The notes under the pieces: generated by a model | What the model saw: only the letters and a program-made list of their open reading frames with translations | Database searches by the model: none | What the model was told of the DNA's origin: nothing | Position numbers and translations under genes: made by a program | Sequence record: NC_073321.1 | Reading direction: 5' to 3' (one strand) | Source of the DNA: Escherichia phage ZCEC5 | Length of the DNA stretch: 43,372 nucleotides | Shown: positions 1-43,372 of the stretch, one piece after another | How positions within the stretch are numbered: position 1 is the stretch's first letter | How the letters are laid out: every line of letters begins with the position of its first letter

Positions 1-486
1 ATGAGAAACATTAGCAACAATGGCATCAAATTCACCGCAGCGTTTGAGGGATTCCGTGGGACTGCGTATCGTGCTACGCCGAATGAGAAGTACCTGACTA
101 TCGGCTACGGGCACTATGGCCCAGACGTAACCCCAGGTAAGACCATCACACCTGGACAAGGTCTCCTGTTACTGAATCGCGATATGGCTAAGGCCGTAGC
201 TGCGGTTGATGCGGCAGCGCACCGCTCCCTGACACAGTCACAGTTCGACGCAGTATGCGACCTGGTGTATAACGCTGGTGCCGGTGTGATAGCAGCTACT
301 ACCGGCACAGGTAAGGCACTGCGTTCCGGTGATATTGCAACACTGCGTACCAAGCTGGCGCTGTTTATCAACCAGAACGGCAAACCATTACTAGGCCTGC
401 GCCGCCGTACAGCCGGTCGCCTGGCGCTGTTCGATGGCAAACCGTGGCAGGAGGCGGAGGCAATTGGGCGCGCGGTGAAAGGTTGA
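1..486 (+). CDS. Endolysin (phage lysozyme, T4-lysozyme/GH24-like)
   Basis: 161 aa; N-terminal EGFRGTAY...TIGYGHYG lysozyme-like motifs; ORF begins exactly at window start and may be coupled to the HNH gene at the window end if circular. Confidence 0.8.
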   Translation: MRNISNNGIKFTAAFEGFRGTAYRATPNEKYLTIGYGHYGPDVTPGKTITPGQGLLLLNRDMAKAVAAVDAAAHRSLTQSQFDAVCDLVYNAGAGVIAATTGTGKALRSGDIATLRTKLALFINQNGKPLLGLRRRTAGRLALFDGKPWQEAEAIGRAVKG

Positions 487-550
487 CACCTGGGACTAAT
501 CCGACGATACTTAAATCACCTCCTGTTTCATCCCTCTACTCTCCAGTTTT

Positions 551-583
551 ATCCCGGCACTGACCCAGCCGGGATTTTTTTTA
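551..583 (+). terminator. Intrinsic terminator after endolysin
   Basis: GC hairpin ATCCCGGC-loop-GCCGGGAT followed by T8 run. Confidence 0.6.
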
Positions 584-604
584 TCTATTTTCTGCAATGA
601 CTAG

Positions 605-633
605 TTGACTATTATCCTCGACCCTACTATATT
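605..633 (+). promoter_or_regulatory. Sigma70-like promoter TTGACT-17-TATATT for the small-gene array
   Basis: -35 TTGACT at 605-610, 17-bp spacer, -10 TATATT at 628-633; about 33 bp upstream of first small ORF. Confidence 0.45.
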
Positions 634-666
634 TACTTCATCGACAACGAGAACGGAGTAGAGCAG

Positions 667-825
667 ATGAAATTAGTGGACTTTGTAGAGAAACATAACC
701 GCCGCACATGCCGCATGAACCTATGGCTACGCCGTTCACAGAAACGGAATAACGACAAAGTTACTAAGCAAGTAAACCGTTATGTTTCGGCTTTAATCTT
801 TGGGCATGAAATGGCGGTACTATGA
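667..825 (+). CDS. Hypothetical small protein (52 aa)
   Basis: ATG with upstream GGAG; first gene of a chain of ATGA/TGATG-overlapping small ORFs. Confidence 0.4.
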
Positions 826-914
826 AAGAATACCCATCAAGTAACTTCCATAATGAGCATGTGATGCAGTTCTACCGTCATAATCTGAAAGCTAAAGGGG
901 TGTTTGGAAAATGA
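822..914 (+). CDS. Hypothetical peptide (30 aa)
   Basis: ATGA overlap with upstream and downstream ORFs; very short, weak support. Confidence 0.25.
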
Positions 915-1060
915 AAATCACAGATATCGAAGCATTTGAAGACGCGCAACTGATGGCACGCATCGCCGTCGGTAACCTGAGCAGCAATATCCCGGCGGAC
1001 TCGTTCTGGGCCGCCGCGATGAAGGCACTGAAAGCAGCTTATGCAGGAGAGAAGAAATGA
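911..1060 (+). CDS. Hypothetical small protein (49 aa)
   Basis: ATGA-coupled on both sides. Confidence 0.4.
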
Positions 1061-1245
1061 AAGTTAAAGCGGTTGAAGTAGACGCGTCATGTGAATATGT
1101 GACCGAAGGTAGTGTTTATGAGTGCAGCGATTACTTACCTAAACTCGGTCTTGTATTTCTGACCGGAGACGGAGGGGAAGAGGTAATTGGTCTTGTTGAC
1201 GGCGGAAAAGACGCGCATGGTGTTAAATGGGAGATTGTCGAATGA
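1057..1245 (+). CDS. Hypothetical small protein (62 aa)
   Basis: ORF track; ATGA-coupled. Confidence 0.5.
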   Translation: MKVKAVEVDASCEYVTEGSVYECSDYLPKLGLVFLTGDGGEEVIGLVDGGKDAHGVKWEIVE

Positions 1246-1397
1246 GCGAACAAGGTCAAGTAAGCCAACCATTACGAGTAGGACGTAAAGTCAGTAACAC
1301 CCCGTTCCCGACACGTGAGGAGCTAATGAAACGTAACAGTTTCCCGGGTCCGGACAAGAACAAGTATCTCAATCGCATGTGGGGAGAGAAGAAATGA
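1242..1397 (+). CDS. Hypothetical small protein (51 aa)
   Basis: ATGA-coupled; fills the gap between flanking ORFs. Confidence 0.4.
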   Translation: MSEQGQVSQPLRVGRKVSNTPFPTREELMKRNSFPGPDKNKYLNRMWGEKK

Positions 1398-1582
1398 CTG
1401 ACCGTGAATACGAAAAGATGATGGTAGAGGCCGCCAACAGCAAAACAAACGAAGCCTTAAGAGAAATAGCGGTCCTAGATGCCAGGATTAAACACCACGC
1501 ACAATGGGTAGACATTCTTATGGAGCGTCGCCGTGAGTTGATTAACCGCTTCAACCTGAACAAAGGTGCCACCAATGCCTAA
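1394..1582 (+). CDS. Hypothetical small protein (62 aa)
   Basis: Same frame as ORF-track 1379..1582; ATG at 1394 overlaps upstream stop (ATGA). Confidence 0.5.
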   Translation: MTDREYEKMMVEAANSKTNEALREIAVLDARIKHHAQWVDILMERRRELINRFNLNKGATNA

Positions 1583-1760
1583 AATCACAATCGCATCACT
1601 CGAGCTCCGTATTATGGTGCTTGAGTCAGAGAAACAGGCGTTAGGCGGGCAACTGTCAATTAACGGCGAATTTCAACTGGAGGCGTTTAAGTTGTTGCTT
1701 GAGCGCATGAAGGACGAGGAAAATTGGGCACATTCCTTGCAAGACCTCTGGCAATACTAA
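1575..1760 (+). CDS. Hypothetical small protein (61 aa)
   Basis: ORF-track 1566..1760 frame; first ATG at 1575 (GTG at 1566 possible). Confidence 0.45.
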   Translation: MPKITIASLELRIMVLESEKQALGGQLSINGEFQLEAFKLLLERMKDEENWAHSLQDLWQY

Positions 1761-1762
1761 AT

Positions 1763-1945
1763 ATGAAAGCGCCTGAACCAGTAGTTATTGATGGCGTCCT
1801 GTGGAAACCCTACTCGGTTAACCACATCGACGCCGACGGGAAGAAGTTTAGCTTCTACATTTTTGCAATTAGCCGAGAGCACGCCGCTTGTGTAGTCGAC
1901 GATATACGAGAAACGGCGTGGCTTGGTGATGAGATAGTGGGGTGA
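1763..1945 (+). CDS. Hypothetical small protein (60 aa)
   Basis: ORF-track 1724..1945 frame; ATG at 1763 directly after upstream stop. Confidence 0.45.
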   Translation: MKAPEPVVIDGVLWKPYSVNHIDADGKKFSFYIFAISREHAACVVDDIRETAWLGDEIVG

Positions 1946-1949
1946 GAGT

Positions 1950-2033
1950 ATGAGTCTGGAGGTGGTTATTGGCCTGGTCGGTCTTAGTTACTTCATTGGG
2001 CTGTTGGTTGGATTTCTGTGGGGTAGATACTAA
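1950..2033 (+). CDS. Hypothetical single-TM peptide (27 aa)
   Basis: MSLEVVIGLVGLSYFIGLLVGFLWGRY, hydrophobic; stop overlaps next ATG (TAATG). Confidence 0.3.
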   Translation: MSLEVVIGLVGLSYFIGLLVGFLWGRY

Positions 2034-2203
2034 TGTTCAGTGACATCAACGCAGCAATCGAAGAAGCAATCTGGCGTCGCTACAACGGCGGGCAACAACG
2101 GCACTTCTGCCTGGTGCAGCGTGGTAACATGATTGCCGTAGTACAGGACCGTGATAACAAATATCCGAATGCGATGTGGACAACGAGGAATTTCTTAGGA
2201 TGA
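2033..2203 (+). CDS. Hypothetical small protein (56 aa)
   Basis: ATGA-coupled to the next ORF. Confidence 0.4.
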   Translation: MFSDINAAIEEAIWRRYNGGQQRHFCLVQRGNMIAVVQDRDNKYPNAMWTTRNFLG

Positions 2204-2436
2204 TTACCAGCATTCCGAACCTGATTAAAGAATTTGGCACGATGGCTGAGACATGCCGACAAACCGGCATCAACGAAATGACGATTGCGAAGTACAGCAA
2301 AGACGTTGATTGCGAGCGCCACGTAATTTATAACAATCGTCTCATGACGCACGTTAAGACAAGCCCGGTGTTATTCACGCGCCGGGGTATCACTAAAACC
2401 GAGCAACGCATTTCGCGAGAGGAGAGTGGGGAATGA
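2200..2436 (+). CDS. Hypothetical small protein (78 aa)
   Basis: ORF-track 2176..2436 frame; ATG at 2200 overlaps upstream stop. Confidence 0.5.
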   Translation: MITSIPNLIKEFGTMAETCRQTGINEMTIAKYSKDVDCERHVIYNNRLMTHVKTSPVLFTRRGITKTEQRISREESGE

Positions 2437-2633
2437 GCGAAAAACTATTGTTACGTATGCTGCATACGCTTCTTGACGACAACGGGCAGGTGATATTCCA
2501 GTTTACCGGGCGCTACGACCTCCTAATCGATGTCTCTGATGGAACATTTGCTATTGGCGTCGAGTTTGTAGAAAGGGGTGATGCGTTCCAGTATCTAAGT
2601 GATAATTACGACGTACTGGAAGATATTTGCTGA
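2433..2633 (+). CDS. Hypothetical small protein (66 aa)
   Basis: ORF track; ATGA overlap. Confidence 0.5.
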   Translation: MSEKLLLRMLHTLLDDNGQVIFQFTGRYDLLIDVSDGTFAIGVEFVERGDAFQYLSDNYDVLEDIC

Positions 2634-2748
2634 TGAAACTGTTAATCATCCCTAACGCCTGGACTATAGCCGTAGCTAACGACCATTACGGCGGCGATGG
2701 TAAAAGAGCACCACGACACCGTTTATACAACTGATTGGAGAGTGAAAA

Positions 2749-2898
2749 ATGGTTGAATTCGATGATGTTTCATTTGAGGAGCCCATAGACCGGGTTGTTT
2801 TAATAGTGTATTGGGGCTTTTACTCAAAAGCATTCGAAGGCGACACGAAAGCAGATTGCATAAATCAATTACTGCAATGGGTCACAAGCCGAAAATAA
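2749..2898 (+). CDS. Hypothetical small protein (49 aa)
   Basis: Strong RBS GGAGAG upstream of ATG; followed by terminator. Confidence 0.35.
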   Translation: MVEFDDVSFEEPIDRVVLIVYWGFYSKAFEGDTKADCINQLLQWVTSRK

Positions 2899-2906
2899 CA
2901 ACACCA

Positions 2907-2932
2907 AAAGCCCTCCGTAGAGGGCTTTTCTG
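2907..2932 (+). terminator. Intrinsic terminator ending the small-gene array
   Basis: Hairpin AAAGCCCTC-CGTA-GAGGGCTTT followed by TTCTGT. Confidence 0.55.
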
Positions 2933-2960
2933 TACATCCCGCCCAATCCCCTTATATAAT
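2931..2960 (+). promoter_or_regulatory. Candidate promoter upstream of terminase genes
   Basis: Perfect -10 TATAAT at 2955-2960; weak -35 TGTACA 18 bp upstream. Confidence 0.35.
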
Positions 2961-3025
2961 CCCTTTAGACGCGTAGGGCGCGTCTGATGCGCTCTGATGG
3001 TCAGACGCATATGCAAGGGGATTCT

Positions 3026-3535
3026 ATGAAGCTGAAACTTAAGCAGCCATCGCCAGAGGTGGTGCAAGCTGCACATGAAGAAGCTGTTAGTGCAAACCGT
3101 CGCCGTAAACGACCGCGCGGTAAACAGAGCCTTTATCAATCATCCCGTAATTCCGCTGCGTTGTGGGACCCGGACTATTGCGACGCGTTAATCGAGTTCT
3201 TCGACCGCACGTCATGGGAGCTTGTGCCAACGTCTAAGGGTGATGAACGCCCGCTGATTCAGGATAAACCGCCATCGCTCGCCCGCTTTGCCCTACACAT
3301 CGGCGTCACTATCCCGATTATCAAGCTGTGGCTGCGTGAGATACCCGCGTTTGCAGAAGCCTATGAAACAGCACAGGCGCTGGAAGAGGCGTATTTCACT
3401 GAGACAGGGGCCGCGGGTATCTCCGCTACGTTCGCTGCCGCTAAGCTGGGGCTGAATAAAACTGTTGCCACTGAAGAAGTACGCGACGAGCCAATCAGTG
3501 AAGTAACAATTAAGGTGGTGTCCGGTGAACGTTAA
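3026..3535 (+). CDS. Terminase small subunit (putative)
   Basis: Position immediately upstream of and overlapping terminase large subunit; basic N-terminal region; RBS AAGGGGA before ATG 3026 (ORF-track frame 2987..3535). Confidence 0.6.
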   Translation: MKLKLKQPSPEVVQAAHEEAVSANRRRKRPRGKQSLYQSSRNSAALWDPDYCDALIEFFDRTSWELVPTSKGDERPLIQDKPPSLARFALHIGVTIPIIKLWLREIPAFAEAYETAQALEEAYFTETGAAGISATFAAAKLGLNKTVATEEVRDEPISEVTIKVVSGER

Positions 3536-4796
3536 TATCACGGCAACGGAACCGCAAGGCGCGTTTCTCGGTATGCACTGCAAGTTCCCTGCCTTCGTAG
3601 CGGGATTTGGCACTGGCAAATCCGAAGTCATGTGCAACTCTGCACTACTCGATAGCATGGAAGGTGGTAGCGATTCTATCATCGCCATGTATGAGCCAAC
3701 ATACGACCTTGTGCGTCTTATCCTTGCGCCGCGTATGGAAGAAAAACTCACCGACTGGGGTGTGAGGTACAAATACAACAAGTCCGACAACATAATCTAT
3801 ACATCATCCGGACAATTCGGTGATTTTGTTCTGCGTACACTAGATAATCCAGCACGAATCGTTGGTTACGAATCGTTTCGCGCAAAAATCGACGAGTTGG
3901 ACACCCTTAACATGGAACACGCTGAGCACGCGTGGAACAAAGTCATCGCCCGTAACCGCCAGTTACCGCGGACATATAAACCTATTACACCTAAACCGGC
4001 TAATACCGTTTCCGTGTTCACTACGCCGGAGGGATTCCGTTTCGTACATGACCGATGGGTGGTCAAAAAGAACCCTGGTTACGAGATGATTCAGGCATCC
4101 ACCCTGTCTAACCCGTTCCTGCCAGAAGATTATGTGCAGTCATTGCGTGACACCTATCCGGGTCAGTTGATCGACGCCTACATCAACGGCGAATTTGTCA
4201 ACCTAACGGCGGGAACCGTCTACTACGCTTACGACCGCAGGAAAAACAGCAGCCGCGAAACAATCAAGCCCGGCGAGACTCTGTATATCGGGCAGGACTT
4301 TAACGTAGGTCACATGGCGAGCACAGTTTACGTGCAACGGGGTAAAGTCTGGCATGCCGTTGCCGAGTTGGTTGATATGTTCGACACCCCGGATGTAGTG
4401 CGGGCCATAACTGAGCGATGGAAAAGTAAGGGCCACTATATCGTTATGTACCCGGACGCCAGCGGCAAAAACCGTAAAAGCAACAACGCCAGTACCTCTG
4501 ACATCGCCCAATTACAGCAGGCCGGGTTCGAAGTGCGTGCAAAATCGACAAACCCACCGGTTAAAGACCGCGTATCGGCGATGAATAAGGCGCTTGAATC
4601 TGGTATGGTCATGATTAACGAACAGGCTTGCCCGGTTACTGCTCGATGCCTGGAGCAACAGGCCTACGACAAGAACGGCGAACCGGATAAATCAGGTGGT
4701 GTGGACCACCAGAATGATGGAACCACATATCCTATCGCGTATGAAATGCCGATTCGCAAACCAGTAATCAACGTCCCGGTGACTTTCGCACTTTAA
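3525..4796 (+). CDS. Terminase large subunit
   Basis: 423 aa; Walker A-like GFGTGKS near N-terminus; GTG start with RBS AAGGTGG; gene order terS-terL-portal. Confidence 0.85.
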   Translation: MNVNITATEPQGAFLGMHCKFPAFVAGFGTGKSEVMCNSALLDSMEGGSDSIIAMYEPTYDLVRLILAPRMEEKLTDWGVRYKYNKSDNIIYTSSGQFGDFVLRTLDNPARIVGYESFRAKIDELDTLNMEHAEHAWNKVIARNRQLPRTYKPITPKPANTVSVFTTPEGFRFVHDRWVVKKNPGYEMIQASTLSNPFLPEDYVQSLRDTYPGQLIDAYINGEFVNLTAGTVYYAYDRRKNSSRETIKPGETLYIGQDFNVGHMASTVYVQRGKVWHAVAELVDMFDTPDVVRAITERWKSKGHYIVMYPDASGKNRKSNNASTSDIAQLQQAGFEVRAKSTNPPVKDRVSAMNKALESGMVMINEQACPVTARCLEQQAYDKNGEPDKSGGVDHQNDGTTYPIAYEMPIRKPVINVPVTFAL

Positions 4797-4804
4797 GAGG
4801 ATTT

Positions 4805-5029
4805 ATGGACCAACTAGCTATAGCTTTCACTGGCGTAATAGCCATCTTTCTTACTCAGCAATCCAACCAGAAGTGGAAGAGATTCGCTTGTTTGTTTGGT
4901 ATTGCTGGGCAGCCTTTCTGGATTTATAGCGCGATAGTAAACCAGCAATGGGGTATTCTTGCGCTGTGCCTTTTCTACGCCTATAGCTGGGGGCTTGGCG
5001 TCTACAATAATTGGATTAAGAATACGTAA
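4805..5029 (+). CDS. Small membrane protein (74 aa, about 3 TM segments)
   Basis: Hydrophobic segments; strong RBS AAGAGGA; between terminase and portal. Confidence 0.5.
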   Translation: MDQLAIAFTGVIAIFLTQQSNQKWKRFACLFGIAGQPFWIYSAIVNQQWGILALCLFYAYSWGLGVYNNWIKNT

Positions 5030-5074
5030 ACCATGCCAACAGCAAACACTAACGCGCTCTAAGAGGATTATTCA

Positions 5075-6550
5075 ATGTTAACTATGAACGGTCAGAATCA
5101 GGGTGTTAAGACAAAACACCGGGAATGGCTGCATCACTTCGATAAATGGCAGAAGGTACGCCACGCACTGGAAGGCGACCTTATTCGCTATCTGCGCAAT
5201 GTCGGGAAGAACGAACCCGACCCGACCTACGCTGCACAGCGCCAGGAAGAATATGAGAACGGCGCTATCTGCTACAACTTCACTAAACGTACCCTGGCTG
5301 GAATGGTGGGGTCGGTAATGCGCAAAGACCCTGAGCAAATTATCCCGCCTGAAATGGAGTACCTGCTACGTAACGCCGACGGTTCCGGTGTCGGGCTGTG
5401 GCAGCACGCGCAGGACACTTTGATGGAGATTGACTCGGTGGGCCGTGGCGGGTTGCTGGTTGACGCCCCGGAGACAGCTGCGGCAACGGCGGCAGAGCAG
5501 AACGCGGGATTATTAAACCCGGTCATCGCATTCTACACCGCAGAGAACATTATCAACTGGCGCCTGACCCGCATCGGTTCAGTTAACCGTGTGACGATGA
5601 TTGTATTGCGTGAGGTGTGGGAATACTCGGAACCGGGCGCAGAGTTCGAAACAAAATTCGGTGAGCAATACCGCGTTCTCGATTTGATTGACGGGCGCTA
5701 CCGCCAGCGCATTTACCGCTTCGATGCCGAAGGTGGTGCTCAGGATGACGTAATCGAAATCTTCCCGGAACTTGGCGAACAGTTACGCGGCAAAATCCCG
5801 TTCACGTTCATCGGGGCAAGCAACAACGACGCAACCATTGACGACGCGCCTCTACTGCCGTTAGCTGAGCTTAATATCGGACATTTCCGCAACAGTGCGG
5901 ACAACGAGGAGTCCAGTTTTGTTGTAGGGCAGCCTACTCTGTTTATCGCCCCCGGCGAGAACATGAGCATGGAACAGTGGAAAGAGGCTAACCCCCACGG
6001 CGTCCGCATGGGGTCGCGTTCAGGCCATAACATTGGTTACGGCGGCAATGCGTTTCTGGTCCAGGCGGGGGAGAACAACCTCGCCAAACAGAACATGCTG
6101 GATAAAGAAAATCAGGCTATCCAGATTGGTGCGCAGCTTATCACCCCGACGCAGCAAATCACCGCTGAATCAGCACGCCTGCAACGCGGTGCTGATACGT
6201 CTGTTATGGCGACAATCGCGCGTAACGTAAGCATGGCGTACACTGATGCGTTGCGCTGGGTAGCTGCAATGCTAGGGCTACGCGAAGACACAGATATTGA
6301 GTTCAAGCTGAATATGGAGTTCTTCCTGCAACCGATGTCCGCTCAGGACCGTGCACAGTGGATGGCGGATATTAATGCAGGCTTGTTACCGGCTACCGCT
6401 TACTATGCTGCGTTGCGTAAGGCCGGGGTAACCGACTGGACAGATGAGGATATCCAGAACGCTATCGAGGATACACCGCTGCCGGTTTTTACACAGACTA
6501 CCGGGGAAATTACGGCTACAGCACAGCATGATGAAGAGGCGCAGCAATGA
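5075..6550 (+). CDS. Portal protein (putative)
   Basis: 491 aa, position after terL, size typical of portal; RBS AAGAGGA. Confidence 0.7.
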   Translation: MLTMNGQNQGVKTKHREWLHHFDKWQKVRHALEGDLIRYLRNVGKNEPDPTYAAQRQEEYENGAICYNFTKRTLAGMVGSVMRKDPEQIIPPEMEYLLRNADGSGVGLWQHAQDTLMEIDSVGRGGLLVDAPETAAATAAEQNAGLLNPVIAFYTAENIINWRLTRIGSVNRVTMIVLREVWEYSEPGAEFETKFGEQYRVLDLIDGRYRQRIYRFDAEGGAQDDVIEIFPELGEQLRGKIPFTFIGASNNDATIDDAPLLPLAELNIGHFRNSADNEESSFVVGQPTLFIAPGENMSMEQWKEANPHGVRMGSRSGHNIGYGGNAFLVQAGENNLAKQNMLDKENQAIQIGAQLITPTQQITAESARLQRGADTSVMATIARNVSMAYTDALRWVAAMLGLREDTDIEFKLNMEFFLQPMSAQDRAQWMADINAGLLPATAYYAALRKAGVTDWTDEDIQNAIEDTPLPVFTQTTGEITATAQHDEEAQQ

Positions 6551-7602
6551 GCAAGCTATCGCAGATGATTATCAGCCATCAAATATGGCTACAGAGACTA
6601 GGAACGCAAACAGCGTCGCTGTCCGTCCCCTTCGTCAATAAGATGCGTGCGGAGGTGCGCGACGCGGTGCTTAAGTTCGGTGACGACGCGCGCACAGTGA
6701 AGAAGCTGAATAAAATGCTGGCAAGCCTGGATGGCGTCCTGGATGACGTCACCGGCGACTGGAAGAGCACGATAGAGAAGAGCCTGCGCGAGATTGCCGA
6801 CTACGAGAATAAGTGGTTTATCCATACGCTGGAGGCCAACACGAAGCCGAAAACGTTCATTACTGGACCTACGGCAGAAGAACTGTGGTCGCGTATCAAG
6901 TTCGCACCACTGGCGCTGAGTAACGCACCTGTTGGTGTTATGGACCTGATGTCCGGTTGGGCTCAGACCGAGCGTAACCGCCTTGTGCGTGGCGTACAGA
7001 CAGGCTTTGTGCAGGGGCAGACAACCCGCCAAATTGTCTCTGCCGTTGTGGGTCCCGGTGGCCTGGCAGATATCTCTGAGCGCAACGTAATGACGGTAGT
7101 CCGAACAGCAGTGAGCCACGTATCGAACACGGCGCGAGATTCTGTGTACGACAGCAACAGCGATATTGTGAGCAAATATCAGTGGGTATCTACGCTCGAC
7201 AGCCGCACTTCGACTGTATGTAAGTCGCGCGACGGCCAGAAATATGACGTAGGCAGAGGGCCTATGCCCCCCGCACACCCAAACTGCCGCAGTACCACTA
7301 TCCCGGTAATCGAAGATGACTTCCTGGACTTTCTCGACGAGGGGGCTAAGCGGGCGGCACGCGGGGCGGACGGTGGTACTCAGGTAAGCGCGGACACCAC
7401 TTACTACGAGTTCCTTAAACAACAACCAGCGTGGTTCCAGGACCAGGCGCTCGGCCCGGTGCGCGGTAAGATTTTCCGCAACAGCGGTATATCACCAGAA
7501 GAGTTTCGCGTAATATCTGTAGATGGTTTCGGGAATCCGCTGACGCTTAAGCAGATGGCGGAACTCGATAAACGTGTTGCTGATTATCTGAAAGGGGAAT
7601 AA
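6547..7602 (+). CDS. Head morphogenesis protein (minor head protein, Mu F/SPP1 gp7-like)
   Basis: 351 aa, ATGA-coupled to portal; position and size typical. Confidence 0.65.
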   Translation: MSKLSQMIISHQIWLQRLGTQTASLSVPFVNKMRAEVRDAVLKFGDDARTVKKLNKMLASLDGVLDDVTGDWKSTIEKSLREIADYENKWFIHTLEANTKPKTFITGPTAEELWSRIKFAPLALSNAPVGVMDLMSGWAQTERNRLVRGVQTGFVQGQTTRQIVSAVVGPGGLADISERNVMTVVRTAVSHVSNTARDSVYDSNSDIVSKYQWVSTLDSRTSTVCKSRDGQKYDVGRGPMPPAHPNCRSTTIPVIEDDFLDFLDEGAKRAARGADGGTQVSADTTYYEFLKQQPAWFQDQALGPVRGKIFRNSGISPEEFRVISVDGFGNPLTLKQMAELDKRVADYLKGE

Positions 7603-8063
7603 TGATGGGCTTTTTCAAAATTACTGATGTACCGTCGCGTCGCGTAGTCCAGTTTGCCCGTGTGTCTGGCTCTGGCGAGAACGTGGTGTTTATTGAGGAT
7701 GAAAGTGAACTGGGTACACCAGTAGACGATATGCCGTTTGCAGATAAAACCGGTATTGCGCTACCAGCGGCGGGCATGCTTTACGAGATTCCGTATCTGG
7801 CGGACGCTGGTGACGTGTATTTCTCTGCGCAACCGCAGGACGCTGAACTGGCGGGCGGCAGCGCAACTATCACTGTCGAAGTTAAAGCCGGTAAAGCGCC
7901 ATACTCGCTGACCTGGTACAAAGACGGTAAGGAAGTGGTCAATGCCCCGGAAGAGGCTTTGTCTCTGACAGTTAATGCTGTAGGTGAATACTTCGTTAAA
8001 GTTACTGATGCCGATGGTGTAGAGGCTGTGAGTAAAGCGGCGAAGGTTACTAAGCCAGAATGA
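7602..8063 (+). CDS. Ig-like domain protein (possible head decoration)
   Basis: C-terminal Ig-like signature (TITVEVKAG...YSLTWYKDGKEV...GEYFVKVTDADG); paralogous to the 11084 product. Confidence 0.55.
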   Translation: MMGFFKITDVPSRRVVQFARVSGSGENVVFIEDESELGTPVDDMPFADKTGIALPAAGMLYEIPYLADAGDVYFSAQPQDAELAGGSATITVEVKAGKAPYSLTWYKDGKEVVNAPEEALSLTVNAVGEYFVKVTDADGVEAVSKAAKVTKPE

Positions 8064-8066
8064 TAA

Positions 8067-8093
8067 AAGGCCCCGTTAAGGGGCCTTAGTTTT
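8067..8093. terminator. Bidirectional intrinsic terminator
   Basis: AAGGCCCC-GTTAA-GGGGCCTT flanked by A-run and T-run; sits between convergent genes. Confidence 0.6.
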
Positions 8094-8316
8094 AAACTTC
8101 CACGTCTATTACCAAATCATCTGGTACGGTTATTACTATTTTATCGTTTTCATAGAATGGGTTAAGAGGCTCATTTTCAGGCTGCAGACGTAAAGTTATC
8201 TTTTTACCGCCAAGATAATTTATGTAACGAACCCAGTACCATTGGTCAAATACTTCCACCTTATCACCTGGGCATACGTCCGAGGCCTTCTTCTGATTCA
8301 TATATCTTACTGGCAT
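8092..8316 (-). CDS. Hypothetical protein (74 aa), opposite-strand accessory gene
   Basis: Perfect RBS AGGAGG, own promoter, terminated by the bidirectional hairpin. Confidence 0.55.
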   Translation of the reverse strand: MPVRYMNQKKASDVCPGDKVEVFDQWYWVRYINYLGGKKITLRLQPENEPLNPFYENDKIVITVPDDLVIDVEV

Positions 8317-8342
8317 ACATACCTCCTGTCTAAGTTAACTGA

Positions 8343-8371
8343 ATAGTAGCCTATTATGCTGGGGTGCGCAA
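8343..8371 (-). promoter_or_regulatory. Class B promoter TTGCGC-17-TACTAT containing palindrome AATAGGCTACTATT
   Basis: Near-identical copies at 16926-16954 (-), 39509-39537 (+) and 40677-40705 (+). Confidence 0.5.
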
Positions 8372-8423
8372 ACTGTTTATTTACGTATTCCAGTTATTCC
8401 ACAGAATTGCAAATGTTGGAATA

Positions 8424-8439
8424 AACTATTCGAATAGTT
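8424..8439. promoter_or_regulatory. Perfect 16-bp palindrome AACTATTCGAATAGTT (operator-like)
   Basis: Overlaps -35 of the 8438 promoter; half-sites are the same CTATT/AATAG pentamers as the promoter palindromes, inverted. Confidence 0.45.
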
Positions 8440-8466
8440 GACTTTTCACTGAAAATGTGCTAAGCT
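8438..8466 (+). promoter_or_regulatory. Sigma70-like promoter TTGACT-17-TAAGCT with TG extension
   Basis: -35 TTGACT 8438-8443; TGc immediately upstream of -10 TAAGCT 8461-8466. Confidence 0.45.
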
Positions 8467-8472
8467 CCACCT

Positions 8473-8675
8473 GAGCTTGTGAAGTATGAACAAGCGACCG
8501 CGGCGCGGGCAGGTAACGGAGCGGGACGTAAGTCCTGAGTGTAGTTACGCTGACGCGTTCGGAAGGGCCACACTCTATTTCTTGTGTAAAAAGTAACTGG
8601 TTTACTGAGATTACGCCGTTTCTATGTTTAAATGATAAGGACTAGCGCCCCGCTTTAAGGCGGGGCTTTACTTAT
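8473..8675 (+). ncRNA. Candidate ~200-nt leader transcript / small RNA
   Basis: Noncoding GC-rich stretch between promoter 8438 and terminator 8644; contains only a weak 36-codon ORF (8486-8596). Confidence 0.25.
8644..8675 (+). terminator. Intrinsic terminator directly upstream of spanin genes
   Basis: Stem GCCCCGC / GCGGGGC (7 bp) followed by TTTACTTAT. Confidence 0.5.
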
Positions 8676-8690
8676 CGAGAAAGGAGAAAC

Positions 8691-9077
8691 ATGAATCTTA
8701 AAGAAACTGTCGTAGCAGGAGCATGTTTCGCCATCCTGGCTCACGCCCACGGCATATACCAGTATCGCAGCGGCTGGAACGAAGGCCGGGCAAATCTCGT
8801 TTCGCAGCAACAGCAGAAAGCGCAGGCTGAGTTAGCGAAGAAAACACAACGGCAGCAGCAGGACGAATCAAAGGCCGCAGCCGCTGACAACGAAGGCAAG
8901 ACGAAATCAGAGGTGATTACCCGTGAAGTCGTTAAGTACATTAAAACGCCTGGTCGCAGCGTGTGCACTTTTGACCCTGAGCGCGTGCAGCTCAAGTCCC
9001 GCGCCGTCGCCAACGCCAATTCCATCCCCGGATACGACGATGATGCAGCCGCCGTGCAAACTGGCCTCGCCAAGTAG
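8691..9077 (+). CDS. i-spanin (Rz-like)
   Basis: N-terminal TM segment then Q/A/K-rich coiled-coil region; overlapped by o-spanin ORF. Confidence 0.7.
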   Translation: MNLKETVVAGACFAILAHAHGIYQYRSGWNEGRANLVSQQQQKAQAELAKKTQRQQQDESKAAAADNEGKTKSEVITREVVKYIKTPGRSVCTFDPERVQLKSRAVANANSIPGYDDDAAAVQTGLAK

Positions 9078-9186
9078 CGATGCCGACGAGGATTTGGCTA
9101 TCGACGTTCAGAACGCCGAATGCGTACGGCAACTGAGACTGAAAGTGTTCATGTTGCAGGATTACGTGAGGAATATTCTGGAATAG
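8923..9186 (+). CDS. o-spanin (Rz1-like outer-membrane lipoprotein)
   Basis: Lipobox LLTLSAC, Pro-rich mature region; GTG start in alternate frame overlapping the i-spanin 3' end. Confidence 0.7.
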   Translation: MKSLSTLKRLVAACALLTLSACSSSPAPSPTPIPSPDTTMMQPPCKLASPSSDADEDLAIDVQNAECVRQLRLKVFMLQDYVRNILE

Positions 9187-9268
9187 TTGCCTTGCATGTT
9201 GGAATAATTTATTCTTGACATGTAAATCCGGGTGGCCCGGATTCCAACGTCCAGGGGACATACTGACT

Positions 9269-9970
9269 ATGAATCGTTTTTTACGTTATCCGTTCCAGGA
9301 AGAAGCTGGGGCAGAAGATAAAGCTAGCGGCGGTGACGCGCCGAAAATGTTCACCGCTGAAGAAGTTCAGGCGCTGATTGAGAAAGAAGTTGCCGGGCTT
9401 AAGGCTAATCAGGAAGCATTGCTGGCGGAGAAGAAAGAAGCCGCTCGTAAAGCAAAAGAAGCCGAAGAAGAACGGCAGCGCGCACACCAGGAGGCGTTAA
9501 AAGCCGCCGGTAAGATGGACGAGTTCGAAAAGACGATTCGTAGCCAGTATGACCCGGTGTTAGCTGAGAAAGATGGCCGCATCTCTAAAATGGCGGAGCG
9601 CATCCTCGGCAGCGAACGTAAAGCGGTGTTAGGCTCTTTCGCTGGTGACTTTATTACCCCGGAAGCAGTGGACATCCTCGCACCGTTCGTTAAGACTGAG
9701 TTCGAAGGTGATGATGTGGTTACTAAGTTTGTCGGCGCAGACGGTAATGTAATCACGACTGACCCGGAACAGTTCCGCAAATACCTGCGTGAACACAAAG
9801 CGTTTTCGCATTTGATTAAAGCAAATGCAGCTTCCGGCGGCGGGGCTTCCGGTAGCAAAGGCGGCGGGGCCGCACCAGCGTTTAAAGACATGAGTGAAGC
9901 AGAGCGTTTAGCCCTGTATAAATCGAACCCTGCCGAATTTGAACGGCAACTTAAAGCCCTGAGGAAATAA
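9269..9970 (+). CDS. Scaffolding protein (putative)
   Basis: Charged, A/E/K-rich coiled-coil-like protein immediately upstream of major capsid; ATG 9269 with RBS AGGGGA. Confidence 0.6.
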   Translation: MNRFLRYPFQEEAGAEDKASGGDAPKMFTAEEVQALIEKEVAGLKANQEALLAEKKEAARKAKEAEEERQRAHQEALKAAGKMDEFEKTIRSQYDPVLAEKDGRISKMAERILGSERKAVLGSFAGDFITPEAVDILAPFVKTEFEGDDVVTKFVGADGNVITTDPEQFRKYLREHKAFSHLIKANAASGGGASGSKGGGAAPAFKDMSEAERLALYKSNPAEFERQLKALRK

Positions 9971-9972
9971 TA

Positions 9973-11022
9973 ATGGCAATTACCACTATCGGCGATATCG
10001 TAACTGGCAACATCCCGGTCCTGGCGTCTTATATGACAGAGGACCCGGTAGAAAAAACCGCGTTCTTCCAGTCTGGTATTCTGACCCCGACTCCGTACGC
10101 CGCTGAGATTGCCCGCGGCCCGTCCAACATCGCCAACATTCCTTTCTGGAAAGCGATTGATACTTCTATTGAGCCTAACTACTCGAACGACGTGTATCAG
10201 GACATCGCTACCCCGCGTAATGTGCAAACCGGTGAGATGATGGCCCGCGTTGCGTACCTGAACGAAGGTTTTGGTCAGGCGGACCTGACTGTTGAACTTA
10301 CCAGCCAGAACCCGCTGCAATCCGTGGCTTCTCGTCTGGATAACTTCTGGCAGCGTCAGGCACAACGCCGTCTTATTGCTACCGCACTCGGTCTGTACAA
10401 CGACAACGTAGCCGCTACCGATGCTTACCACGAGCAGAACGACATGGTTATCGACGTGTCCGCTACTCTGGGCTTCGACTCCGGCGCGTTCATCGATGCT
10501 ACCCAGACTATGGGTGACGCTCTGATTGGCAACGGCGGTGAAGTGTTGGGCGCTATCGCGATGCACAGCTTCGTTTATGCGCAAGCACGTAAGCAACAGC
10601 TTATCGACTTTATCCGTGACGCCGACAACAACACCATGTTCGCCACCTACCAGGGCTACCGCGTGATTGTTGACGACAGCATGACCGTGGTCGGAACTGG
10701 CCCGAGCCGCAAGTTCATCTCCATCATCTTCGGCAACGGTGCTATCGGCTACGGAGAAGGCAATCCGGTCAAACCACTGCACTACGAGTATGAAGCGTCT
10801 CGTGGTAACGGCGGCGGCGTAGAAACCCTGTGGACCCGTAAGACCTGGTTGATGCACCCGCTGGGTTACAGCTTCACCAGCGCGGTAATCACTGGCAACG
10901 GCACCGAGACTATCGCCCGCTCTGCTTCATGGCAGGACCTGGCGAACGCCTCCAACTGGAACCGTGTGGTTGACCGTAAGCATGTACCGATTGCCTTCCT
11001 GGTAACTGGTGTCGGGGCTTAA
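9973..11022 (+). CDS. Major capsid protein
   Basis: 349 aa following scaffold, followed by terminator hairpin; size and position typical. Confidence 0.8.
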   Translation: MAITTIGDIVTGNIPVLASYMTEDPVEKTAFFQSGILTPTPYAAEIARGPSNIANIPFWKAIDTSIEPNYSNDVYQDIATPRNVQTGEMMARVAYLNEGFGQADLTVELTSQNPLQSVASRLDNFWQRQAQRRLIATALGLYNDNVAATDAYHEQNDMVIDVSATLGFDSGAFIDATQTMGDALIGNGGEVLGAIAMHSFVYAQARKQQLIDFIRDADNNTMFATYQGYRVIVDDSMTVVGTGPSRKFISIIFGNGAIGYGEGNPVKPLHYEYEASRGNGGGVETLWTRKTWLMHPLGYSFTSAVITGNGTETIARSASWQDLANASNWNRVVDRKHVPIAFLVTGVGA

Positions 11023-11037
11023 GGTTAAGCTATAATC

Positions 11038-11066
11038 GAGAGGGACTTCGGTCCCTCTTTTCATTT
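11038..11066 (+). terminator. Terminator/RNA-stability hairpin after capsid gene
   Basis: GAGAGGGAC-UUCG-GTCCCTCTT with UUCG tetraloop, then T-rich run. Confidence 0.45.
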
Positions 11067-11083
11067 ACTAAGAGGATTCCTCA

Positions 11084-11425
11084 ATGGCAGACGTATTGAA
11101 ACGACGCGTCACCGGCGTCTCCGCTGACGCCCCGGGCGCTAAGATTGACATGGCGACTATTTCTCCTGCGTCTTTCTCTTCCGCGCTGGCGGCTACTACC
11201 GCAGTGACCACAGGTGAAACTATGACGCTGACCGTAACCGTAGCTGGCGGTCTGGAGCCGTATTCTTACCAGTGGTATGAGAATAACAACGCTATCGCCG
11301 GGGCTAACGCGGCTACCTACGCTAAAGCGTCAACCACTACCGCTGATTCTGGTACGTATAAAGTGGTTGTTCACGATGTGTATGGTAATATTATCTCCAG
11401 CAGCACTGTAGCAACTGTGTCTTAA
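11084..11425 (+). CDS. Ig-like domain protein (Hoc-like decoration candidate)
   Basis: TLTVTVAGG...YSYQWYENN...SGTYKVVVHD Ig-like signature. Confidence 0.55.
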   Translation: MADVLKRRVTGVSADAPGAKIDMATISPASFSSALAATTAVTTGETMTLTVTVAGGLEPYSYQWYENNNAIAGANAATYAKASTTTADSGTYKVVVHDVYGNIISSSTVATVS

Positions 11426-11461
11426 TACAACGGCCCTTCGGGGCCGTAATAAGGAAAGGTC

Positions 11462-11641
11462 ATGGCAGATAATTATGTAATCCGCGAAAAGTACACCCAC
11501 GTTGATGTTGTTGACGGTCAGGTGATGCCCGTTCGCGGTGTTGCAGAACCGGATGAGCTTGTGGCAACGCAACCAGATAACGAAGAAGCGCACAACAACG
11601 GCGGTGGTACTAAACGTCGTCGCCGTAAGTCAGAGGAATAA
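11462..11641 (+). CDS. Hypothetical small protein (59 aa), basic C-terminus
   Basis: RBS AAGGAAAGG; KRRRRK tail; below the ORF-track size cutoff. Confidence 0.4.
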   Translation: MADNYVIREKYTHVDVVDGQVMPVRGVAEPDELVATQPDNEEAHNNGGGTKRRRRKSEE

Positions 11642-11644
11642 TTT

Positions 11645-12157
11645 ATGCCTCTAATCGTGGAAACGGGTGAAATCGTCCCTAATGCTGACAGTTACGTTAG
11701 TCTGGCTGACGCCCGCGCGTTAGCGGCTAATTATGGCCTGGAGTTGCCCGCGGATGATACCGCCGCCGAAGTTGCCTTACGTAACGGTGCTACTTATGTC
11801 GGGCTTGCAGAACCTCAGATGTGTGGTCGCCGTGTATCCGCCGAACAGTCTCTTGCATACCCTCGCACTGGCGTGACGTTGAATGGGTTCCCTGTAGCTA
11901 ACAACGCCATTCCAAAACAGGTGATTCTTGCGCAGGTAATCGCGTCCGCTACATATGGGGCAGGTACTGAGGTACGAGCTAACTCTGACGGTCGCTCTGT
12001 GCAGACTGAGCGTGTCGAGGGCGCGGTAACAGTGACGTACTTCAACAACGGCAGCTCTGGCGCCACGACCGCGATTACCGCTGCTGACGACGCATTACGC
12101 CCGTTACTGTGCGGTGGTCTTAACAATGGCTTCTCGTTTAACGTGTACCGGGGTTAA
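11645..12157 (+). CDS. Head-tail connector/adaptor protein (putative)
   Basis: Position in head-to-tail joining block; RBS GAGGAA. Confidence 0.45.
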   Translation: MPLIVETGEIVPNADSYVSLADARALAANYGLELPADDTAAEVALRNGATYVGLAEPQMCGRRVSAEQSLAYPRTGVTLNGFPVANNAIPKQVILAQVIASATYGAGTEVRANSDGRSVQTERVEGAVTVTYFNNGSSGATTAITAADDALRPLLCGGLNNGFSFNVYRG

Positions 12158-12159
12158 AA

Positions 12160-12774
12160 ATGGCGAAGACTAAAACAGAGATGTTTACCCTTATCGGTGC
12201 GAACCTCCCTGATAACACCACCGGACTTATTACCCCCGCCGCATTGCGCGAGGTAATGACACAGATGGCTGACTCGCCTATCTACGCCACTCCAGGTGTT
12301 AAAGAAGTTGAAGTCCTCCGCGCTGCGTCTACCGTAATACAAGCGCCAACAGCGGTTAACACAGCATTGCAGTTAACTTTCGGCTCTGCTCAGGGTAGCG
12401 CATCCGACCCTGTAATGATTAATGCTGCGGGGCTGGTTACGTTCAACACCGCAGGTAACTACACCGTTCGCATCAAGTTACAAGCGGGTCGCACGGGGGC
12501 GAGTGGTACATCAATCCTTTTATCACGCATTCTCCTTAATGGCGCCCAGTACGGCTCACCCGCCGCTACGAAACTGGTAAGCGCTGACGTAACAATCCCG
12601 ATTGAGTCTCGCGTAGTTATTAACCCAACCGCGGGCCAGACGTTTGCCGTTCAGATTATGCGGGACAGTGCAGGAAGCAACTTCGGCGGCGTATACCCAC
12701 AAGCGGCTACCGTAACCGCATGGGGTACCGCACCATCCGCGCTGCTGGTTATTTCGAGACTGGAGACCGCGTAA
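12160..12774 (+). CDS. Structural protein, unknown function
   Basis: 204 aa in the morphogenesis operon. Confidence 0.45.
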   Translation: MAKTKTEMFTLIGANLPDNTTGLITPAALREVMTQMADSPIYATPGVKEVEVLRAASTVIQAPTAVNTALQLTFGSAQGSASDPVMINAAGLVTFNTAGNYTVRIKLQAGRTGASGTSILLSRILLNGAQYGSPAATKLVSADVTIPIESRVVINPTAGQTFAVQIMRDSAGSNFGGVYPQAATVTAWGTAPSALLVISRLETA

Positions 12775-13133
12775 TGAGCACAGCTTTCAGTAAACGTATG
12801 CAAGGCGTAGGTACACGCCTGCTAACCAAATTCGGTAGCACGGTATCTCTGATTCGCGCTGGCTCGAAAGTGTGGGATGAAGTCCTCGGTGAGTACGTCT
12901 GGCCCGCCGACGAAGTGTTACCGTTGAAGGCCGTTCCGGTTCCGGTAAACGCGGGATTGGTGAACGGTACAACGATTCAGGCGGGCGACATGATTGTTAA
13001 AGCCGATTACAGCGTCGTTCCGAAGATGGAAGACAAGGTGCAATTCGGTGGCGAGCAATGGTCTGTCGTAGCTATCGAGAAGAAGATGGTTAACGATGAT
13101 GTCGTGGCCTACTTTATTCAGGTAAGAAAATGA
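12774..13133 (+). CDS. Head-tail joining / head closure protein (putative)
   Basis: ORF-track 12720..13133 frame; ATG 12774 overlaps upstream stop. Confidence 0.45.
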   Translation: MSTAFSKRMQGVGTRLLTKFGSTVSLIRAGSKVWDEVLGEYVWPADEVLPLKAVPVPVNAGLVNGTTIQAGDMIVKADYSVVPKMEDKVQFGGEQWSVVAIEKKMVNDDVVAYFIQVRK

Positions 13134-13528
13134 CACCATTTGAACAGTCTATTCAGAATTTTATAAAGAAGGCCAAAAAGAACCCTGAACTGGTGGTTCG
13201 CCAGGTCACGATTAAATTATATTCTCAGATTATAATGGCAAGTCCCGTTGACACGGGTAGATTCCGGATGAATTGGCAGGTCAGTAATAACACGCCAGCA
13301 ACGGGTGTTTTAATAGCCAACGACCCTTCCGGGAGCAGAGCCATAGGTCGGATGACAAGTTACGTTATGTCATCTCCTGAGTGGGAAAATTTCTGTTTTA
13401 CAAATAATTTGCCATATGCGGAAAGGTTAGAATATGGGTACTCACAGCAAGCACCTCAAGGCATGGTCCGTGTGACTGTCACCAGATTCCAACGTCTACT
13501 CAACGAAGCTGCGGCGAGGGCAGATTGA
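13130..13528 (+). CDS. HK97 gp10-like neck/tail-completion protein
   Basis: VDTGRFRMNW motif resembling the DTGxLRxS signature of the HK97 gp10 family; ATGA-coupled. Confidence 0.55.
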   Translation: MTPFEQSIQNFIKKAKKNPELVVRQVTIKLYSQIIMASPVDTGRFRMNWQVSNNTPATGVLIANDPSGSRAIGRMTSYVMSSPEWENFCFTNNLPYAERLEYGYSQQAPQGMVRVTVTRFQRLLNEAAARAD

Positions 13529-13941
13529 TGGGCTATTTCGAGGACTTAACAAAAGCGTTCGATGTGCCGCTGGTAGCCTTCGGAACAACCAACAGCATCA
13601 AAGTAGCGCTTGAAAACATCGACGCGCCGACGTCAACTGATACGCCGTATCTGGCAAGTTACATGTTACTGGCAGATACGGAACAGGCGGATTTGTTCTT
13701 CACGGAACAACGCTCTGGTATCTATCAGGTCGATATTAACTACGCATCGGTGAAAGGTAGCGCGCCAATCAATAAAATGGCAGACTTACTTAACACGGCG
13801 TTTAAAGCAGGTAAGTCATTTTCACGTAACGACATCTGCGCCGAGGTTCAATCGGTTAGCCTGGGGCCGCTGATTGTAGAAAACGGATGGGCCAAACGGC
13901 CATTGTCAATTAACTTTATCGCATTCACCAAGAGGCTGTGA
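13525..13941 (+). CDS. Tail terminator protein (putative)
   Basis: Position immediately upstream of major tail protein. Confidence 0.45.
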   Translation: MMGYFEDLTKAFDVPLVAFGTTNSIKVALENIDAPTSTDTPYLASYMLLADTEQADLFFTEQRSGIYQVDINYASVKGSAPINKMADLLNTAFKAGKSFSRNDICAEVQSVSLGPLIVENGWAKRPLSINFIAFTKRL

Positions 13942-13943
13942 AT

Positions 13944-15110
13944 ATGGCTACAACTCCTTTTAAGGGCGCGAATACCGCGCAATTCTATGTGGCGGAAGTG
14001 ACCCCGGGCGTAACACCAAGTAACCCGGTCTGGTCGCCGTTGCGTAACACTGGCGGCGTTCCGGCCATTACCCGCGACACGCTGACCTCCAACGAACTGG
14101 ACGGCAGCCGTGAAACTACGTCCATCCGCACCGGTAACAAACAGGTTAGTGGAGAATATGCCATCGAGCTTAGCTCGAAAAGCCAGGACGACTGGTTGGC
14201 TGGGGCTTTAGGTTCTACGTGGCAATCCGGTGTATCCTTGACTGACCTGTCAATTACCGTAGCACCGGCAGGCAAGACGTTCACCCGTGCTGATGGCAGC
14301 TTCATTACTGACGGTGTGGAAGTAGGCGACCTGATTGCGTTCACCGACTTAACGGGTGATAACGCCAAACCGTTTATCGTTACTGCGGTAGAGGCACTGG
14401 TAGTTACCGGCGCGGGCATTCAGCACACCCTCACCACAGAGACAGCCACTACCGCGGCTAAAACCGGCGACAAACTGGAAACCGGTAGCCAGTGTAAGAC
14501 GTTCTCTATTCTCACCTGGTACAAAGGCCAGTGCGGCGGGGCTGACGCGTACACACTGACCAAAGGTGTGGAAGTTTCTGGTTTTACCATCGAACAGGCT
14601 GTTAACGCGATGGTAACTGGCAGCTTCCCGTTCATCGGTCGCAGTCAGGAGATTCTCGCCACGCAGCCGTCTGGTTCTGACTTCTCCTCTGTTACGTTTG
14701 GTGACGAGCCGTTCTCCTCGGTCGACGTTTCCGTGTTCGATGGCTCAACGCCGTTGCGCTGCGACAGCCTGACCATCACCAACGATAACAGCGCGTCCGC
14801 TCAGTTCGAACTGGGCAACACTAACGTAGCGTTTGTGGAGCGTAGCCGTGCGGCTAACACCTTCTCCATCTCCGGTAAGCTGTACGACATGGCGATGATT
14901 CAGAAGTTTATCAACGAGCAGCAGGTAGAGATTAACTCTATTCTGACGGGGGTAAACGGTGCTATGTCTTTCAGTTTGAAACGCGCAGAACTTACAGCGG
15001 TTACGCCAGAAATATCTGGCCCGGAATCAATTACGCAAAGCATAGAAGGACAGTCAACAGGTAACCAGTACCAGTCGTCTATCATTATTCAGCGCATCAC
15101 CTACGCATAA
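13944..15110 (+). CDS. Major tail protein
   Basis: 388 aa, T/S/G-rich, upstream of chaperone and tape measure genes; RBS AAGAGG (GTG at 13938 also possible). Confidence 0.65.
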   Translation: MATTPFKGANTAQFYVAEVTPGVTPSNPVWSPLRNTGGVPAITRDTLTSNELDGSRETTSIRTGNKQVSGEYAIELSSKSQDDWLAGALGSTWQSGVSLTDLSITVAPAGKTFTRADGSFITDGVEVGDLIAFTDLTGDNAKPFIVTAVEALVVTGAGIQHTLTTETATTAAKTGDKLETGSQCKTFSILTWYKGQCGGADAYTLTKGVEVSGFTIEQAVNAMVTGSFPFIGRSQEILATQPSGSDFSSVTFGDEPFSSVDVSVFDGSTPLRCDSLTITNDNSASAQFELGNTNVAFVERSRAANTFSISGKLYDMAMIQKFINEQQVEINSILTGVNGAMSFSLKRAELTAVTPEISGPESITQSIEGQSTGNQYQSSIIIQRITYA

Positions 15111-15114
15111 AACT

Positions 15115-15140
15115 AAGGCCCCGAAAGGGGCCTTTTTCTT
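15115..15140. terminator. Bidirectional intrinsic terminator
   Basis: AAGGCCCC-GAAA-GGGGCCTT followed by T5 on + and T4 on -. Confidence 0.6.
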
Positions 15141-15315
15141 ACTCACTTTTGAATGGCATTTCATAGAAGTTAGTTAACTGGCCTCGGTCACTTCGTTCTG
15201 TCGTTTCTTTTGAGGCCTCTTCCTTACTACCTACGGCGTAAATATCAACCCACTCATCCCATTCTTCGTCATATACGCGGATTACATATATTGTTTTCAT
15301 AATATTTTCACTCAT
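15139..15315 (-). CDS. Hypothetical small protein (about 58 aa)
   Basis: ORF-track 15139..15357 frame; ATG 15315 with RBS AGGAG. Confidence 0.4.
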   Translation of the reverse strand: MSENIMKTIYVIRVYDEEWDEWVDIYAVGSKEEASKETTERSDRGQLTNFYEMPFKSE

Positions 15316-15538
15316 CAATATTACTCCTGTACTCCCGTAACTTCTCCAGACTTTCAATTGCTTCTGCTAAGTCGGTTCCGGAGTCTTTGTGACCGCGCAG
15401 ACCCATACACAGCAGTTTCTTTAACGCATGCTGTAGCGCCGGGTCACGGATATCGAAGGCGCGTAGCACATCATAGACGTCTACTGTCATGGTGCTGCCG
15501 TGGGTGTTTGTCATTGTGCGGTTGTATTTTGAAGTCAT
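15308..15538 (-). CDS. Hypothetical protein (76 aa)
   Basis: ATGA-coupled to upstream metallophosphoesterase gene. Confidence 0.45.
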   Translation of the reverse strand: MTSKYNRTMTNTHGSTMTVDVYDVLRAFDIRDPALQHALKKLLCMGLRGHKDSGTDLAEAIESLEKLREYRSNIDE

Positions 15539-16665
15539 CCCAGCATCTCCGGTGAAATAGTTAAACGTGCGACCTCGCCATATTCGGCGCTATAAGTAAT
15601 CACATTTGCGCTACGGCCTGACATCCATCCGCCTCTGGATGCGTAGGCGTCTTTGGCCGCTAAGGTGCGGTGTTGCTCAACAATCATATTACGGCTTTCT
15701 ACAATCTTCTGGTGGTGCAGGTGGCCTACGTGGGCGTAGCTGTAAACACTCTCGCCGAACGCTTTGCGGAACTTAGCAATCATAACCGGTTCGATAGCAT
15801 CGAATCGTGCTTTATGCCCGTGGTGAAAGAACAATGTCGTTTTGCCGTGCTGCACCATCTTATAAACATCCGGCGATGTATCCACGGTAACTCGGCTGTC
15901 TTTTGAGTATAAAGTCGTGAACATTTCAGCCAGCCATACGGAGCCGACAGGGTCGTGATTTCCTTGCACGATAAGCAAGCGAACATTTTTGTGCTTAACG
16001 AGGGCCATATCGACAACACGGCGGACCATACGAATCATGTAGCGGACCAGTTTCTGGTAGCGGGTATCCGCATCCAACACATGGCGCGACTCCGGCGTAA
16101 CGGCATCAAGACTATCAAAGTGCGCGAAGTCCCCCAGCAGGTTAATAACTCCTGTTCCTGCATCTGGTGCTTTCTGAAACGCAGCATCGAACCACCGAGA
16201 GAACAGGTCTTCCGCAATCTTCATATCCCAGTCGTCGCCGCTCTCGTCCGCCCACGCCAGCATACCGAGATGAAAATCAGATACCGTGTAAAGATTGAGT
16301 AGCTTGTCGTCGCGTTTAGCGCGGGCGGCTTTAACAGGCGCAACGGGGGTAATCTCTGACTTCATGCCTTCAACCACGGCTTTCATCAACTCAATCTGCC
16401 GTTCGGCATCGGTGTCGGTCTTAACCCATTGCAACTTAGTGTTGCCAAACTCGTCCACCAGGGACGACGTTCCTTTAATTTTGTAGCCGTCCGGCACAAG
16501 GTGGCTAACGTCGCGCCCGTGGCCTACGCCTTTCTTAGCTAGCTTCGCTTTACGAATACGAATAACGCGGTCGGAGATGCCGTATTTACGGGCGATATCG
16601 ATAATTTTTGTTCCGGCGTTCAATTCTTCCTGTAGCTGTTCGTCGGTTATTTTCTTCTGGGCCAT
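15535..16665 (-). CDS. HTH-domain protein fused to Mre11/SbcD-like calcineurin-type metallophosphoesterase
   Basis: Motifs I-V in order: YTVSDFHLG, LLGDFAHFD, VQGNHD, FHHGH, VGHLHH; N-terminal helix-turn-helix-like region (IIDIARKYGISDRVIRIRK); RBS GAGGAAG. Confidence 0.7.
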   Translation of the reverse strand: MAQKKITDEQLQEELNAGTKIIDIARKYGISDRVIRIRKAKLAKKGVGHGRDVSHLVPDGYKIKGTSSLVDEFGNTKLQWVKTDTDAERQIELMKAVVEGMKSEITPVAPVKAARAKRDDKLLNLYTVSDFHLGMLAWADESGDDWDMKIAEDLFSRWFDAAFQKAPDAGTGVINLLGDFAHFDSLDAVTPESRHVLDADTRYQKLVRYMIRMVRRVVDMALVKHKNVRLLIVQGNHDPVGSVWLAEMFTTLYSKDSRVTVDTSPDVYKMVQHGKTTLFFHHGHKARFDAIEPVMIAKFRKAFGESVYSYAHVGHLHHQKIVESRNMIVEQHRTLAAKDAYASRGGWMSGRSANVITYSAEYGEVARLTISPEMLG

Positions 16666-16703
16666 GCTTACTTCCTCGTGTTTAGGATTTGTCCTATACT
16701 AGC

Positions 16704-16910
16704 TCACTTCTCGTTAACATTCGAGTTGCACGCCCAGATTAAAATAAATACCCACGGCAGCAGAACCCAACCAAGAAACAGGTTAGCCATGAATATAGCT
16801 AACTTCGCTTTATGGTTACGGAAGTACGCAACCAGGAAAGGTGCGAAATAAGCGAGCAGTGCAAACAGAATTAAGGAAACTGGTAAACTGGACATTTTAA
16901 ACCCCTTCAT
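16704..16910 (-). CDS. Superinfection immunity (Imm-like) membrane protein
   Basis: Two TM helices with pattern YFAPFLVAYFRNHKAKLAIFMANLFLGWVLLPWVFILIWA, recalled to match the T4 Imm-like family; start possibly at 16895 (RBS AAGGGG). Confidence 0.55.
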   Translation of the reverse strand: MKGFKMSSLPVSLILFALLAYFAPFLVAYFRNHKAKLAIFMANLFLGWVLLPWVFILIWACNSNVNEK

Positions 16911-16925
16911 TGTTGGTGTGAGTGA

Positions 16926-16954
16926 ATAGTACCCTATTATATTGGGGTGCGCAA
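16926..16954 (-). promoter_or_regulatory. Class B promoter TTGCGC-17-TACTAT driving the Imm/metallophosphoesterase island
   Basis: Shares 30/33 positions with the promoter at 8339-8371. Confidence 0.5.
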
Positions 16955-17019
16955 GTAATGTGATAGAATAATTTTGCGCCTAGTGTCGCACACGAAAAGC
17001 GGGTGGTTCCCGTCTGGCG

Positions 17020-17055
17020 CATTTACCATTTACCATTAACCTGTAACCTCTTAAC
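17020..17055 (+). repeat. Five tandem heptamer repeats (CATTTAC CATTTAC CATTAAC CTGTAAC CTCTTAAC)
   Basis: Direct tandem 7-8-mers immediately upstream of the tail assembly chaperone gene. Confidence 0.4.
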
Positions 17056-17069
17056 CAAAGGACTAAAGA

Positions 17070-17486
17070 ATGAAACTTTCTGATTTTTATTTCGAAGAGA
17101 AAGCACTGGTAGGCAAGAAGATGCCGATTCTGCTGCCAAACGGCGAAGACTCCGGTGAGTGGCTTAACGTCGTAAGCCCTGACGCAGATGTCGCCGTTAA
17201 AGCGGGGCGTGCTTTCATTATCGCGTACCGACGCGGGTTGGCGCGCTTTGAAGAACTGGAAAAAGCCGCCAAAGAATCCGGCGACTATACTGAATATAAT
17301 TTGGCCATTAACGAACTGGCGGAAGACCTCAACCGGCAACTTGCGGCGGAAGTCGTAAACGGCTGGAGCTTTGACGAGCCTTTCTCTAAGGAAGCGTTTA
17401 ACAAGTTGCTCGACCAGTTCAAGGCATTAGGCACACAGGTAGCCGCGTTCCATAACGCTGAGCGCAAAGCATTACAGGAAAAGTAG
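17070..17486 (+). CDS. Tail assembly chaperone (gpG-like)
   Basis: 138 aa acidic protein directly upstream of tape measure; followed by -1 frame ORF. Confidence 0.55.
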   Translation: MKLSDFYFEEKALVGKKMPILLPNGEDSGEWLNVVSPDADVAVKAGRAFIIAYRRGLARFEELEKAAKESGDYTEYNLAINELAEDLNRQLAAEVVNGWSFDEPFSKEAFNKLLDQFKALGTQVAAFHNAERKALQEK

Positions 17487-17851
17487 ACGCGCTGTACAGG
17501 TTCGCCTCCTACGAGTTTGTGGATAAGCATAAAATCATAGAGTTTGATTCTATAGCCGACGGTCACGAACAGGCGCTTATCGCAATGGGTGTAATCGATA
17601 AGAAAAAACGTGCAGCGCGACGGGGTGGGCCAGAATGCCCGCCCCTTTTTATATCCACCTTTGAGATGTACTGTGACATTAAGTTTACGCGACACGTGCG
17701 CGAGGACGCTGTAGTATTGTTCGCAAGAGAATCCGTTACTTGGCAAGACCTGAAAGCCTATCTCGATGTTACGCAAAAACAGCTTAGCCTGTTCGAGATA
17801 GACATTATCATGGGCTTAGAAGCAATCTTTGAAGGTAGAAACAATGACTGA
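17462..17851 (+). CDS. Tail assembly chaperone -1 frameshift extension (gpGT-like), candidate
   Basis: -1 frame open from 17462, overlaps last 8 codons of the G ORF and ends overlapping the tape-measure start; weak slippery site CAG GAA AAG TAG. Confidence 0.35.
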   Translation, partial: AQSITGKVDALYRFASYEFVDKHKIIEFDSIADGHEQALIAMGVIDKKKRAARRGGPECPPLFISTFEMYCDIKFTRHVREDAVVLFARESVTWQDLKAYLDVTQKQLSLFEIDIIMGLEAIFEGRNND

Positions 17852-20117
17852 TATCGCTAGCTTGATAGTACGAGTATCCGCAACCGGCGTCGATAAAGTC
17901 ACATCACAACTGAACGGGCTTACTAAAGCCGCAGGCGCTGCGGCTGCCGCCGTTGTCAGCCTGGAAACCGCTAAGCAGGTGTTCAGTGCGCTGGTGGACT
18001 CCCAGCGAAACTTCGATAAGCTGAACTCCGGCCTCATCACAATGACCGGGAGCGCTGAGAACGCGGCTAAGGCTTTCAGCGTCCTGCAACAGTTCGCGAA
18101 AGAAACCCCATACGGTCTTAACCAGGCGGTCGAGGGCTTCACTAAGCTGGTGGCCCTCGGTCTGAACCCCAGCAAAGAGGCGTTAATCTCCTACGGCAAC
18201 ACCGCAGCAGCTATGGGTAAAGACCTTAATCAGATGATTGAGGCTGTGGCGGACGCCAGTACATTTGAGTTTGAGCGACTGAAAGAGTTTGGTATCAAGT
18301 CGTCACAGCAGGCAGATACAGTGTCGTTCACGTTCCGCGGTGTTACCACCACGGTTAAGAAGAACTCCGAAGAGATCCAGAAATACCTTCTGAATATTGG
18401 TAACACTGATTTCGCCGGGGCGATGGAGACGCGCTCGAAGACCTTAGATGGTCAGTTGTCGAGCCTTGCCGACTCCTTCGATGGTCTTGTTCTTGCGGTA
18501 GCGCAATCCGGTTTTGGCGACGCCGTGGGCGAACAGGCGGCAACAGCGGAAGATGCTATTACCGCACTCACCGACGCCATAGCGTCTAATGAGATAGCAG
18601 CCACGCTCCAGGATTGGGCGACGCTGTTCAATGAATCGTTCAAGTTTATTTCTGATGCCCTGAATGACCTGGCATACGATACCGAGGACAAATCCGTGGA
18701 TATGTCCGACTCGCTGGGGACTATACCGGACGCTATCCGAGAGTGGTTGCCTGACATCCAGCAGACATTCCATGAAGTTATTGCGTGGTTCCAGCGTATT
18801 GACGATTACGCGGTAGCGTTAGGGCAGACCCTTGCCGACGTGTTTGACCCGAGCAAAACGGCAGCGCTCACATTTAAAAACCTGACCGCTGAGGCTGACG
18901 CCGCATATGCCGCCAGCATAAAGCGCGCAGAGGCCGAATCCCAGGCCATTACCAACAGGTCTAAGCAGCGTAAGAAAGAAATTGAGGAACAGCGCAAGCA
19001 ATATGACGAGCGCAAGAAGCAAGAAATTGACTTAGCCAGCCTTGTTAATAATAAGGGCGGAGCTGGCGGGGCGGGAAATACCGACGATAAAGCGGCAAAA
19101 GCAGCCGCTAAGAAAGCTGAGCAGTTGCGGAATCAGGCGCAAGACTACCTCGACACTTTGGCCCGTCAGAACAACGACGAGTTAAAGGCTATTGACGCCC
19201 AGGAACAGCAGAAACTGGCTAAAGCAAAAGAGTTTTACAGCCAGGGCGCGTTGTCTCTGAAAGAATACGAGCAAGCAAAAACAGCTATCGTCCTCGAAGC
19301 GGGACAAAAACGACAAGATGAACTGGATAAACGCCAGAAAGAAGCCTTGGAAAAGCAGCAGAAAGGCGACGACTTCATGTCTCAGATTATGGGCCAGAAT
19401 GCCACTGAGCTTGAGCTTCTAGACATCCAGGAACAGCAGAAACTGGCGGTCGCGGATAAGTACCGTGAGCAGGGGCTTATTAGTGAGACGCAGTATCAGG
19501 CCGCGCTTAACGCCATCAACGAGCAATACGCCACCAAGCGCGCCGACGCAACGGCAACCGCCTTCGGTAACATGGCCTCAAACATCGGGTCTGCGTTGGG
19601 CGAGGCTTCTGGTGCGTATAAAGCGTTCGCTATCGTACAGGCCACTATAGCCACGTACACCGCAGCTATTGAGGCGTACAAGTCTACGGCGGCTATCCCT
19701 GTTGTTGGTCCGTTCCTTGCCCCTGTAGCCGCTGCCGCAGCCGTTGGGGCGGGTATGGCGCAGATTTCCGCTATCAGGTCCGCGCGTGAACAGGGCGGTC
19801 AGTTATCCGCGGGGCAGGCTTCTACTATCGCTGAACGTGGTAAACCCGAAGTTATCATGCCCGCTGGCGCATCGCGTGTGCGCACCGCGCAGCAGATGAA
19901 AGAAATTATGGGGCAAAACGGGTCTTCTTCCGGACCGTCCAATGTTACTATCGTAAACAACACGAGTTCTCAAATCGGCAACGTATCCACTGAGCAAGAT
20001 GATGAGGGCCGTTTGCGTATCATCATTGAAGAACAGGTTGCCGCGTCTTTGCAGAACAGCAACAGTAAGATTAGCAAGGCTCGCAAGGCCACAAGAAACG
20101 CGCCGGGGTTCAAGTAA
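17844..20117 (+). CDS. Tail tape measure protein
   Basis: 757 aa, A/Q/K-rich with long predicted helices; RBS GAAGG before ATG 17844. Confidence 0.85.
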   Translation: MTDIASLIVRVSATGVDKVTSQLNGLTKAAGAAAAAVVSLETAKQVFSALVDSQRNFDKLNSGLITMTGSAENAAKAFSVLQQFAKETPYGLNQAVEGFTKLVALGLNPSKEALISYGNTAAAMGKDLNQMIEAVADASTFEFERLKEFGIKSSQQADTVSFTFRGVTTTVKKNSEEIQKYLLNIGNTDFAGAMETRSKTLDGQLSSLADSFDGLVLAVAQSGFGDAVGEQAATAEDAITALTDAIASNEIAATLQDWATLFNESFKFISDALNDLAYDTEDKSVDMSDSLGTIPDAIREWLPDIQQTFHEVIAWFQRIDDYAVALGQTLADVFDPSKTAALTFKNLTAEADAAYAASIKRAEAESQAITNRSKQRKKEIEEQRKQYDERKKQEIDLASLVNNKGGAGGAGNTDDKAAKAAAKKAEQLRNQAQDYLDTLARQNNDELKAIDAQEQQKLAKAKEFYSQGALSLKEYEQAKTAIVLEAGQKRQDELDKRQKEALEKQQKGDDFMSQIMGQNATELELLDIQEQQKLAVADKYREQGLISETQYQAALNAINEQYATKRADATATAFGNMASNIGSALGEASGAYKAFAIVQATIATYTAAIEAYKSTAAIPVVGPFLAPVAAAAAVGAGMAQISAIRSAREQGGQLSAGQASTIAERGKPEVIMPAGASRVRTAQQMKEIMGQNGSSSGPSNVTIVNNTSSQIGNVSTEQDDEGRLRIIIEEQVAASLQNSNSKISKARKATRNAPGFK

Positions 20118-20617
20118 TGAGCGATTATTTTTTTCCACGTAGTCTTAAGCCAGTGGTGTCGAAAGGCTACTCGATGACCAGACGCAACAACGTCTGGAGT
20201 GTAGATTTAGCTGGTGGCGGGGTGCGGCAGGGCCGCGACACGTATTACGACGTGTTCCCGATAAGTGTAACCCTGATTACATCGGCGCTAGGGCGGCAGG
20301 CGTTTCTGTCGTTCCTAGAAAAAGTAGACGGCGGTGCGTCAAGTTTCTGGATGGCGCATGACTTCGGCATGGGTATTCAGGATTACCAGGTAACAATCAC
20401 GTCAACCATCGCAGAGTCCACCGAAGATGGTATTAACTGGACGATTACTTTCACGGCAACCGCCGAGAAATCGCCGTTCCAGGACCTTGAGAACCAGTGC
20501 CTGATTAACAATCTTCCAGATTTGTATGGTTGCTATGGTGACTGCCTTGGTAGTTTCCTTAAAGCCTACGGAACTGCGCAATCAACGTTTCCACGAATTT
20601 GGGACCCGATGCAATGA
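20117..20617 (+). CDS. Minor tail protein (distal tail/gpM-like, putative)
   Basis: ATGA-coupled to tape measure. Confidence 0.5.
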   Translation: MSDYFFPRSLKPVVSKGYSMTRRNNVWSVDLAGGGVRQGRDTYYDVFPISVTLITSALGRQAFLSFLEKVDGGASSFWMAHDFGMGIQDYQVTITSTIAESTEDGINWTITFTATAEKSPFQDLENQCLINNLPDLYGCYGDCLGSFLKAYGTAQSTFPRIWDPMQ

Positions 20618-21129
20618 GCCAGGAATCAGTAGAAGCAGCCTATCGCCGTAAGCTGGCCTCAAATCCCGATGGCGAGATGGACTACATCACGTTGCAAATC
20701 AGCCACCCGTTGCTATCGAAGACGTATTATCTTGTGCGCGGGCTACAGGAACTTACGGCAACACTGGAGACGGGCGAAACTATCACATTCGAACCCACCC
20801 CGATGGAAGCGTCTGGGGCAGCTAATAATAGTGATATGGACCAGACGACCACATTTACTTTACCGGATGTTCTCAATCAACTGGATGATGAGATGGATAA
20901 AATCCCGATGAGTAACACCGAGTTGCCGAAGTTCGTCTTCCGTCGTTACGTCAGCACAGACCTGTCTTATCCGGCTGACGGTCCTGTCATGTATGAGTTG
21001 CAGGCCATCAACCAGGAGAAGGGCGAGTTCTCCGCAGATGTGGGTACGCCTATGCTGAACCAACGAAGCACTGGTATACTGATGACACCTAAAGAGATAC
21101 CGTTATTACGCGGCCTGTTGACCACATGA
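20614..21129 (+). CDS. Minor tail protein (gpL-like, putative)
   Basis: ORF-track 20599..21129 frame; ATG 20614 overlaps upstream stop. Confidence 0.5.
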   Translation: MSQESVEAAYRRKLASNPDGEMDYITLQISHPLLSKTYYLVRGLQELTATLETGETITFEPTPMEASGAANNSDMDQTTTFTLPDVLNQLDDEMDKIPMSNTELPKFVFRRYVSTDLSYPADGPVMYELQAINQEKGEFSADVGTPMLNQRSTGILMTPKEIPLLRGLLTT

Positions 21130-21491
21130 ATATTAACGACTACACGGGCATACCTTACGACTTTCGCAAACGCAATTGCTGGCATCACGTGCGCATTGTC
21201 CGCGCGGATGCCGGGTTAGAAACACCGGCGTTCGACGTTACAAACCCAACGGCGATTAACGAAGCGTTTGACGAAGGCCACCGTGACACGAAGGGGCTTA
21301 CGAAGATTGATAAGCCTGAAAACTTCTGTGCGGTGCTTATGGGGTATCGCCGTGGCGGTCGTATCGTGTGGCACGCGGGAGTTTACTTCGACGGAATGGT
21401 AAGCCATTGTGAGCTTGCATCCCGTCAGGTACGGCTTGACAGGCTGGCGGACCTCAGAGACACGTACACGGAGATTGAATTTTGGCGATAA
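21126..21491 (+). CDS. Tail assembly protein, NlpC/P60-like (gpK-like)
   Basis: Cys/His motifs NCWHHV and HAGVY; ATGA-coupled. Confidence 0.55.
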   Translation: MNINDYTGIPYDFRKRNCWHHVRIVRADAGLETPAFDVTNPTAINEAFDEGHRDTKGLTKIDKPENFCAVLMGYRRGGRIVWHAGVYFDGMVSHCELASRQVRLDRLADLRDTYTEIEFWR

Positions 21492-24037
21492 TCCTGCACT
21501 ACACGCGAAACGCCGAAGGCGCTTTCGACCGTACAAAACACTTCGGGATGCCGATGGAGTTTGTCGTTAACCGTATTCCCGACGGCGTGCCTGTGCGCGT
21601 CTACCTCGGTGAGATTGGTGATGATACGGATGTTACCGACGACTTCGACGCGCTTAAAGACGAAGATGCTGTGTACCACATTATTGAGGGTGCGGGCGGC
21701 GGCATCGGCAGCGCTATTGGTAGCGTGTTTGGCTTCATCCTTAAACCTATCGCCAAGTTGTTCGGGCTTAACACGTCCGCCAATGCCAATTACACGTCTA
21801 CCAACAACCAGACAGCGTCAGCGAATAACAGCCTTACTGACCGCTCAAACAAGCCACGGCCTTACGAAAGGTCTTATGATATTTGCGGAACGGTGCAGAC
21901 TATCCCGAATGACCTGATGCAGACGTATAAAGCGTTCGACAGCACCGGTAACTTGCTGGAGTACTCCTTTTACGACGCTGGTCGGGGGCATCTGTATATC
22001 GAAGCGGATGGTGTTACGGAAGGTGATACCCGGATTAGTGATATCACTGGTTCCTCTGTTGCTGTATATGCGCCGTACACTTCACCTAACAACACAACTA
22101 CACCGCAGTTGCAAATAGGCGACGTTATAAACCAAAAGTTGTACGTTACTTTTATGAACGATGACGTTGACGGTGTTGTGCTTAAGGCGCCTAACGATTT
22201 AGGCGTAGTTTTTGACGGTGAAACGGCGTTCGTATCCGTCTCAGGCAACACCGGCACCCTAACCGAAACTTCGTCGGCGGTAGATTTCAGTGAAGACATA
22301 TCCGTAGGTGACATCGTAGTTTGCAACCCTATGTGGACGACAAACGACGTGTCCCTCACCGGAACTTACCGGGTTTTAGATGTATCAGAAAATACGGTTA
22401 CTCTGGACATTACAGGGCGCACATCCGACTGGAACGCTGCCGTAGGTTATGCCATTCGGGGAAATGACGCAGAAAACTCTATGCGGCCTACGGACACGTA
22501 CAACAAATCACTAACAGACTGGTACTACATCACCAGGGGAAGTGTTGACCGAGTCCTGGCCAACTTTGCGGGCGCAAACGGCATGTACCGTTACAACGGC
22601 AGCTACAGCACGGCAAGCGCCACGATAGAGCTGCAATTTCAGGCGGTAGACGAGCAAAGACAACCGATTAGTGATATTTACACAACACAGGTTGTAGTAA
22701 CTGGTCGCGGCACCGATTACACCGGAACAAGCGCCTATGGCTCCCTACCGACAGCAAGCAGGGTACGTGTAAGAGCGAGAAGGGTCAGCAACTCTGATAA
22801 GGATTTCGACGGTACCGTAAGCGACGAGATAACCTTCACCAACCTGTACGGGCAATCGCTGGACAACACACCTCACTACGGCAACCGAACTACCGTACAT
22901 TGCGCCCGTAAACAGACACCGCGAGCCGCCAGTATCGACAACCCGGAACTGCGCATGATTGCAACCGAGATGTGCTACAAATACCTCGGCAATGGGGTAT
23001 TCGATACGGTAATGACACCGAACACGCAAGCCGTGCAATCGCTAATCCGACTGGCGCGTGACCCGGCGGTTGGCAATCTGGAGCTGACAACGGCAAACAT
23101 GGACAAGTTACTTGCTGTGCAGGAAGAGATTGAGTCCTATTTTGGCAGTGAATTAGCAGGGCAGTTCTGCTACACGTTCGACGACTACGACACAACTATG
23201 CAGGACATTGTTCAGACCATAGCGGAGGCCGTGTTCTGTACCGCGTACCGTAAAGGTGCGGATATTATGTTGCGCTTCGACCGTCCGGTTGCTGGACCTG
23301 AGATGGTGTTCACGCACCGCAGCAAAACGACGGGTACGGAGAAATGGACGCGCACGTTCAATGATTCTACTACCTACGATAGCCTGTCGTTTTCATACAT
23401 CGACCCCGATACAAACGTACAGGAAACGATTTATATCCCGGAAGAACTCGGCGCAAACACTGAGGAATATGAGTCTAAGGGCGTGCGTAACTATCAGCAG
23501 GCGTACTGGCTGGCGTGGCGTCGCTACCAGCGCAACACGTTAAGTAAAGTTGTCGTAGAGTTCGAAGCTACGGAAGAAGGCGCCCTCGCTACCCCTGGCG
23601 GTGTAATCAGCGTGGTTAAAGGTTCACGCGTTGCGCCACAAGACGGCTATGTTGTTGCTGTTAATGGGCTTGCGCTTACGCTGTCTCAGCCAGTTACATT
23701 TACTCCGGGTGACGACCACTCCATCATCCTCAAGAAGCGCGACGGCTCGGTGCAAAGCATCTCTGTTATCAAAGGAAGCCACGACCGCGAAGTGATTATG
23801 CTCTCCGCGCCGGAGGAAGCAATCTACACGGGGAATAGTGCACTAAAAACTGAGTTTTCATTCGGCAACGAAGCAAGGCATAATGCTCATAAGATAGTTG
23901 TTTCTTCAATCGACCCGGGCGACGACCGCACGGTCAAGATTACTGGCTACAACTATGACGACGGATTCTATAAATACGACGGCGTCGCACCTTTCGGTAG
24001 CGGTTTCTCCGACGGATTCAGCAACGGTTTTAGTTAA
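21482..24037 (+). CDS. Tail tip / host-specificity protein (gpJ-like) with gpI-like N-terminal segment
   Basis: About 830-850 aa; N-terminal Gly-rich GAGGGIGSAIGSVFG segment resembling lambda gpI; start uncertain (TTG 21482 or ATG 21548). Confidence 0.55.
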   Translation: MAIILHYTRNAEGAFDRTKHFGMPMEFVVNRIPDGVPVRVYLGEIGDDTDVTDDFDALKDEDAVYHIIEGAGGGIGSAIGSVFGFILKPIAKLFGLNTSANANYTSTNNQTASANNSLTDRSNKPRPYERSYDICGTVQTIPNDLMQTYKAFDSTGNLLEYSFYDAGRGHLYIEADGVTEGDTRISDITGSSVAVYAPYTSPNNTTTPQLQIGDVINQKLYVTFMNDDVDGVVLKAPNDLGVVFDGETAFVSVSGNTGTLTETSSAVDFSEDISVGDIVVCNPMWTTNDVSLTGTYRVLDVSENTVTLDITGRTSDWNAAVGYAIRGNDAENSMRPTDTYNKSLTDWYYITRGSVDRVLANFAGANGMYRYNGSYSTASATIELQFQAVDEQRQPISDIYTTQVVVTGRGTDYTGTSAYGSLPTASRVRVRARRVSNSDKDFDGTVSDEITFTNLYGQSLDNTPHYGNRTTVHCARKQTPRAASIDNPELRMIATEMCYKYLGNGVFDTVMTPNTQAVQSLIRLARDPAVGNLELTTANMDKLLAVQEEIESYFGSELAGQFCYTFDDYDTTMQDIVQTIAEAVFCTAYRKGADIMLRFDRPVAGPEMVFTHRSKTTGTEKWTRTFNDSTTYDSLSFSYIDPDTNVQETIYIPEELGANTEEYESKGVRNYQQAYWLAWRRYQRNTLSKVVVEFEATEEGALATPGGVISVVKGSRVAPQDGYVVAVNGLALTLSQPVTFTPGDDHSIILKKRDGSVQSISVIKGSHDREVIMLSAPEEAIYTGNSALKTEFSFGNEARHNAHKIVVSSIDPGDDRTVKITGYNYDDGFYKYDGVAPFGSGFSDGFSNGFS

Positions 24038-24049
24038 AGAGGACTCTAT

Positions 24050-26047
24050 ATGTCAAGCGGATGCGGTGACGTTTTAAGCCTGGCGGATTTACAAACCGCC
24101 AAAAAACACCAGATTTTTGAAGCGGAAGTTATTACGGGTTTACAGGGCGGAATAGCGGGGGGTACACCAATAGATTACGCCACCAATCAAGTTACCGGAC
24201 AAGTGCAGAAAACTTTACCTGCCGTTTTGCGTGACGCCGGGTTCTTCCCGGCGTCCTGGGACTTTGCCGCGGGGGGCACACTTACCGAATCCGACCGAAA
24301 CAAGGTTGTATACGACCCCGTTAGCCAGACGTGGTACTCATACGCGGGTACTCTTCCTGTTACGGTTCCTGCCGGATTTAACCCGGTTGGCTCCGCAGAC
24401 TGGAAGCCACAGACGGACCCAACCGTACGTACTGACCTGGCGTCTACAAACGGCTTCGATATGGTCGGGGCTCCGGTCGGGGGTACACTCCGCACCGTCA
24501 TCCAGTACGTGACGCCAGAGCAGTACGGCGCAATCGGCGACGGCACGTTACACCCTCTTTCTGAACGTTTCGCATCTTTAGCGGCAGCGCAGGCGGTATA
24601 CCCTTTCGTCACTTCATTAACACAGTCCATCGACTGGGCGGCATGTCAGAAAGCAGAAAATGAGAACCGAGGTGTCCGCCCTATTCGCTGTCCTTTCTAC
24701 GCCAAGTATCATCTCGGCAATGACTACCTGAAGCTTGGGGAAAAGAGCAAGTGGTACGGAAACGACATGCCCAGCTTAGACCGAGACTGCACCACATTCA
24801 TTCGTGAGGGAAATAGCGGCACCTTCGGACAAAACTGTATTGTACGAGTTATGACTGCTGCCGAGGCTGGAAGCACAGATGAATTTGTGCGCGGCATTGT
24901 GTTCAAGGGCTTCCGTCTAACGCGTAACCGCCCACGTCGCTATAACAGCAAGTATGAAGGCAGTATTGGTTTCCATGCCGACCATGCTATTGGTATGCAA
25001 GTAAACGTCAGCGTTAATGGTTGTGAGTATGGGTTCCTGGGATATGTATGCTGGAACCTGTCCGGCAATATTCGCATTGATTCCTGCCACAAAGGTATTT
25101 GGCTTGACCCCGCCACAGCCACCCCAGAATACACACCAGCAGCAGGCGCTGCAATGACAGCCCTCGACCTGCGTGTTGAAGTGGATGCGTGTGTGTTTGG
25201 TCTTGTGCTTCGCCGTTGCAAGTACGGTAAGCTTTCTGGTTGGGTCGAAGGCATGATTGTCAACCCATCTGTGTATCCTATCTACGACACGGCTAATGAA
25301 ACTGCTATTGCCGTTACTACCTATAACTGTGACAGCCTCGACATTACACAGCTGGGTATTGAAGCCTGGCAGGGAGTTCACGTATACAATTATGGTGGAT
25401 CGGCGTCCATTAACGAAAGTTGGACCCCTGATTACGCTATCGTAAACACTACAGGAAAACACGGACCTTATCATGCTATGAGTGTATTGATGGCAAACAC
25501 GGAACTGTTCACTCTGCCTGCCACTGCGAATAGCATGTTTTATAACCTGAATGTTGGCTCGTTGACTGTGCGAAATCTATCTGGTGATTTCAGCAATGCT
25601 ACTACTTATGGTAGTGTCTATTTCTTAACCACAGACCAAACATCACGTATTGTGTTCGAAAACTGCGCCGTTTACTTCGGCAGTAATGCGGCAAGATTTG
25701 CACCTGGCTGGCTTGGAAATGTTGAGACTGTTGGTGGTAGATACATTGAAGATGCTATAACACCAAACGGTTATAAAAAAATCGGGCCTAACTACTTCGT
25801 TAAGACTACCTGGAGCACTAAAGCTATCAGTGCCGGGGATGGACGCGTTCAGATTGCTGTAGGTACAGACACACCATTGAATCTTAAACTGCATGATGTG
25901 CAGGCATATGTAGTTGCGAGCACTACATCTCAGCCGCTGCCTATTGCACAGGTTTCTGCCTCCGATACGGCAATTATTTTCCAGACGGCAGTAACAACTG
26001 CTGCGTTTAGCATAAACTGGAAAGCTCACGTTAGCTGGACCGCTTAA
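24050..26047 (+). CDS. Tailspike protein with beta-helix (pectate-lyase-like) depolymerase domain
   Basis: 665 aa; YGAIGDGTLHP motif typical of right-handed beta-helix glycanases; last gene of tail operon; RBS AAGAGGA. Confidence 0.65.
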   Translation: MSSGCGDVLSLADLQTAKKHQIFEAEVITGLQGGIAGGTPIDYATNQVTGQVQKTLPAVLRDAGFFPASWDFAAGGTLTESDRNKVVYDPVSQTWYSYAGTLPVTVPAGFNPVGSADWKPQTDPTVRTDLASTNGFDMVGAPVGGTLRTVIQYVTPEQYGAIGDGTLHPLSERFASLAAAQAVYPFVTSLTQSIDWAACQKAENENRGVRPIRCPFYAKYHLGNDYLKLGEKSKWYGNDMPSLDRDCTTFIREGNSGTFGQNCIVRVMTAAEAGSTDEFVRGIVFKGFRLTRNRPRRYNSKYEGSIGFHADHAIGMQVNVSVNGCEYGFLGYVCWNLSGNIRIDSCHKGIWLDPATATPEYTPAAGAAMTALDLRVEVDACVFGLVLRRCKYGKLSGWVEGMIVNPSVYPIYDTANETAIAVTTYNCDSLDITQLGIEAWQGVHVYNYGGSASINESWTPDYAIVNTTGKHGPYHAMSVLMANTELFTLPATANSMFYNLNVGSLTVRNLSGDFSNATTYGSVYFLTTDQTSRIVFENCAVYFGSNAARFAPGWLGNVETVGGRYIEDAITPNGYKKIGPNYFVKTTWSTKAISAGDGRVQIAVGTDTPLNLKLHDVQAYVVASTTSQPLPIAQVSASDTAIIFQTAVTTAAFSINWKAHVSWTA

Positions 26048-26051
26048 AAAT

Positions 26052-26078
26052 AAGGCCCCCACGGGGCCTTATTTATTT
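26052..26078. terminator. Bidirectional intrinsic terminator between convergent operons
   Basis: AAGGCCCC-CAC-GGGGCCTT followed by ATTTATTTT. Confidence 0.6.
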
Positions 26079-26297
26079 TGCGGCAATAACCCTTAATTTA
26101 TCCGTAGATAGATGATTTTTTCGTCTTGTTTCTGCCCGCACTGCCCCGTAAATGCCGGATCTACGCTGCGCCCTTATACGAACTTTCCATATCCGCATTT
26201 CTTTTTTGTGGGCTTTAATATCCCTGTAGTTCAGCCAACTCCAGAACATAATTTGCATTATTTTTATCAACAACGGTGTTTCATAATTGTATTTCAT
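26073..26297 (-). CDS. Hypothetical protein (74 aa)
   Basis: Last ORF of leftward operon, ATGA-coupled, stop abuts terminator. Confidence 0.4.
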   Translation of the reverse strand: MKYNYETPLLIKIMQIMFWSWLNYRDIKAHKKEMRIWKVRIRAQRRSGIYGAVRAETRRKNHLSTDKLRVIAAK

Positions 26298-26428
26298 TTC
26301 ATGTTCTCCAGTACAAACGCCAGTTGCGCATTAGCGGCGTCTCTCTGCTGCCGTAATCGTAGAACCTCTTCTTCGAGTTCCTTGATACGTTTTTGCAATG
26401 CCGGAATCGGGGCTATGATGTTCATCAT
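26296..26428 (-). CDS. Hypothetical coiled-coil peptide (44 aa)
   Basis: ATGA-coupled on both sides. Confidence 0.3.
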
Positions 26429-26613
26429 TCGAACTCCACCAAACCGTCGTTAAAGAACTCAGCGATTATGTAGCCCGAGTCATCGTCGTAATCGGCGACT
26501 ATCTCACCAGCGTCTTCTAAAATTACGCGATACTCAATGCCGTTATAATAAGCCTGATATTCTTCACCTTCTTCGAACTCGGGTACGTTCGAACTAACGC
26601 AAAACAGTTTCAT
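26425..26613 (-). CDS. Hypothetical acidic protein (62 aa)
   Basis: ORF track; ATGA-coupled to SNF2 helicase. Confidence 0.45.
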   Translation of the reverse strand: MKLFCVSSNVPEFEEGEEYQAYYNGIEYRVILEDAGEIVADYDDDSGYIIAEFFNDGLVEFE

Positions 26614-28034
26614 TTCTTACCTCGTCTCTTCATGTAATTGAGCAATTCTTCCTGTACCGATTTCTTCTCGTCTGTACGCGCGGCAACAACCTCGTCCAGC
26701 GTGTCTTTAGCAACAATGTGATAGAGGAACACTGGGCGCTCATGCCCCGCCTGTTTCTGGCGGACCGGGCCTATACGCTCAACAACCTGCAAATAGTGCT
26801 CAAGGTTCCATCCTTGCGAGATGAACGCCAGATGATGTCCGCCGTCCTGTAAATTCAAACCATGCCCGGCTGACGCAGGGTGCACGCATAAGATTTCGAT
26901 TTCGCCACGGTTCCACGCTTCCATCTGCTTATTACCCTTAGCACCTTTTGCAAACGCCTGTGCCTGCGGGAATCGCTTAAGGATACGCTCCAGTTCGTGC
27001 TTGAACTGATAAGCCACCAGCAACGGCGCTCCCTGTAACTCCTCGACAATGGACTCCAGCGCATCCAGTTTCGTATCGTGCACTTTCTCCCAGTCTTTCG
27101 TTGCTTCGCCATCAGGCCCCGACACATACACGGCACCGGAGGCAATCTGCAAACACTTTGACGTCTTCGCCGCGGCGTTAGCAGCTTCAACTTCTCCGCT
27201 CTCCAGTTCTGCGAATAGCTTCTCCTCCATATCTATGTACGCCTGGCGCGCTTTCTTCGGCAGGTCGATCTCAACCGGTACAATAATCGGCGCTTCGCAA
27301 CCGAACCACTCGGCAGCGTCAATCGTGAGACTAATGTCCTTCATCTTCTGGTGAATCTCGTTATCTGCTCCCGGGCGCGCATGATACTCACGGGCCATCG
27401 CCGACTTACCTTTCTGTACCGAGTTAAACCATCGGTCGGTGAATGCTGTGTATGAGGACCCCAGGCGCTCGCCCGCGTCGATAAACCAGTTCTGCCCCCA
27501 CAAATCCTTGAGGCCGTTTGGCGATGGCGTACCAGTAAGGTTTATCAACCTCTTAACATTTCTGAATGCTACTTTACTAAGCGCCTTAGCCCGCTTGCTC
27601 CCCCCGGAACGGCTACGGAATGATTTCAATTTCGTGCTTTCATCATTAACTATCACGGTAAAAGGCCAGTCGTCTACGCCGTAATAGTCGATAAGCCACT
27701 CTATTACCTCGTAGTTGATGCAAATCACATTGGCGTCTGACTCCAGCGCAGCTATGCGGCGCTTCTCTGAACCGGTGGCATCTACGACACTCAGGCATGG
27801 GAAATTCCACTTAGTTTGTTCTGCGGGCCACGTACCGGACGCAACACGTAAAGGAGCCAGAATTAACACGCGGTCGTCATCATTAAGTTGCCCATTACGG
27901 AACAGCCGGTTTAACGCCCACAAGACGCTGCCTGTTTTTCCTGCGCCCATGCTCGCCCAAATATTACAGCGCGGATGTTGCAACATGAACGAAGTCATGA
28001 GCTTCTGGTACTCGCGCCTTTGAAACTTACTCAT
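26610..28034 (-). CDS. SNF2-family (DExx-box) helicase
   Basis: Walker A SMGAGKTG near N-terminus, DESTK motif II, C-terminal helicase domain. Confidence 0.75.
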   Translation of the reverse strand: MSKFQRREYQKLMTSFMLQHPRCNIWASMGAGKTGSVLWALNRLFRNGQLNDDDRVLILAPLRVASGTWPAEQTKWNFPCLSVVDATGSEKRRIAALESDANVICINYEVIEWLIDYYGVDDWPFTVIVNDESTKLKSFRSRSGGSKRAKALSKVAFRNVKRLINLTGTPSPNGLKDLWGQNWFIDAGERLGSSYTAFTDRWFNSVQKGKSAMAREYHARPGADNEIHQKMKDISLTIDAAEWFGCEAPIIVPVEIDLPKKARQAYIDMEEKLFAELESGEVEAANAAAKTSKCLQIASGAVYVSGPDGEATKDWEKVHDTKLDALESIVEELQGAPLLVAYQFKHELERILKRFPQAQAFAKGAKGNKQMEAWNRGEIEILCVHPASAGHGLNLQDGGHHLAFISQGWNLEHYLQVVERIGPVRQKQAGHERPVFLYHIVAKDTLDEVVAARTDEKKSVQEELLNYMKRRGKK

Positions 28035-28062
28035 TTACCACCCCCATGAATGCCTTTATAAA

Positions 28063-28950
28063 TTAAGCGGCTACTTGCGGGACGATGGCATTGCCATAAC
28101 CGCGCAATCGTCCCACTCTGGCGGGTATCCCATTAGCCAGCGGGAATGTGCCGGGTTCAACTGGCCGGAATTTTCCATCCCGGCAGCCGAGCCAGTCAGC
28201 ATCTGACCAGAAGCCGTTATGCGTATTGGCTCCACGAGGTAGCATTGATTGTGAAGATTGTTCGGGTCTCTTTTTGTTTCCGCCTCGCTGTAACTTCCGT
28301 GACGCGAATTCTGAACCGTCGGTGTCCCCCATGCCGCTTTCAGCCCCTGTTCCGTTGAGTAGTCCAGTCTGTCGAATGTTCTGTCCTTCCCATCCTTGCG
28401 AATCACTGTCTCCCCGCTCCCTTTGTAATCGTTCGCTGTCGGTGTCGGCCAATTCGTGCGCACCAAAGAAGAGTCGTTCTCTTTTGTGCGGAGCGCCGAC
28501 GCTACAAGCTGGGAGTACGGCAAACCCGACGGCGTAGTCTTCTCCTTCCAGGTGAGCTTGTAAATCGCACATCCACGATTTTGCAATTGCTGGTGCAACC
28601 TGTTCCCCAAAGAGGACTGGAGGGCGGCACTCGCTGATGAGGTCGAGGAAAACTGGCGCAAGGTGTCTCGGGTCGAACTGTCCGAGTTGTTTTCCTGCCG
28701 CGCTAAACGGTTGGCAAGGCGGGCTTCCCGTCCAGAGAGGCGTATCTTCCGAAACTCCCGCAAGTCTGAGCGCGAGAGGCCAGCCGCCGATACCAGCGAA
28801 AAAATGACACTGGGTGAACCCGTCGAGGTCTTCTGGCTTAACTTCGGTAATGCTTCTTTCATCTACAACTCCAAAAGGTATGTGGCCCTGTTTTATTAAT
28901 TCACGCAGCCACGCGGCTGCGCCTTTATCCCATTCGTTGTAATAGTTCAT
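28063..28950 (-). CDS. DNA (cytosine-5)-methyltransferase, orphan
   Basis: Motif I FAGIGG, motif IV SPPCQPFS, ENV-like GEQV, HKRER, C-terminal GNAIVPQVA; no adjacent restriction enzyme. Confidence 0.8.
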   Translation of the reverse strand: MNYYNEWDKGAAAWLRELIKQGHIPFGVVDERSITEVKPEDLDGFTQCHFFAGIGGWPLALRLAGVSEDTPLWTGSPPCQPFSAAGKQLGQFDPRHLAPVFLDLISECRPPVLFGEQVAPAIAKSWMCDLQAHLEGEDYAVGFAVLPACSVGAPHKRERLFFGAHELADTDSERLQRERGDSDSQGWEGQNIRQTGLLNGTGAESGMGDTDGSEFASRKLQRGGNKKRPEQSSQSMLPRGANTHNGFWSDADWLGCRDGKFRPVEPGTFPLANGIPARVGRLRGYGNAIVPQVAA

Positions 28951-29138
28951 TTCGCCACCAGAACTAACTCTTTACGCCCGAACGCCGTAACGTTACCCGT
29001 TACATCTTCGATAACCAGTTTACCGTTCGACTCGACGAACACTGTATCAACGGCAACAGGACGACGGGTCTTAACGTTGAAAATCATATCGCCTGGTACG
29101 ATGTCACGTGCTGGTTTGCGGTCATATTCGTGTTTCAT
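28947..29138 (-). CDS. Hypothetical protein (63 aa)
   Basis: First gene downstream of class A promoter 29171-29199. Confidence 0.5.
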   Translation of the reverse strand: MKHEYDRKPARDIVPGDMIFNVKTRRPVAVDTVFVESNGKLVIEDVTGNVTAFGRKELVLVAK

Positions 29139-29149
29139 TTCTCAATTCC

Positions 29150-29455
29150 TTATATTGTTGGTGTATGACTACTATAATAGTTCGCTATTAGGTCGTCAAC
29201 CTGTTTAAACGAACCAACGACAAAAACATTCGCGCCGCGTTTACGCATACGCTCGTGCTCACGTAACTGGTGCGGGTCTGGCTTCGTGTTTTCGTCTTTC
29301 TTAACCTCGACGAACCAGACGATGCCGCCGGGGAGAATTACCAGCAGGTCAGGAGCGCCCACTCTATTTTCGTACGACAATTTGCGTACAAGGCCCCCCA
29401 TGGCCTCAAATCGCTCTTTTGCGTATTTCTGAACAACTCCTTCTTTAGTTGCCAT
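29150..29455 (-). CDS. VRR-NUC domain nuclease
   Basis: GAPDLLV...VEVKK...Q...G..VFVV signature of the VRR-NUC PD-(D/E)xK fold; ATG 29455 chosen to avoid overlap with HNH gene. Confidence 0.7.
   Translation of the reverse strand: MATKEGVVQKYAKERFEAMGGLVRKLSYENRVGAPDLLVILPGGIVWFVEVKKDENTKPDPHQLREHERMRKRGANVFVVGSFKQVDDLIANYYSSHTPTI
29171..29199 (-). promoter_or_regulatory. Class A promoter TTGACG-17-TATAGT with palindrome AATAGCGAACTATT in spacer
   Basis: Same architecture as promoters at 33083-33111 and 35913-35941. Confidence 0.5.
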
Positions 29456-29477
29456 GGTTATGGAAATCTCCGTGTAG

Positions 29478-29936
29478 CTATTCTCTCGCCGCGCAGACCA
29501 CTTTGTACGCTTCCTCCTTTGTCGAAAAAGCACCGAGATATATGCGCTTCCCGTTCACGGTTATCCTTGCCCTAAATTTACCTCTTTCAGGCGATACCCC
29601 CTTTAAACATGAGGTGTTGTCGCGCCTTACCCTTGCGTTTCTGGTATTCTCCCACCTGGTCGCTAACCGCAGGTTGCAAATCCGATTATCCGCACGGTCG
29701 CCGTTTATATGGTCAACCTCCTCCGGCGGCATATCACCGTACACCCACCACCAAGCCAATCGGTGTGCCGGATAGTGGACGTTTCTGAACACAACTTTCA
29801 TATATCCAAGGTCAGTGTAGTTATTTATAACTTTCCCCGGAACAGACCGCGGGCCACTTCGCTTAACCCATTTGAATACCCCAGTATCAGGGTCGTACGA
29901 CAGAAAATCTTTTATATCGCCACTTGGTGCTTTCAT
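29478..29936 (-). CDS. HNH homing endonuclease with AP2-like DNA-binding domain
   Basis: DHINGDRADNRICNLR HNH motif; C-terminal AP2-like segment; N-terminal YDPDTGVFKW shared with two paralogs. Confidence 0.7.
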   Translation of the reverse strand: MKAPSGDIKDFLSYDPDTGVFKWVKRSGPRSVPGKVINNYTDLGYMKVVFRNVHYPAHRLAWWWVYGDMPPEEVDHINGDRADNRICNLRLATRWENTRNARVRRDNTSCLKGVSPERGKFRARITVNGKRIYLGAFSTKEEAYKVVCAARE

Positions 29937-30018
29937 AATACACACCCCTCACGTTTCGTGTGTTCAATCCCGCAGCGCGGACAGATTCGACAATCTTCTT
30001 CATAAAACCAGTAAATTT

Positions 30019-30150
30019 TCATTCCATCACCCACAGATAAATTGCGATGAACATACCAAATACGGCAACCATCATGCCGTATTGTCCCTCGTGACAGTAG
30101 ACACCGGCGGCGAATCCCGCCAGTAACGCGATAATCAGTTTACTTAGCAT
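30019..30150 (-). CDS. Hypothetical hydrophobic peptide (43 aa)
   Basis: Start overlaps polymerase 3' end; single long hydrophobic stretch. Confidence 0.3.
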   Translation of the reverse strand: MLSKLIIALLAGFAAGVYCHEGQYGMMVAVFGMFIAIYLWVME

Positions 30151-32338
30151 AGCGCTTCATCTCCGCACCTTCTGCTACAAGAGGGAACCCCTCGGCCCAC
30201 TCCGGCAATGCGCACATTAATTTTTCCAGTTCAGCCACCGTGTAGTCAGGCGTATCTGGAGTTTCACATACCAGTTCATCGTGTACCGAAAGTACGATGG
30301 GATACCCGCCACCCTCAACATTAATCATTGCATATGCGAGTAAATCACGGCACAGCGCCTGAACAATGTTTTCGCAGGCTTTGCCGCCGTGGGTGTACAG
30401 GGTAGTCCATTGGCGGGTTAACTGGTTTTCACCCTGATACTTGATTCGCACATTCGTGTTTACTCGTCCGTCTTCGTCTGTTTCCTTTGTCACACTAACG
30501 CCGATTCCCGGATACGAAAGGATACGACCTGACGGCAACTCCATACACAACCACCAACCCGGAACCTTCCTACCGGATGAATCAAATTCTACTGTTCTCC
30601 AGATTCGGATAGCGCGCTCACCATTCTTGCGCAGATGCGCCCCCGCCCAAAATTCACGACCAGGATTACGAACAGCGGCTAAAATTCCGTCTTTAAGGTC
30701 GCGCCAGAACGCTACTGTTTCCGGGTGTGACTCGCGCCACATACGCTTGATTGCGTCACATGTGCGCCACACTTTCTTGTCCAGAATATACGATGGTCTG
30801 TCGTCCTTTTCACCTGGATGCGGTGGGCGCTTGGCTTCCTGGATACGAGCCCACTCATAACCCCGTGCGGTAGCGGCCCATATGTGGTCGGGGAATGTAC
30901 CGTCCATTGTTTTTGCCATCTCAATAAGGTCAAGACCTAAGTTTTTAGCGAACGTAACGAACGCCCCGACGCCTCCCTCATAACCGAGGCCCAGTTCGCA
31001 TGCTTTGCCTATCTGTCTGATTTCCTTAAAGTTTTTCTTAATATCATCAGGGTCCATGCCGAACATCTTACCCGCGGTTACGCAGTAAATATCCAACCCG
31101 GCACGGAACGTATCGAGCGCGGTTTCTTCACCAGCCAGCCACGCAAGCCCCCGGCCTTCAACGTTAGAGTAATCGGCAACAACAAACTTATGTCCGGCTT
31201 CCGGTATTATGCAGCTACGGACCGTCGATGCCGTCAGCTTGGCTACATCAAAACGGCGATGCGCGCGGCCTTTAAGTAACGCAGAAATTCCTTTATCCAG
31301 TTCGTCATCGTGATAGTACCCGCGCGCCAGGTTCTGCGGCTGGAAGCCTTTACCCGCCCATCGCAGAGTACGTTTTGCCCCGCCGTACTGCAAGCAACCG
31401 CGGCGGCGGTCGTCAGAAGAGCGACCTAATAGCAGCGGGTTATATTTCGTGGACGCGGTGGACGCAGCCCCGAGGCGCATCTCAACAATATCCCTTGCGT
31501 CTTCTGGTAAATCCTCGTCCGACAGCAGGTCGAACAACGTCGCCTTTTGCGCGTTATGTATGCGGTGGGCGGGGGCGAGTTCCTGCAATGCGGGCAGGAA
31601 GTCTTTTCCAGTTAATGAGCAACCGAATTTACGTTGCGACTCCTCCTGCAACCCCTCCTTATGCCGTGTTATGGCTTCGATGGCGGCTTCTGCCAGTGCG
31701 ACGTCAACCTTAAACCCGCGGTCGTTGATTAACTGGTCAAGTACCAGTACACGGTCTTCGAACTCCGAGTTTCCCCACCGCGGCATTTTTTGGAACACTT
31801 CGCGCATAGAAGTGATATCGCTAATCGCATACTTTATGAAAAGCGCCCACTCTTCTGGGTGTGTTTCTGACGTATATCGGCGTATTTTGTAGTTCTTCGG
31901 GGTTGGCTTAGTGAATCTTTTAATTAATGCTTTGCCACGTTTGTCCTTGGCGTTCTCCGCGGATACTTCTAGAACTTCACACAAAACAGCCAATTTCCCC
32001 GGCAGCGCGTGGCGGAAAGCGCAGGTCATTGTGTCAATAACACTGTCTACAGGTATATCGTAACCCCAGCAGTTACGGATAACCAAGCGGTCGAACATAT
32101 TGAAGTTATGGCCCACAATTTTAATATCACCCCGCATTGCTTTACGTAGGCCAACTTTCAGGTCCCGCGGCATGTCGCTGCCGTCTGTGCAGTCCCAACA
32201 CCGAACATCACCATCGTCGAATGCGTAGGTGCATATAAGAATTTCTGTCGATGGGTGTTCGGCGTAGGCGTAACTACCGACAACCGTTATGTCTAAATCA
32301 CAAAAAGTTTCAGTATCTAGGTAAAGTAATTCGCTCAT
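30140..32338 (-). CDS. DNA polymerase, family A, with 3'-5' exonuclease domain
   Basis: Exo motif YLDTETF; motif A DYSNVEGR, motif B KxxxLGxGYG, motif C VHDE. Confidence 0.9.
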   Translation of the reverse strand: MSELLYLDTETFCDLDITVVGSYAYAEHPSTEILICTYAFDDGDVRCWDCTDGSDMPRDLKVGLRKAMRGDIKIVGHNFNMFDRLVIRNCWGYDIPVDSVIDTMTCAFRHALPGKLAVLCEVLEVSAENAKDKRGKALIKRFTKPTPKNYKIRRYTSETHPEEWALFIKYAISDITSMREVFQKMPRWGNSEFEDRVLVLDQLINDRGFKVDVALAEAAIEAITRHKEGLQEESQRKFGCSLTGKDFLPALQELAPAHRIHNAQKATLFDLLSDEDLPEDARDIVEMRLGAASTASTKYNPLLLGRSSDDRRRGCLQYGGAKRTLRWAGKGFQPQNLARGYYHDDELDKGISALLKGRAHRRFDVAKLTASTVRSCIIPEAGHKFVVADYSNVEGRGLAWLAGEETALDTFRAGLDIYCVTAGKMFGMDPDDIKKNFKEIRQIGKACELGLGYEGGVGAFVTFAKNLGLDLIEMAKTMDGTFPDHIWAATARGYEWARIQEAKRPPHPGEKDDRPSYILDKKVWRTCDAIKRMWRESHPETVAFWRDLKDGILAAVRNPGREFWAGAHLRKNGERAIRIWRTVEFDSSGRKVPGWWLCMELPSGRILSYPGIGVSVTKETDEDGRVNTNVRIKYQGENQLTRQWTTLYTHGGKACENIVQALCRDLLAYAMINVEGGGYPIVLSVHDELVCETPDTPDYTVAELEKLMCALPEWAEGFPLVAEGAEMKRYAK

Positions 32339-32350
32339 TATTTTTGACCC

Positions 32351-32378
32351 TTAGTAAAAAGGCCCAATGAAGGGCCTT
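32351..32378 (-). terminator. Intrinsic terminator between DUF2815 gene and polymerase (possibly partial)
   Basis: AAGGCCC-loop-GGGCCTT followed by T4 on the minus strand. Confidence 0.45.
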
Positions 32379-32397
32379 AGTTAAATTGATTCAGATA

Positions 32398-33024
32398 TTA
32401 ACGGCGGCGACGTTCGCGGCGTGGTGCTTCGTCTTCTTCGTTGTCTTCAAGGTCATCGACGCTCGCAGCAACTTTAGAACCCCCGAACGCTTTACCTTCA
32501 CCAACGTATTTAATCGCCAGCAGGTTAACACCGAGGACTTTATATTTCTGGCTAAACCAGATTTCGACGCTTACGTTAGCTACGCAGCCGCTGTAAACCT
32601 GTTCGCCTTCGATCTGTTCACCGTCTACATTGAAGTCCTGTTCTACCTGAGTCTCACCTTTTTTAGAGGTTACAATCAGTGGCTGTTTCTGCGCTTTCGC
32701 TTTGAAGTAGAAGCCTTCCGGGAAGTCTTCAAACGGATTGTCGCGCTCGGCAATGTCTTTAATCGCGCATTTATCCATGTGCTTACCTTCGCCGTAGTTG
32801 GACTTCATCCACTTCTCGGCGGCGGCTGCGCCTAACGCTTCTTCAATTACAGCGTAAACGGTGTCATAGAGCGCATCGATTTGAGCATGGTCAGACGGCA
32901 GGATAATAGTAGCGCTGTACTGACCTTTAGTGATTGAGCCATCGTCGTTTTCACGGTCTTTTTCGCGTTCGAATACGTTAACCCAGGCAGTGTTTACTTT
33001 ACGCAGATTTAATTTCAGTCCCAT
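32398..33024 (-). CDS. DUF2815-like protein (putative phage ssDNA-binding protein)
   Basis: Highly acidic/basic C-terminal tail, position between DUF2800 nuclease and polymerase as in PolA-type phage replication modules. Confidence 0.55.
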   Translation of the reverse strand: MGLKLNLRKVNTAWVNVFEREKDRENDDGSITKGQYSATIILPSDHAQIDALYDTVYAVIEEALGAAAAEKWMKSNYGEGKHMDKCAIKDIAERDNPFEDFPEGFYFKAKAQKQPLIVTSKKGETQVEQDFNVDGEQIEGEQVYSGCVANVSVEIWFSQKYKVLGVNLLAIKYVGEGKAFGGSKVAASVDDLEDNEEDEAPRRERRRR

Positions 33025-33082
33025 TTGATTTCTCGCTTTTCAGTTTCAGTTTACTCCGGGATCTGCCCGGCCAGTGATTAGA

Positions 33083-33111
33083 ACTATAATAGCTAACTAT
33101 TCATGTGTCAA
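33083..33111 (-). promoter_or_regulatory. Class A promoter TTGACA-17-TATAGT with palindrome AATAGTTAGCTATT
   Basis: Consensus -35, 17-bp spacer carrying the palindrome. Confidence 0.55.
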
Positions 33112-33300
33112 ATAAAATTTTGCAATAGGGATTATGTTCTCGAAATTAAGCATATTGGCCGGTTCGAACTCATCCTCTACAGGGTCGTATCGCATCATGG
33201 TACCGTTCAAGAACGTGAACGATTCCGAGTGTAGATACCCATCCCAGCGCCATACCATCAAAAAATCTTTATCAGTCGGCATTTCATTTACTTGAATCAT
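33097..33300 (-). CDS. Hypothetical protein (67 aa)
   Basis: ATG 33300 overlaps DUF2800 stop (ATGA) and is preceded by GAGGAGGA. Confidence 0.45.
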   Translation of the reverse strand: MIQVNEMPTDKDFLMVWRWDGYLHSESFTFLNGTMMRYDPVEDEFEPANMLNFENIIPIAKFYLTHE

Positions 33301-34538
33301 TCTAAATCCTCCTCTGTAACTTGATTCCACTCAGGACGTGTGTCATCCGCCGTTGCGACGCATGGCGCACCGGGCTTACGGGTAATGAAGTCTTTCAGTT
33401 CTTCTTCCGGTACAATTTTAACCGCTTCGGTCGGTGTCATAAGAACTACCTTTTGCAGCATAGTACCGTACTTCTCGAATACTGCGTCGGTATCTTTCCA
33501 CGCACGATTACCGGGGCGACCTTCAACCAGTTTGTATCCTGGCACTTTCTTACCTGAATGCAAAGCAGCAGCCATCGCTTTCTCAACCTTGTCGATGTGC
33601 TGGCGCAACAACGGCAGCTTCTCATACTCAGCGACGAGTTGCTCTGGCGTAAGTTCCAGCGCACAGTCGTCCTCAAGTTCTTCCGCCAGTACCGCGTTAA
33701 CGGTTTTTGTACGAGCTGCGCACTGTTCCGAGAAACGACACCACTGACAACCATCTACCGACGGCTTGAAGTCCGACGCTTTAAGGTTCTTCTTGCCGCG
33801 GTTATAGGCATCAAGTGCTAACAGTGCACGTTTCTGTGCGAACTTAGCGAACAGTTCCAGACCTTCAACCGAGATGTCCCACTCCGACGCGCCACCAGCG
33901 TACGGCTGAAAGATGACCAGACGAACGGTTGTTATGTTATAACGTCTCTTGAGTCGGCGATAAACACCGAGAGCGTAAAGCATAAGCTGCTTGTTTTCTT
34001 TCGCTTCGACACGATGTCGTCCTGTTTTCAGGTCGCCAATAATGAGCATGTACTCGTCGGTGTTAGCCAGTTCCTGAACGGCAACAAGGTCGGCGGTTCC
34101 GAAGGTTTCAACGCCTTCGTAACCTGGGTGCAATACCTCAGTAAGGTTAACGCGCATCTCGAGCTTGGCGTAAGTAGCTACATCGATAATCGGTTTGCAG
34201 TAGTCTGTGTACTTGCGCACCTGCTCAATCATATCCGCCGTAATCAGTACCGCGCCTTTCATCGGGCTGATTAGCGCCTTAATCTGACCTTTACCCTCAT
34301 CCAGCACGTAAGCGCCGACTTCACGCTCTAACGGCAACGCAGTGCCTTTTATATACTGGTTTAGATGGACCTCAGCTATAGTGTGACATGCGGTTCCTGT
34401 AACTGCGGATTTACCAGACGTGTTAGGAATATCTTTTTCACAGGCCAGTGATGCAGCGCATGACAGCCACTTTTTAGCCCCGGACGGCGACAGTAAAGCG
34501 TGTACGTCGTTATTGCCACCGCGTTCTTTTAGAATCAT
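33297..34538 (-). CDS. DUF2800-like PD-(D/E)xK nuclease with C-terminal Cys cluster (Cas4/RecB-like)
   Basis: N-terminal LLSPSGAKKWLSC, catalytic-type GDLKTG, C-terminal CQWCRFSEQC. Confidence 0.7.
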   Translation of the reverse strand: MILKERGGNNDVHALLSPSGAKKWLSCAASLACEKDIPNTSGKSAVTGTACHTIAEVHLNQYIKGTALPLEREVGAYVLDEGKGQIKALISPMKGAVLITADMIEQVRKYTDYCKPIIDVATYAKLEMRVNLTEVLHPGYEGVETFGTADLVAVQELANTDEYMLIIGDLKTGRHRVEAKENKQLMLYALGVYRRLKRRYNITTVRLVIFQPYAGGASEWDISVEGLELFAKFAQKRALLALDAYNRGKKNLKASDFKPSVDGCQWCRFSEQCAARTKTVNAVLAEELEDDCALELTPEQLVAEYEKLPLLRQHIDKVEKAMAAALHSGKKVPGYKLVEGRPGNRAWKDTDAVFEKYGTMLQKVVLMTPTEAVKIVPEEELKDFITRKPGAPCVATADDTRPEWNQVTEEDLE

Positions 34539-35032
34539 TTCTCGTCTCCGTTAACTGTAAAGCCGTATTTAATTTCGGCTTGCCTACGAGCCTTAGCTGC
34601 GTTCTCTAATTTATCGTAAGCCCCTAAATAAATCGGCGTACCGTCTACATAAATTCTTGCAACCCACTTACCGCAGCGTTTATGAAACCCAACACCTTTA
34701 ACCCCTGAAGTATTGTCAGCCCGTACGCTGGTGCCGTGTGCGATGCTACCTCGACGCATTTTTATAAGATTTTCTATCCTGTTATCAGTTCTATCTTTAT
34801 TTTCGTGACGAATTACTTCCCCCGGCGCTATCGGCCCGTTAAACATCTCCCAAACAACGTGGTGGATAAGTTTAGTAGCACCGTTAAAACGCAGTATTTT
34901 AAATTCACTCCCATCGTTATCCACCCTCGTACTGCCGGCTTCCTGTCCTATTTTTACAGATTTTGACGGGCTTATTTTCCAAAACAATTTACCTGTATCA
35001 CGGTCGTAGTCAAAAACTTCACGCCAATTCAT
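34535..35032 (-). CDS. HNH-AP2 homing endonuclease paralog (degenerate HNH motif)
   Basis: N-terminal FDYDRDTGKLFWK; HNH region reads IRHENKDRTDNRIENL; C-terminal AP2-like YLGAYDKLENAAKARR; ATG 35032 overlaps upstream stop. Confidence 0.6.
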   Translation of the reverse strand: MNWREVFDYDRDTGKLFWKISPSKSVKIGQEAGSTRVDNDGSEFKILRFNGATKLIHHVVWEMFNGPIAPGEVIRHENKDRTDNRIENLIKMRRGSIAHGTSVRADNTSGVKGVGFHKRCGKWVARIYVDGTPIYLGAYDKLENAAKARRQAEIKYGFTVNGDEK

Positions 35033-35301
35033 GCCAAAGTCTCCCACTGGTCAATTAAATGTCGTGTCTGGTGATGGCAATGCATGGCCCACCCGTACAT
35101 CGACTCGAAGACATAAAAGTCAGGTTTGGCGAAAGTCGTGCGCTTAATCTGCGACACGTGACGGCCTATATCTTTAGGCCGTGGTACTTTGCCTAAGTAC
35201 GCCATCTCTTCCATCTGGTGCGCACCGGACGGCGCACGCAACAGCCACAACGCCTCTGTGTTATCCCGCCTGTCAACGGCGCGGTAGAGTTGGTAAACCA
35301 T
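35029..35301 (-). CDS. Hypothetical protein (90 aa)
   Basis: RBS GAGGG; His-rich segment HCHHQTRH. Confidence 0.45.
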   Translation of the reverse strand: MVYQLYRAVDRRDNTEALWLLRAPSGAHQMEEMAYLGKVPRPKDIGRHVSQIKRTTFAKPDFYVFESMYGWAMHCHHQTRHLIDQWETLA

Positions 35302-35344
35302 AATTCCGACCCTCAGTTAAAGCGGCCCTAAGGCCGCGAGATAG

Positions 35345-35881
35345 TTATTCTTCTTCGAAATACTTGTTCTTGATTGCCGTCAGGCGTTCCAGGTATTTGG
35401 CCAGGTCTTCGTCTTTAATCGCGGCAATCTTCATTTTCTTACCGGTGAACTCTTCCAGCAGTTCATCGGAGTCATCGCACGCGGCATCGCTCGGACCTTC
35501 GTTAATCGCATCGTCGATAGCCTGAATCTGATCGCGAAGAGACTTATAATCAACCTCTTCTTTCTCTTCTTCCGGCTCTGGCGTAGGTTCCTCTACTTTA
35601 GCTTTACGCGGCTTGCGTTTCGGCTTCTCTTCTTCTGTCGGTTTAGTGTCAACGACGTCTTCACCTTCGACCGGGATTTCTTTCTCTATCGCCTTTCTCA
35701 CCGCGAGTCCCGCTTGAAATTCGTCCTCCATGATGTCATCAAGTTCTTTTGTTGCTTCTTTTGCAACAGTAGTCTCGATTGTTGCGGTTTCAGAAACGAC
35801 AACCTGTTTTGCACTATTCGCGGCAATCAGTTCATGTGCAACTACGAAACGTTCCAGTAATTTTAAGAATTGGTCTAACAT
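35345..35881 (-). CDS. Highly acidic early protein (178 aa)
   Basis: First gene after class A promoter 35913-35941; very rich in E/D; RBS GAGGAG. Confidence 0.6.
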   Translation of the reverse strand: MLDQFLKLLERFVVAHELIAANSAKQVVVSETATIETTVAKEATKELDDIMEDEFQAGLAVRKAIEKEIPVEGEDVVDTKPTEEEKPKRKPRKAKVEEPTPEPEEEKEEVDYKSLRDQIQAIDDAINEGPSDAACDDSDELLEEFTGKKMKIAAIKDEDLAKYLERLTAIKNKYFEEE

Positions 35882-35912
35882 TTGTTTCTCTCCTCTCGTT
35901 TGGTATGGGCTA

Positions 35913-35941
35913 ACTATAATAGCGAACTATTCACGTGTCAA
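35913..35941 (-). promoter_or_regulatory. Class A promoter TTGACA-17-TATAGT with palindrome AATAGCGAACTATT
   Basis: Divergent from the Cro-like gene promoter. Confidence 0.55.
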
Positions 35942-35945
35942 TGGG

Positions 35946-35975
35946 CTTTTCTGAAATAATTAATATGGTACTATT
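35946..35975 (+). promoter_or_regulatory. Candidate promoter/operator for the Cro-like gene
   Basis: -10 TACTAT at 35969-35974 inside imperfect palindrome AATATGGTACTATT; weak -35. Confidence 0.35.
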
Positions 35976-36005
35976 CACATATCAACTGACTAAGGAGTAA
36001 TTGAC

Positions 36006-36221
36006 ATGCAACCATCTGAACTAGGCATCCGTGTAGAACAACGCCGTAAAGAACTCGGCATCTCCCAGCGCCGTCTGGCTGTCCTGACCGGAGTTTCCCA
36101 GGGCGCGATTAACCAGCTTGCGCTCGGAGTAACTCAGGACGTCCGCCCGGCGACGCTGTTTAAACTGGCGGAAGTGCTTGAAGTAGACGCCAAGTGGCTG
36201 GCGTTAGGTGAAGGGGCTTAA
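36006..36221 (+). CDS. HTH XRE-family (Cro/C1-type) transcriptional regulator
   Basis: 71 aa; LGISQRRLAVLTGVSQGAINQL helix-turn-helix; strong RBS AAGGAG. Confidence 0.75.
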   Translation: MQPSELGIRVEQRRKELGISQRRLAVLTGVSQGAINQLALGVTQDVRPATLFKLAEVLEVDAKWLALGEGA

Positions 36222-36237
36222 CGCCCCTTTCTTTTTA
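36211..36237 (+). terminator. Intrinsic terminator of the Cro-like gene
   Basis: AAGGGGC-TTAAC-GCCCCTT followed by TCTTTTT; overlaps the stop codon. Confidence 0.55.
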
Positions 36238-36238
36238 C

Positions 36239-38479
36239 CTACTCCAAATCCTCCTCTGTCACCACCAGCATTTCATTTGGTTCGTATATTGTCTTCGGTC
36301 TTAATCTGTCGCCCATCTTTTCCGGTATCCGGTATGTGCCTGGTATAACTTCACCGTTAACATCGCACCCAAGCATCAACTCCCCGTCTTTCAGCATCTT
36401 CTCAAGATGGTGGTTGGTGATGGCGTGGTCGCCCGAGTTCGCCACTATCTGCCGTTGGGTAAAACCTCGTCCGGTGTCGTCAGACTGTTGCAGGTCTTCC
36501 AGCGCGGCGAGTATTGATTCCTTACGCCCTTCATCCTTCCCACGTTTTACAGCATTCTTTACGTTTTCTTTACCTTCCTTTGTCAGCCCTTCTTCCCGCT
36601 CTTTCTCTTCGTCGGTCTTGAACGGCTCGAATCCCCACGGCATCAGCACAAGTGCCTTATGCGGCTCAGGAAGGTCCAGGTTTACGATTGTGCCGTACTC
36701 CTCTGTGCTACCCAGGAACTCAACCGCACGGTACTCTTTCGGCGGCGGGGCTTCACGGAACTGTACAGACTCGAGCACCATGCCAACCGTTTTCTGCTGA
36801 GGCCCGTGCTTAAATTTAGAGTGGTATACGTTTATTTGACGGTCGGTTGCACGTTCAATCGTCAGTTCCACGTCGACACCCGCATACAAGGCCCCGCTAC
36901 CACGGGCTTTCTTGCCACCCTTCGGCGTATGGTGGACAACACCTACTGCGGCTTTAGTTGCATCACGTACTTCTTTCAGGATGGCGATAACTTTACCCAT
37001 ACCGATTGCCGTTGATGAACTGTTCTCGTCGAACTTATCAATCGTCAGGGCCAGCGTCTGGTTAAGGGTGTCAAACGCGACCATGCCAATAGGTTCATCC
37101 CCTGCGGTTTCGCGCATTAGCTTAATCAGGCTTTTCAGTTTGCCGACGTCGCCCATATCGATTACATGTACATAATCTTTACCTTCCTCACCGTATTTAG
37201 CCGCGAGTGCATCGATACGTGTGCGTGTGGCCGCACCACCTTCACCGTCGATATAGAAGTGATGGCAACGCTGGGTGTCAGCCCCCGCAAACCGGTATCC
37301 TGCGGCGCTCAGGTACATCATCCCCAGCGTATAGAATGATTTGTACGTACCAGATTCACCGACAATATCCCAGATGCAGTCTGACGGCATGTAACCTTCA
37401 ACGACGAAATCAGCCTTTACCGGTTCTGGTAACTCGTCCTCCTCTGAGTCCTCGTCGTCTTCCAGGTCGTCGAGGCTGCATGAAACGGATTCACGTGCAC
37501 CCCAGCCGATTGCCTCAGCGACTTCACTGAACGGTAGCCCGGTCGCATCACACGCATACTTCCACACCTCCTTCGGCGACATGCCTTCGGTCGCCGTAAT
37601 GTCGGTGTCGTGAATCATGGTTACGTTAGGGGCTTCGTACCCCTCGCGTGGGAAGCACAGCAGGAAGTCGTCCGGGCGCGGGGTAGGGTCGCTGTAGTTT
37701 TCTGCGTGTTCTGGTGTAGCTGGCATCTTAAGGCCACGCGGCGTCATGATACCGCCGTACTCGAAAGCCAGTGCCTCGAACGCATCAGTAAACGCGGTGC
37801 GCAGTTCTTCTGGTATCTGGTAATCAGATGCGCTGCTCACCTCGTAATCCGGGATGTCTTCTAGCAGTTCCTCCGGGTCAATCAGGTCGTTGCGTCGTGA
37901 CCAGATAACCTGAGAGCCAACAGGCGGCAGATACATCGGCTGCGACAGAGTGAACCCGCTGCGGTCCGCACCCATGCCTTTGAAGAAGTGCTCAAGCAAG
38001 CCATGACGAACACGGATGATGTCACCGCCTTCAACCGGACGGCCCAGCGGCATAACGACGCGAAAGCGTGGGGACTCATCGGTATGTGACGCCGTGGTGT
38101 AAAGGCACATAGCCCTGCGGCTGCGCTTAACCAGGCGCACCGCTTCCTGATACTCTTCCGGCGTCGCACTGTCGAAGTCCAGATACGCCAGCGACGATTT
38201 GCTTACAGACGCATCGCAGCGGTAGAAGAAGCCTTTACGTGCTTGCTTAAAGTCTCCCGTTTCTGGGTCTTTTACGGTGCTGCGCGTAGCGTCACACGCG
38301 GCAGTGATATAGCCAGGCGCGGTCTTCGGGTTAATTCCGTCACGAACAACATCGAGCGGCTGGATTAAATCTTTCAGGTCGTCCAGTGTTGCCGTGTGTG
38401 TGGTTCTGACGTTTATATCCTTTTTCTCTGCCCGCGCGTTGCGACGGGACCACGAGTAGGATAAAATTACATCGGACAT
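36239..38479 (-). CDS. DNA primase / helicase (N-terminal primase-like domain fused to RecA-like ATPase)
   Basis: Walker A GESGTYKS and Walker B MVAFDTL in C-terminal half; 746 aa; replication-module context. Confidence 0.65.
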   Translation of the reverse strand: MSDVILSYSWSRRNARAEKKDINVRTTHTATLDDLKDLIQPLDVVRDGINPKTAPGYITAACDATRSTVKDPETGDFKQARKGFFYRCDASVSKSSLAYLDFDSATPEEYQEAVRLVKRSRRAMCLYTTASHTDESPRFRVVMPLGRPVEGGDIIRVRHGLLEHFFKGMGADRSGFTLSQPMYLPPVGSQVIWSRRNDLIDPEELLEDIPDYEVSSASDYQIPEELRTAFTDAFEALAFEYGGIMTPRGLKMPATPEHAENYSDPTPRPDDFLLCFPREGYEAPNVTMIHDTDITATEGMSPKEVWKYACDATGLPFSEVAEAIGWGARESVSCSLDDLEDDEDSEEDELPEPVKADFVVEGYMPSDCIWDIVGESGTYKSFYTLGMMYLSAAGYRFAGADTQRCHHFYIDGEGGAATRTRIDALAAKYGEEGKDYVHVIDMGDVGKLKSLIKLMRETAGDEPIGMVAFDTLNQTLALTIDKFDENSSSTAIGMGKVIAILKEVRDATKAAVGVVHHTPKGGKKARGSGALYAGVDVELTIERATDRQINVYHSKFKHGPQQKTVGMVLESVQFREAPPPKEYRAVEFLGSTEEYGTIVNLDLPEPHKALVLMPWGFEPFKTDEEKEREEGLTKEGKENVKNAVKRGKDEGRKESILAALEDLQQSDDTGRGFTQRQIVANSGDHAITNHHLEKMLKDGELMLGCDVNGEVIPGTYRIPEKMGDRLRPKTIYEPNEMLVVTEEDLE

Positions 38480-38537
38480 GTTGTATTTCCTTCAGCAAGT
38501 AATTTAGCCTCGGCGTTCACCGCGTCGGGGCTTTCTT

Positions 38538-38771
38538 TTATTCCAGGTCTTCTAAAGTAGCGGTCATTCCGCGAACTTCAGCAACAGCACTATATTTCCC
38601 GCCAACATTTTTCACGACACCAGATTTAACCAGCACTTTCAACGACCCTTCAATAATGGCTGAACTATAGTACTTAAAATAACTACGGCGCAAGTCGATA
38701 ACGCTGCACGACCCTTTTTTACGTGTTAACGAAACTACCGCCGTAAATACGCGTGACTGGAACTCGGTCAT
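38538..38771 (-). CDS. Hypothetical protein (77 aa) with C-terminal TLEDLE tail
   Basis: ATGA-coupled; C-terminus resembles those of the primase and DUF2800 proteins. Confidence 0.45.
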   Translation of the reverse strand: MTEFQSRVFTAVVSLTRKKGSCSVIDLRRSYFKYYSSAIIEGSLKVLVKSGVVKNVGGKYSAVAEVRGMTATLEDLE

Positions 38772-38938
38772 TTAACGTTCTCCTTAATCCACGCTTCCAC
38801 TTTCTCCGGGTCAAACGTACCAGGCTGCCGGCGGCCCATAATGCGGATACAACAATCTGGGAACTTCCCGCTCTTTAACCAGTTATTCAGTGTGCGACGA
38901 GTAACCCCGATACGCTCGGCTACCTCATTCTGCGTCAT
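38768..38938 (-). CDS. Small HTH DNA-binding protein (AlpA/excisionase-like)
   Basis: MTQNEVAERIGVTRRTLNNWLKSGKFP; ATG 38938 with RBS AAGGAG (ORF-track frame 38768..39016). Confidence 0.5.
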   Translation of the reverse strand: MTQNEVAERIGVTRRTLNNWLKSGKFPDCCIRIMGRRQPGTFDPEKVEAWIKENVK

Positions 38939-39077
38939 CTTTAATCTCCTTAATTGTTTCCCATGCGAACGCTGTAGCTGTGCCGTATTTATTAGGGCAG
39001 TATCTGCTCTCGCCATGTCCGTTAAACCACGCTTCTATCAGCAACTCTTTCAACTGTTCTTCTGTCAAAGTAACCAT
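38925..39077 (-). CDS. Hypothetical small protein (50 aa), first gene of leftward early operon
   Basis: ATG 39077 with RBS GAGGG; the ORF-track TTG start at 39110 overlaps the -10 hexamer. Confidence 0.4.
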   Translation of the reverse strand: MVTLTEEQLKELLIEAWFNGHGESRYCPNKYGTATAFAWETIKEIKDDAE

Positions 39078-39109
39078 TCTCAAACCCTCATTATCAGTTA
39101 ACGGAGACA

Positions 39110-39138
39110 AGTATACATTGCGAATAATGGGAAATCAA
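39110..39138 (-). promoter_or_regulatory. Leftward early promoter TTGATT-17-TATACT
   Basis: -10 TATACT at 39115-39110, -35 TTGATT at 39138-39133. Confidence 0.45.
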
Positions 39139-39153
39139 ACATAATCGCACCTA

Positions 39154-39182
39154 TTGACATTATGAAAATCTTCGTTTAAGGT
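39154..39182 (+). promoter_or_regulatory. Rightward candidate promoter TTGACA-17-TAAGGT
   Basis: Consensus -35; -10 similar to the 8461 hexamer; divergent from the leftward promoter. Confidence 0.3.
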
Positions 39183-39188
39183 GCTTCT

Positions 39189-39443
39189 ATATCTTAGTTA
39201 CTTTGATTCCTGTTCACCTTGTAAGAATGTTTAACCCGTGCGTCAAGCAAAGGGTTAAACACAGGCTTACTGAACATAAGAATTATAGTAACTTTCCTTC
39301 CTTAGTATCTCCAGTTGCCATGGGCAAGCTCTATTCTCATCGGCAGCATATCTCTTAAGTATCTGATTTTCTTAATGTGCCGTAGATTCGCAACCGTAAA
39401 AATGTAACGATTATTGGGCAGGCTTAAGGCCTGCCCTTTAGTT
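39189..39443 (+). ncRNA. Candidate ~250-nt noncoding RNA in the divergent control region
   Basis: No ORF; contains 9-bp perfect inverted repeat GTTTAACCC-N14-GGGTTAAAC (39229-39260); ends at an intrinsic terminator. Confidence 0.2.
39416..39443 (+). terminator. Intrinsic terminator in noncoding region
   Basis: GGGCAGGC-TTAAG-GCCTGCCC followed by TTTAGTT. Confidence 0.5.
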
Positions 39444-39508
39444 ACCAAGTAATAAGAATAAAGGCACAACCTTCCCTAAAGAATCACAACGGCAACGTAA
39501 CTAATCCC

Positions 39509-39537
39509 TTGCACACCCCAACATAATAGGATACTAT
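39509..39537 (+). promoter_or_regulatory. Class B promoter TTGCAC-17-TACTAT with palindrome AATAGGATACTATT
   Basis: CTTGCACACCCCAACATAATAGGATACTATTCA, near-identical to the 8339 and 16923 promoters. Confidence 0.55.
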
Positions 39538-39571
39538 TCACTTATCGAAACGAGACAGAGGAGTGAGAGTT

Positions 39572-40018
39572 ATGTTTAAGAAGGGTCAGTTGGTGAAAAC
39601 GAAACGCAGCGGACAATACGTATTAGTGTTGCGGGATGAGAACGAGCACGACAAGGATAATATAGTCGCCATATGGAGTCTGGTAAGAAAGAAAAATGGG
39701 TATACCTCACGTGATAATCTGAAACTCATCGGCAACAATTTTAAATTCAAAGGGGGCGGAGTGATGGAAGAATTAATTTGTATTGAATCCAGCCAGGATG
39801 TGCAGGATTGGTTTGTGAAAGGTAACAAATATTCGTCCGGAGTATATTACAACGGCCGTCGATATGTTTTAGACGAAGACGGTGATGAATGGGATTTAAA
39901 TGACGATGTAAGAGAAACTTTAACCGTTAGCAGGGTCAATGCTGTTTCTGCCTCATTCACAACGGCATCGAAACATGATGCTCGCGCCGCCGACTCTGAG
40001 GGAGGTTGCCGTGAATAA
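39572..40018 (+). CDS. Hypothetical protein (148 aa)
   Basis: RBS GAGGAG; first gene after class B promoter. Confidence 0.55.
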   Translation: MFKKGQLVKTKRSGQYVLVLRDENEHDKDNIVAIWSLVRKKNGYTSRDNLKLIGNNFKFKGGGVMEELICIESSQDVQDWFVKGNKYSSGVYYNGRRYVLDEDGDEWDLNDDVRETLTVSRVNAVSASFTTASKHDARAADSEGGCRE

Positions 40019-40235
40019 CATTTTAATTGTGGGGGTTGATATGAGTCCGTATAACGAATTCCGCTTACGCCGTCTTGTCTATGGTCTGCGCGCCGCCGAG
40101 TTTGTAGTTAAATGCCGGGAAAATTCTGAGCGCACCTATAAGGAACCGTGGCGTTTGGCTCATGCTAAGGCGGTAGCACAGTACCGGGGGTACAAGTTAA
40201 ACAGTTTCCTTAGACACCACGGGGTTGAGTTATGA
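40011..40235 (+). CDS. Hypothetical protein (74 aa)
   Basis: GTG start with RBS GAGGGAGG; ORF-track frame 39939..40235. Confidence 0.45.
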   Translation: MNNILIVGVDMSPYNEFRLRRLVYGLRAAEFVVKCRENSERTYKEPWRLAHAKAVAQYRGYKLNSFLRHHGVEL

Positions 40236-40381
40236 GAGAAGAATTCGAACGGTGGGCCGTCGTCGAGGGTCTGCCGGTTAACAAGGGTTCGAAGAAAGAG
40301 TACCTGAACGTTAAGACGCGTCTCGCGTGGCGGGCGTGGAAAGCTGGTGTGCAGTTCCGTGCTGGTGTAACAGGTCAATAG
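40232..40381 (+). CDS. Hypothetical small protein (49 aa)
   Basis: ATGA-coupled; followed by terminator. Confidence 0.4.
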   Translation: MREEFERWAVVEGLPVNKGSKKEYLNVKTRLAWRAWKAGVQFRAGVTGQ

Positions 40382-40404
40382 TTTGGGATTTTACTGAGTG
40401 ACTT

Positions 40405-40440
40405 ACGCTGCTACACAGCAGCGTATCATTTTTCTCATTT
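40405..40440 (+). terminator. Intrinsic terminator
   Basis: ACGCTGCT-ACAC-AGCAGCGT followed by ATCATTTTTCTCATTTTT. Confidence 0.6.
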
Positions 40441-40495
40441 TTGTTCTATTTCACCAAACGCAACAATCGAAGCGACTATTGCAGGAGATGCAACA

Positions 40496-40669
40496 ATGAT
40501 TACTAAAGAACAGGCCGAACAACTAATCACGTTAATTGACACGATGGTTGATATAAAAACCGATTTAGCAACGGCAACAGAGGAATCCGCTACCTGGTCG
40601 CTTGAAGAAAGAGAAGCAGAAGCGGAGCGCGAGCTGATGGCGTTCATCGGTTCTATAACACACCAATAA
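40496..40669 (+). CDS. Hypothetical acidic small protein (57 aa)
   Basis: RBS AGGAG. Confidence 0.4.
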   Translation: MITKEQAEQLITLIDTMVDIKTDLATATEESATWSLEEREAEAERELMAFIGSITHQ

Positions 40670-40676
40670 AATTTAC

Positions 40677-40705
40677 TTGCACACTAAGATAGAATAGGCT
40701 ACTAT
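40677..40705 (+). promoter_or_regulatory. Class B promoter TTGCAC-17-TACTAT with palindrome AATAGGCTACTATT
   Basis: Palindrome identical to the reverse complement of the 8342-8355 copy. Confidence 0.55.
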
Positions 40706-40736
40706 TCATTTACACAAACGAGAGGAGAGACAGAAG

Positions 40737-40856
40737 ATGTATAAGTATCTGACGGTAGAACAACTGGAACAGATTTACGCTGAGTTGCGAGTTTGTTGCG
40801 TATGCACCGGCGACTACAAACTTGTTTACGGCGAACTGGAGGCGGAAGATGAGTGA
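40737..40856 (+). CDS. Hypothetical small Cys-containing protein (39 aa)
   Basis: RBS GAGGAGAG; CCVC motif. Confidence 0.35.
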   Translation: MYKYLTVEQLEQIYAELRVCCVCTGDYKLVYGELEAEDE

Positions 40857-41538
40857 CAAAAACGAAGTATTCGAGTACCTGATTGACTGCATACGGCATC
40901 AGGTAAACAACAACCCGTACAAGCAACAGTGCGAAGACCTGGCGCGTGAGGTGCAGTCACTTAAAAACCAGTTACGTGATGCTTCGGCGCAGATTAAGGA
41001 GCTACACGTGGCGCTGGTCAAAGCTACGGGTGACGCGGGGGCGTACAAACTTGCGCGCAAGGGTGGGTACATTTCTGATGGTCAGCGCTACGTAGTAGGT
41101 GGACACGGGCCTGAGCCATCAGGTTGCCGTAAGGAAGATACGCAGGCCGGGGAATCGTGGGCTGAGTGCGACGGTTACGGCGCGTGCCCAGTACCGGACG
41201 ATACTGTTGTTGATATTAAGTTCCGAAGCGGTGAAGTGGAAAGTAATACCAAAGCGATGTGGTGGAGTTGGGGCACAACGGGAGGGCTATACGATATTGT
41301 TGCGTACCGTGTCGTCAAGCGACAATGTCACAAGGAAGATACCCGGGAATGCGAGCAATCCGGTTGCTGTAAAGAAGATACTCACGAGTGCCACCATAAC
41401 TGGCGATTCGTTAATGGTAAGGCTCCTGTCGTATGTATTAATTGCGGCGTGACTAAATCCAGCGGGTGTGAACACGAATGGCAATTTTACGGAGTCGGGT
41501 TTCCATGTATGTGCATTAAATGCGGGTTAAAGAAATGA
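40849..41538 (+). CDS. Cys-rich protein with three C-x-KEDT repeats (229 aa)
   Basis: GCRKEDTQAGE / QCHKEDTRECE / GCCKEDTHECH repeats plus C-terminal CINCG...CMCIKCG. Confidence 0.55.
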   Translation: MSDKNEVFEYLIDCIRHQVNNNPYKQQCEDLAREVQSLKNQLRDASAQIKELHVALVKATGDAGAYKLARKGGYISDGQRYVVGGHGPEPSGCRKEDTQAGESWAECDGYGACPVPDDTVVDIKFRSGEVESNTKAMWWSWGTTGGLYDIVAYRVVKRQCHKEDTRECEQSGCCKEDTHECHHNWRFVNGKAPVVCINCGVTKSSGCEHEWQFYGVGFPCMCIKCGLKK

Positions 41539-41738
41539 CCAGCATCTTATTTATCTGGGTACTGTCCGCAGGTCAGATGCACCTGGCGGCATCAGAAACG
41601 TTTTATTCTATGGAGGCGTGCCAGTCAGCGGCACGCGCCGCGGAGAACGCGCACTTCCTGTTTCAGGGCGACAAGCCCAACGATTCAGAGGTACGCGCTA
41701 TCTGCTCACCTAAGCGACTTGGCAATCAGGAGAAGTGA
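41535..41738 (+). CDS. Small secreted protein (67 aa) with predicted signal peptide
   Basis: MTSILFIWVLSAGQMHLAASE N-terminus; two Cys in mature part; ATGA-coupled. Confidence 0.45.
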   Translation: MTSILFIWVLSAGQMHLAASETFYSMEACQSAARAAENAHFLFQGDKPNDSEVRAICSPKRLGNQEK

Positions 41739-41923
41739 TTATGGTGCAGAGATATACCTACGACCAGATATTCGGGTTTACTCCCGATGTTGAGGGCGTG
41801 TTAGTGCTTTACGAAGATTACGCGAAACTCGAAGCTGAGTTACAGAAATACAAAGACCAGTTCCCGGATTACGTCGAGTGCGCGAACTGTGGGTCAGTTA
41901 CGCATGTGGAAGGGGTGGAGTGA
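41735..41923 (+). CDS. Hypothetical protein (62 aa)
   Basis: ATGA-coupled; C-terminal CANCGS. Confidence 0.45.
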   Translation: MIMVQRYTYDQIFGFTPDVEGVLVLYEDYAKLEAELQKYKDQFPDYVECANCGSVTHVEGVE

Positions 41924-42216
41924 TGTCGTTAGCAACTGACATCCTGAAACGAAGCGGCCTTTCGCCGCTGTCGCCGAGAGCTAAAACACAGATATACAAG
42001 CGTCGGGGTAACGCGCTGTACCCCGAGATTCAGGCCCGACGCAAAGCTATACGCGCCTGTGGATTCCAGAACGGGAAGGCCGTGAATCTCGGCGAGTTTA
42101 AAACACAGGAACGCGCAGCAATCGCTAATCGGCTATTTAATTACTGGAAATCGCTCGGATACGATGATATTCCGACGAAACCGCAGAGACGACAATACAT
42201 CTGGCGTCACAAATAA
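41923..42216 (+). CDS. Standalone AP2-like DNA-binding protein
   Basis: GKAVNLGEFKTQERAAIANRLF resembles the AP2-like C-termini of the three HNH proteins; no HNH motif. Confidence 0.45.
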   Translation: MSLATDILKRSGLSPLSPRAKTQIYKRRGNALYPEIQARRKAIRACGFQNGKAVNLGEFKTQERAAIANRLFNYWKSLGYDDIPTKPQRRQYIWRHK

Positions 42217-42246
42217 ACAGTTATTAAGATAAATCCTAAGCGTGGT

Positions 42247-42286
42247 ATCCTCCAGTTACTGCATACTTAATACGCACCTGGAGGAT
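42247..42286 (+). promoter_or_regulatory. RNA hairpin sequestering the Shine-Dalgarno of the holin gene
   Basis: 9-bp stem ATCCTCCAG / CTGGAGGAT with 22-nt loop; right arm holds GGAGG 7 nt before the TTG start. Confidence 0.4.
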
Positions 42287-42291
42287 TCATC

Positions 42292-42600
42292 TTGGATAAA
42301 TTTACTGAAACAGTGACAGGCTGGCTCCTCGCCGCCGCACTAGCCGGTGGGGTAATCGGACTACGACAACATAAGTCCGCTATTTCCGGCCCTATCGACG
42401 GATTCTGCTTTATTGCAACCGGCTTCACCTGCGCCGTATTTGGTGCGCCTCTCGCGGCTCAATGGTTCGATATTACTGGTGAGCGTGAAATCGCTGGTCT
42501 GGGATTCATCATCGCTATTCTCTGGATGCCTATTTATTCCCGCCTCTCCGGTATCGTCTCTGGAGAATACATCGCTCGTCGAGGAGGCACAGATGAATGA
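42292..42600 (+). CDS. Holin candidate (class I-like, 3 TM segments)
   Basis: 102 aa, three hydrophobic helices, charged C-terminus; TTG start; adjacent to endolysin across the window junction. Confidence 0.5.
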   Translation: MDKFTETVTGWLLAAALAGGVIGLRQHKSAISGPIDGFCFIATGFTCAVFGAPLAAQWFDITGEREIAGLGFIIAILWMPIYSRLSGIVSGEYIARRGGTDE

Positions 42601-42865
42601 GTTATTCTGGTTCGGTGGTATGCTGGCAATCGGGGGCACATCGCTGTTTAATGTGTATCATCCCAGCGTGGACGACGGATTATTTGGCCGGGTGCTCTAT
42701 ATCCTGACTGCCATCGTCTGTGCCGCCGGATGTATCCACCTGTTACAGGGCAGCATGTCACCTACGTTGCCTGAGACATTAATCACATTAGTTGCGCTGC
42801 GCCAGATTCGCCAGGCGTGGCTATCATACGGAGGACATAAGCGTGTCTCGAAACATTTCAGATAA
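42593..42865 (+). CDS. Second small membrane protein of lysis cassette (holin/antiholin candidate, 2 TM)
   Basis: 90 aa; RBS GAGGAGG; ATGA-coupled; basic C-terminus. Confidence 0.4.
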   Translation: MNELFWFGGMLAIGGTSLFNVYHPSVDDGLFGRVLYILTAIVCAAGCIHLLQGSMSPTLPETLITLVALRQIRQAWLSYGGHKRVSKHFR

Positions 42866-43372
42866 TGGGCTTACCGCAGATAAACTGCGGGAGGTTTTAC
42901 ACTACAACCCTGACACCGGAGTTTTTACATGGAAATCTACACGCGTGCACAATGCTCGGGTGGGGAGTGAGGCTGGGGCCAACCATGGCGCAGGCTATCG
43001 CTCCATAGCCCTCGGCGGGAAGCGGTACTTGGCGCATCGTCTCGCCTGGCTATACATGACAGGGGAGTGGCCCAACTCCCTGATAGACCACATAAACGGC
43101 GATGGACGTGATAATAGATTCTGTAATTTACGTGAAGCCAACAAATCCGAAAACGGATGCAACAAAGGGCCAAGAAAGGACAGCAAATCTGGTATTAAGA
43201 ACGTTATGTGGCAGAAGCAACAAGGAGGATGGTACGTTCAATTAAAAATACATAAGATTAAGTATTTTTACGGATACTTTGCGGACCTAGAACTAGCCGC
43301 GCTAGTTGCCGAAGAAGCTAGAGAGAAGATACACGGGGTTTTTGCGAACCATAAATTACGGGAAGGTGCTTT
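42843..43372 (+). CDS. HNH-AP2 homing endonuclease (3' end runs off the window)
   Basis: GTG start with RBS GGAGGA; DHINGDGRDNRFCNLR HNH motif; AP2-like segment; no stop before window end. Confidence 0.7.
   Translation, partial: MSRNISDNGLTADKLREVLHYNPDTGVFTWKSTRVHNARVGSEAGANHGAGYRSIALGGKRYLAHRLAWLYMTGEWPNSLIDHINGDGRDNRFCNLREANKSENGCNKGPRKDSKSGIKNVMWQKQQGGWYVQLKIHKIKYFYGYFADLELAALVAEEAREKIHGVFANHKLREGA

Follow-up and report, generated by a model that had tools for sequence, protein, structure and literature searches.

In the window, by which we mean the whole 43,372-nt stretch of Escherichia phage ZCEC5 DNA analyzed here (NC_073321.1), we found a precise 139-nt insertion, carrying a 50-aa ORF, at the start codon of a small helix-turn-helix (HTH) gene. 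We think it probable that the insertion is an accessory gene cassette placed in a core early/replication operon and that the 50-aa protein binds a host factor. The ORF is a real gene, and it belongs with the accessory early genes of virulent phages. The first-pass annotation had read the two small genes as an anti-CRISPR (acr-aca) type of layout, that is, a small anti-defense gene followed by an HTH autoregulator. The likeness of the locus to an anti-CRISPR locus is positional only. As it stands, the locus is an ordinary hypothetical early gene ahead of a core regulator.

The ~1.3-kb region around the locus matched 370 phage records, almost all of which were Kagunavirus or Jerseyvirus (Guernseyvirinae), with E. 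coli and Salmonella as their hosts. Escherichia phage EF2-1 matched best (91.9% identity). The window is a Kagunavirus-like virulent siphophage; phages of the Kagunavirus/Jerseyvirus type are virulent siphoviruses with genomes of ~41-45 kb (PMC11990801). The elements of the locus follow one another on the minus strand: a promoter, the 50-aa ORF (38925-39077; ATG at 39077, TGA at 38925), a 56-aa HTH_17 protein of the excisionase/MerR-like type (38768-38938; ATG at 38938, stop at 38768), a 77-aa winged-helix protein (38538-38771), a hairpin and a 746-aa helicase-primase with an AAA_25 domain (36239-38479), which is annotated as the replicative helicase-primase in relatives. The coordinates that had been given for the 50-aa ORF and the 56-aa HTH protein were correct, and both genes are on the minus strand. 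They overlap by 14 nt, and the 77-aa ORF overlaps the HTH stop codon as ATGA. What is conserved is a unit made up of a pair of small basic DNA-binding proteins with the helicase-primase behind them. The hairpin (38506-38532, strand unassigned) is GC-rich, has an 11-bp stem and comes after the 77-aa gene and ahead of the helicase-primase gene. It is terminator-like only on the plus strand and has no U-tail on the minus (operon) strand. Positions 38400-39700 gave no match in Rfam.

To compare the locus with its relatives, we used 44 IMG/VR loci that contain the HTH gene, plus EF2-1 and Bas73, and aligned 45 loci. Ahead of the 50-aa ORF, a consensus scan located a leftward promoter, P_left (39110-39138, minus strand), with a -35 hexamer TTGATT (39138-39133), a 17-nt spacer and a -10 hexamer TATACT (39115-39110). 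The two hexamers scored 9 of 12 consensus positions. The pattern TTG[AC]TT-17-TATACT occurred in 45 of the 45 related loci, and in the alignment the hexamers were the most conserved, invariant columns of otherwise diverging intergenic DNA. The leftward promoter named in the first-pass annotation was thus borne out by the scan match, the presence of the pattern in every locus and the invariance of both hexamers, and P_left is a well-supported prediction of a sigma-70-type leftward early promoter. Back-to-back with it, and divergent, a regular expression matched a putative promoter, P_right (TTGACA-17-TAAGGT; 39154-39182, plus strand), whose pattern TTGAC[AT]-17-TAAGNT was present in 42 of 45 relatives. 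In an RNAalifold analysis of the intergenic DNA for a structured element, the variable inner hairpin did not align across loci.

Two alternative gene starts were dismissed. Lengthening the 50-aa ORF to 61 aa would require the TTG at 39110, which sits within the -10 hexamer, and the position of an 82-aa in-frame extension of the HTH gene is filled by promoter and leader in the insert-free relatives.

The leader showed how the insertion is built. The Shine-Dalgarno site GAGGG (39085-39089, minus strand), read from the sequence, belongs to the 50-aa ORF in the window; where the insert is lacking, the HTH gene uses it instead, and AATGAGGGTTTGAGAATG likewise stands ahead of the HTH ATG in seven relatives. 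In the insert-free relatives, AATGAGGGTTTGAGA-ATG-AC(A/G)CAGAATGA reads directly into the HTH gene. In 41 of the 45 aligned loci, no gene preceded the HTH gene; as first cistron, it had its ATG at the position of the 50-aa ATG, behind the same Shine-Dalgarno site. Because the Shine-Dalgarno site and the ATG are shared with the insert-free relatives, the window carries a precise 139-nt insertion (38939-39077, minus strand), which runs from the shared ATG to the base before the present HTH ATG. The insertion splits the ancestral HTH gene exactly between its ATG and codon 2. At its 3′ end, the insert provides the HTH gene with a substitute ATG and a substitute AAGGAG (38946-38951, minus strand; read from the sequence), the latter embedded in the final part of the 50-aa ORF. 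The 50-aa ORF in turn ends within the HTH gene, whose beginning, read in another frame, gives it its last four codons and its stop. The 14-nt overlap and the embedded Shine-Dalgarno site suggest that the two genes are translationally coupled.

Among the 45 loci, the 50-aa ORF was present only in the window, EF2-1 (L001), L003 and L012. Five more ENA/Logan contigs, with alleles of 80-88% identity, had the identical context of 50-aa ORF, 56-aa HTH gene, 77-aa gene and AAA_25 gene. In GenBank phages, a close copy of the 50-aa gene was found in one record (EF2-1), compared with 441 records for the HTH gene. By parsimony, the cassette was probably gained rather than lost. The pS among alleles was 0.19 for the 50-aa gene and 0.23-0.24 for the neighboring core genes; as its alleles are as synonymously diverged as those of its core neighbors, the insertion is not recent. 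The 50-aa gene is a horizontally mobile accessory gene, of a kind that could be anti-host.

The 50-aa ORF matched the PHROG family phrog_20928 with an E-value of 6.4e-19, residues 1-50 aligning with profile positions 1-50 of 51. A tblastn search added 60 phage records with homologues that were 38-56% identical and came from unrelated phage families; homologues from other families kept the core AW[FW]xGHxxSxYxPN. When 1.84 billion representative proteins were searched exhaustively with a profile, 13 clusters were returned for the protein, 11 of them distant. All of the clusters mapped to phrog_20928, and the distant ones were unannotated. They had in common the family core (L/I)TE.QL..L...AW(F/W).GH..S.Y.PN..G.A, some with N- or C-terminal extensions. 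A word-indexed homologue search with the 50-aa protein returned only the close Kagunavirus alleles. Across nine alleles, the pN/pS of the 50-aa gene was 0.37, compared with 0.04 for the HTH gene and 0.09 for the 77-aa gene; these values are pairwise sums, and the pairs are not phylogenetically independent. The 50-aa gene is therefore under purifying selection, ~4-9 times more relaxed than that on its two core neighbors. To be selected and yet to evolve faster is as expected of accessory genes.

The AlphaFold2 model of the 50-aa protein was a two-helix hairpin (pLDDT 82.5) with helices at residues 6-21 and 28-49. The protein is acidic (pI 4.65, net charge ~-5), as are most members of the family. 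It had no match in Pfam, NCBIfam or PADLOC, and a 14-sequence profile found nothing below an E-value of 1 in the PDB sequences. Foldseek comparison of the model with PDB and BFVD gave only non-specific helical-hairpin matches, with E-values of 0.35 or worse. A helical hairpin is too simple for a fold match to be diagnostic for this protein. The ORF is unannotated in EF2-1, and in the literature on phrog_20928 and on early transcription in Guernseyvirinae we found nothing on the gene. The family phrog_20928 is already known and the HTH gene is routinely annotated. What is new here is modest, namely the recognition of the ORF in this lineage, the precise structure of the cassette and its spread across phage families.

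These features also bear on whether the ORF might be a regulatory upstream ORF or leader peptide, with its translation, not its product, tuning the HTH gene. The 14-nt overlap and the embedded Shine-Dalgarno site, which would imply translational coupling, agree with such a role. However, the protein sequence is conserved across unrelated phages and in other gene contexts, the pN/pS is 0.37, the predicted fold is confident, and relatives express the HTH gene directly without the ORF. We consider a leader peptide very improbable.

The closest homologue outside Kagunavirus was gp1.5 of phage K1E (CAJ29399.1; 51 aa), with ~55% identity over 49/50 residues. Flanked by gp1 and gp2, it is part of the class-I early region, and the Ocr-like gp3 comes ~1 kb downstream. 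Like the 50-aa ORF, gp1.5 has the AWFxGHxxSxYxPN core and an embedded AAGGAG with the next ATG 14 nt before its stop. K1E differs in being an SP6-like podovirus and in having no HTH_17 gene adjacent to gp1.5. K1E gp2 starts with MYQHEV and the HTH protein of the window with MTQNEV, which hints that the cassette may have entered by recombination at a short similar stretch. The C-terminus of K1E gp2.5 looked HTH-like by eye and had no Pfam match.

The T7-like Przondovirus and Kayfunavirus, which infect Klebsiella and E. coli, have the homologue directly after the DNA polymerase gene; it is followed by gp5.5-like (confirmed by PF11247) and gp5.7-like genes and then by the exonuclease gene. This polymerase-adjacent homologue was found in 30 Klebsiella phage records, plus RDN8.1. 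In ST1UNAM and Bas95, a longer protein of 83-84 aa has the homologue as its C-terminal portion, and its gene lies in an array of small unknown genes. By Pfam, no HTH partner adjoined the homologues in K1E, ST1UNAM, Bas95, Przondovirus or Kayfunavirus, and thus the small gene is not HTH-linked elsewhere; its association is with the small-gene regions in which virulent phages house their host-interference functions.

A different partner was considered for the 50-aa protein, in that it could be an accessory of phage DNA replication that binds the phage polymerase, the helicase-primase or a host replication protein. Its gene heads the replication operon in the window and comes directly after the polymerase gene in the many T7-like phages just mentioned. 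In K1E, ST1UNAM and Bas95, however, it lies among small early genes and away from replication genes, and the post-polymerase slot of T7-like phages also holds the host-interference genes gp5.5 and gp5.7. Moreover, ~90% of the Guernseyvirinae relatives do without the 50-aa gene although their replication proteins are near-identical. A replication accessory therefore seems unlikely to us, and a host factor is the partner that we favor.

The takeover genes of T7-like phages (gp5.5, gp5.7, gp5.9 and Ocr) are likewise small, acidic, non-essential-looking and expressed early or in the middle period, and the 50-aa homologues of T7-like phages occupy the slot beside gp5.5 and gp5.7. The 50-aa protein differs from all four in having no sequence or fold similarity to them. 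A bolder proposal, which we hold only tentatively and regard as rather doubtful, is that the alpha-hairpins of phrog_20928 make up an undescribed host-interference or counter-defense family. As a cassette that is self-sufficient in translation, it would pass between virulent phages of E. coli and Klebsiella that are unrelated to one another, and here this cassette would have come to occupy the first translated position of the early transcript.

The HTH protein matched the Pfam family HTH_17 (PF12728) with an E-value of 2.1e-7 (31.6 bits, cutoff 27), residues 1-54 aligning with profile positions 2-50 of 51. It also matched phrog_66, "excisionase and transcriptional regulator". It was found by tblastn in 441 phage records, in 439 of them at full length and nearly always at 79% identity or more, and it is a core gene of Guernseyvirinae. 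Its pN/pS of 0.04 indicates strong purifying selection. In the relatives compared, it stood at the head of the replication operon, and in every case the 77-aa winged-helix gene and then the helicase-primase gene came behind it. The description of this protein as AlpA-like held only loosely: it is a small HTH protein of the HTH_17 type, but Phage_AlpA (PF05930) was absent from its 25 best Pfam matches (down to E 0.17). The NCBIfam "excise" domain was sub-threshold (23.4 bits, cutoff 28.8). PADLOC gave a match to mad1 (E 7.4e-10), and an identity with the MADS protein MAD1 was rejected. The match is generic HTH_17 similarity, because the NCBIfam equivalog antiphage_MADS1 reached 15.5 bits against a cutoff of 80.

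In an RNA-seq time course of the Kagunavirus vB_Eco_K1B4, four genes were early and the only annotated one among them was an HTH-domain gene, while the AAA-domain gene was classed as middle (PMC12645636). Judging from gene order, this early HTH gene is probably the ortholog of the HTH gene in the window, and the time course fits early expression from P_left.

The 77-aa protein matched phrog_5169 with an E-value of 1e-39 and had no match in Pfam, NCBIfam or PADLOC. Its gene is also core. Its model (pLDDT 87.4) had an H-H-H-beta-hairpin topology and resembled the LexA DNA-binding domain, the MotA N-terminal domain, IdeR and PhiH1 repressor-like proteins, with TM-scores of 0.6-0.7 and probabilities of ~1.0, although the E-values were weak (best 8.5e-3). 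A winged-helix DNA-binding fold is thus predicted for it.

We then return to the anti-CRISPR reading. Acas are HTH repressors that are co-encoded downstream of acr genes and bind inverted repeats in the operon promoter, and the same aca recurs beside varying acr genes, which is the basis of its use in guilt-by-association searches (PMC9765179; PMC13551039). If the locus were a genuine acr-aca-type locus, the 50-aa protein would inhibit CRISPR-Cas or another defense and the HTH protein would then repress P_left. The gene order and the position directly behind a strong early promoter agree with this, as in acrIF-aca1 of Pseudomonas phage JBD30 and acrIF8-aca2 of Pectobacterium phage ZF40, where a small gene is likewise co-transcribed upstream of a small HTH gene. 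So do the acidity of the small protein, its faster evolution relative to its neighbors, the patchy distribution and horizontal mobility of its gene, and the fact that K1E gp1.5 shares its early region with an Ocr-like gene. The layout seen in the first-pass annotation (early promoter, small gene and small HTH gene in one transcription unit) therefore stands as a gene order, whereas the analogy drawn from it does not.

Beyond gene order, the HTH gene differs from an aca on each point that we compared. It is a core gene and stands alone, free of cargo, in 41 of 45 relatives; only one type of cassette was ever found upstream of it, so that it does not recur beside differing cargo; the small gene has no HTH partner elsewhere; and the operon runs on into genes for replication. 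Known Acas match HTH_24, HTH_3, HTH_29, KORA, DUF1870 or YdaS (PMC9765179), whereas the best Pfam match of the HTH protein was HTH_17, and HTH_3 and YdaS gave only partial matches to its residues 1-31. Against solved structures, Acas included, the HTH protein matched only generic HTH segments at E <= 1, with no Aca chain among them, and no solved Aca or Acr chain matched either protein.

Nor was a conserved inverted repeat found over the promoter. A palindrome search together with the 45-locus alignment revealed no conserved operator palindrome in P_left. Considering palindromic sites, the only one near it was the imperfect 12-mer TCCGTTAACTGA (39094-39105), just downstream of the -10 hexamer, which was lost in Jerseyvirus and in a third clade. 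The HTH protein may still autoregulate P_left.

The 50-aa and 77-aa products, which the first-pass annotation had singled out for comparison with anti-defense collections, matched none of the defense models of PADLOC and nothing in Pfam or NCBIfam. For the 50-aa protein, no Acr or anti-defense homology was found among PDB sequences, or among PDB and BFVD folds at E < 0.1, either. In addition, the Kagunavirus isolates of the BASEL collection were reported to be highly sensitive to restriction-modification (PMC11990801), although these isolates lacked the cassette where this was checked (Bas73). Taken as a whole, a genuine acr-aca locus is quite unlikely, and so is a dedicated Aca role of the HTH protein, while an anti-defense role of the 50-aa protein is possible and unsupported. 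A general early regulator is better supported for the HTH protein than an acr-aca repressor, and it would probably act in regulation. The locus also shows that acr-aca loci are over-predicted when a small ORF with an HTH gene is the sole criterion.

With an accessory cassette as the preferred reading, the locus may be explained as follows. It would represent the 5′ end of the Kagunavirus core early/replication operon, made up of P_left, the HTH_17 gene, the winged-helix gene and the helicase-primase gene, and one lineage would have gained the 139-nt cassette exactly at the HTH start codon. The 50-aa ORF of the cassette would have taken over the ancestral Shine-Dalgarno site and ATG, the embedded AAGGAG and ATG would keep the HTH gene translated, and the overlap of 14 nt would allow translational coupling. 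The 50-aa protein would then be the first and most abundant product of an early promoter used by host RNA polymerase. The HTH protein would most likely be an early transcriptional regulator or a DNA-binding factor of the replication module rather than a dedicated anti-CRISPR-associated repressor. The winged-helix protein would likewise be a core protein that regulates the early and replication program or binds DNA in it. The acidic alpha-hairpin of 50 aa is most likely dispensable and would modulate a host protein, in host takeover or in counter-defense. Should it prove to have a host or defense target, the takeover and anti-defense repertoire would gain a very small family (~5.8 kDa) that occurs across phage families. 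Natural near-isogenic phages, with and without the cassette, would make this easy to test.

In P4-like satellites and Gram-negative PICIs, an AlpA-type excisionase/MerR-like HTH gene also heads an operon that leads into a primase-helicase gene. Those elements are integrative and carry integrases, whereas the phage of the window is virulent and AlpA was not among the best matches of its HTH protein. The cassette also resembles phage morons in being a dispensable gene that lies between conserved elements of a core operon and is patchy among close relatives. Classic morons carry their own promoter and terminator, and the cassette has neither; it takes the resident promoter, Shine-Dalgarno site and ATG and donates a replacement Shine-Dalgarno site and ATG. 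For phage engineering, this is a clean natural example of a gene added to a compact operon with the downstream gene undisturbed, and Kagunaviruses already serve as synthetic-biology chassis (PMC11990801).

The leftward early promoter P_left (39110-39138, minus strand) is predicted to stand back-to-back with a rightward promoter, P_right (TTGACA-17-TAAGGT; 39154-39182, plus strand), with a gap of 15 bp from one -35 hexamer to the other. The pattern TTGAC[AT]-17-TAAGNT was kept at P_right in 42 of the 45 relatives, while the flanking DNA has diverged.

Downstream of P_right, a conserved, non-coding element of about 270 nt (39183-39450, plus strand) lies between the divergent operons. It folded at -79.6 kcal/mol and was far more stable than shuffled sequences (z = -5.2). 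Within it, on the plus strand, the outer inverted repeat AAAGTTAC...GTAACTTT (39196-39209 and 39280-39293) is conserved and encloses an inner hairpin with a perfect 10-bp stem in the window (39228-39261). Among the relatives the sequence of this inner hairpin varies and its hairpin form is kept. The 3′ end of the element is a strong terminator-like hairpin, GGGCAGGCTTAAGGCCTGCCC, followed by TTTAG (39416-39436). RNAalifold gave no information on the element because the inner hairpins of the relatives fail to align, and an Rfam search over 38400-39700 returned no match for it. Possible identities for the element are an origin element, a small RNA and a long structured leader.

In Jerseyvirus relatives, a perfect palindrome, GTAACTTGAAGTTAC, lies directly downstream of the -10 hexamer of P_right. 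In the window, the hexamer AGTAAC/GTTACT, which was noticed post hoc, occurs four times in about 400 nt (38900-39292); the entire 43-kb window holds 33 copies against 20.8 expected from shuffles. Both the hexamer copies and the Jerseyvirus palindrome are candidate binding sites, picked out after the fact, for the HTH protein or the winged-helix protein.

Within the leftward operon, an 11-bp GC-rich hairpin (38506-38532) separates the 77-aa winged-helix gene from the helicase-primase gene. It is followed by a T-run, and is hence terminator-like, on the plus strand only and not on the operon strand. A Kagunavirus RNA-seq study (PMC12645636) placed an HTH-domain gene, the presumed orthologue of the one here, among the early genes and the AAA-domain gene among the middle ones. 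Therefore, some attenuation or processing may occur at this hairpin.

The 50-aa ORF and the HTH gene (38925-39077 and 38768-38938) resemble gp1.5 and gp2 of the SP6-like podovirus K1E (1226-1381 and 1368-1592 of its locus) in having a 14-nt overlap with an embedded AAGGAG. The N-terminus reads MYQHEV in K1E gp2 versus MTQNEV in the HTH protein of the window. This likeness may be a microhomology footprint of cassette transfer. E. coli K1-specific phages are present in both the group of K1E and that of the window.

At codon 39 of the 50-aa ORF (38961-38963), the window allele encodes Trp (AFAW); Arg (AFAR, ALAR or SFAR) was found at this position in all 13 other close alleles and in EF2-1, the closest relative, and loci L003 and L012. 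In one clade (loci L017, L018, L022-L026, L028, L030, L031, L033, L034, L037 and L044), ATGCAACATTAC stands in frame immediately 5′ of the HTH ATG, after an AGGAG site. Translation of the HTH protein in this clade probably starts four codons upstream (MQHY-MTQNEV...).

Farther along, the leftward replication gene cluster contains a 170-aa protein of the homing-endonuclease type with HNH_3 and AP2 domains (34535-35047, minus strand), adjoined by a DUF2800/PD-(D/E)XK nuclease gene (33297-34538).

The 50-aa ORF is unannotated in the GenBank record of EF2-1 (PQ571290.1; locus 3539-4176). Across records, the 77-aa winged-helix gene goes by differing names: 'putative uvsX-like protein' in some, 'replication protein' or 'hypothetical' in others; the UvsX label was supported neither by Pfam nor by the predicted fold. 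In L028 (IMGVR_UViG_3300045988_013548), the first ~60 nt comprise an apparent Nextera transposase adapter (…CTCGTGGGCTCGGAGATGTGTATAAGAGACAG) joined to phage sequence at the contig end, which is an assembly artefact of the public record.

Follow-up and report, generated by a model that had tools for sequence, protein, structure and literature searches.

The gap that separates the leftward and rightward operons of Escherichia phage ZCEC5 probably contains a gene for a plus-strand noncoding RNA of ~255 nt, extending from position 39189 to ~39446 of the window (the whole analysed sequence, NC_073321.1, 43,372 nt), a reading to which we assign a probability of about 0.8. The comparison of related phages showed a plus-strand RNA fold under purifying selection, lying between a conserved promoter of predicted sigma-70 type and a conserved predicted hairpin terminator, and on these comparative grounds the RNA represents a structured noncoding RNA family of the Guernseyvirinae, as yet undescribed, that takes its place among the phage small RNAs. 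A ~250-nt plus-strand small RNA had been proposed by a sequence-only reading of the region, and the proposal is well supported by the conserved predicted promoter (P1), covariation, strand bias, compensatory changes in the terminator and the lack of any conserved ORF.

A 701-bp query around the locus matched 369 phage records (Escherichia Kagunavirus and Salmonella Jerseyvirus, Guernseyvirinae) and gave zero matches in complete Escherichia coli genomes. Thus, judged by its matches, the window is the whole genome of a lytic siphophage, complete and Kagunavirus-like (Guernseyvirinae). The RNA locus is the ~460–490 bp gap between the two operons. The leftward operon comprises a 51-aa ORF and the genes of an HTH_17 protein, of p77 (77 aa) and of a 746-aa primase-helicase that contains an AAA_25 domain, whilst the rightward operon consists of small early genes, the first ATG being at 39572; the scan also placed a further terminator-like site inside the rightward operon, at 40404-25. 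Pfam and PHROGs searches of the neighbouring proteins gave no hint of an RNA partner. The gap was correctly described by the sequence-only reading as AT-rich and noncoding: its GC content is 38.8%, against 50.7% for the genome, and no ORF in it is conserved. Relatives were sampled as 44 IMG/VR loci, fetched via the HTH protein, and 14 GenBank stretches. Group A is made up of the window, other E. coli phages and every Salmonella phage sampled; groups B and C, which are other Kagunaviruses, carry unrelated sequence of similar length in the equivalent gap. The features of the locus are:

36239-38479, leftward operon: primase-helicase, adjoining the RNA locus.
39110-39138, minus strand: PL, predicted leftward early promoter, TTGATT-17-TATACT, a scan match of 9/12.
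39154-39182, plus strand: P1, predicted promoter of the noncoding RNA, read directly as TTGACA (39154-59), a 17-nt spacer and TAAGGT (39177-82).
39196-39293, plus strand: HP1, a 98-nt imperfect hairpin in the MFE and centroid folds.
39294-39313, plus strand: pyrimidine-rich tract UUCCUUCCUUAGUAUCUCCA, the unpaired linker between HP1 and HP2.
39314-39347, plus strand: HP2, GUUGCC...GGCAGC enclosing UGGG/CUCA and AA/UU, from the RNAalifold consensus.
39348-39415, plus strand: tail with a second copy of the UAAGUAUCU motif, seen as direct repeat D2 and by motif clustering.
39416-39446, plus strand: predicted intrinsic terminator, GGGCAGGCU-UAA-GGCCUGCCC then UUUAGUUACC, a scan match.
39508-39571, plus strand: P2 (TTGCAC-17-TACTAT, with the palindromic motif ATAATAGGATACTATTCA), leader and RBS, the predicted promoter region of the rightward operon.

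Both of the back-to-back promoters that had been noted from the sequence are present. PL serves the operon of the small ORF, HTH protein, p77 and primase-helicase, and is context, lying outside the RNA; AGTATAC and GGGAAATCAA in its region are kept in all group-A relatives. P1, with a predicted transcription start at A39189, has a weak −10 element (3/6 consensus matches), and for this reason the promoter scan gave no call there. Its hexamers are nevertheless conserved: TTGACAT and TAAG(G/T)T are invariant in 25/25 of the group-A sequences aligned, the −35 hexamer and T1, A2 and T6 of the −10 element showing no variation among them. The group-B cassettes, unrelated in sequence, carry TTGACT-17-TAAGCT at the P1 position. 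At the other end, where an intrinsic terminator had been placed at 39416-39443, the scan called a stem at 39416-39436 with a T-rich tail. The stem has nine pairs, seven of them G-C, and a 3-nt loop, and is followed by TTTAGTTACC; its position gives the predicted RNA length of ~255 nt. Counted over this sequence, promoter-like sites (5, with 3.2 expected by chance) and terminator-like sites (4, with 2.6 expected) are not above chance. The decisive evidence is comparative.

Structure prediction had been suggested as a check on the small RNA. The predicted RNA (39189-39446) folds at −76.5 kcal/mol, a significant energy (z = −5.2), and its largest element is the 98-nt hairpin HP1. Its base is the stem AGUUACU/AGUAACU, and it carries a 4-nt bulge, C(C/U)UU, that is conserved. 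The apex differs from phage to phage: five unrelated-looking apex types and one recombinant were seen, and the hairpin is retained in all of them. A 9-bp perfect inverted repeat had been reported at 39229-39260. The repeat is real, but it is 10 bp long (39228-37 / 39252-61, 100% complementary) and merely forms the tip of HP1. Throughout group A the order of elements is CCTATTGACAT-N16/17-TAAG(G/T)T, a long hairpin, a pyrimidine-rich tract, a second hairpin and the string CUUAAGUAUCUGA. After the motif copy, the tail holds a junction, ACUGAU...UGCCGUAG, which is the joining point of alternative 3′ modules (2a/2b/2c) in the relatives. The 98-nt hairpin, P2 (39508-41) and the subfamily-wide distribution of the RNA had all been missed in the sequence-only reading.

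A covariance model, R1, was built from eight E. coli-phage copies with the structure taken from the folds. Each of 34 group-A sequences gave a single R1 match, in every case on the P1 strand, and R1 had no match in groups B and C or in the remainder of the window. The R1 alignment of these 34 distinct sequences has 1644 pair cells, of which 96.2% hold standard pairs, and 23 of the 49 model pairs show compensatory double changes. Since R1 itself fitted the alignment and the sequences are relatives of one another, such counts overstate the number of independent events. The covariation score was 0.400, compared with 0.164 ± 0.008 in shuffles (0/500 reached the observed value) and at most 0.095 when pairing partners were slid by 1–3 columns. 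HP1 contributes 37 pairs in six helices, 22 of them with changes on both sides; in its upper stem, double changes are found at 10/10 pairs. Insertions and deletions are matched on both arms. HP2 has 12 pairs and is 95.6% paired, its changes being confined to U-G↔C-G, U-A↔U-G and G-U↔A-U, which are compatible with a plus-strand RNA alone. Pairing of the terminator stem is also retained, by C-G→U-A in four relatives (L019/L020/L029/L036) and A-U→G·U in another (L024). Alignment of all 34 sequences with MAFFT followed by RNAalifold underestimated the covariation, since it put the indels of the two arms out of register, and the model-based alignment was used instead; the MAFFT/RNAalifold route nonetheless recovered the basal helices and HP2 independently.

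The strand of the RNA was read from the non-Watson–Crick pairs. The alignment contains 134 G·U cells at eight positions and 17 A·C cells, 13 of the latter at one terminal pair. As an A·C on one strand is a G·U on the other, the excess of G·U indicates a plus-strand RNA; the structure is 96.2% paired when read as the plus strand and 89.1% as the minus strand, and the MFE hairpins contain no A·C 1×1 mismatches. Comparing the MFE energies of the two strands was tried as a strand test and found uninformative, the minus strand of the Salmonella phages having a different, non-conserved fold, and was replaced by the G·U and A·C counts.

The same counts bear on whether the locus acts at the level of DNA alone, with operators or palindromes for the HTH protein or p77 at the two promoters and the hairpins as a by-product. 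GTTAC/GTAAC half-sites lie at 39197, 39289, 39403, 39441 and 39497, the Salmonella phages have GTAAC-N5-GTTAC across the P1 start, AGTWACT has 11 matches in the window (4.3 expected), and the cassette type tracks the HTH variant, all of which would suit operators. However, a DNA palindrome tolerates neither G·U nor A·C, whereas here G·U is abundant and A·C rare; HP2 and the terminator pair on the plus strand only, the compensation spans 98 nt, well past the size of an operator, and the indels are matched on both arms. We regard DNA-level control by itself as highly improbable.

It is scarcely credible that the conserved product is instead a small protein, or several, as a handful of minus-strand CDSs in GenBank (Bas73_0055, K2_046, S4_00067) would have it. 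ORFs of 22–116 aa do occur in individual phages, but their length, frame and start codon vary from phage to phage, most begin with TTG or GTG, and 1-nt indels fall inside them. A six-frame comparison of 17 phages found no conserved ORF, with length, frame and start all varying. The window itself has only a 55-aa TTG ORF, antisense through the terminator, and most annotators have left the region empty. The three annotated CDSs are not conserved, and the protein reading was rejected.

The RNA core is present in 374 phage records, 326 of them from Salmonella and ~45 from Escherichia or Kagunavirus, with single core-bearing records labelled Shigella, Klebsiella, Proteus and Pseudomonas; in almost all 374 the region is unannotated. 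The 178-nt core of the window is 81–86% identical to that of the Salmonella phages. In the same comparison the HTH gene is 86–88% identical, p77 68–70% and the primase gene 67–69%; the core is thus kept as well as the HTH gene and much better than the other two. The best conserved block, 39287-39366, is ~90% identical between E. coli and Salmonella phages. A search of the whole window against Rfam 15 at gathering thresholds gave 0 matches. The best sub-threshold match in 39100-39600, to Hrs12 (19.6 bits, threshold 70, E = 1.2), is due to the terminator. A degenerate 15-base pattern scanned against metagenomes returned 120 chance matches and two phages already known, and an IMG/VR pattern scan and a GTDB scan yielded nothing new except a contaminating Jerseyvirus contig. 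Our literature search found no description of this RNA; the one Kagunavirus transcriptome paper found, on K1B4, reports genes alone.

How the RNA might work is suggested by the position and composition of the pyrimidine tract. Upon infection, host RNA polymerase would initiate at P1 and stop at the terminator, and the RNA is expected to be made early. The downstream genes would be transcribed separately, from P2. The RNA would be released as a separate ~255-nt molecule, acting in trans. HP1 would serve as an RNA stabiliser, or as a handle for protein binding or for RNase III, and the working surface would be the pyrimidine tract UUCCUUCCUUAGUAUCUCC with its related second copy CUCUUAAGUAUCU after HP2. 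The tract would pair with purine-rich, Shine-Dalgarno-like sequences in host or phage mRNAs and alter their translation or stability; less likely, it would be bound by a pyrimidine-binding protein.

The tract falls within the best conserved block, and is unpaired in the individual folds of relatives, although the window's own MFE structure pairs five of its bases long-range. It is not strictly invariant, and its variants are mostly C↔U. It includes UCCUUA, which we take to be the sequence at the 3′ end of 16S rRNA, and thus resembles an anti-Shine-Dalgarno; the segment CCUUCCUUA is one base off what is presumably the 16S rRNA 3′ end, CCUCCUUA, and could form eight pairs with UAAGGAGG, one of them G·U. 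Because the best conserved tract is exposed, resembles an anti-Shine-Dalgarno and varies by C↔U exchanges that keep pairing to G, regulation at ribosome-binding-site regions is the favoured mode. Target searches within the phage did not single out a partner: exact complementarity of ≥10 nt between the RNA and the phage genome is at chance expectation, and RNAduplex against 98 phage start regions gave no clear outlier. The RNA also differs from classical Hfq-dependent small RNAs, which end in a run of ~6 or more U and carry a conserved seed whose targets are identified; its tail is UUUAGUU, and this short U-tract argues against the classical Hfq-dependent type. Base pairing in trans is, taken by itself, a tentative and somewhat doubtful mechanism, and we rate the noncoding RNA gene combined with such a mechanism at a little under even odds.

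The terminator raises a different question. Its U-tract is short and interrupted, so read-through into the rightward operon is possible, and the Jersey-type phages have in its place a different terminal hairpin with no U-tract. P1 transcripts might then run through a weak terminator into the early operon as a cis-acting leader, with HP1 and HP2 serving as a put- or nut-like antitermination site, an attenuator, or an RNase III processing or stability hairpin. Consistent with this, the RNA invariably points the same way as the early operon and lies immediately upstream of it, the read-through transcript folds well (z = −4.5), a long-range helix (39378-89 / 39479-94) enclosing the terminator, UCUCUUAA at 39351-58 matches at 7/8 positions what we take to be lambda boxA (CGCUCUUA), and a terminator-like site lies within the operon, at 40404-25. 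But compensatory changes preserve the terminator stem itself, the long-range helix is uncompensated and is broken in two relatives (L013 and L021), no boxB-like hairpin of the lambda nut type, which would have a 5-nt purine-rich loop and lie within ~10 nt, follows the boxA-like string, and there is no evident antiterminator fold competing with the terminator. An attenuator was considered in which the 5′ arm of HP2 would pair with the 5′ arm of the terminator, which is similar to the HP2 3′ arm (repeat D3), but found no support, as no mutually exclusive fold was favoured.

The operon moreover has its own conserved promoter. P2 itself spans 39508-41 and is followed by a conserved leader and RBS and then by the ATG at 39572. 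The 34-nt P2 unit is found again at 16922-16955, and its 18-nt core, ATAATAGGNTACTATTCA (with the palindrome AATAG-N4-CTATT), occurs in seven copies in the window where 0 are expected. The P2 module follows each of the cassette types and immediately precedes the first rightward gene. The core is identical to a repeated consensus described as a ‘phage promoter’ in Kagunavirus fBC-Eco01 (PMC9825357). P1 is without this phage-specific palindromic motif, so that P1 and P2 are probably controlled differently. By its sequence organization the rightward operon is independent of P1, with its own predicted promoter between the terminator and the genes, and we consider a cis-acting leader, in any of the forms above, unlikely.

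Further constraints on function come from the exchange of cassettes at the locus. The cassettes of groups B and C have their own promoter, GC-rich hairpins and their own terminator, and in group B a plus-strand structure is likewise conserved, its G·U pairs being invariant and some of its pairs having changed on both sides. Primase-helicases that are ~97% identical accompany cassettes A and B1, whose sequences are unrelated, and primases with as little as 61% identity are found with cassette A. Cassette type is not coupled to the primase-helicase, an argument against a specific origin of replication. What it tracks is the HTH variant, together with the small protein next to it: p77 was seen in 24/24 group-A loci and in 0/18 group-B and group-C loci. 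This linkage may reflect a mosaic block or a functional RNA–protein module. Within HP1, the apex can be wholly different between phages whose flanks are otherwise >95% identical, with the pairing always kept.

An origin-associated transcript had also been proposed for the region. In such a scheme P1 transcription would open the AT-rich DNA or form an R-loop for the start of replication; this idea has found little support and we think it very unlikely. The locus adjoins the replication operon (primase-helicase, 36239-38479), it is AT-rich, the cumulative GC-skew minimum lies at ~39 kb, and a folded RNA is also needed in the ColE1 RNA II system. The skew minimum, however, is the point at which gene orientation switches, and so does not discriminate for or against an origin. 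Iterons and tandem repeats are absent from the locus, and iteron arrays are absent elsewhere in the window too; the RNA is pyrimidine-rich, in contrast to the G-rich sequences of persistent hybrids; and the cassettes are exchanged against primase-helicases as described above. HP1 contains TGTTCACC, which we take to be the P4 type I iteron, as a single unclustered copy at the locus. A P4-type origin was rejected: this string occurs three times in the window, unclustered, and the helicase is AAA_25/RepA-like, with no P4-alpha-type domain detected. An R-loop origin that is independent of specific sequence is possible.

The exchange of cassettes would also suit an RNA that acts as a decoy or sponge for a protein, for example a host defence or RNA-binding protein, that binds the hairpins and the repeated UWAGUWWCY, with an arms race accounting for the variability of the apex and the swapping of cassettes. 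The replacement of the HP1 apex between near-identical flanks with pairing kept, the sharing of one locus by non-homologous structured cassettes and the linkage of cassette type to the HTH variant and p77 are all in keeping with it. So is the placing of the motif, since four of the 10 TWAGTWWCY matches in the window lie inside the RNA, all four on the plus strand, but the motif was defined post hoc from the sequence. The RNA resembles neither CRISPR repeats nor ToxI-type repeats nor any Rfam family, and the linkage to p77 and the HTH variant may be a mosaic block. Mimicry of CRISPR repeats in the manner of Racr RNAs was considered for the Salmonella-type apex and rejected, the likeness to what we take to be the type I-E repeat being loose, with none in the E. 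coli types. A decoy function seems to us quite unlikely.

A broader and more speculative proposal, at similarly long odds, is that the gap is a hot-swappable RNA slot, in which phages that are nearly identical elsewhere would carry unrelated structured RNAs, from cassettes A, B1–B3 and C, each with a promoter and a terminator and each inherited along with a matching HTH variant and a small protein, p77 in the case of cassette A. The RNAs would be host-takeover or counter-defence effectors, for example decoys for a defence or RNA-binding protein of the host or, alternatively, broad translational modulators acting through the anti-Shine-Dalgarno-like tract. If this is true, lytic phages would possess diversifying RNA weapons of a new class.

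The noncoding RNA gene, which is our preferred reading, matters first for annotation. The Guernseyvirinae (Jerseyvirus, Kagunavirus) are among the commonest isolates for biocontrol and therapy of Salmonella and E. coli, and in ~370 deposited genomes the ~460-bp gap is left unannotated or given spurious ORFs; the covariance model lets annotators label it correctly. To our knowledge, few noncoding RNAs are known from strictly lytic phages, to which the Guernseyvirinae RNA would be a well-supported addition. The presence of unrelated RNA cassettes at one locus provides a natural experiment on RNA function, and a strongly conserved structured RNA in the gap makes cheap, concrete experiments possible.

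The RNA can be compared with several known systems. Origin and primer transcripts, such as ColE1 RNA II, the R-loop origins of T4 (ori(uvsY) and ori(34)) and the primary origin and phi1.1 of T7, likewise combine a promoter adjoining replication genes, an AT-rich stretch and a folded transcript. The Guernseyvirinae locus differs from them in having no iterons, no G-rich hybrid-forming tract and, in the scan, no antisense partner promoter, and in that its content is exchangeable while the primase-helicase is unchanged. The RNase III hairpins of T7 early mRNA lie between the cistrons of a polycistronic message. HP1 is like them in being long, imperfectly paired and interrupted by internal loops, and in lying close to the 5′ end of a predicted early transcript, but its unit ends in a terminator and contains no cistron.

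The cis-acting antitermination RNAs, lambda nut (boxA and boxB) and HK022 put, resemble the present RNA in being structured, in following an early promoter and preceding a terminator and early genes and, for boxA, in the 7/8 match at 39351-58. Unlike lambda nut, it has no boxB-type hairpin, and unlike nut and put it has two hairpins that are 20 nt apart rather than adjacent, and a separate promoter after the terminator. Among the C/U-rich RNAs that mask Shine-Dalgarno sequences, RsaE/RoxS and the loops of Staphylococcus aureus RNAIII use UCCC motifs in hairpin loops, in Gram-positive hosts. The unpaired pyrimidine tract UUCCUUCCUUA is predicted to be able to pair with AAGGAGG-type ribosome-binding sites in the same way, whereas here it joins two hairpins as a linker and belongs to an enterobacterial phage.

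Trans-acting small RNAs of phages and prophages include DicF of Qin, IpeX, lambda OOP, P22 sar and the small RNAs of Pseudomonas phage PAK_P3. The Guernseyvirinae RNA has no sequence or Rfam relationship to these, and is set apart from them in being antisense to no gene and in coming from a strictly lytic phage; its length of ~255 nt, including a 98-nt 5′ hairpin, also exceeds that of most. It shares with them the form of a short, ORF-less unit running from a promoter to a terminator in an early or regulatory region, with a conserved fold and an exposed single-stranded tract.

The locus equivalent to window positions 39150-39480, where the window carries the gene for a predicted plus-strand noncoding RNA, is occupied in other Kagunaviruses (L018, L022, L033, L017, L024 and relatives) by non-homologous cassettes of at least four types, B1, B2, B3 and C. 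Each of these has its own predicted promoter, TTGACT-17-TAAGCT in the group-B cassettes, and its own terminator, and each contains GC-rich hairpins with invariant G·U pairs and some covariation. The 3' module of the B2 cassette includes a (CTCA)n microsatellite whose copy number differs among phages, with ∼7 units in L022 and ∼4 in each of L025, L026, L031, L034 and L043.

Alternative 3' modules are also swapped among phages at two strings that flank the terminator:

39378-39389, UGCCGUAGAUUC
39479-39494, GAAUCACAACGGCA

In the predicted fold of a read-through transcript, these joints pair with each other and enclose the terminator; no compensatory changes in this helix were seen among the phages compared.

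The motif TWAGTWWCY may be a protein site, on either RNA or DNA. The window as a whole has 10 matches to it, four of which, all on the plus strand, fall within the 258-nt RNA, and a variant is also present:

39194-39202, plus strand, TWAGTWWCY
39302-39310, plus strand, TWAGTWWCY
39356-39364, plus strand, TWAGTWWCY
39438-39446, plus strand, TWAGTWWCY
39285-39293, TWAGTWWCY variant

Related GTTAC/GTAAC half-sites also occur at 39403 and 39497, and in Salmonella phages GTAAC-N5-GTTAC spans the transcription start predicted for P1, the RNA promoter.

Three GenBank CDSs, all on the minus strand, are annotated within the RNA locus:

L002 1656-1976, minus strand, Bas73_0055
L183 461-616, minus strand, K2_046
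L190 558-704, minus strand, S4_00067, labelled 'DNA-binding protein'

None of these ORFs is conserved among relatives, and they are probably spurious calls. The first rightward ORF (39572-40018, 148 aa) matches one PHROG over residues 1-61 and another over residues 129-148, and the equivalent stretch of the related phage Bas73 is annotated as separate genes, of ∼63 aa; the 148-aa ORF of ZCEC5 probably results from a fusion or a frameshift. On the leftward side, an extra 51-aa ORF (phrog_20928; 38925-39080, minus strand) lies between the HTH gene and the leftward promoter PL. L003, L012 and phage EF2-1 were the only examined relatives to carry it, and in most relatives the promoter is followed directly by the HTH gene.

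Cumulative GC skew reaches its maximum at ∼26 kb and its minimum at ∼39 kb, and because both extremes fall exactly at switches of gene orientation, the skew by itself is unable to place the origin or terminus. Collinear with 32.7-41.7 kb of the window is a Jerseyvirus fragment, the 19-kb scaffold NZ_JACVEL010000022.1 (L191), which is almost certainly a contaminant in its Taishania pollutisoli (Bacteroidota) assembly.

An 18-nt palindromic motif, ATAATAGGnTACTATTCA (AATAG-N4-CTATT), overlaps the −10 of promoters resembling P2, the rightward-operon promoter, and occurs seven times in the window against an expectation of 0:

8340-8357, minus strand
16923-16940, minus strand
33086-33103, plus strand
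35916-35933, plus strand
35960-35977, plus strand
39523-39540, plus strand
40691-40708, plus strand

It has the look of an operator bound by a dimeric regulator of the phage, or of a class of promoters specific to the phage, and the same motif is the PHIRE 'phage promoter' consensus of Kagunavirus fBC-Eco01 (PMC9825357).

Follow-up and report, generated by a model that had tools for sequence, protein, structure and literature searches.

The gp67 product of Escherichia phage ZCEC5 is a mosaic accessory protein built from modules, predicted zinc ribbons among them, in which the triplicated C-x-KEDT motif is a generic joint ahead of each C-terminal module and not a metal or redox module. Its notable features are cassettes bounded by a connector, an extreme count of architectures among its relatives and an unmodelled beta-domain. 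In the proposed organization, an N-terminal helical, probably coiled-coil stalk would carry, as beads on a string, a variable series of small, independently folding modules, which in ZCEC5 would comprise one beta-domain (WIEW) and two CxH...CxxC zinc ribbons. A conserved, charged and flexible connector of consensus EQSGCRKEDTQ(EC) would join these modules, and the "triplicated module" of the first-pass annotation would then correspond to three copies of this connector, one placed before the beta-domain cassette, one after it and the third directly beside the second. The protein would be a non-essential accessory of Guernseyvirinae siphophages, and its family would diversify through the gain, loss and exchange of cassettes, with junctions concentrating at connectors and with target variability driving module turnover. 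We consider the connector and cassette anatomy of gp67 likely to be correct; the explanation taken as a whole, which combines a connector-joined cassette protein with a binding role, is held with moderate confidence.

The window analyzed here is the complete genome of phage ZCEC5 (43,372 nt; Kagunavirus, Guernseyvirinae), which outside gp67 shares 88-91% identity with Kagunavirus siphophages of the Guernseyvirinae. The gp67 family was sampled as 156 proteins, including 35 further loci from IMG/VR, and these sequences follow a common design: their N-terminus (MSNKNEVFEYLIDQLRQQ) and helical core are conserved, helical inserts may be added, and a connector leads into a variable string of small modules. 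The minimal form (129-137 aa), which is also the commonest (26 proteins), comprises stalk, connector and two zinc ribbons, termed here Za and Zb. The order of parts in gp67 (stalk, connector, beta-domain, connector, connector, Za, Zb) is unique among the 156 members. The parts map to the window as follows.

40849-41538, plus strand: gp67 coding sequence, 229 aa, PHROG 6094 family
40849-41064, plus strand: N-terminal helical/coiled-coil stalk (aa 1-72), conserved family core, pN/pS 0.08
41113-41145, plus strand: connector 1 (EPSGCRKEDTQ), KEDT at 41131-41142, within the linker at aa 73-99 (pLDDT <50)
41146-41325, plus strand: WIEW beta-domain cassette (aa 100-159: SWAECDGYGACPVPDDTVVDIKFR...WWSW...YDIVAYRVV), confident AlphaFold2 fold
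41326-41388, plus strand: linker 2, two back-to-back connectors (CHKEDTREC-EQSGCCKEDTHE), KEDT at 41332-41343 and 41371-41382
41389-41448, plus strand: predicted zinc ribbon Za (C181-x-H183 ... C196-x2-C199-G), beta-hairpin in AlphaFold2, invariant alignment columns
41467-41526, plus strand: predicted zinc ribbon Zb (C207-x-H209 ... C222-x2-C225-G), from ligand conservation

An AlphaFold2 model of gp67, built with a 44-sequence alignment, places helices at residues 3-20, 23-60 and 63-70 (pLDDT 82-94), the beta-domain at residues 100-159 (block means of 63-90, mostly 75-90) and two small beta-hairpin units at residues 181-229 (63-80). Pfam returned only coiled-coil noise for the stalk, which is modeled as helical, is probably a coiled coil and would oligomerize. 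The two segments with pLDDT below 50, spanning residues 73-99 and 160-180 (linker 2), together hold all three KEDT copies; low pLDDT alone is no proof of disorder, and this placement fits flexible linkers rather than a folded metal site.

The window contains exactly three matches to the pattern TGYNNNAARGARGAYAC (C-x-K-E-D-T), which start at 41125, 41326 and 41365, all of them on the plus strand within the gp67 ORF, against 0.01 in shuffled sequences, which confirms the triplication initially described for this protein. The repeats had also been said to be visible in the nucleotides, and positions 41113-41144 and 41353-41384 are indeed 84% identical over 32 nt. No inverted junction copies were found on the minus strand of the window, ruling out a shufflon or DNA-inversion system. 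Across the family, 152 of the 156 members contain the connector core K[EDNG]D[TAV], with KEDT (64), KEDA (33) and KEDV (25) as variants, and K-[ED]-D is nearly invariant even though the flanking modules are unrelated. A single connector is carried by 100 of the 156 proteins, two by 40 and three by nine, and four were scored in three members using the loose pattern K[EDNG]D[TAV]. The module following the connector is a CxHxW zinc-ribbon unit in 151 instances, a beta-domain in 28, a WPYxFYYV module in seven and an LPVCxC module in three. It is because of what follows the connector across the 156 members that C-x-KEDT is read as a joint, and the three copies in gp67 follow from the number of cassettes in the ZCEC5 allele. 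Among primary connectors, 133 of 147 have a cysteine two residues before the lysine; among secondary connectors the figure is just 12 of 41, with R or K taking its place. The 90% conservation of this cysteine in primary connectors exceeds the needs of a passive linker, and the connector may therefore have a further role.

Motif-based classification with hand-written regular expressions distinguished 90 architectures among the 156 proteins, zinc-ribbon units being classed by motif and single-linkage clustering having merged most types. Breakpoints, defined as the internal ends of homology blocks in an all-against-all blastn comparison of 37 gene sequences, were evaluated for their proximity to connectors. 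In these comparisons of 37 related genes, which are not phylogenetically independent, 29% of homology-block ends fell within 30 nt of a connector, against 15% at random positions, and the corresponding value for unique breakpoints per gene was 27.1%, against 15.6 +/- 1.3% (maximum 20%) in 1000 randomizations. The gp67 connectors are also islands of DNA homology, with 13 and 16 of 36 relatives aligning at 41119-41148 and 41359-41388, and only 1-7 of 36 aligning over the beta-domain and ribbon stretches. Both observations would be expected if the connector were conserved mainly as DNA, as an in-frame recombination adaptor for the exchange of cassettes between co-infecting phages, and the 84% identity of the intragenic copies, together with the PD-(D/E)XK (DUF2800) nuclease and Enc34-type ssDNA-binding protein encoded by the phage, is in keeping with such a role. 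Nucleotide divergence (Nei-Gojobori), however, points to a different cause. Synonymous divergence in the connector is nearly saturated (pS 0.57) and lies above that of the adjacent stalk core (pS 0.29, pN 0.025), and the connector pN of 0.084 and pN/pS of 0.15 carry a downward bias in pN, with pS unaffected, since the connector was anchored by a regular expression. Third codon positions in the connector vary freely, with AAA and AAG used 50:50 and ACT, ACG, ACC and GCG all occurring, which argues that the peptide, and not the DNA, is under selection. Furthermore, homologous recombination works poorly on stretches of 30-40 nt that are around 80% identical. A DNA-level signal was hence rejected as the main cause of connector conservation given its pS relative to the stalk, and the adaptor reading is considered improbable. 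The clustering of junctions is probably due to the survival of in-frame, folded linker recombinants, to which the short shared connector sequence may add some help.

Individual alleles differ in their C-terminal modules. The gp67 gene and its counterpart in phage DUEC01 part ways after approximately nt 204 and end in different modules, which makes their global alignment uninformative for insertion. In locus L031, a truncated family gene (2483-2830) is fused in frame to the last ~16 codons of the gene for the 67-aa protein encoded downstream of gp67 (...EVRAICSPKRLGKQEK), and in locus L035 a family gene (2501-3115) is fused in frame to the tail of the 60-aa protein encoded farther downstream (...CGSVTHVEGVE). 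Both are natural deletions that removed modules plus neighboring genes, and the existence of alleles that are fused or lack C-terminal modules (L031, L035, L016 and L021) shows that modules can be lost. The adjacent connectors of ZCEC5, which follow each other without an intervening module (CHKEDTREC-EQSGCCKEDTHEC) in this phage alone among the 156 members, look like a recombination scar or an empty cassette slot. A 5-nt microhomology, GAGCA, is common to "...GAATGC GAGCA" (the E-C-E-H ribbon start) and "GAGCAATCC" (E-Q-S), and a deletion across it could have produced the empty slot.

Selection on the connector peptide might also reflect a short linear motif for a partner, such as a docking site, a protease site releasing the modules or a degron. 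A pN/pS of 0.15 despite a predicted lack of structure, and the near invariance of K-[ED]-D next to unrelated modules, are both compatible with this possibility, but no partner or protease is known, the motif is usually present in a single copy and its conservation may be inherited from an ancestral connector-Za unit. We regard the linear motif as an unlikely explanation, and give similarly little credence to its corollary that extra copies supply added avidity or cleavage sites.

The reading of C-x-KEDT as a joint leaves the metal site to be placed elsewhere in the protein. The 229 residues of gp67 include 16 cysteines, and the CxxC-like pairs previously noted at its C-terminus are real: C196-x2-C199 and C222-x2-C225 each have a C-x-H partner farther upstream, C181/H183 for the first pair and C207/H209 for the second. 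In 96 Za units, the four ligands are conserved in 95 (C), 96 (H), 96 (C) and 95 (C) cases, and in 104 Zb units in 104 (C), 104 (H), 102 (C) and 103 (C) cases. The four conserved ligands in two knuckles that characterize a zinc ribbon are thus found in both Za and Zb, at 99-100%. None of the curated zinc-ribbon models matched the gp67 ribbons above threshold, with DUF7117 as the only hit (E 4.5), and sister modules in the family yielded weak matches to Zn_Ribbon_TF and DUF5817 (E 0.004-0.01) that lie below curated cut-offs (17.1 bits against a cut-off of 29 for Zn_Ribbon_TF). From ligand conservation, any zinc binding is predicted for the two C-terminal ribbons and not for the triplicated motif, and Za and Zb would bind two zinc ions per monomer. 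The metal is assigned to the ribbons because their ligands are almost always kept, whereas the connector cysteine is retained in just 12 of 41 secondary connectors. The latter observation also bears on the proposal that C-x-KEDT is itself a repeated metal or redox module, gp67 being a Cys-rich metalloprotein dependent on its three motif cysteines. Such a proposal finds backing in the overall cysteine content, in the further cysteines near each gp67 motif and in the retention of the cysteine before the lysine in primary connectors (133 of 147). Yet the cysteine invariance expected of a metal or redox repeat is not seen in secondary connectors, the threonine is frequently replaced by Ala or Val, and the motif occurs as a single copy in 100 of the 156 members. 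In place of the folded site expected of such a repeat, all copies lie in segments with pLDDT <50, in what is an AlphaFold2 prediction only, and the four fully conserved ligands per ribbon already explain metal binding. The proposal is therefore very unlikely to be correct: a metal role, as first suggested, is plausible for the protein, but not via C-x-KEDT, and nothing in the evidence speaks for redox activity.

The gp67 gene forms part of an operon of small hypothetical genes that is transcribed rightward and precedes the lysis cassette. This rightward block is flanked on one side by a divergent regulatory region and on the other by a holin-endolysin cassette (in synteny with phage Bas75), and the features surrounding gp67 are listed below.

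38768-39016, minus strand: HTH regulator, part of the divergent regulatory region
40676-40723, plus strand: predicted sigma-70-like promoter element (TTGCAC, 17-nt spacer, TACTAT, then TCA), the "class B promoter" of the first-pass annotation
8340-8372 (minus strand), 16923-16955 (minus strand), 39508-39540 (plus strand) and 40676-40708 (plus strand): copies of CTTGCAC-N17-TACTATTCA
40737-40856, plus strand: 39-aa ORF with only weak PHROG matches, its stop overlapping the gp67 start (ATGAGTGA)
41535-41738, plus strand: 67-aa downstream ORF with a hydrophobic, signal-peptide-like N-terminus, PHROG 3766, its start overlapping the gp67 stop (ATGA)

The 229-aa product matches "hypothetical protein QCF76_gp67 [Escherichia phage ZCEC5]" with 100% identity. 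Its ATG start codon at 40849 is preceded by a GGAGG Shine-Dalgarno sequence at 40838-40842, with a spacing of 6 nt. Searches identified 984 homologues (E <= 0.001) that keep the same frame; the best 120 of these 984 range in length from 128 to 276 aa, and many are encoded on contigs of 41-48 kb. Over three segments of the gp67 family, pN/pS values range from 0.08 to 0.24. On this comparative sequence evidence, gp67 is a real gene under purifying selection, and the translation of the ORF assumed at the outset is well supported by the frame-keeping homologues, by pN/pS values well below 1 and by the good Shine-Dalgarno sequence. The idea that the ORF is non-functional and its repeats non-coding or due to chance, for which nothing was found in favor, was dropped as practically untenable in view of these homologues, of pN/pS values far below 1, of the Shine-Dalgarno sequence and of the three motif copies against 0.01 expected. 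As previously reported, gp67 is followed by a small protein, the 67-aa product, whose N-terminus resembles a signal peptide, and the ATGA overlap between the two genes suggests translational coupling. The 60-aa ORF located beyond it (41741-41923, plus strand; PHROG 29624) has a single CxxC knuckle (CANCG) at its end and presents weak, sub-threshold similarity to Lar-type restriction-alleviation zinc ribbons (Pfam E 0.087; PHROG 3592 E 0.043).

The promoter-like element upstream of gp67 recurs elsewhere in the window. The 48 nt at 40676-40723 are a direct repeat of 39508-39555, and CTTGCAC-N17-TACTATTCA occurs four times in the window, against 0.01 expected. The CTTGCAC-N17 element is found in 35 of 37 related loci, usually as two copies upstream of the family gene. 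The claim that a class B promoter drives gp67 is therefore upheld as regards a conserved promoter-like element upstream of the gene, but needs qualification as regards the gene directly served, since the 39-aa ORF intervenes and gp67 comes second; gp67 would be transcribed from the sigma-70-like element at 40676. The two promoter-like elements on the plus strand are preceded, at a distance of some 70-250 nt, by terminator-like GC-rich hairpins followed by T runs (39416-39436 and 40404-40425, plus strand), an arrangement suggesting that the rightward block is divided into several short transcription units. Immediately before the element at 40676, a 57-aa ORF (40496-40669, plus strand) matches Pfam DUF7438 (E 2.8e-12) and PHROG 653. 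The minus-strand copies at 8340 and 16923 are directed toward ORFs of that strand, within a structural region that is otherwise encoded on the plus strand, and have a moron-like look. Elsewhere in the genome, the replication block contains two paralogous genes with HNH_3 and AP2 domains, of the homing-endonuclease type (34535-35047 and 29478-29945, both minus strand). Early-region genes, all on the minus strand (33297-34538, 32398-33024, 28063-28950 and 26610-28034), encode a DUF2800/PD-(D/E)XK nuclease, an Enc34-type ssDNA-binding protein, a C-5 cytosine DNA methylase and an SNF2-family helicase.

The beta-domain cassette of gp67 represents an all-beta domain of ~55-60 aa that is common in phages and prophages, with the signature W-I-E-W-x-G-G-E-C-P-V ... 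V-D-V-x-F-R-D-G ... W-x-W-x-H ... D-I-I/V-A-Y-R. Membership was assigned with a looser signature, W-x-E/W-x-G-G-x-C-P-V ... V-x-V-x-F-R-x-G ... W-x-W ... D-I-V/I-A-Y-R, and alignment, phmmer and Foldseek indicate that residues 100-159 of gp67 present both the WIEW signature and the matching predicted fold. A phmmer search with residues 95-160 alone against 1.84 billion cluster representatives recovered 427 clusters (50% identity) at E <= 0.001, with values down to 1e-22, and a profile search with the domain recovered 1139 proteins, the 120 listed among them being all unnamed or annotated as "hypothetical protein". Using tblastn, the domain was located in 138 phage records, the hosts of which include Klebsiella, Escherichia, Pseudomonas, Burkholderia, Aeromonas, Rhizobium and others. 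Foldseek comparison with BFVD yielded TM values of 0.7-0.88, with non-self matches at E 1.6e-5 and weaker (TM 0.7-0.8). Outside gp67, the domain appears in stand-alone form (56-60 aa), in tandem arrays of 2-7 and, occasionally, fused to PF19905 (DUF6378), PF18909 (dATP/dGTP diphosphohydrolase N-terminal), PF11753 (DUF3310, SaV-like) or PF26207. In contrast to these solitary, arrayed or fused forms, WIEW domains located between KEDT connectors are found only in the Guernseyvirinae family of gp67. This domain of more than 1000 phage and prophage proteins is flagged here, as it is modeled in neither Pfam nor NCBIfam and comparison with the PDB revealed no related structure.

An oligomer-prone stalk, flexible connectors, small exchanged non-enzymatic modules and an accessory-gene context are the grounds on which gp67 is tentatively proposed to be a multivalent binder or adaptor that targets macromolecules of the host or the phage and serves host takeover or counter-defense. 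A more speculative version of this proposal envisages a combinatorial, "plug-and-play" platform in which an oligomeric stalk would display interchangeable zinc-ribbon and WIEW binders, reassorted at connectors and tracking host immunity; that each binder might be specific to a different host factor, such as an anti-phage defense sensor or effector, is a detail of comparable uncertainty. If true, such a platform would be to polyvalent or polymorphic conflict proteins a miniature equivalent devoid of enzymatic domains, and would provide a first function for the widespread, unmodelled WIEW domain. If the cassette anatomy is right, the family offers an unusually clean natural case of intragenic cassette shuffling, with 90 motif-defined architectures in 156 alleles of one phage subfamily and with the joints marked, and hence a tractable system to study the diversification of accessory proteins and the binding targets of their modules. 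In terms of annotation, a "Cys-rich repeat protein" is replaced by a specific domain map, and the expected metal site is corrected.

The first-pass annotation could not assign the repeat to a recognized family, and database searches bear this out. The sole match of gp67 is PHROG 6094 (E 2.3e-45, 154.9 bits, over two stretches comprising residues 1-102 and the C-terminus), which has no assigned function. Sequence, profile and fold searches of Pfam, NCBIfam, PADLOC and the PDB with the whole protein and its modules returned only coiled-coil or sub-threshold zinc-ribbon noise, the one PADLOC defense model involved being LmuB, whose match (E 0.027) covers the coiled coil. The literature searched on ZCEC5, Guernseyvirinae/Jerseyvirinae, Kagunavirus and intragenic mosaicism contained nothing on the gp67 family, and the description of Kagunavirus phenotypes in the BASEL paper does not include the gp67 gene (PMC11990801).

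Comparison with known systems places gp67 close to several of them and apart from each. The 142-position profile of PHROG 6094 corresponds to the minimal stalk-connector-Za-Zb form, but misses the cassette structure, the connector and the inserted beta-domain, which matches other PHROGs instead (9174, 26870 and 16943). Like zinc ribbons of the TFIIB type and Lar-like phage ribbons, the gp67 ribbons combine a first knuckle, here C-x-H, with a C-x-x-C-G knuckle 8-30 residues away; unlike them, the first knuckle is CxH and not CxxC, and the Pfam matches fall below cut-offs. The polyvalent proteins of phages and conjugative elements, reportedly described by Iyer, Burroughs and Aravind in 2017, resemble gp67 in having many small shuffled domains, zinc ribbons included, and in being tied to biological conflict. 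They differ in being very large and dominated by enzymatic domains, whereas the relatives of gp67 span 99-276 aa and contain no recognizable enzymatic domain.

The "His boxes" of T-even tail-fiber adhesins, attributed to Tetart et al. in 1998, are said to be conserved motifs that bound variable segments. As with the connector, these short conserved motifs flank unrelated segments and mark sites of duplication and exchange. The concentration of breakpoints at the motif that is expected of a His-box-type system was found for the connector as well (27.1% against 15.6 +/- 1.3%, in non-independent comparisons), while conservation of the DNA beyond coding need was not, connector pS (0.57) being higher than that of the stalk (0.29). 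The T-even adhesins are virion receptor-binding proteins, and their His-box motifs reportedly exert part of their effect as DNA; gp67, by contrast, is a cytoplasmic accessory protein in which the connector is kept as a peptide.

Follow-up and report, generated by a model that had tools for sequence, protein, structure and literature searches.

The lysis cassette of this phage genome carries an HNH gene between its second holin gene and its endolysin gene; in our reading, to which we give a probability of roughly 0.88 from sequence comparison, this gene would be a mobile free-standing homing endonuclease gene (HEG) that spreads by homing and decays by deletion, and it lies across the ends of a closed genome that was cut at an arbitrary point. 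The window, meaning the whole stretch of 43,372 nucleotides that was analysed, contains the following features of the cassette.

42292-42600, plus strand: holin-I, class-I-like, 102 aa, TTG start (phrog_2359 holin, 5e-30)
42593-42865, plus strand: holin-II, class-II-like, 90 aa, ATG start (phrog_2508 holin, 1.9e-33)
42830-42835 and 42843-42845, plus strand: Shine-Dalgarno sequence GGAGGA and GTG start, which begin the HNH gene here and the endolysin gene in empty-site relatives
42843..43372, plus strand: first 530 of the 534 nt of the HNH gene (Pfam HNH_3; phrog_99)
42850..42857, plus strand: left copy of the 8-bp direct repeat GAAACATT, from the alignment with the empty-site phage Bas71
43360..43368, plus strand: Shine-Dalgarno-like sequence GGGAAGGTG within the 3′ end of the HNH gene, its AAGG 6 nt before the new endolysin ATG
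1..4, plus strand: last base of the final Leu codon of the HNH gene (TT/A) and its TGA, overlapping the endolysin ATG as ATGA
1-486, plus strand: endolysin, a GH24 phage lysozyme of 161 aa (Pfam Phage_lysozyme, 4.7e-27; phrog_33703 and phrog_7)
5..12, plus strand: right copy of GAAACATT, from the same alignment with Bas71
551..583, plus strand: intrinsic terminator at the end of the cassette (-14.3 kcal/mol, z -3.3)

The original prediction had named a holin candidate at 42292-42600, a second membrane protein at 42593-42865 and the gene order holin, second holin, HNH, endolysin, and the PHROG and Pfam matches bear out all three, with a holin profile matched by each of the two membrane proteins. 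Holin-I has three hydrophobic segments, visible as hydropathy peaks, and a charged C-terminus, and a 309-nt holin is annotated at the same position in phages BUCT825, Bas71 and Bas73. Holin-II overlaps holin-I as ATGA and its final 23 nt overlap the start of the HNH gene, while the endolysin ORF is unbroken from its new ATG. The window thus holds the cassette of the Guernseyvirinae, in which a class-I-like and a class-II-like holin are followed by a Phage_lysozyme endolysin and the genes overlap, and it is collinear with the annotated cassettes of Bas71, fFiEco03, Ent1 and others.

Two RNA structures border the cassette. Just upstream of holin-I, a stable hairpin on the plus strand (42236..42295; -22.1 kcal/mol, z -4.33, with 0 of 200 shuffles folding equally well) extends to the TTG start and holds in its 3′ arm the holin-I Shine-Dalgarno sequence GGAGGA (42281-42286). 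This hairpin is separate from the HEG and may control translation or termination in the cassette. Its stem is identical in nine Kagunavirus loci, so that a covariation test is impossible, and a different hairpin with a T-run lies at the equivalent place in Jerseyviruses, where a terminator is annotated in Ent1; a search for a consensus fold across both genera returned no consensus structure, because the Kagunavirus and Jerseyvirus sequences are unrelated at this hairpin. At the other end, the terminator at 551..583 is formed by an 8-bp stem, a 9-nt loop and an 8-U run of which the first U closes the stem, and it had been missed by a simple terminator scan because its loop is longer than 8 nt.

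Read from the GTG at 42843, the third ORF of the cassette meets no stop up to 43372, as had been noticed before. When the end of the window was joined to its start and the ORFs were re-read, the frame closed in the way originally predicted (...GGT GCT TT/A TGA), giving a protein of 177 aa with the C-terminus ...REGAL and a stop codon TGA (bases 2-4) that overlaps the endolysin ATG (bases 1-3) in an ATGA arrangement. The earlier label of this protein as HNH-AP2 stands in its first half: HNH_3 is matched over profile positions 1-45 of 46 (2.5e-14, 53.1 bits, cut-off 24.8) and the HNH endonuclease family phrog_99 at 7e-69. The HNH_3 motif occupies residues 62-105 (nt 43026-43157), and its DH...N...N residues are conserved in alignment with HNH paralogues, leaving the ββα-metal motif intact. 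The second half of the label stays below threshold, since the AP2-like C-terminal region (residues 117-165, nt 43191-43337) matches PF00847 over profile positions 2-53 of 54 with an E-value of 0.0019 and 18.9 bits against a cut-off of 33.3. A sequence search of the PDB with the HNH protein returned chance-level matches only (E 0.25 and 0.38). The gene is under purifying selection, with dN/dS of 0.08-0.13. Searches against Rfam families, including group I and group II introns, gave no match in the window or at the BUCT825 locus, and the gene is therefore free-standing; by its sequence it would be a textbook free-standing HNH homing endonuclease.

In relatives without the HNH gene, such as Bas71, holin-II directly overlaps the endolysin gene, which agrees with the prediction that the cassette is interrupted here. 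Compared with such empty-site relatives, the insert amounts to approximately 527 bp and lies a few codons into the endolysin gene, within the overlap of holin-II and endolysin; the cassette spans about 1270 nt in most relatives versus 1796 nt with the insert. Alignments show that the GTG from which the HNH gene is read is the endolysin start in Bas71, Bas75, GZMU_E2010 and EC3-1. In Bas71, the endolysin gene begins behind the same GGAGGA with GTG TCT CGA AAC ATT AGC AAC AAT GGC (VSRNISNNGIKF) and overlaps the end of holin-II, whereas the HNH ORF of the window is read from this GTG (VSRNISDNGL-TADKLREVLHYNPDTG...) and the endolysin restarts at a new ATG as MRNISNNGIKF..., which replaces the ancestral VSRNISNNG.... 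The HEG frame thus uses the ribosome-binding site and GTG of the endolysin gene and is joined to its first ~10 codons, and the 3′ end of the insert provides a Shine-Dalgarno-like sequence and a new ATG, from which the 5′ codons of the endolysin follow once more. Owing to this fusion and the regenerated head, all three genes remain intact: holin-II gains two residues (ending ...VSKHFR in the window versus ...VSKH in the empty-site Bas71) and the endolysin changes from VSR... to MR.... The sequence GGGAAGGTG may be a replacement ribosome-binding site supplied by the insert. The GAAACATT repeats flank the insert and belong to a duplication of endolysin codons 3-10 whose copies have diverged (TCAGATAATGGGCTT on the left and AGCAACAATGGCATC on the right).

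That HNH codons 1 to ~10 (VSRNISDNGL) are endolysin-derived follows from paralogues at other loci, which lack this N-terminus. Two further HNH paralogues lie on the minus strand of the window (29478-29945 and 34535-35047), and these, together with a paralogue in the Felixounavirus fjerdesal, have the core in common with the cassette protein from L-T-x3-L-x3-L-x-Y-x-P-x-T-G on, but their N-termini are unrelated to that of the cassette protein. The N-terminal ~10 residues are common only to HNH genes at the cassette site and to endolysins.

The site is empty, with the endolysin read from the GTG that opens the HNH gene here, in about 170 Kagunavirus and 300 Jerseyvirus records. At least 80% coverage of the cassette query was reached by 1 of 174 Kagunavirus-type and 15 of 342 Jerseyvirus-type matches; the remaining matches were mostly empty at exactly the cassette site, and the empty sites align base for base. 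Both the element and its site were known before. In Salmonella phage vB_SenS_AG11 (JX297445), AG11_58, annotated as an HNH endonuclease between the holin-like AG11_57 and the lysozyme AG11_59, is the same gene at the same site between holin-II and endolysin, and further copies are found in SETP13, SETP7, SB3, pink, STP03 and S4lw (Jerseyvirus) and in BUCT825 (Kagunavirus), with 95-97% amino acid and ~95% nucleotide identity to the window gene (97.2% amino acid identity for the BUCT825 copy, 95-96% for the Jerseyvirus copies). An annotated HNH endonuclease adjoins the holin at the cassette locus in SETP13, SETP7, SB3 and pink, and the order holin, HNH, endolysin is annotated in S102 and SHAK7858 too. 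Since the arrangement had already been annotated in AG11, S102 and SHAK7858, the window gene is a new copy of this element. The copies in BUCT825, STP03 and S4lw show the same ATGA overlap and the same replacement endolysin start MRNISNNG as the window, whereas the first codons of the HNH gene follow the recipient genus, being VSR... in the window and MPNR... in Jerseyviruses.

The flanks of these copies tell a different history from the gene. In comparisons with the Jerseyviruses STP03, AG11 and S4lw, nucleotide identity is 95% in the HNH gene of the window but 37-51% in the holin genes and 72-74% in the endolysin gene. Moreover, the divergence does not follow genus, as dS for the BUCT825 gene is 0.068 against that of AG11 and 0.164 against that of the window. 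Homing drive would account for a gene that is sporadic in each genus yet near-identical between Kagunavirus and Jerseyvirus.

In both genera, some phages have an HNH gene of a second lineage at this site: Salmonella phage S102 and its relatives, and Escherichia phages SHAK7858 and DUEC01. The proteins of this lineage are 51-55% identical to the window HNH protein and carry the N-terminal fusion (V/M)S(N)RNISDNGL likewise. In S102, SHAK7858 and DUEC01, this lineage has the HNH plus AP2-like architecture and brings a new Shine-Dalgarno sequence (AAGGAG at the position equivalent to GGGAAGGTG), ATG and endolysin 5′ end as in the window, but it differs in its regenerated endolysin head (MRSMSDNGLKFTAAWEDF, MRSMSDNGLKF) and in a longer co-conversion tract of ~120 nt. 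Between SHAK7858 and S102, the first 120 nt of the endolysin gene are 95-100% identical across genera and the identity then falls to 62-80%, with the mirror pattern in within-genus comparisons of the endolysin; on this pattern, the 120-nt stretch is a classic co-conversion tract. In the lineage of the window, elevated identity (95% to AG11) is confined to the first 40 nt, a stretch that is conserved in empty-site genomes too and is therefore weak evidence for co-conversion in this lineage.

Decay is represented by Bas73, Bas74 and one IMG/VR contig, in which a 417-nt in-frame deletion between GTTTT microhomologies has shortened the HNH gene to an ORF of 38 aa, with its ATGA overlap retained. 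Further HEG remnants were considered in GZMU_E2010, Bas75, EC3-1 and SHAK7693, whose matches are 100-165 nt longer than the empty-site length, and were rejected as the excess lies downstream of the endolysin gene; in SHAK7693, the extra length is a 31-nt tandem duplication inside the endolysin gene. The endolysin need not be strictly coupled in translation to the HNH gene, as both HNH lineages have a Shine-Dalgarno-like sequence before the new ATG, and the single in-frame remnant is weak evidence for such coupling.

The strongest competitor of the mobile element, though an improbable one, is a gene that was once mobile and is now a domesticated or vertically inherited passenger, which might act in competition between phages (marker exclusion) or, through its coupling to endolysin translation, in lysis timing, with no active homing. 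Purifying selection is indeed strong (dN/dS about 0.1), the gene is co-transcribed and overlapping with the lysis genes, and the sole known decayed copy retained its frame into the endolysin ATGA. However, a frame kept in one deletion event is a chance of one in three, and near-identical copies stand in two genera despite highly diverged flanks, which domestication fits less well than a mobile HEG does. Together with the co-conversion tracts of the sister lineage, this cross-genus near-identity argues for recent movement.

T-even and other phages contain free-standing HEGs, such as the seg and mob genes of T4, which sit sporadically between conserved genes and spread by cleavage of the HEG-less allele, repair and co-conversion of the flanks. 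The steps proposed for the mobile HEG of the cassette are modelled on such genes. The HNH enzyme would be made late, together with the lysis genes, and in a mixed infection would cut or nick the genomes of HEG-less relatives at the conserved 5′ end of their endolysin gene; the cut genome would then be repaired with the HEG-bearing one as template and so acquire the HEG and a short adjacent tract of the endolysin gene. The occupied allele would presumably be safe from self-cleavage through its duplicated and diverged target halves, and the HEG might afterwards decay by deletion, as in Bas73 and Bas74. Like the T4 seg and mob genes and the HNH genes of T1-like phages, the window gene is sporadic between conserved genes; unlike the T4-type HEGs, it does not simply lie between genes, since its reading frame begins with codons of its target, to which it is fused in translation, and it regenerates the 5′ end of that target. 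Sporadic HNH genes adjoining the endolysin have been reported in the lysis module of T1 and other Drexlerviridae (PMC13164509), and homing endonucleases have been mentioned as mobile elements of Jerseyviruses (PMC8425127).

The empty-site endolysin genes of Kagunaviruses have two 5′ alleles, VSRNISNNGIKF in Bas71 and VSRNISDNGLHF in Bas75, GZMU_E2010 and EC3-1, which differ at ~10 of 18 nt within conserved surrounding sequence. The insert has a left junction of the VSRNISDNGLHF type and a regenerated head of the VSRNISNNGIKF type. An origin of the VSRNISDNGLHF allele from HEG deletion through recombination of the duplicated ends was considered and rejected as a simple account, since it would yield ...SDNGIKF, which is not seen. 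A broader interpretation of these junctions, which we offer tentatively and regard as rather doubtful, is that the insert could be a 'head-replacement' homing cassette that takes the start signals of the endolysin gene and supplies a substitute, that at least two HNH lineages may compete for the site in two genera, and that the allele dimorphism might be the footprint of an arms race over cleavage resistance. No description of the head-replacement design, of the sharing of the site by two lineages or of the dimorphic endolysin 5′ end was found in the literature searched.

The original prediction also held that the sequence is a closed unit, and this view is upheld by relatives that carry the same junction inside their records. 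The junction is interior in at least seven independent genomes or contigs, including BUCT825, Bas73, Bas74, STP03, S4lw, AG11 and IMG/VR contigs. In BUCT825 and Bas73 it reads GGTGCTTTATGAGAAACATT; STP03 and S4lw differ from it by one substitution (GCTAT for GCTTT), in AG11 a 1-nt deletion immediately upstream alters the last residues of the HNH protein, and in Bas73 and Bas74 the junction lies next to the HNH remnant. An exact 30-mer over the window boundary was found in two IMG/VR contigs, one of which has the full HNH gene contiguous with the endolysin gene. In BUCT825, holin, holin, HNH and lysozyme lie in the interior of the record, at 14.1-16.1 kb of 44 kb, and tblastn aligned an uninterrupted 177-aa HNH protein with 97.2% amino acid identity over 100% of the query, the split codon included. 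The cassette stands at 2, 14, 32 or 40 kb in different Kagunavirus records, which were therefore opened at arbitrary points. Because the same junction is interior in relatives, the window boundary is an arbitrary linearisation and no physical end; as read from the aligned junctions, the join is exact, with no base missing and none duplicated.

A true physical genome end at this boundary, with the continuity of the frame being incidental or due to a short terminal redundancy, would be highly unlikely. The window begins exactly on an ATG, which might look deliberate, but the interior junctions, the full-length match to BUCT825 across the boundary and the many starting places of Kagunavirus records all speak against such an end, and no direct terminal repeat of 5-400 bp was found in the window. 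In addition, the TerL gene (3525-4796) is of the Terminase_6N/6C type, and headful packaging was predicted by PhageTerm for a Jerseyvirus relative of the same subfamily (PMC9409062). These two points give indirect support to circularly permuted, headful-packaged virion DNA, which may be how this phage packages; literature searches found no direct statement on packaging in Kagunaviruses. A junction-spanning query matched 174 phage records, the majority from Escherichia phages in the genus Kagunavirus; the best record match to the first 25 kb of the window had only 82% coverage and 90.7% identity, and the exact endolysin sequence of the window had no match in the contig collection. From these comparisons, the window is taken to be one complete, non-redundant genome unit of a Kagunavirus (Guernseyvirinae), a siphophage of E. 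coli, linearised at the endolysin ATG.

Equally remote is the idea that the HNH protein is no mobile element at all but a packaging accessory of the HK97 gp74 type acting with the terminase: some phage packaging machines include HNH proteins (Kala et al. 2014, cited for a Kagunavirus in PMC9825357), the HNH ββα-metal motif is common to both proteins, and the gene precedes the terminase genes by ~3 kb once the circle is closed. But the domain context of the window protein is different, and the gene neither adjoins terminase or portal genes nor is conserved among relatives, being missing from over 90% of the close relatives with normal packaging. The endolysin gene, the terminator at 551-583 and about ten small genes separate it from the terminase, its nucleotide identities follow the pattern of an island that moves horizontally, and natural deletion remnants are tolerated in Bas73 and Bas74.

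As a mobile HEG in a lysis cassette, the feature is ordinary and current understanding is unchanged by it; the head-replacement design, the two HNH lineages at one site over two genera and the dimorphic endolysin 5′ end are mildly interesting. For practical purposes, the genome is best handled as closed and rotated to keep the HNH gene whole, and errors at this locus exist in public records: that of BUCT825 splits the HNH gene into two fragments, and those of STP03 and S4lw give product names displaced by one gene. The start codon of the endolysin differs with the presence or absence of the HEG, and if the insert does replace the endolysin head in the way outlined above, endolysin dosage or lysis timing would depend on HEG state. 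The site offers a natural series at a single position, consisting of the empty state, the intact HEG, a second HEG lineage and an in-frame remnant, which could serve as a model for the cycle of HEG invasion and decay and for gene flow between phages of E. coli and Salmonella.

In the second HNH lineage, a diverged HNH gene occupying the same site between holin-II and the endolysin gene, approximately 120 nt of the endolysin gene is 95-100% identical between the Escherichia coli phage SHAK7858 and the Salmonella phage S102, and beyond this tract the endolysin of the two phages tracks host genus. Judging from these sequence comparisons, the tract is a co-conversion tract. The region in the extracted loci of the two phages is as follows:

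L006 (SHAK7858), 2004-2160: second-lineage co-conversion region
L013 (S102), 2001-2160: second-lineage co-conversion region

Among Kagunaviruses with an empty site (HEG-less), the 5′ end of the endolysin gene is sharply dimorphic, reading either VSRNISNNGIKF or VSRNISDNGLHF (loci L003, L008, L009 and L011; window positions 5-40). This dimorphism is restricted to codons 6-12, the precise place of HNH insertion, and variation in the target site may be responsible for it.

An HNH remnant was detected in Bas73 (L002, 2097-2213), Bas74 and the IMG/VR sequence 3300015188_000003 (L017), in all of which it represents an in-frame loss of 417 nt with GTTTT microhomologies at the ends. The 38-aa ORF that is left retains the ATGA overlap with the endolysin gene at its end; the ORF annotated at this site in the Bas73 record is 105 nt long and lies in another frame. 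Together with the lysis-cassette copy, two paralogues whose N-termini are unrelated to it bring the HNH/AP2-like endonuclease genes of the ZCEC5 genome to three:

29478-29945, minus strand: HNH/AP2-like endonuclease paralogue, 36% identity to the lysis-cassette HNH
34535-35047, minus strand: HNH/AP2-like endonuclease paralogue, 30% identity to the lysis-cassette HNH

Annotation problems were found in public records PV040721, KY176369, OQ660438, OR594183 and OR594180. The intact HNH gene of BUCT825 is entered as an out-of-frame 144-nt ORF plus a 348-nt truncated "endonuclease", and product names are displaced by one gene in the STP03 and S4lw records. SHAK7858 and SHAK7693 are Kagunavirus-like, yet they are catalogued as Autographiviridae/Kayfunavirus; a tandem duplication of 31 nt splits the SHAK7693 endolysin gene.

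No spanin genes were recognised adjoining the lysis cassette. Downstream of the endolysin gene, an intrinsic terminator, overlooked by a simple scan limited to loops of ≤8 nt on account of its 9-nt loop, sits between two sigma-70-like promoters, and a variable slot precedes holin-I:

483-511, plus strand: sigma-70-like promoter, 10/12 positions matching
551-583, plus strand: intrinsic terminator after the endolysin gene
605-633, plus strand: sigma-70-like promoter, 10/12 positions matching
41878-42216, plus strand: phrog_9632 gene of unknown function in the variable slot directly 5′ of holin-I, its product without a Pfam match
42236-42295, plus strand: strong RNA hairpin predicted by folding, -22.1 kcal/mol, z -4.33

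The slot holds an HslV-like peptidase gene in BUCT825, Bas73, SHAK7693 and EC3-1, and a different small ORF in Bas71. The hairpin extends to the TTG start of holin-I and encloses its Shine-Dalgarno sequence, and its stem shows no variation across nine Kagunavirus loci. Jerseyviruses carry at the equivalent position an unrelated hairpin with a T-run, which is annotated as a terminator in Ent1. One possible role of the Kagunavirus hairpin is to regulate how the holin is translated; another is to govern read-through that enters the lysis cassette.

What the first reader, a model, noticed from the sequence alone, without database searches (positions are those of the whole stretch)
42247..42300. 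Shine-Dalgarno of the holin candidate is locked in a 9-bp hairpin, with a possible second start
ATCCTCCAG (42247-42255) pairs perfectly with CTGGAGGAT (42278-42286), which carries the GGAGG for the TTG start at 42292. An in-frame GTG eight codons downstream would give a product lacking the charged N-terminal residues D2, K3 and E6. This resembles the lambda S dual-start holin/antiholin arrangement.
Basis: partly seen in the sequence, partly recalled or inferred. Interest (0 to 1): 0.5.

Follow-up and report, generated by a model that had tools for sequence, protein, structure and literature searches.

The report
Conserved hairpin masking a phage holin's ribosome site
The hairpin that buries the ribosome-binding site of this E. 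coli phage's holin gene is real and conserved across related phages, probably as a safety lock against premature lysis, but the proposed lambda-like second start codon is not supported.

Summary
The window is a Kagunavirus (Guernseyvirinae) coliphage. The 9-bp hairpin (42247-42255 / 42278-42286) exists exactly as described. It buries the GGAGG Shine-Dalgarno (SD) sequence of the TTG-started holin gene (42292-42600). Of 71 crude gene starts in the window, this one has the most occluded SD.

The leader is nearly frozen in 44 Kagunavirus genomes, with diversity about 16 times lower than at synonymous sites. In sister lineages (Jerseyvirus, Dhillonvirus, KW1E-like, eiAU and others) a hairpin of different sequence sits at the same place, kept by compensatory changes and + strand G.U wobbles. 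In most of them it is a canonical terminator whose 3' arm is the holin's SD. Kagunavirus has lost the U-tract but kept the stem.

A conserved extended -10-like motif (TGnTAxxxT) overlaps the 5' arm in every lineage. Transcripts started there would lack that arm and have an open SD. My best reading is a filter on transcript origin: read-through mRNA cannot make holin, while the cassette's own mRNA can. The promoter is inferred, not shown.

The dual-start idea fails. GTG is codon 8, has no SD, lies in an insertion absent from homologues, and the extra residues carry net charge -1, not an added positive charge.

The parts
42215..42240 (+). 5' edge of the conserved lysis-cassette leader module (AAACAGTTATTAAGATAAATCC...), including the (G/A)GATAA(A/T)TCC near-palindrome
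   Evidence: Similarity to other Kagunaviruses begins at 42215 even where the upstream gene is a different one (an HslV-like protease). The GGATAAATCC motif is also present in Jerseyvirus and in the L127-type leaders. Its function is unknown.
42243..42251 (+). Extended -10-like element TGgTATCCT (TGn + T-12, A-11, T-7); putative holin/late promoter (inferred)
   Evidence: TG and TATCCT are invariant in 44 Kagunavirus leaders, while the 'n' position (42245) is a 50/50 G/C polymorphism. The same TGnTAxxxT motif is seen at the same position relative to the stem in P0017-type, Jerseyvirus, L127/L129/L131, Dhillonvirus, L098 and eiAU. KW1E has TTGACC-17-TACTAT instead. The window scan did not call it, because the -35 is poor.
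42247..42255 (+). 5' arm of the hairpin, AUCCUCCAG (anti-SD-like CCUCC)
   Evidence: conservation; covariation.
42256..42277 (+). 22-nt loop; the predicted transcription start (about 42258, an A) lies here if 42246-42251 is a -10 element
   Evidence: TSS placed 7 nt after the hexamer; an inference. The loop sequence is conserved within Kagunavirus (pi 0.022), but it is unrelated and shorter (15 nt) in the P0017-type lineage.
42278..42286 (+). 3' arm of the hairpin, CUGGAGGAU, carrying the Shine-Dalgarno GGAGG (42280-42284)
   Evidence: CPT annotators place the RBS on this GGAGG in phage Snoke.
42287..42291 (+). Spacer TCATC. Together with A42285 and T42286 of the 3' arm it gives the 7-nt SD-to-start spacing. 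It is the remnant of the U-tract found in sister lineages.
   Evidence: P0017-type has TTATT, Jerseyvirus TTTTTTTATT and Dhillonvirus TTTTT at this place. After the stem the window has only 4 T in 8 bases, so it is not terminator-like (scan criteria).
42292..42600 (+). Holin gene (102 aa, TTG start, three hydrophobic segments)
   Evidence: phrog_2359 'holin', E = 5e-30. Annotated as a holin, with the same 309-nt CDS, in relatives. Hydropathy.
42313..42315 (+). GTG, codon 8 (Val): the proposed second start, judged not to be a start
   Evidence: No SD upstream. It lies in the TVTG insertion absent from Dhillonvirus homologues. It sits inside a block where all synonymous sites are frozen.
42593..42865 (+). 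Second holin-like gene (90 aa). Its ATG overlaps the end of the first holin gene and has its own strong SD, GAGGAGG (42581-42587).
   Evidence: phrog_2508 'holin', E = 1.9e-33. Sequence. Annotated 'holin/antiholin class II' in Snoke.

Best explanation
The hairpin is a conserved RNA element of the leader that heads the lysis cassette, and it acts as a lock on holin translation.

In any mRNA that contains both arms, the anti-SD-like 5' arm (AUCCUCCAG) pairs with the holin's GGAGG. Such mRNAs are the transcripts that read through from the co-oriented small genes upstream. On them, ribosomes cannot load at the single genuine start, TTG 42292.

The element is the Kagunavirus version of a hairpin found at the same place in sister phage lineages. 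There it is also a canonical intrinsic terminator (stem plus U-tract) whose 3' arm serves as the holin's SD. Kagunavirus has lost the U-tract and enlarged the loop but kept the stem, so SD occlusion is the function that has been retained.

A conserved extended -10-like motif (TGgTATCCT, 42243-42251) overlaps the 5' arm. RNA polymerase starting there, at about 42258, would make a 34-nt leader without the 5' arm, on which the SD is open. The composite therefore filters transcripts by origin: holin is made only from the cassette's own mRNA, and a weak TTG start further tunes the amount. There is no second start.

Shown by computation: the hairpin, its stability, its conservation, its covariation, and the predicted occlusion of the SD. 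Inferred: the promoter, the transcription start, and the consequence for lysis timing.
For: Hairpin and occlusion:
- The arms are exactly complementary.
- Folding energy is -14.2 to -17.3 kcal/mol.
- SD pairing probability is 0.88, rank 1 of 71 gene starts.

Constraint:
- Nucleotide diversity over 42241-42291 is 0.021, against 0.345 at holin third codon positions, in 44 unique Kagunavirus sequences.

Structure kept while sequence changes:
- P0017-type has two 5'-arm transitions (C->U, A->G) that both give G.U wobbles, plus an unrelated 15-nt loop.
- Jerseyvirus has AUCUCCGAA/UUCGGAGAU.
- L127, L129 and L131 have CUCCGUAU/AUACGGAG variants.
- On an alignment not fitted to the structure, 91.5% of cells pair, 5 of 10 pairs change on both sides, and the covariation score is 0.442 against 0.164 in shuffles (0 of 500) and at most 0.144 when slid.
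- Dhillonvirus HK578, L098, KW1E/KLB22 and Edwardsiella phage eiAU have hairpins of other sequences at the same place. Each has a G-rich SD in the 3' arm, and z-scores run from -3.2 to -7.0.
- The wobble pairs are compatible only with the + strand RNA.

Terminator relationship:
- The scanner calls the HK578, KW1E and eiAU hairpins terminator-like.
- Lineages without a U-tract (Kagunavirus, L127-type) still maintain the stem.

Promoter:
- TGnTAxxxT is found at a fixed position relative to the stem in 9 lineages, with n free to vary.
- In KW1E, TTGACC-17-TACTAT ends one base before the stem.
- Only 1 of 12 other terminator-like hairpins in the window has a TAnnnT hexamer so placed.

Predicted consequence:
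- The probability that the SD is unpaired is about 0 to 0.02 in read-through RNA, against 0.26 to 0.68 in RNA starting at the predicted TSS, in 8 of 10 lineages.

Single start:
- The aligned first codon alternates between TTG, GTG and ATG while M-D-(D)-K is conserved.
Against: - No transcription start has been mapped. The two Kagunavirus genome papers that hold the search terms report in-silico predictions only.
- The -35 region in the window is poor (at best 4 of 6), and the consensus scan does not report a promoter here.
- In Jerseyvirus the SD of the hypothetical promoter-initiated RNA is still predicted paired (unpaired probability 0.026), with codons 6-7.
- In the P0017-type lineage the hairpin competes with other folds in a 100-nt context (unpaired probability 0.33).
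- The strong conservation of the 22-nt loop and of synonymous sites in codons 2-8 within Kagunavirus is not explained by the model.
- Serratia phage Scapp and Pantoea phage LIET2 have a -10-like hexamer before a terminator that is not adjacent to the holin start, and they lack TG or a -35. The motif may therefore have another role.
Confidence: 0.5

Rival explanations
1. Constitutive translational throttle. There is no internal promoter. All holin mRNA carries both arms, and the hairpin, together with the weak TTG start, keeps holin synthesis low and so sets a long, precise lysis time. Ribosomes load only when the stem breathes.
For: The hairpin, the SD occlusion and the TTG start are all as computed. 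Weak starts (TTG or GTG) recur in this holin family: Kagunavirus, P0017-type, Jerseyvirus, Scapp and LIET2. The -35 is poor and no promoter is called. In lambda, changes to holin translation efficiency shift lysis time.
Against: It does not explain the invariant TG, T-12 and A-11 outside the stem across lineages whose loop, spacer and 'n' position have diverged. It does not explain the near-consensus TTGACC-17-TACTAT that abuts the stem in KW1E. In sister genera the same hairpin is a strong terminator placed immediately before the start codon; without a downstream promoter that would starve the whole lysis cassette.
Confidence: 0.3
2. Transcription terminator or attenuator. In this phage too, the main job of the hairpin is to stop or reduce transcription coming from the upstream genes, and burial of the SD is a side-effect of genome compaction.
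For: The homologous hairpins in Dhillonvirus, KW1E/KLB22, eiAU and Jerseyvirus meet terminator criteria. KLB22 annotators marked a terminator over it (on the opposite strand), with the RBS inside it.
Against: In the window the loop is 22 nt and only 4 of the 8 bases after the stem are T (TCATCTTG), so terminator criteria fail. The L127-type lineage has no U-tract at all (TCCTCTCACCG), yet keeps the stem through compensatory changes. Something other than termination is therefore under selection.
Confidence: 0.1
3. One reading: a lambda S-like arrangement in which the hairpin partitions initiation between TTG 42292 (longer, antiholin-like product) and GTG 42313 (shorter holin).
For: The GTG is in frame and invariant in 44 Kagunavirus sequences and in the P0017-type lineage. 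The region upstream of it is A/U-rich and predicted unstructured. The distant KW1E/KLB22 homologues have a genuine M-H-K-M dual-start motif behind the same kind of hairpin.
Against: There is no SD within range of the GTG; GGAGG is 28 nt away. In lambda the two starts are 2 codons apart and each has its own SD. The TVTG segment is an insertion absent from Dhillonvirus holins, which have no alternative start. The longer form has a net N-terminal charge of -1, not an added positive charge. The invariance of GTG is shared by all synonymous sites of codons 2-8.
Confidence: 0.05
4. A chance inverted repeat with no function.
For: Perfect 9-bp inverted repeats with short loops are expected a few times per 43 kb (4.75 in shuffles). 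The z-score of the isolated fold is only -2.3.
Against: Diversity is about 16 times lower than at synonymous sites. Compensatory and wobble changes keep the pairing across lineages. Analogous hairpins with different sequences occur at the same place in at least 8 other lineages.
Confidence: 0.02

Closest known systems
Upstream stem-loop of the phage lambda S gene translation-initiation region (dual-start holin S105 / antiholin S107)
   Same: A stem-loop just 5' of a class I-type holin gene contains the strong SD and limits ribosome access to it. Holin translation rate is the lysis clock.
   Different: Lambda has two AUGs separated by one Lys codon, each with its own SD, and the stem-loop partitions initiation between them. 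Here there is one start. The candidate GTG is 7 codons away without an SD, and the extra residues are net negative. The stem here is longer (9 bp, against a structure spanning nt -21 to -7 in lambda). In relatives it doubles as a terminator.
Protection of IS-element transposase genes from outside transcription: IS10 'fold-back inhibition' and IS50 (from memory: Davis, Simons & Kleckner 1985; Schulz & Reznikoff 1991); IS200 left-end terminator plus SD-sequestering stem-loop (PMC4513863)
   Same: A toxic or tightly limited gene is shielded from read-through. Transcripts from outside contain a segment that folds back on the RBS. The element's own promoter starts transcription 3' of that segment. 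IS200 combines a terminator against impinging transcription with an SD-sequestering stem-loop.
   Different: Those are transposons, not phage lysis cassettes. In IS200 the terminator and the SD stem-loop are separate hairpins, and the SD stem-loop lies in the element's own 5'UTR. Here one hairpin would do both jobs. The internal promoter is inferred, not mapped.
Intrinsic (Rho-independent) terminators that precede the holin gene in Jerseyvirus, Dhillonvirus, KW1E/KLB22-like phages and Eiauvirus
   Same: Same genomic position, same orientation, the same overlap of the 5' arm with a -10-like hexamer, and the same use of the G-rich 3' arm as the SD.
   Different: The window's hairpin has a 22-nt loop and an interrupted U-tract (UCAUCUUG), so it is unlikely to terminate efficiently. 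Its SD is the full GGAGG and its start is TTG.

Membership tests
Lambda S-type dual-start holin/antiholin | Two in-frame start codons 1-3 codons apart, upstream of TMD1 | tested here: not met
   TTG 42292 and GTG 42313 are 7 codons apart, and there is no other ATG, GTG or TTG between them. In lambda the AUGs are separated by one codon.
Lambda S-type dual-start holin/antiholin | Each start served by an SD at a functional distance | tested here: not met
   GGAGG ends 7 nt before the TTG but 28 nt before the GTG, and 42295-42312 holds no SD-like motif.
Lambda S-type dual-start holin/antiholin | The longer product carries an extra positive charge at the N-terminus | tested here: not met
   Residues 1-10 (MDKFTETVTG) have net charge -1; the putative short form has 0.
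Lambda S-type dual-start holin/antiholin | Upstream stem-loop controlling access to the SD of the first start | tested here: met
   9-bp stem over GGAGG, -14.2 to -17.3 kcal/mol.
Lambda S-type dual-start holin/antiholin | The second start is conserved among homologues | tested here: not met
   It is present in Kagunavirus and the P0017-type lineage only. It lies in a TVTG insertion absent from Dhillonvirus, and Dhillonvirus, eiAU and Jerseyvirus have no equivalent.
Lambda S-type dual-start holin/antiholin | Two protein products detected | not testable with these tools
   Needs western blotting, mass spectrometry or toeprinting.
SD-sequestering (anti-SD) translational hairpin | The SD is base-paired in a stable local structure in the mRNA | tested here: met
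   The SD is unpaired with probability about 0 in read-through RNA. It ranks 1 of 71 gene starts for SD pairing.
SD-sequestering (anti-SD) translational hairpin | Pairing is maintained in evolution by compensatory change | tested here: met
   5 of 10 pairs change on both sides; covariation score 0.442 against 0.164 in shuffles (0 of 500).
SD-sequestering (anti-SD) translational hairpin | Disrupting the stem raises translation | not testable with these tools
   Needs reporter fusions or toeprinting.
Intrinsic terminator | Stem with a short loop (about 3-10 nt) | tested here: not met
   The window's loop is 22 nt with only a weak 3-bp inner helix. Relatives have loops of 6-9 nt.
Intrinsic terminator | U-tract immediately 3' of the stem | tested here: not met
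   TCATCTTG has 4 T in 8 bases, below the scanner's threshold. The criterion is met in HK578, KW1E, eiAU and Jerseyvirus.
Sigma-70 extended -10 promoter | TGn followed by a hexamer with T-12, A-11 and T-7 | tested here: met
   TGgTATCCT at 42243-42251. These positions are invariant while n varies. The same motif is present in 9 lineages.
Sigma-70 extended -10 promoter | Recognisable -35 hexamer at 16-18 nt | tested here: not met
   The best candidate is TTAAGA at 16 nt (4 of 6), and TTAGGA (3 of 6) in about half of the relatives. It is not called by the scan. A -35 is not obligatory for extended -10 promoters (own knowledge).
Sigma-70 extended -10 promoter | Mapped transcription start | not testable with these tools
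   The Kagunavirus genome papers examined hold in-silico predictions only, and a search for Dhillonvirus with 'transcription start' found no paper.
Read-through protection of the IS10/IS50 'fold-back' type | The 5' segment that occludes the RBS lies upstream of the gene's own transcription start | tested here: inconclusive
   This is true if the start lies 7 nt after the -10-like hexamer (42258). The geometry holds in all lineages, but the start is only predicted.
Read-through protection of the IS10/IS50 'fold-back' type | Co-directional transcription can enter from upstream | tested here: met
   All ORFs from about 39563 to 42216 are on the + strand, and there is no terminator-like site on the + strand between 40425 and the holin gene.
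Class I holin (three TMDs, N-out/C-in) | Small protein with three TMDs and a charged C-terminus, encoded in a lysis cassette | tested here: met
   Three hydrophobic segments (about 9-24, 36-58, 67-83); loop 1 has charge +2 and loop 2 has -2. phrog_2359 'holin'. A second holin-like gene follows, and relatives have an endolysin next. TMHMM as used by CPT predicts the opposite orientation. The hole-forming function has not been tested.

The most novel reading that the evidence does not exclude
A single compact element, conserved across several genera of about 40-45 kb enterobacterial siphophages (Kagunavirus, Jerseyvirus, Dhillonvirus, Eiauvirus, KW1E-like), superimposes three things: a promoter, a terminator-derived hairpin, and the holin's ribosome-binding site. 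Holin can then be translated only from mRNA that starts inside the hairpin. Read-through RNA from earlier genes is terminated, translationally silenced, or both. This would be a transcript-origin safety lock on lysis, working like IS10 fold-back inhibition, and I found no description of it for phage lysis genes.
Probability: 0.45. Interest if true: 0.6.

Novelty: new variant of a known kind. Interest (0 to 1): 0.42.

Why it matters
Holin expression sets the time of lysis, and premature holin is fatal to the phage. How virulent siphophages without a lambda-type Q antiterminator keep their holin silent early in infection is largely unstudied.

If the composite element works as proposed, it gives a simple, testable answer for a large group of phages, many of them therapy candidates: Kagunavirus, Jerseyvirus and Dhillonvirus, with hundreds of genomes. 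It would also give a compact, portable genetic part that insulates a toxic gene from read-through.

The analysis also corrects the tempting lambda analogy. Annotators should not assume a dual start here, and the TTG start should be kept. Even if the promoter part proves wrong, the hairpin is a well-supported translational control element for holin in this family.

Tried and rejected
- **Long-range fold of 42200-42340** (-40.2 kcal/mol, z = -3.4). Its outer helices, for example CAGU 42218-42221 with ACUG 42304-42307, fall on polymorphic sites (42219-42221) that break the pairs in most relatives. Only the core hairpin is supported.
- **Rfam.** No family matches 42000-42700 at E <= 1.
- **Repeated regulatory motifs in the window.** CGTGNTATNNT, TGNTATNNT and AAACNNNTATTANGAT occur no more often than chance.
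- **First MAFFT alignment across all leader types** (A3). It put the arms out of register and was not used. The Guernseyvirinae-only alignment A4 was usable.
- **Bacterial genomes.** No relatives of the holin were found, so there is no prophage context to use.
- **Word-indexed protein search.** It returned only close relatives. Distant ones came from tblastn.
- **Literature.** The two Kagunavirus genome papers that hold the search terms have in-silico promoter and terminator lists only. The terminator annotated in fBC-Eco01 lies inside the holin gene, not at the leader. I could not retrieve a paper describing IS10/IS50 fold-back inhibition, so that comparison rests on memory.
- **A DNA-level operator (protein-binding palindrome).** Rejected because loop length runs from 6 to 22 nt between lineages, and the substitutions give G.U pairs on the + strand RNA only.
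- **Distant holin homologues that lack the arrangement.** Pectobacterium phage Arno162, the high-GC loci L101/L102, and phages ep3 and PPpW-3, where the holin gene directly follows a 'late transcriptional activator' gene.
Full report
**What the window is.** The region matches Kagunavirus coliphages (subfamily Guernseyvirinae) at about 88-94% identity. In those genomes the 309-nt ORF equivalent to 42292-42600 is annotated as a holin. A second holin-like gene and a P22-type endolysin follow it. In this window an HNH endonuclease gene (PF13392) sits after the second holin-like gene. The two membrane proteins hit PHROG holin families: phrog_2359 at E = 5e-30 and phrog_2508 at E = 1.9e-33. Neither hits Pfam. 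All genes from about 39.5 kb to the holin are on the + strand, downstream of a divergent control region.

**The observation.**
- ATCCTCCAG (42247-42255) and CTGGAGGAT (42278-42286) are perfectly complementary, with a 22-nt loop.
- GGAGG (42280-42284) lies 7 nt before TTG 42292. That TTG is the first possible start after an in-frame stop at 42268.
- GTG 42313 is in frame. It is codon 8, so 7 codons downstream rather than 8.
- The hairpin alone folds at -14.2 kcal/mol. The stretch 42240-42300 folds at -17.3 kcal/mol, z = -2.3 against shuffles.

A perfect 9-bp inverted repeat with a short loop is not rare in itself: 16 such 9-mers occur in the window, against about 4.75 in shuffles. Its location is what stands out. 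Among 71 crudely called gene starts, the holin has the highest predicted SD pairing probability, 0.88.

**Conservation within Kagunavirus.**
- In 44 unique leader-plus-gene sequences, nucleotide diversity over 42241-42291 is 0.021. At third codon positions of the holin gene it is 0.345.
- Both arms are invariant, apart from one A->G change that turns an A-U pair into G.U.
- The conserved module starts at 42215, whichever gene lies upstream.
- Three things stay unexplained by a simple hairpin: the loop is as conserved as the stem, synonymous sites of codons 2-8 are frozen, and T42243, G42244 and T42246 outside the stem are invariant while 42245 between them is a 50/50 G/C polymorphism.

**Relatives with diverged leaders.** Homologous holins in other lineages all have a hairpin at the same place, with a different sequence.

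| Lineage | Stem (5' arm / 3' arm) | Loop | After the stem | Start |
|---|---|---|---|---|
| P0017-type (holin 67% identical) | AUCCUCUGG / CUGGAGGAU; the two 5'-arm changes (C->U, A->G) both give G.U wobbles | 15 nt, unrelated to the window's | U-rich tail | TTG |
| Jerseyvirus | AUCUCCGAA / UUCGGAGAU | about 9 nt when the stem extends to 12 pairs | U7 | GVG... GTG |
| L127, L129, L131 | CUCCGUAU / AUACGGAG and variants | about 7-8 nt as folded | no U-tract | ATG |
| Dhillonvirus HK578 | 12-bp AGUCCCAGUGAG / CUUACUGGGACU | 6 nt | U6 | ATG |
| L098 | variant of the Dhillonvirus stem | about 3 nt as folded | U6 | ATG |
| KW1E / KLB22 | UCCCCG / CGGGGA | 7-10 nt | U7-8 | ATG |
| Edwardsiella phage eiAU | GGCCCUGUA / UACGGGGCC | 7 nt | UUUUCUU | ATG |

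In every case the G-rich 3' arm is the only SD-like sequence in range of the start codon. Fold z-scores run from -1.9 to -7.0.

I aligned 13 Guernseyvirinae leaders with MAFFT, without fitting to any structure. On that alignment:
- 91.5% of cells pair, against 75.9% in shuffles.
- 5 of 10 pairs change on both sides.
- The covariation score is 0.442, against 0.164 in shuffles (0 of 500 reach it) and at most 0.144 in slid controls.

The wobble substitutions are compatible with pairing only in the + strand transcript, and loop length varies from 6 to 22 nt. The element is therefore an RNA structure, not a protein-binding palindrome.

**Relation to terminators.** The scanner classes the HK578, KW1E and eiAU hairpins as terminator-like. 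The Jerseyvirus one has the same form. The window's version has a 22-nt loop and only 4 T among the 8 bases after the stem, so it fails those criteria. The L127-type leaders have no U-tract at all, yet keep the stem through compensatory change. Termination therefore cannot be the function that maintains the stem in these lineages. Occlusion of the SD is the common denominator.

**A promoter-like motif overlapping the 5' arm.**
- In nine lineages a TGnTAxxxT motif, an extended -10 with T-12, A-11 and T-7, sits so that the 5' arm occupies the last bases of the hexamer and the discriminator.
- The motifs are TGgTATCCT (window), TGtTAATCT (Jerseyvirus), TGaTAATCT and TGcTAACCT (L127-type), TGaTATAGT (Dhillonvirus, L098) and TGtTACCAT (eiAU).
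- The n position is free to vary within and between lineages.
- KW1E/KLB22 lack TG but have TTGACC-17-TACTAT ending one base before the stem, and the scanner calls this a promoter.
- As a control, only 1 of 12 other terminator-like hairpins in the window has a TAnnnT hexamer in that position.
- If these are promoters, the start falls just 3' of the 5' arm in every lineage, at about 42258 in the window. The resulting 25-34-nt leaders lack the hairpin.
- The predicted probability that the SD is unpaired rises from about 0-0.02 in read-through RNA to 0.26-0.68 in 8 of 10 lineages.
- The two exceptions are Jerseyvirus, where the SD then pairs weakly with codons 6-7, and the P0017-type lineage, where the hairpin is context-dependent.
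- The promoter is an inference. The -35 is poor, the window scan does not call it, and I found no mapped transcription start for these phages in the papers searched.

**The start codons.**
- The aligned first codon is TTG in Kagunavirus, the P0017-type lineage and Scapp. It is GTG in Jerseyvirus and LIET2, and ATG in Dhillonvirus, KW1E, eiAU and L127-type.
- The following residues, M-D-(D)-K, are conserved. That pattern is expected only of a real initiation codon.
- The proposed second start fails on several counts:
 1. It has no SD.
 2. It lies 28 nt after GGAGG.
 3. It sits in a TVTG insertion that Dhillonvirus homologues lack.
 4. Other lineages have no counterpart.
- The N-terminal residues that would be removed carry net charge -1. 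The lambda antiholin differs from the holin by an added Lys. Lambda's two AUGs are one codon apart and each has its own SD.
- By hydropathy and the positive-inside rule, the protein has three TMDs in N-out/C-in orientation.

**Most likely mechanism.** The hairpin blocks ribosome loading on the holin SD in every transcript that contains both arms. Those are the transcripts that read through from the upstream early or middle genes. In sister genera the same hairpin also terminates them. A promoter overlapping the 5' arm would give the lysis cassette its own hairpin-free mRNA, and the TTG start tunes the amount made.
- This works like the protection of IS transposase genes from outside transcription. 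IS200 has a terminator plus an SD-sequestering stem-loop. The IS10 and IS50 fold-back comparison is from memory.
- It resembles lambda S only in having an SD-containing stem-loop.
- I give the full model about 0.5.
- The narrower claim, a functional and conserved SD-occluding hairpin with a single TTG start, I put at about 0.85.
- The main rival, at 0.3, is the same hairpin acting on all holin mRNA as a constant throttle.

**Novelty.** SD-sequestering hairpins, terminators next to promoters, and holin translational control are each known. The superposition of all three in one conserved element in front of holin genes across several phage genera was not described in the literature I could search. 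I rate it a new variant of a known kind and of moderate interest. It becomes more interesting if the internal transcription start is confirmed.

Noticed in passing
window 11031-11058: A consensus TATAAT (11031-11036) lies 2 nt before a terminator-like hairpin, AGAGGGAC-TTCG-GTCCCTCT plus a T-run. It sits after the long ORF ending at 11022 and before the gene starting at 11084. This is a second case in the same phage of a -10 element abutting the 5' arm of a terminator.
   Followed up: partly
window 42227-42236; L116 about 403-412; L127-L131: A near-palindrome, (G/A)GATAA(A/T)TCC, marks the 5' part of the conserved leader module in Kagunavirus, Jerseyvirus and L127-type phages. Its distance from the hairpin varies (9 nt against 32-34 nt). 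A similar GGATAAAT string recurs at holin codons 1-4. Its function is unknown; it may be a protein-binding site.
   Followed up: no
window 42295-42317: Third codon positions of holin codons 2-8 are almost invariant in 44 genomes (pi 0-0.17). From codon 9 onward they are highly polymorphic (about 0.5). The constrained block therefore extends about 25 nt into the coding region.
   Followed up: partly
window 42581-42600: The second holin-like gene starts at ATG 42593, inside the end of the first (stop TGA at 42598-42600). It has a strong, unstructured-looking SD, GAGGAGG (42581-42587). The arrangement suggests translational coupling, or independent and stronger initiation of the second protein.
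   Followed up: no
window 42843-43372: An HNH endonuclease gene (PF13392 HNH_3 plus a weak AP2 hit) begins by overlapping the end of the second holin-like gene and runs off the window. Most Kagunaviruses have the endolysin directly at this position. Only a few, such as BUCT825 and vB_Ec_DUEC01, carry an endonuclease there. It is probably a homing-endonuclease insertion in the lysis cassette.
   Followed up: partly
L104 505-516 (KW1E_UTAR); L114 386-397 (KLB22): These distant holin homologues begin ATG CAT AAG ATG (M-H-K-M). That is a genuine lambda-like dual-start motif, directly behind a terminator hairpin whose 3' arm is the SD. KLB22 annotators placed the RBS inside an annotated terminator.
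   Followed up: partly
L106 468-524 (Edwardsiella phage eiAU): The annotated holin start (ATG at 522) is probably 18 codons too short. An in-frame ATG at 468 follows the hairpin, SD and T-run at the usual spacing, gives an M-D N-terminus like the relatives, and the tblastn similarity begins upstream of 522.
   Followed up: partly
L110/L111 601-1413: In the P0017-type lineage (holin 67% identical) the holin gene is followed directly by the endolysin (PF00959), with no second holin-like gene. The second membrane protein is therefore dispensable in at least one related lineage.
   Followed up: no
L112 and L115 (phages ep3 and PPpW-3): In these more distant phages the homologous holin gene starts within 0-4 nt of the end of a gene annotated 'late transcriptional activator', with no room for a hairpin. 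This is a different solution for coupling holin expression to late transcription.
   Followed up: no
window 33083-33111, 35913-35941, 29171-29199 (- strand): Three near-consensus sigma-70 promoters (TTGACA or TTGACG, 17 nt, TATAGT) lie on the minus strand in the replication-gene block. The phage evidently relies on host RNA polymerase. The claim of a phage RNA polymerase promoter consensus in the fBC-Eco01 paper is an in-silico PHIRE prediction only.
   Followed up: no
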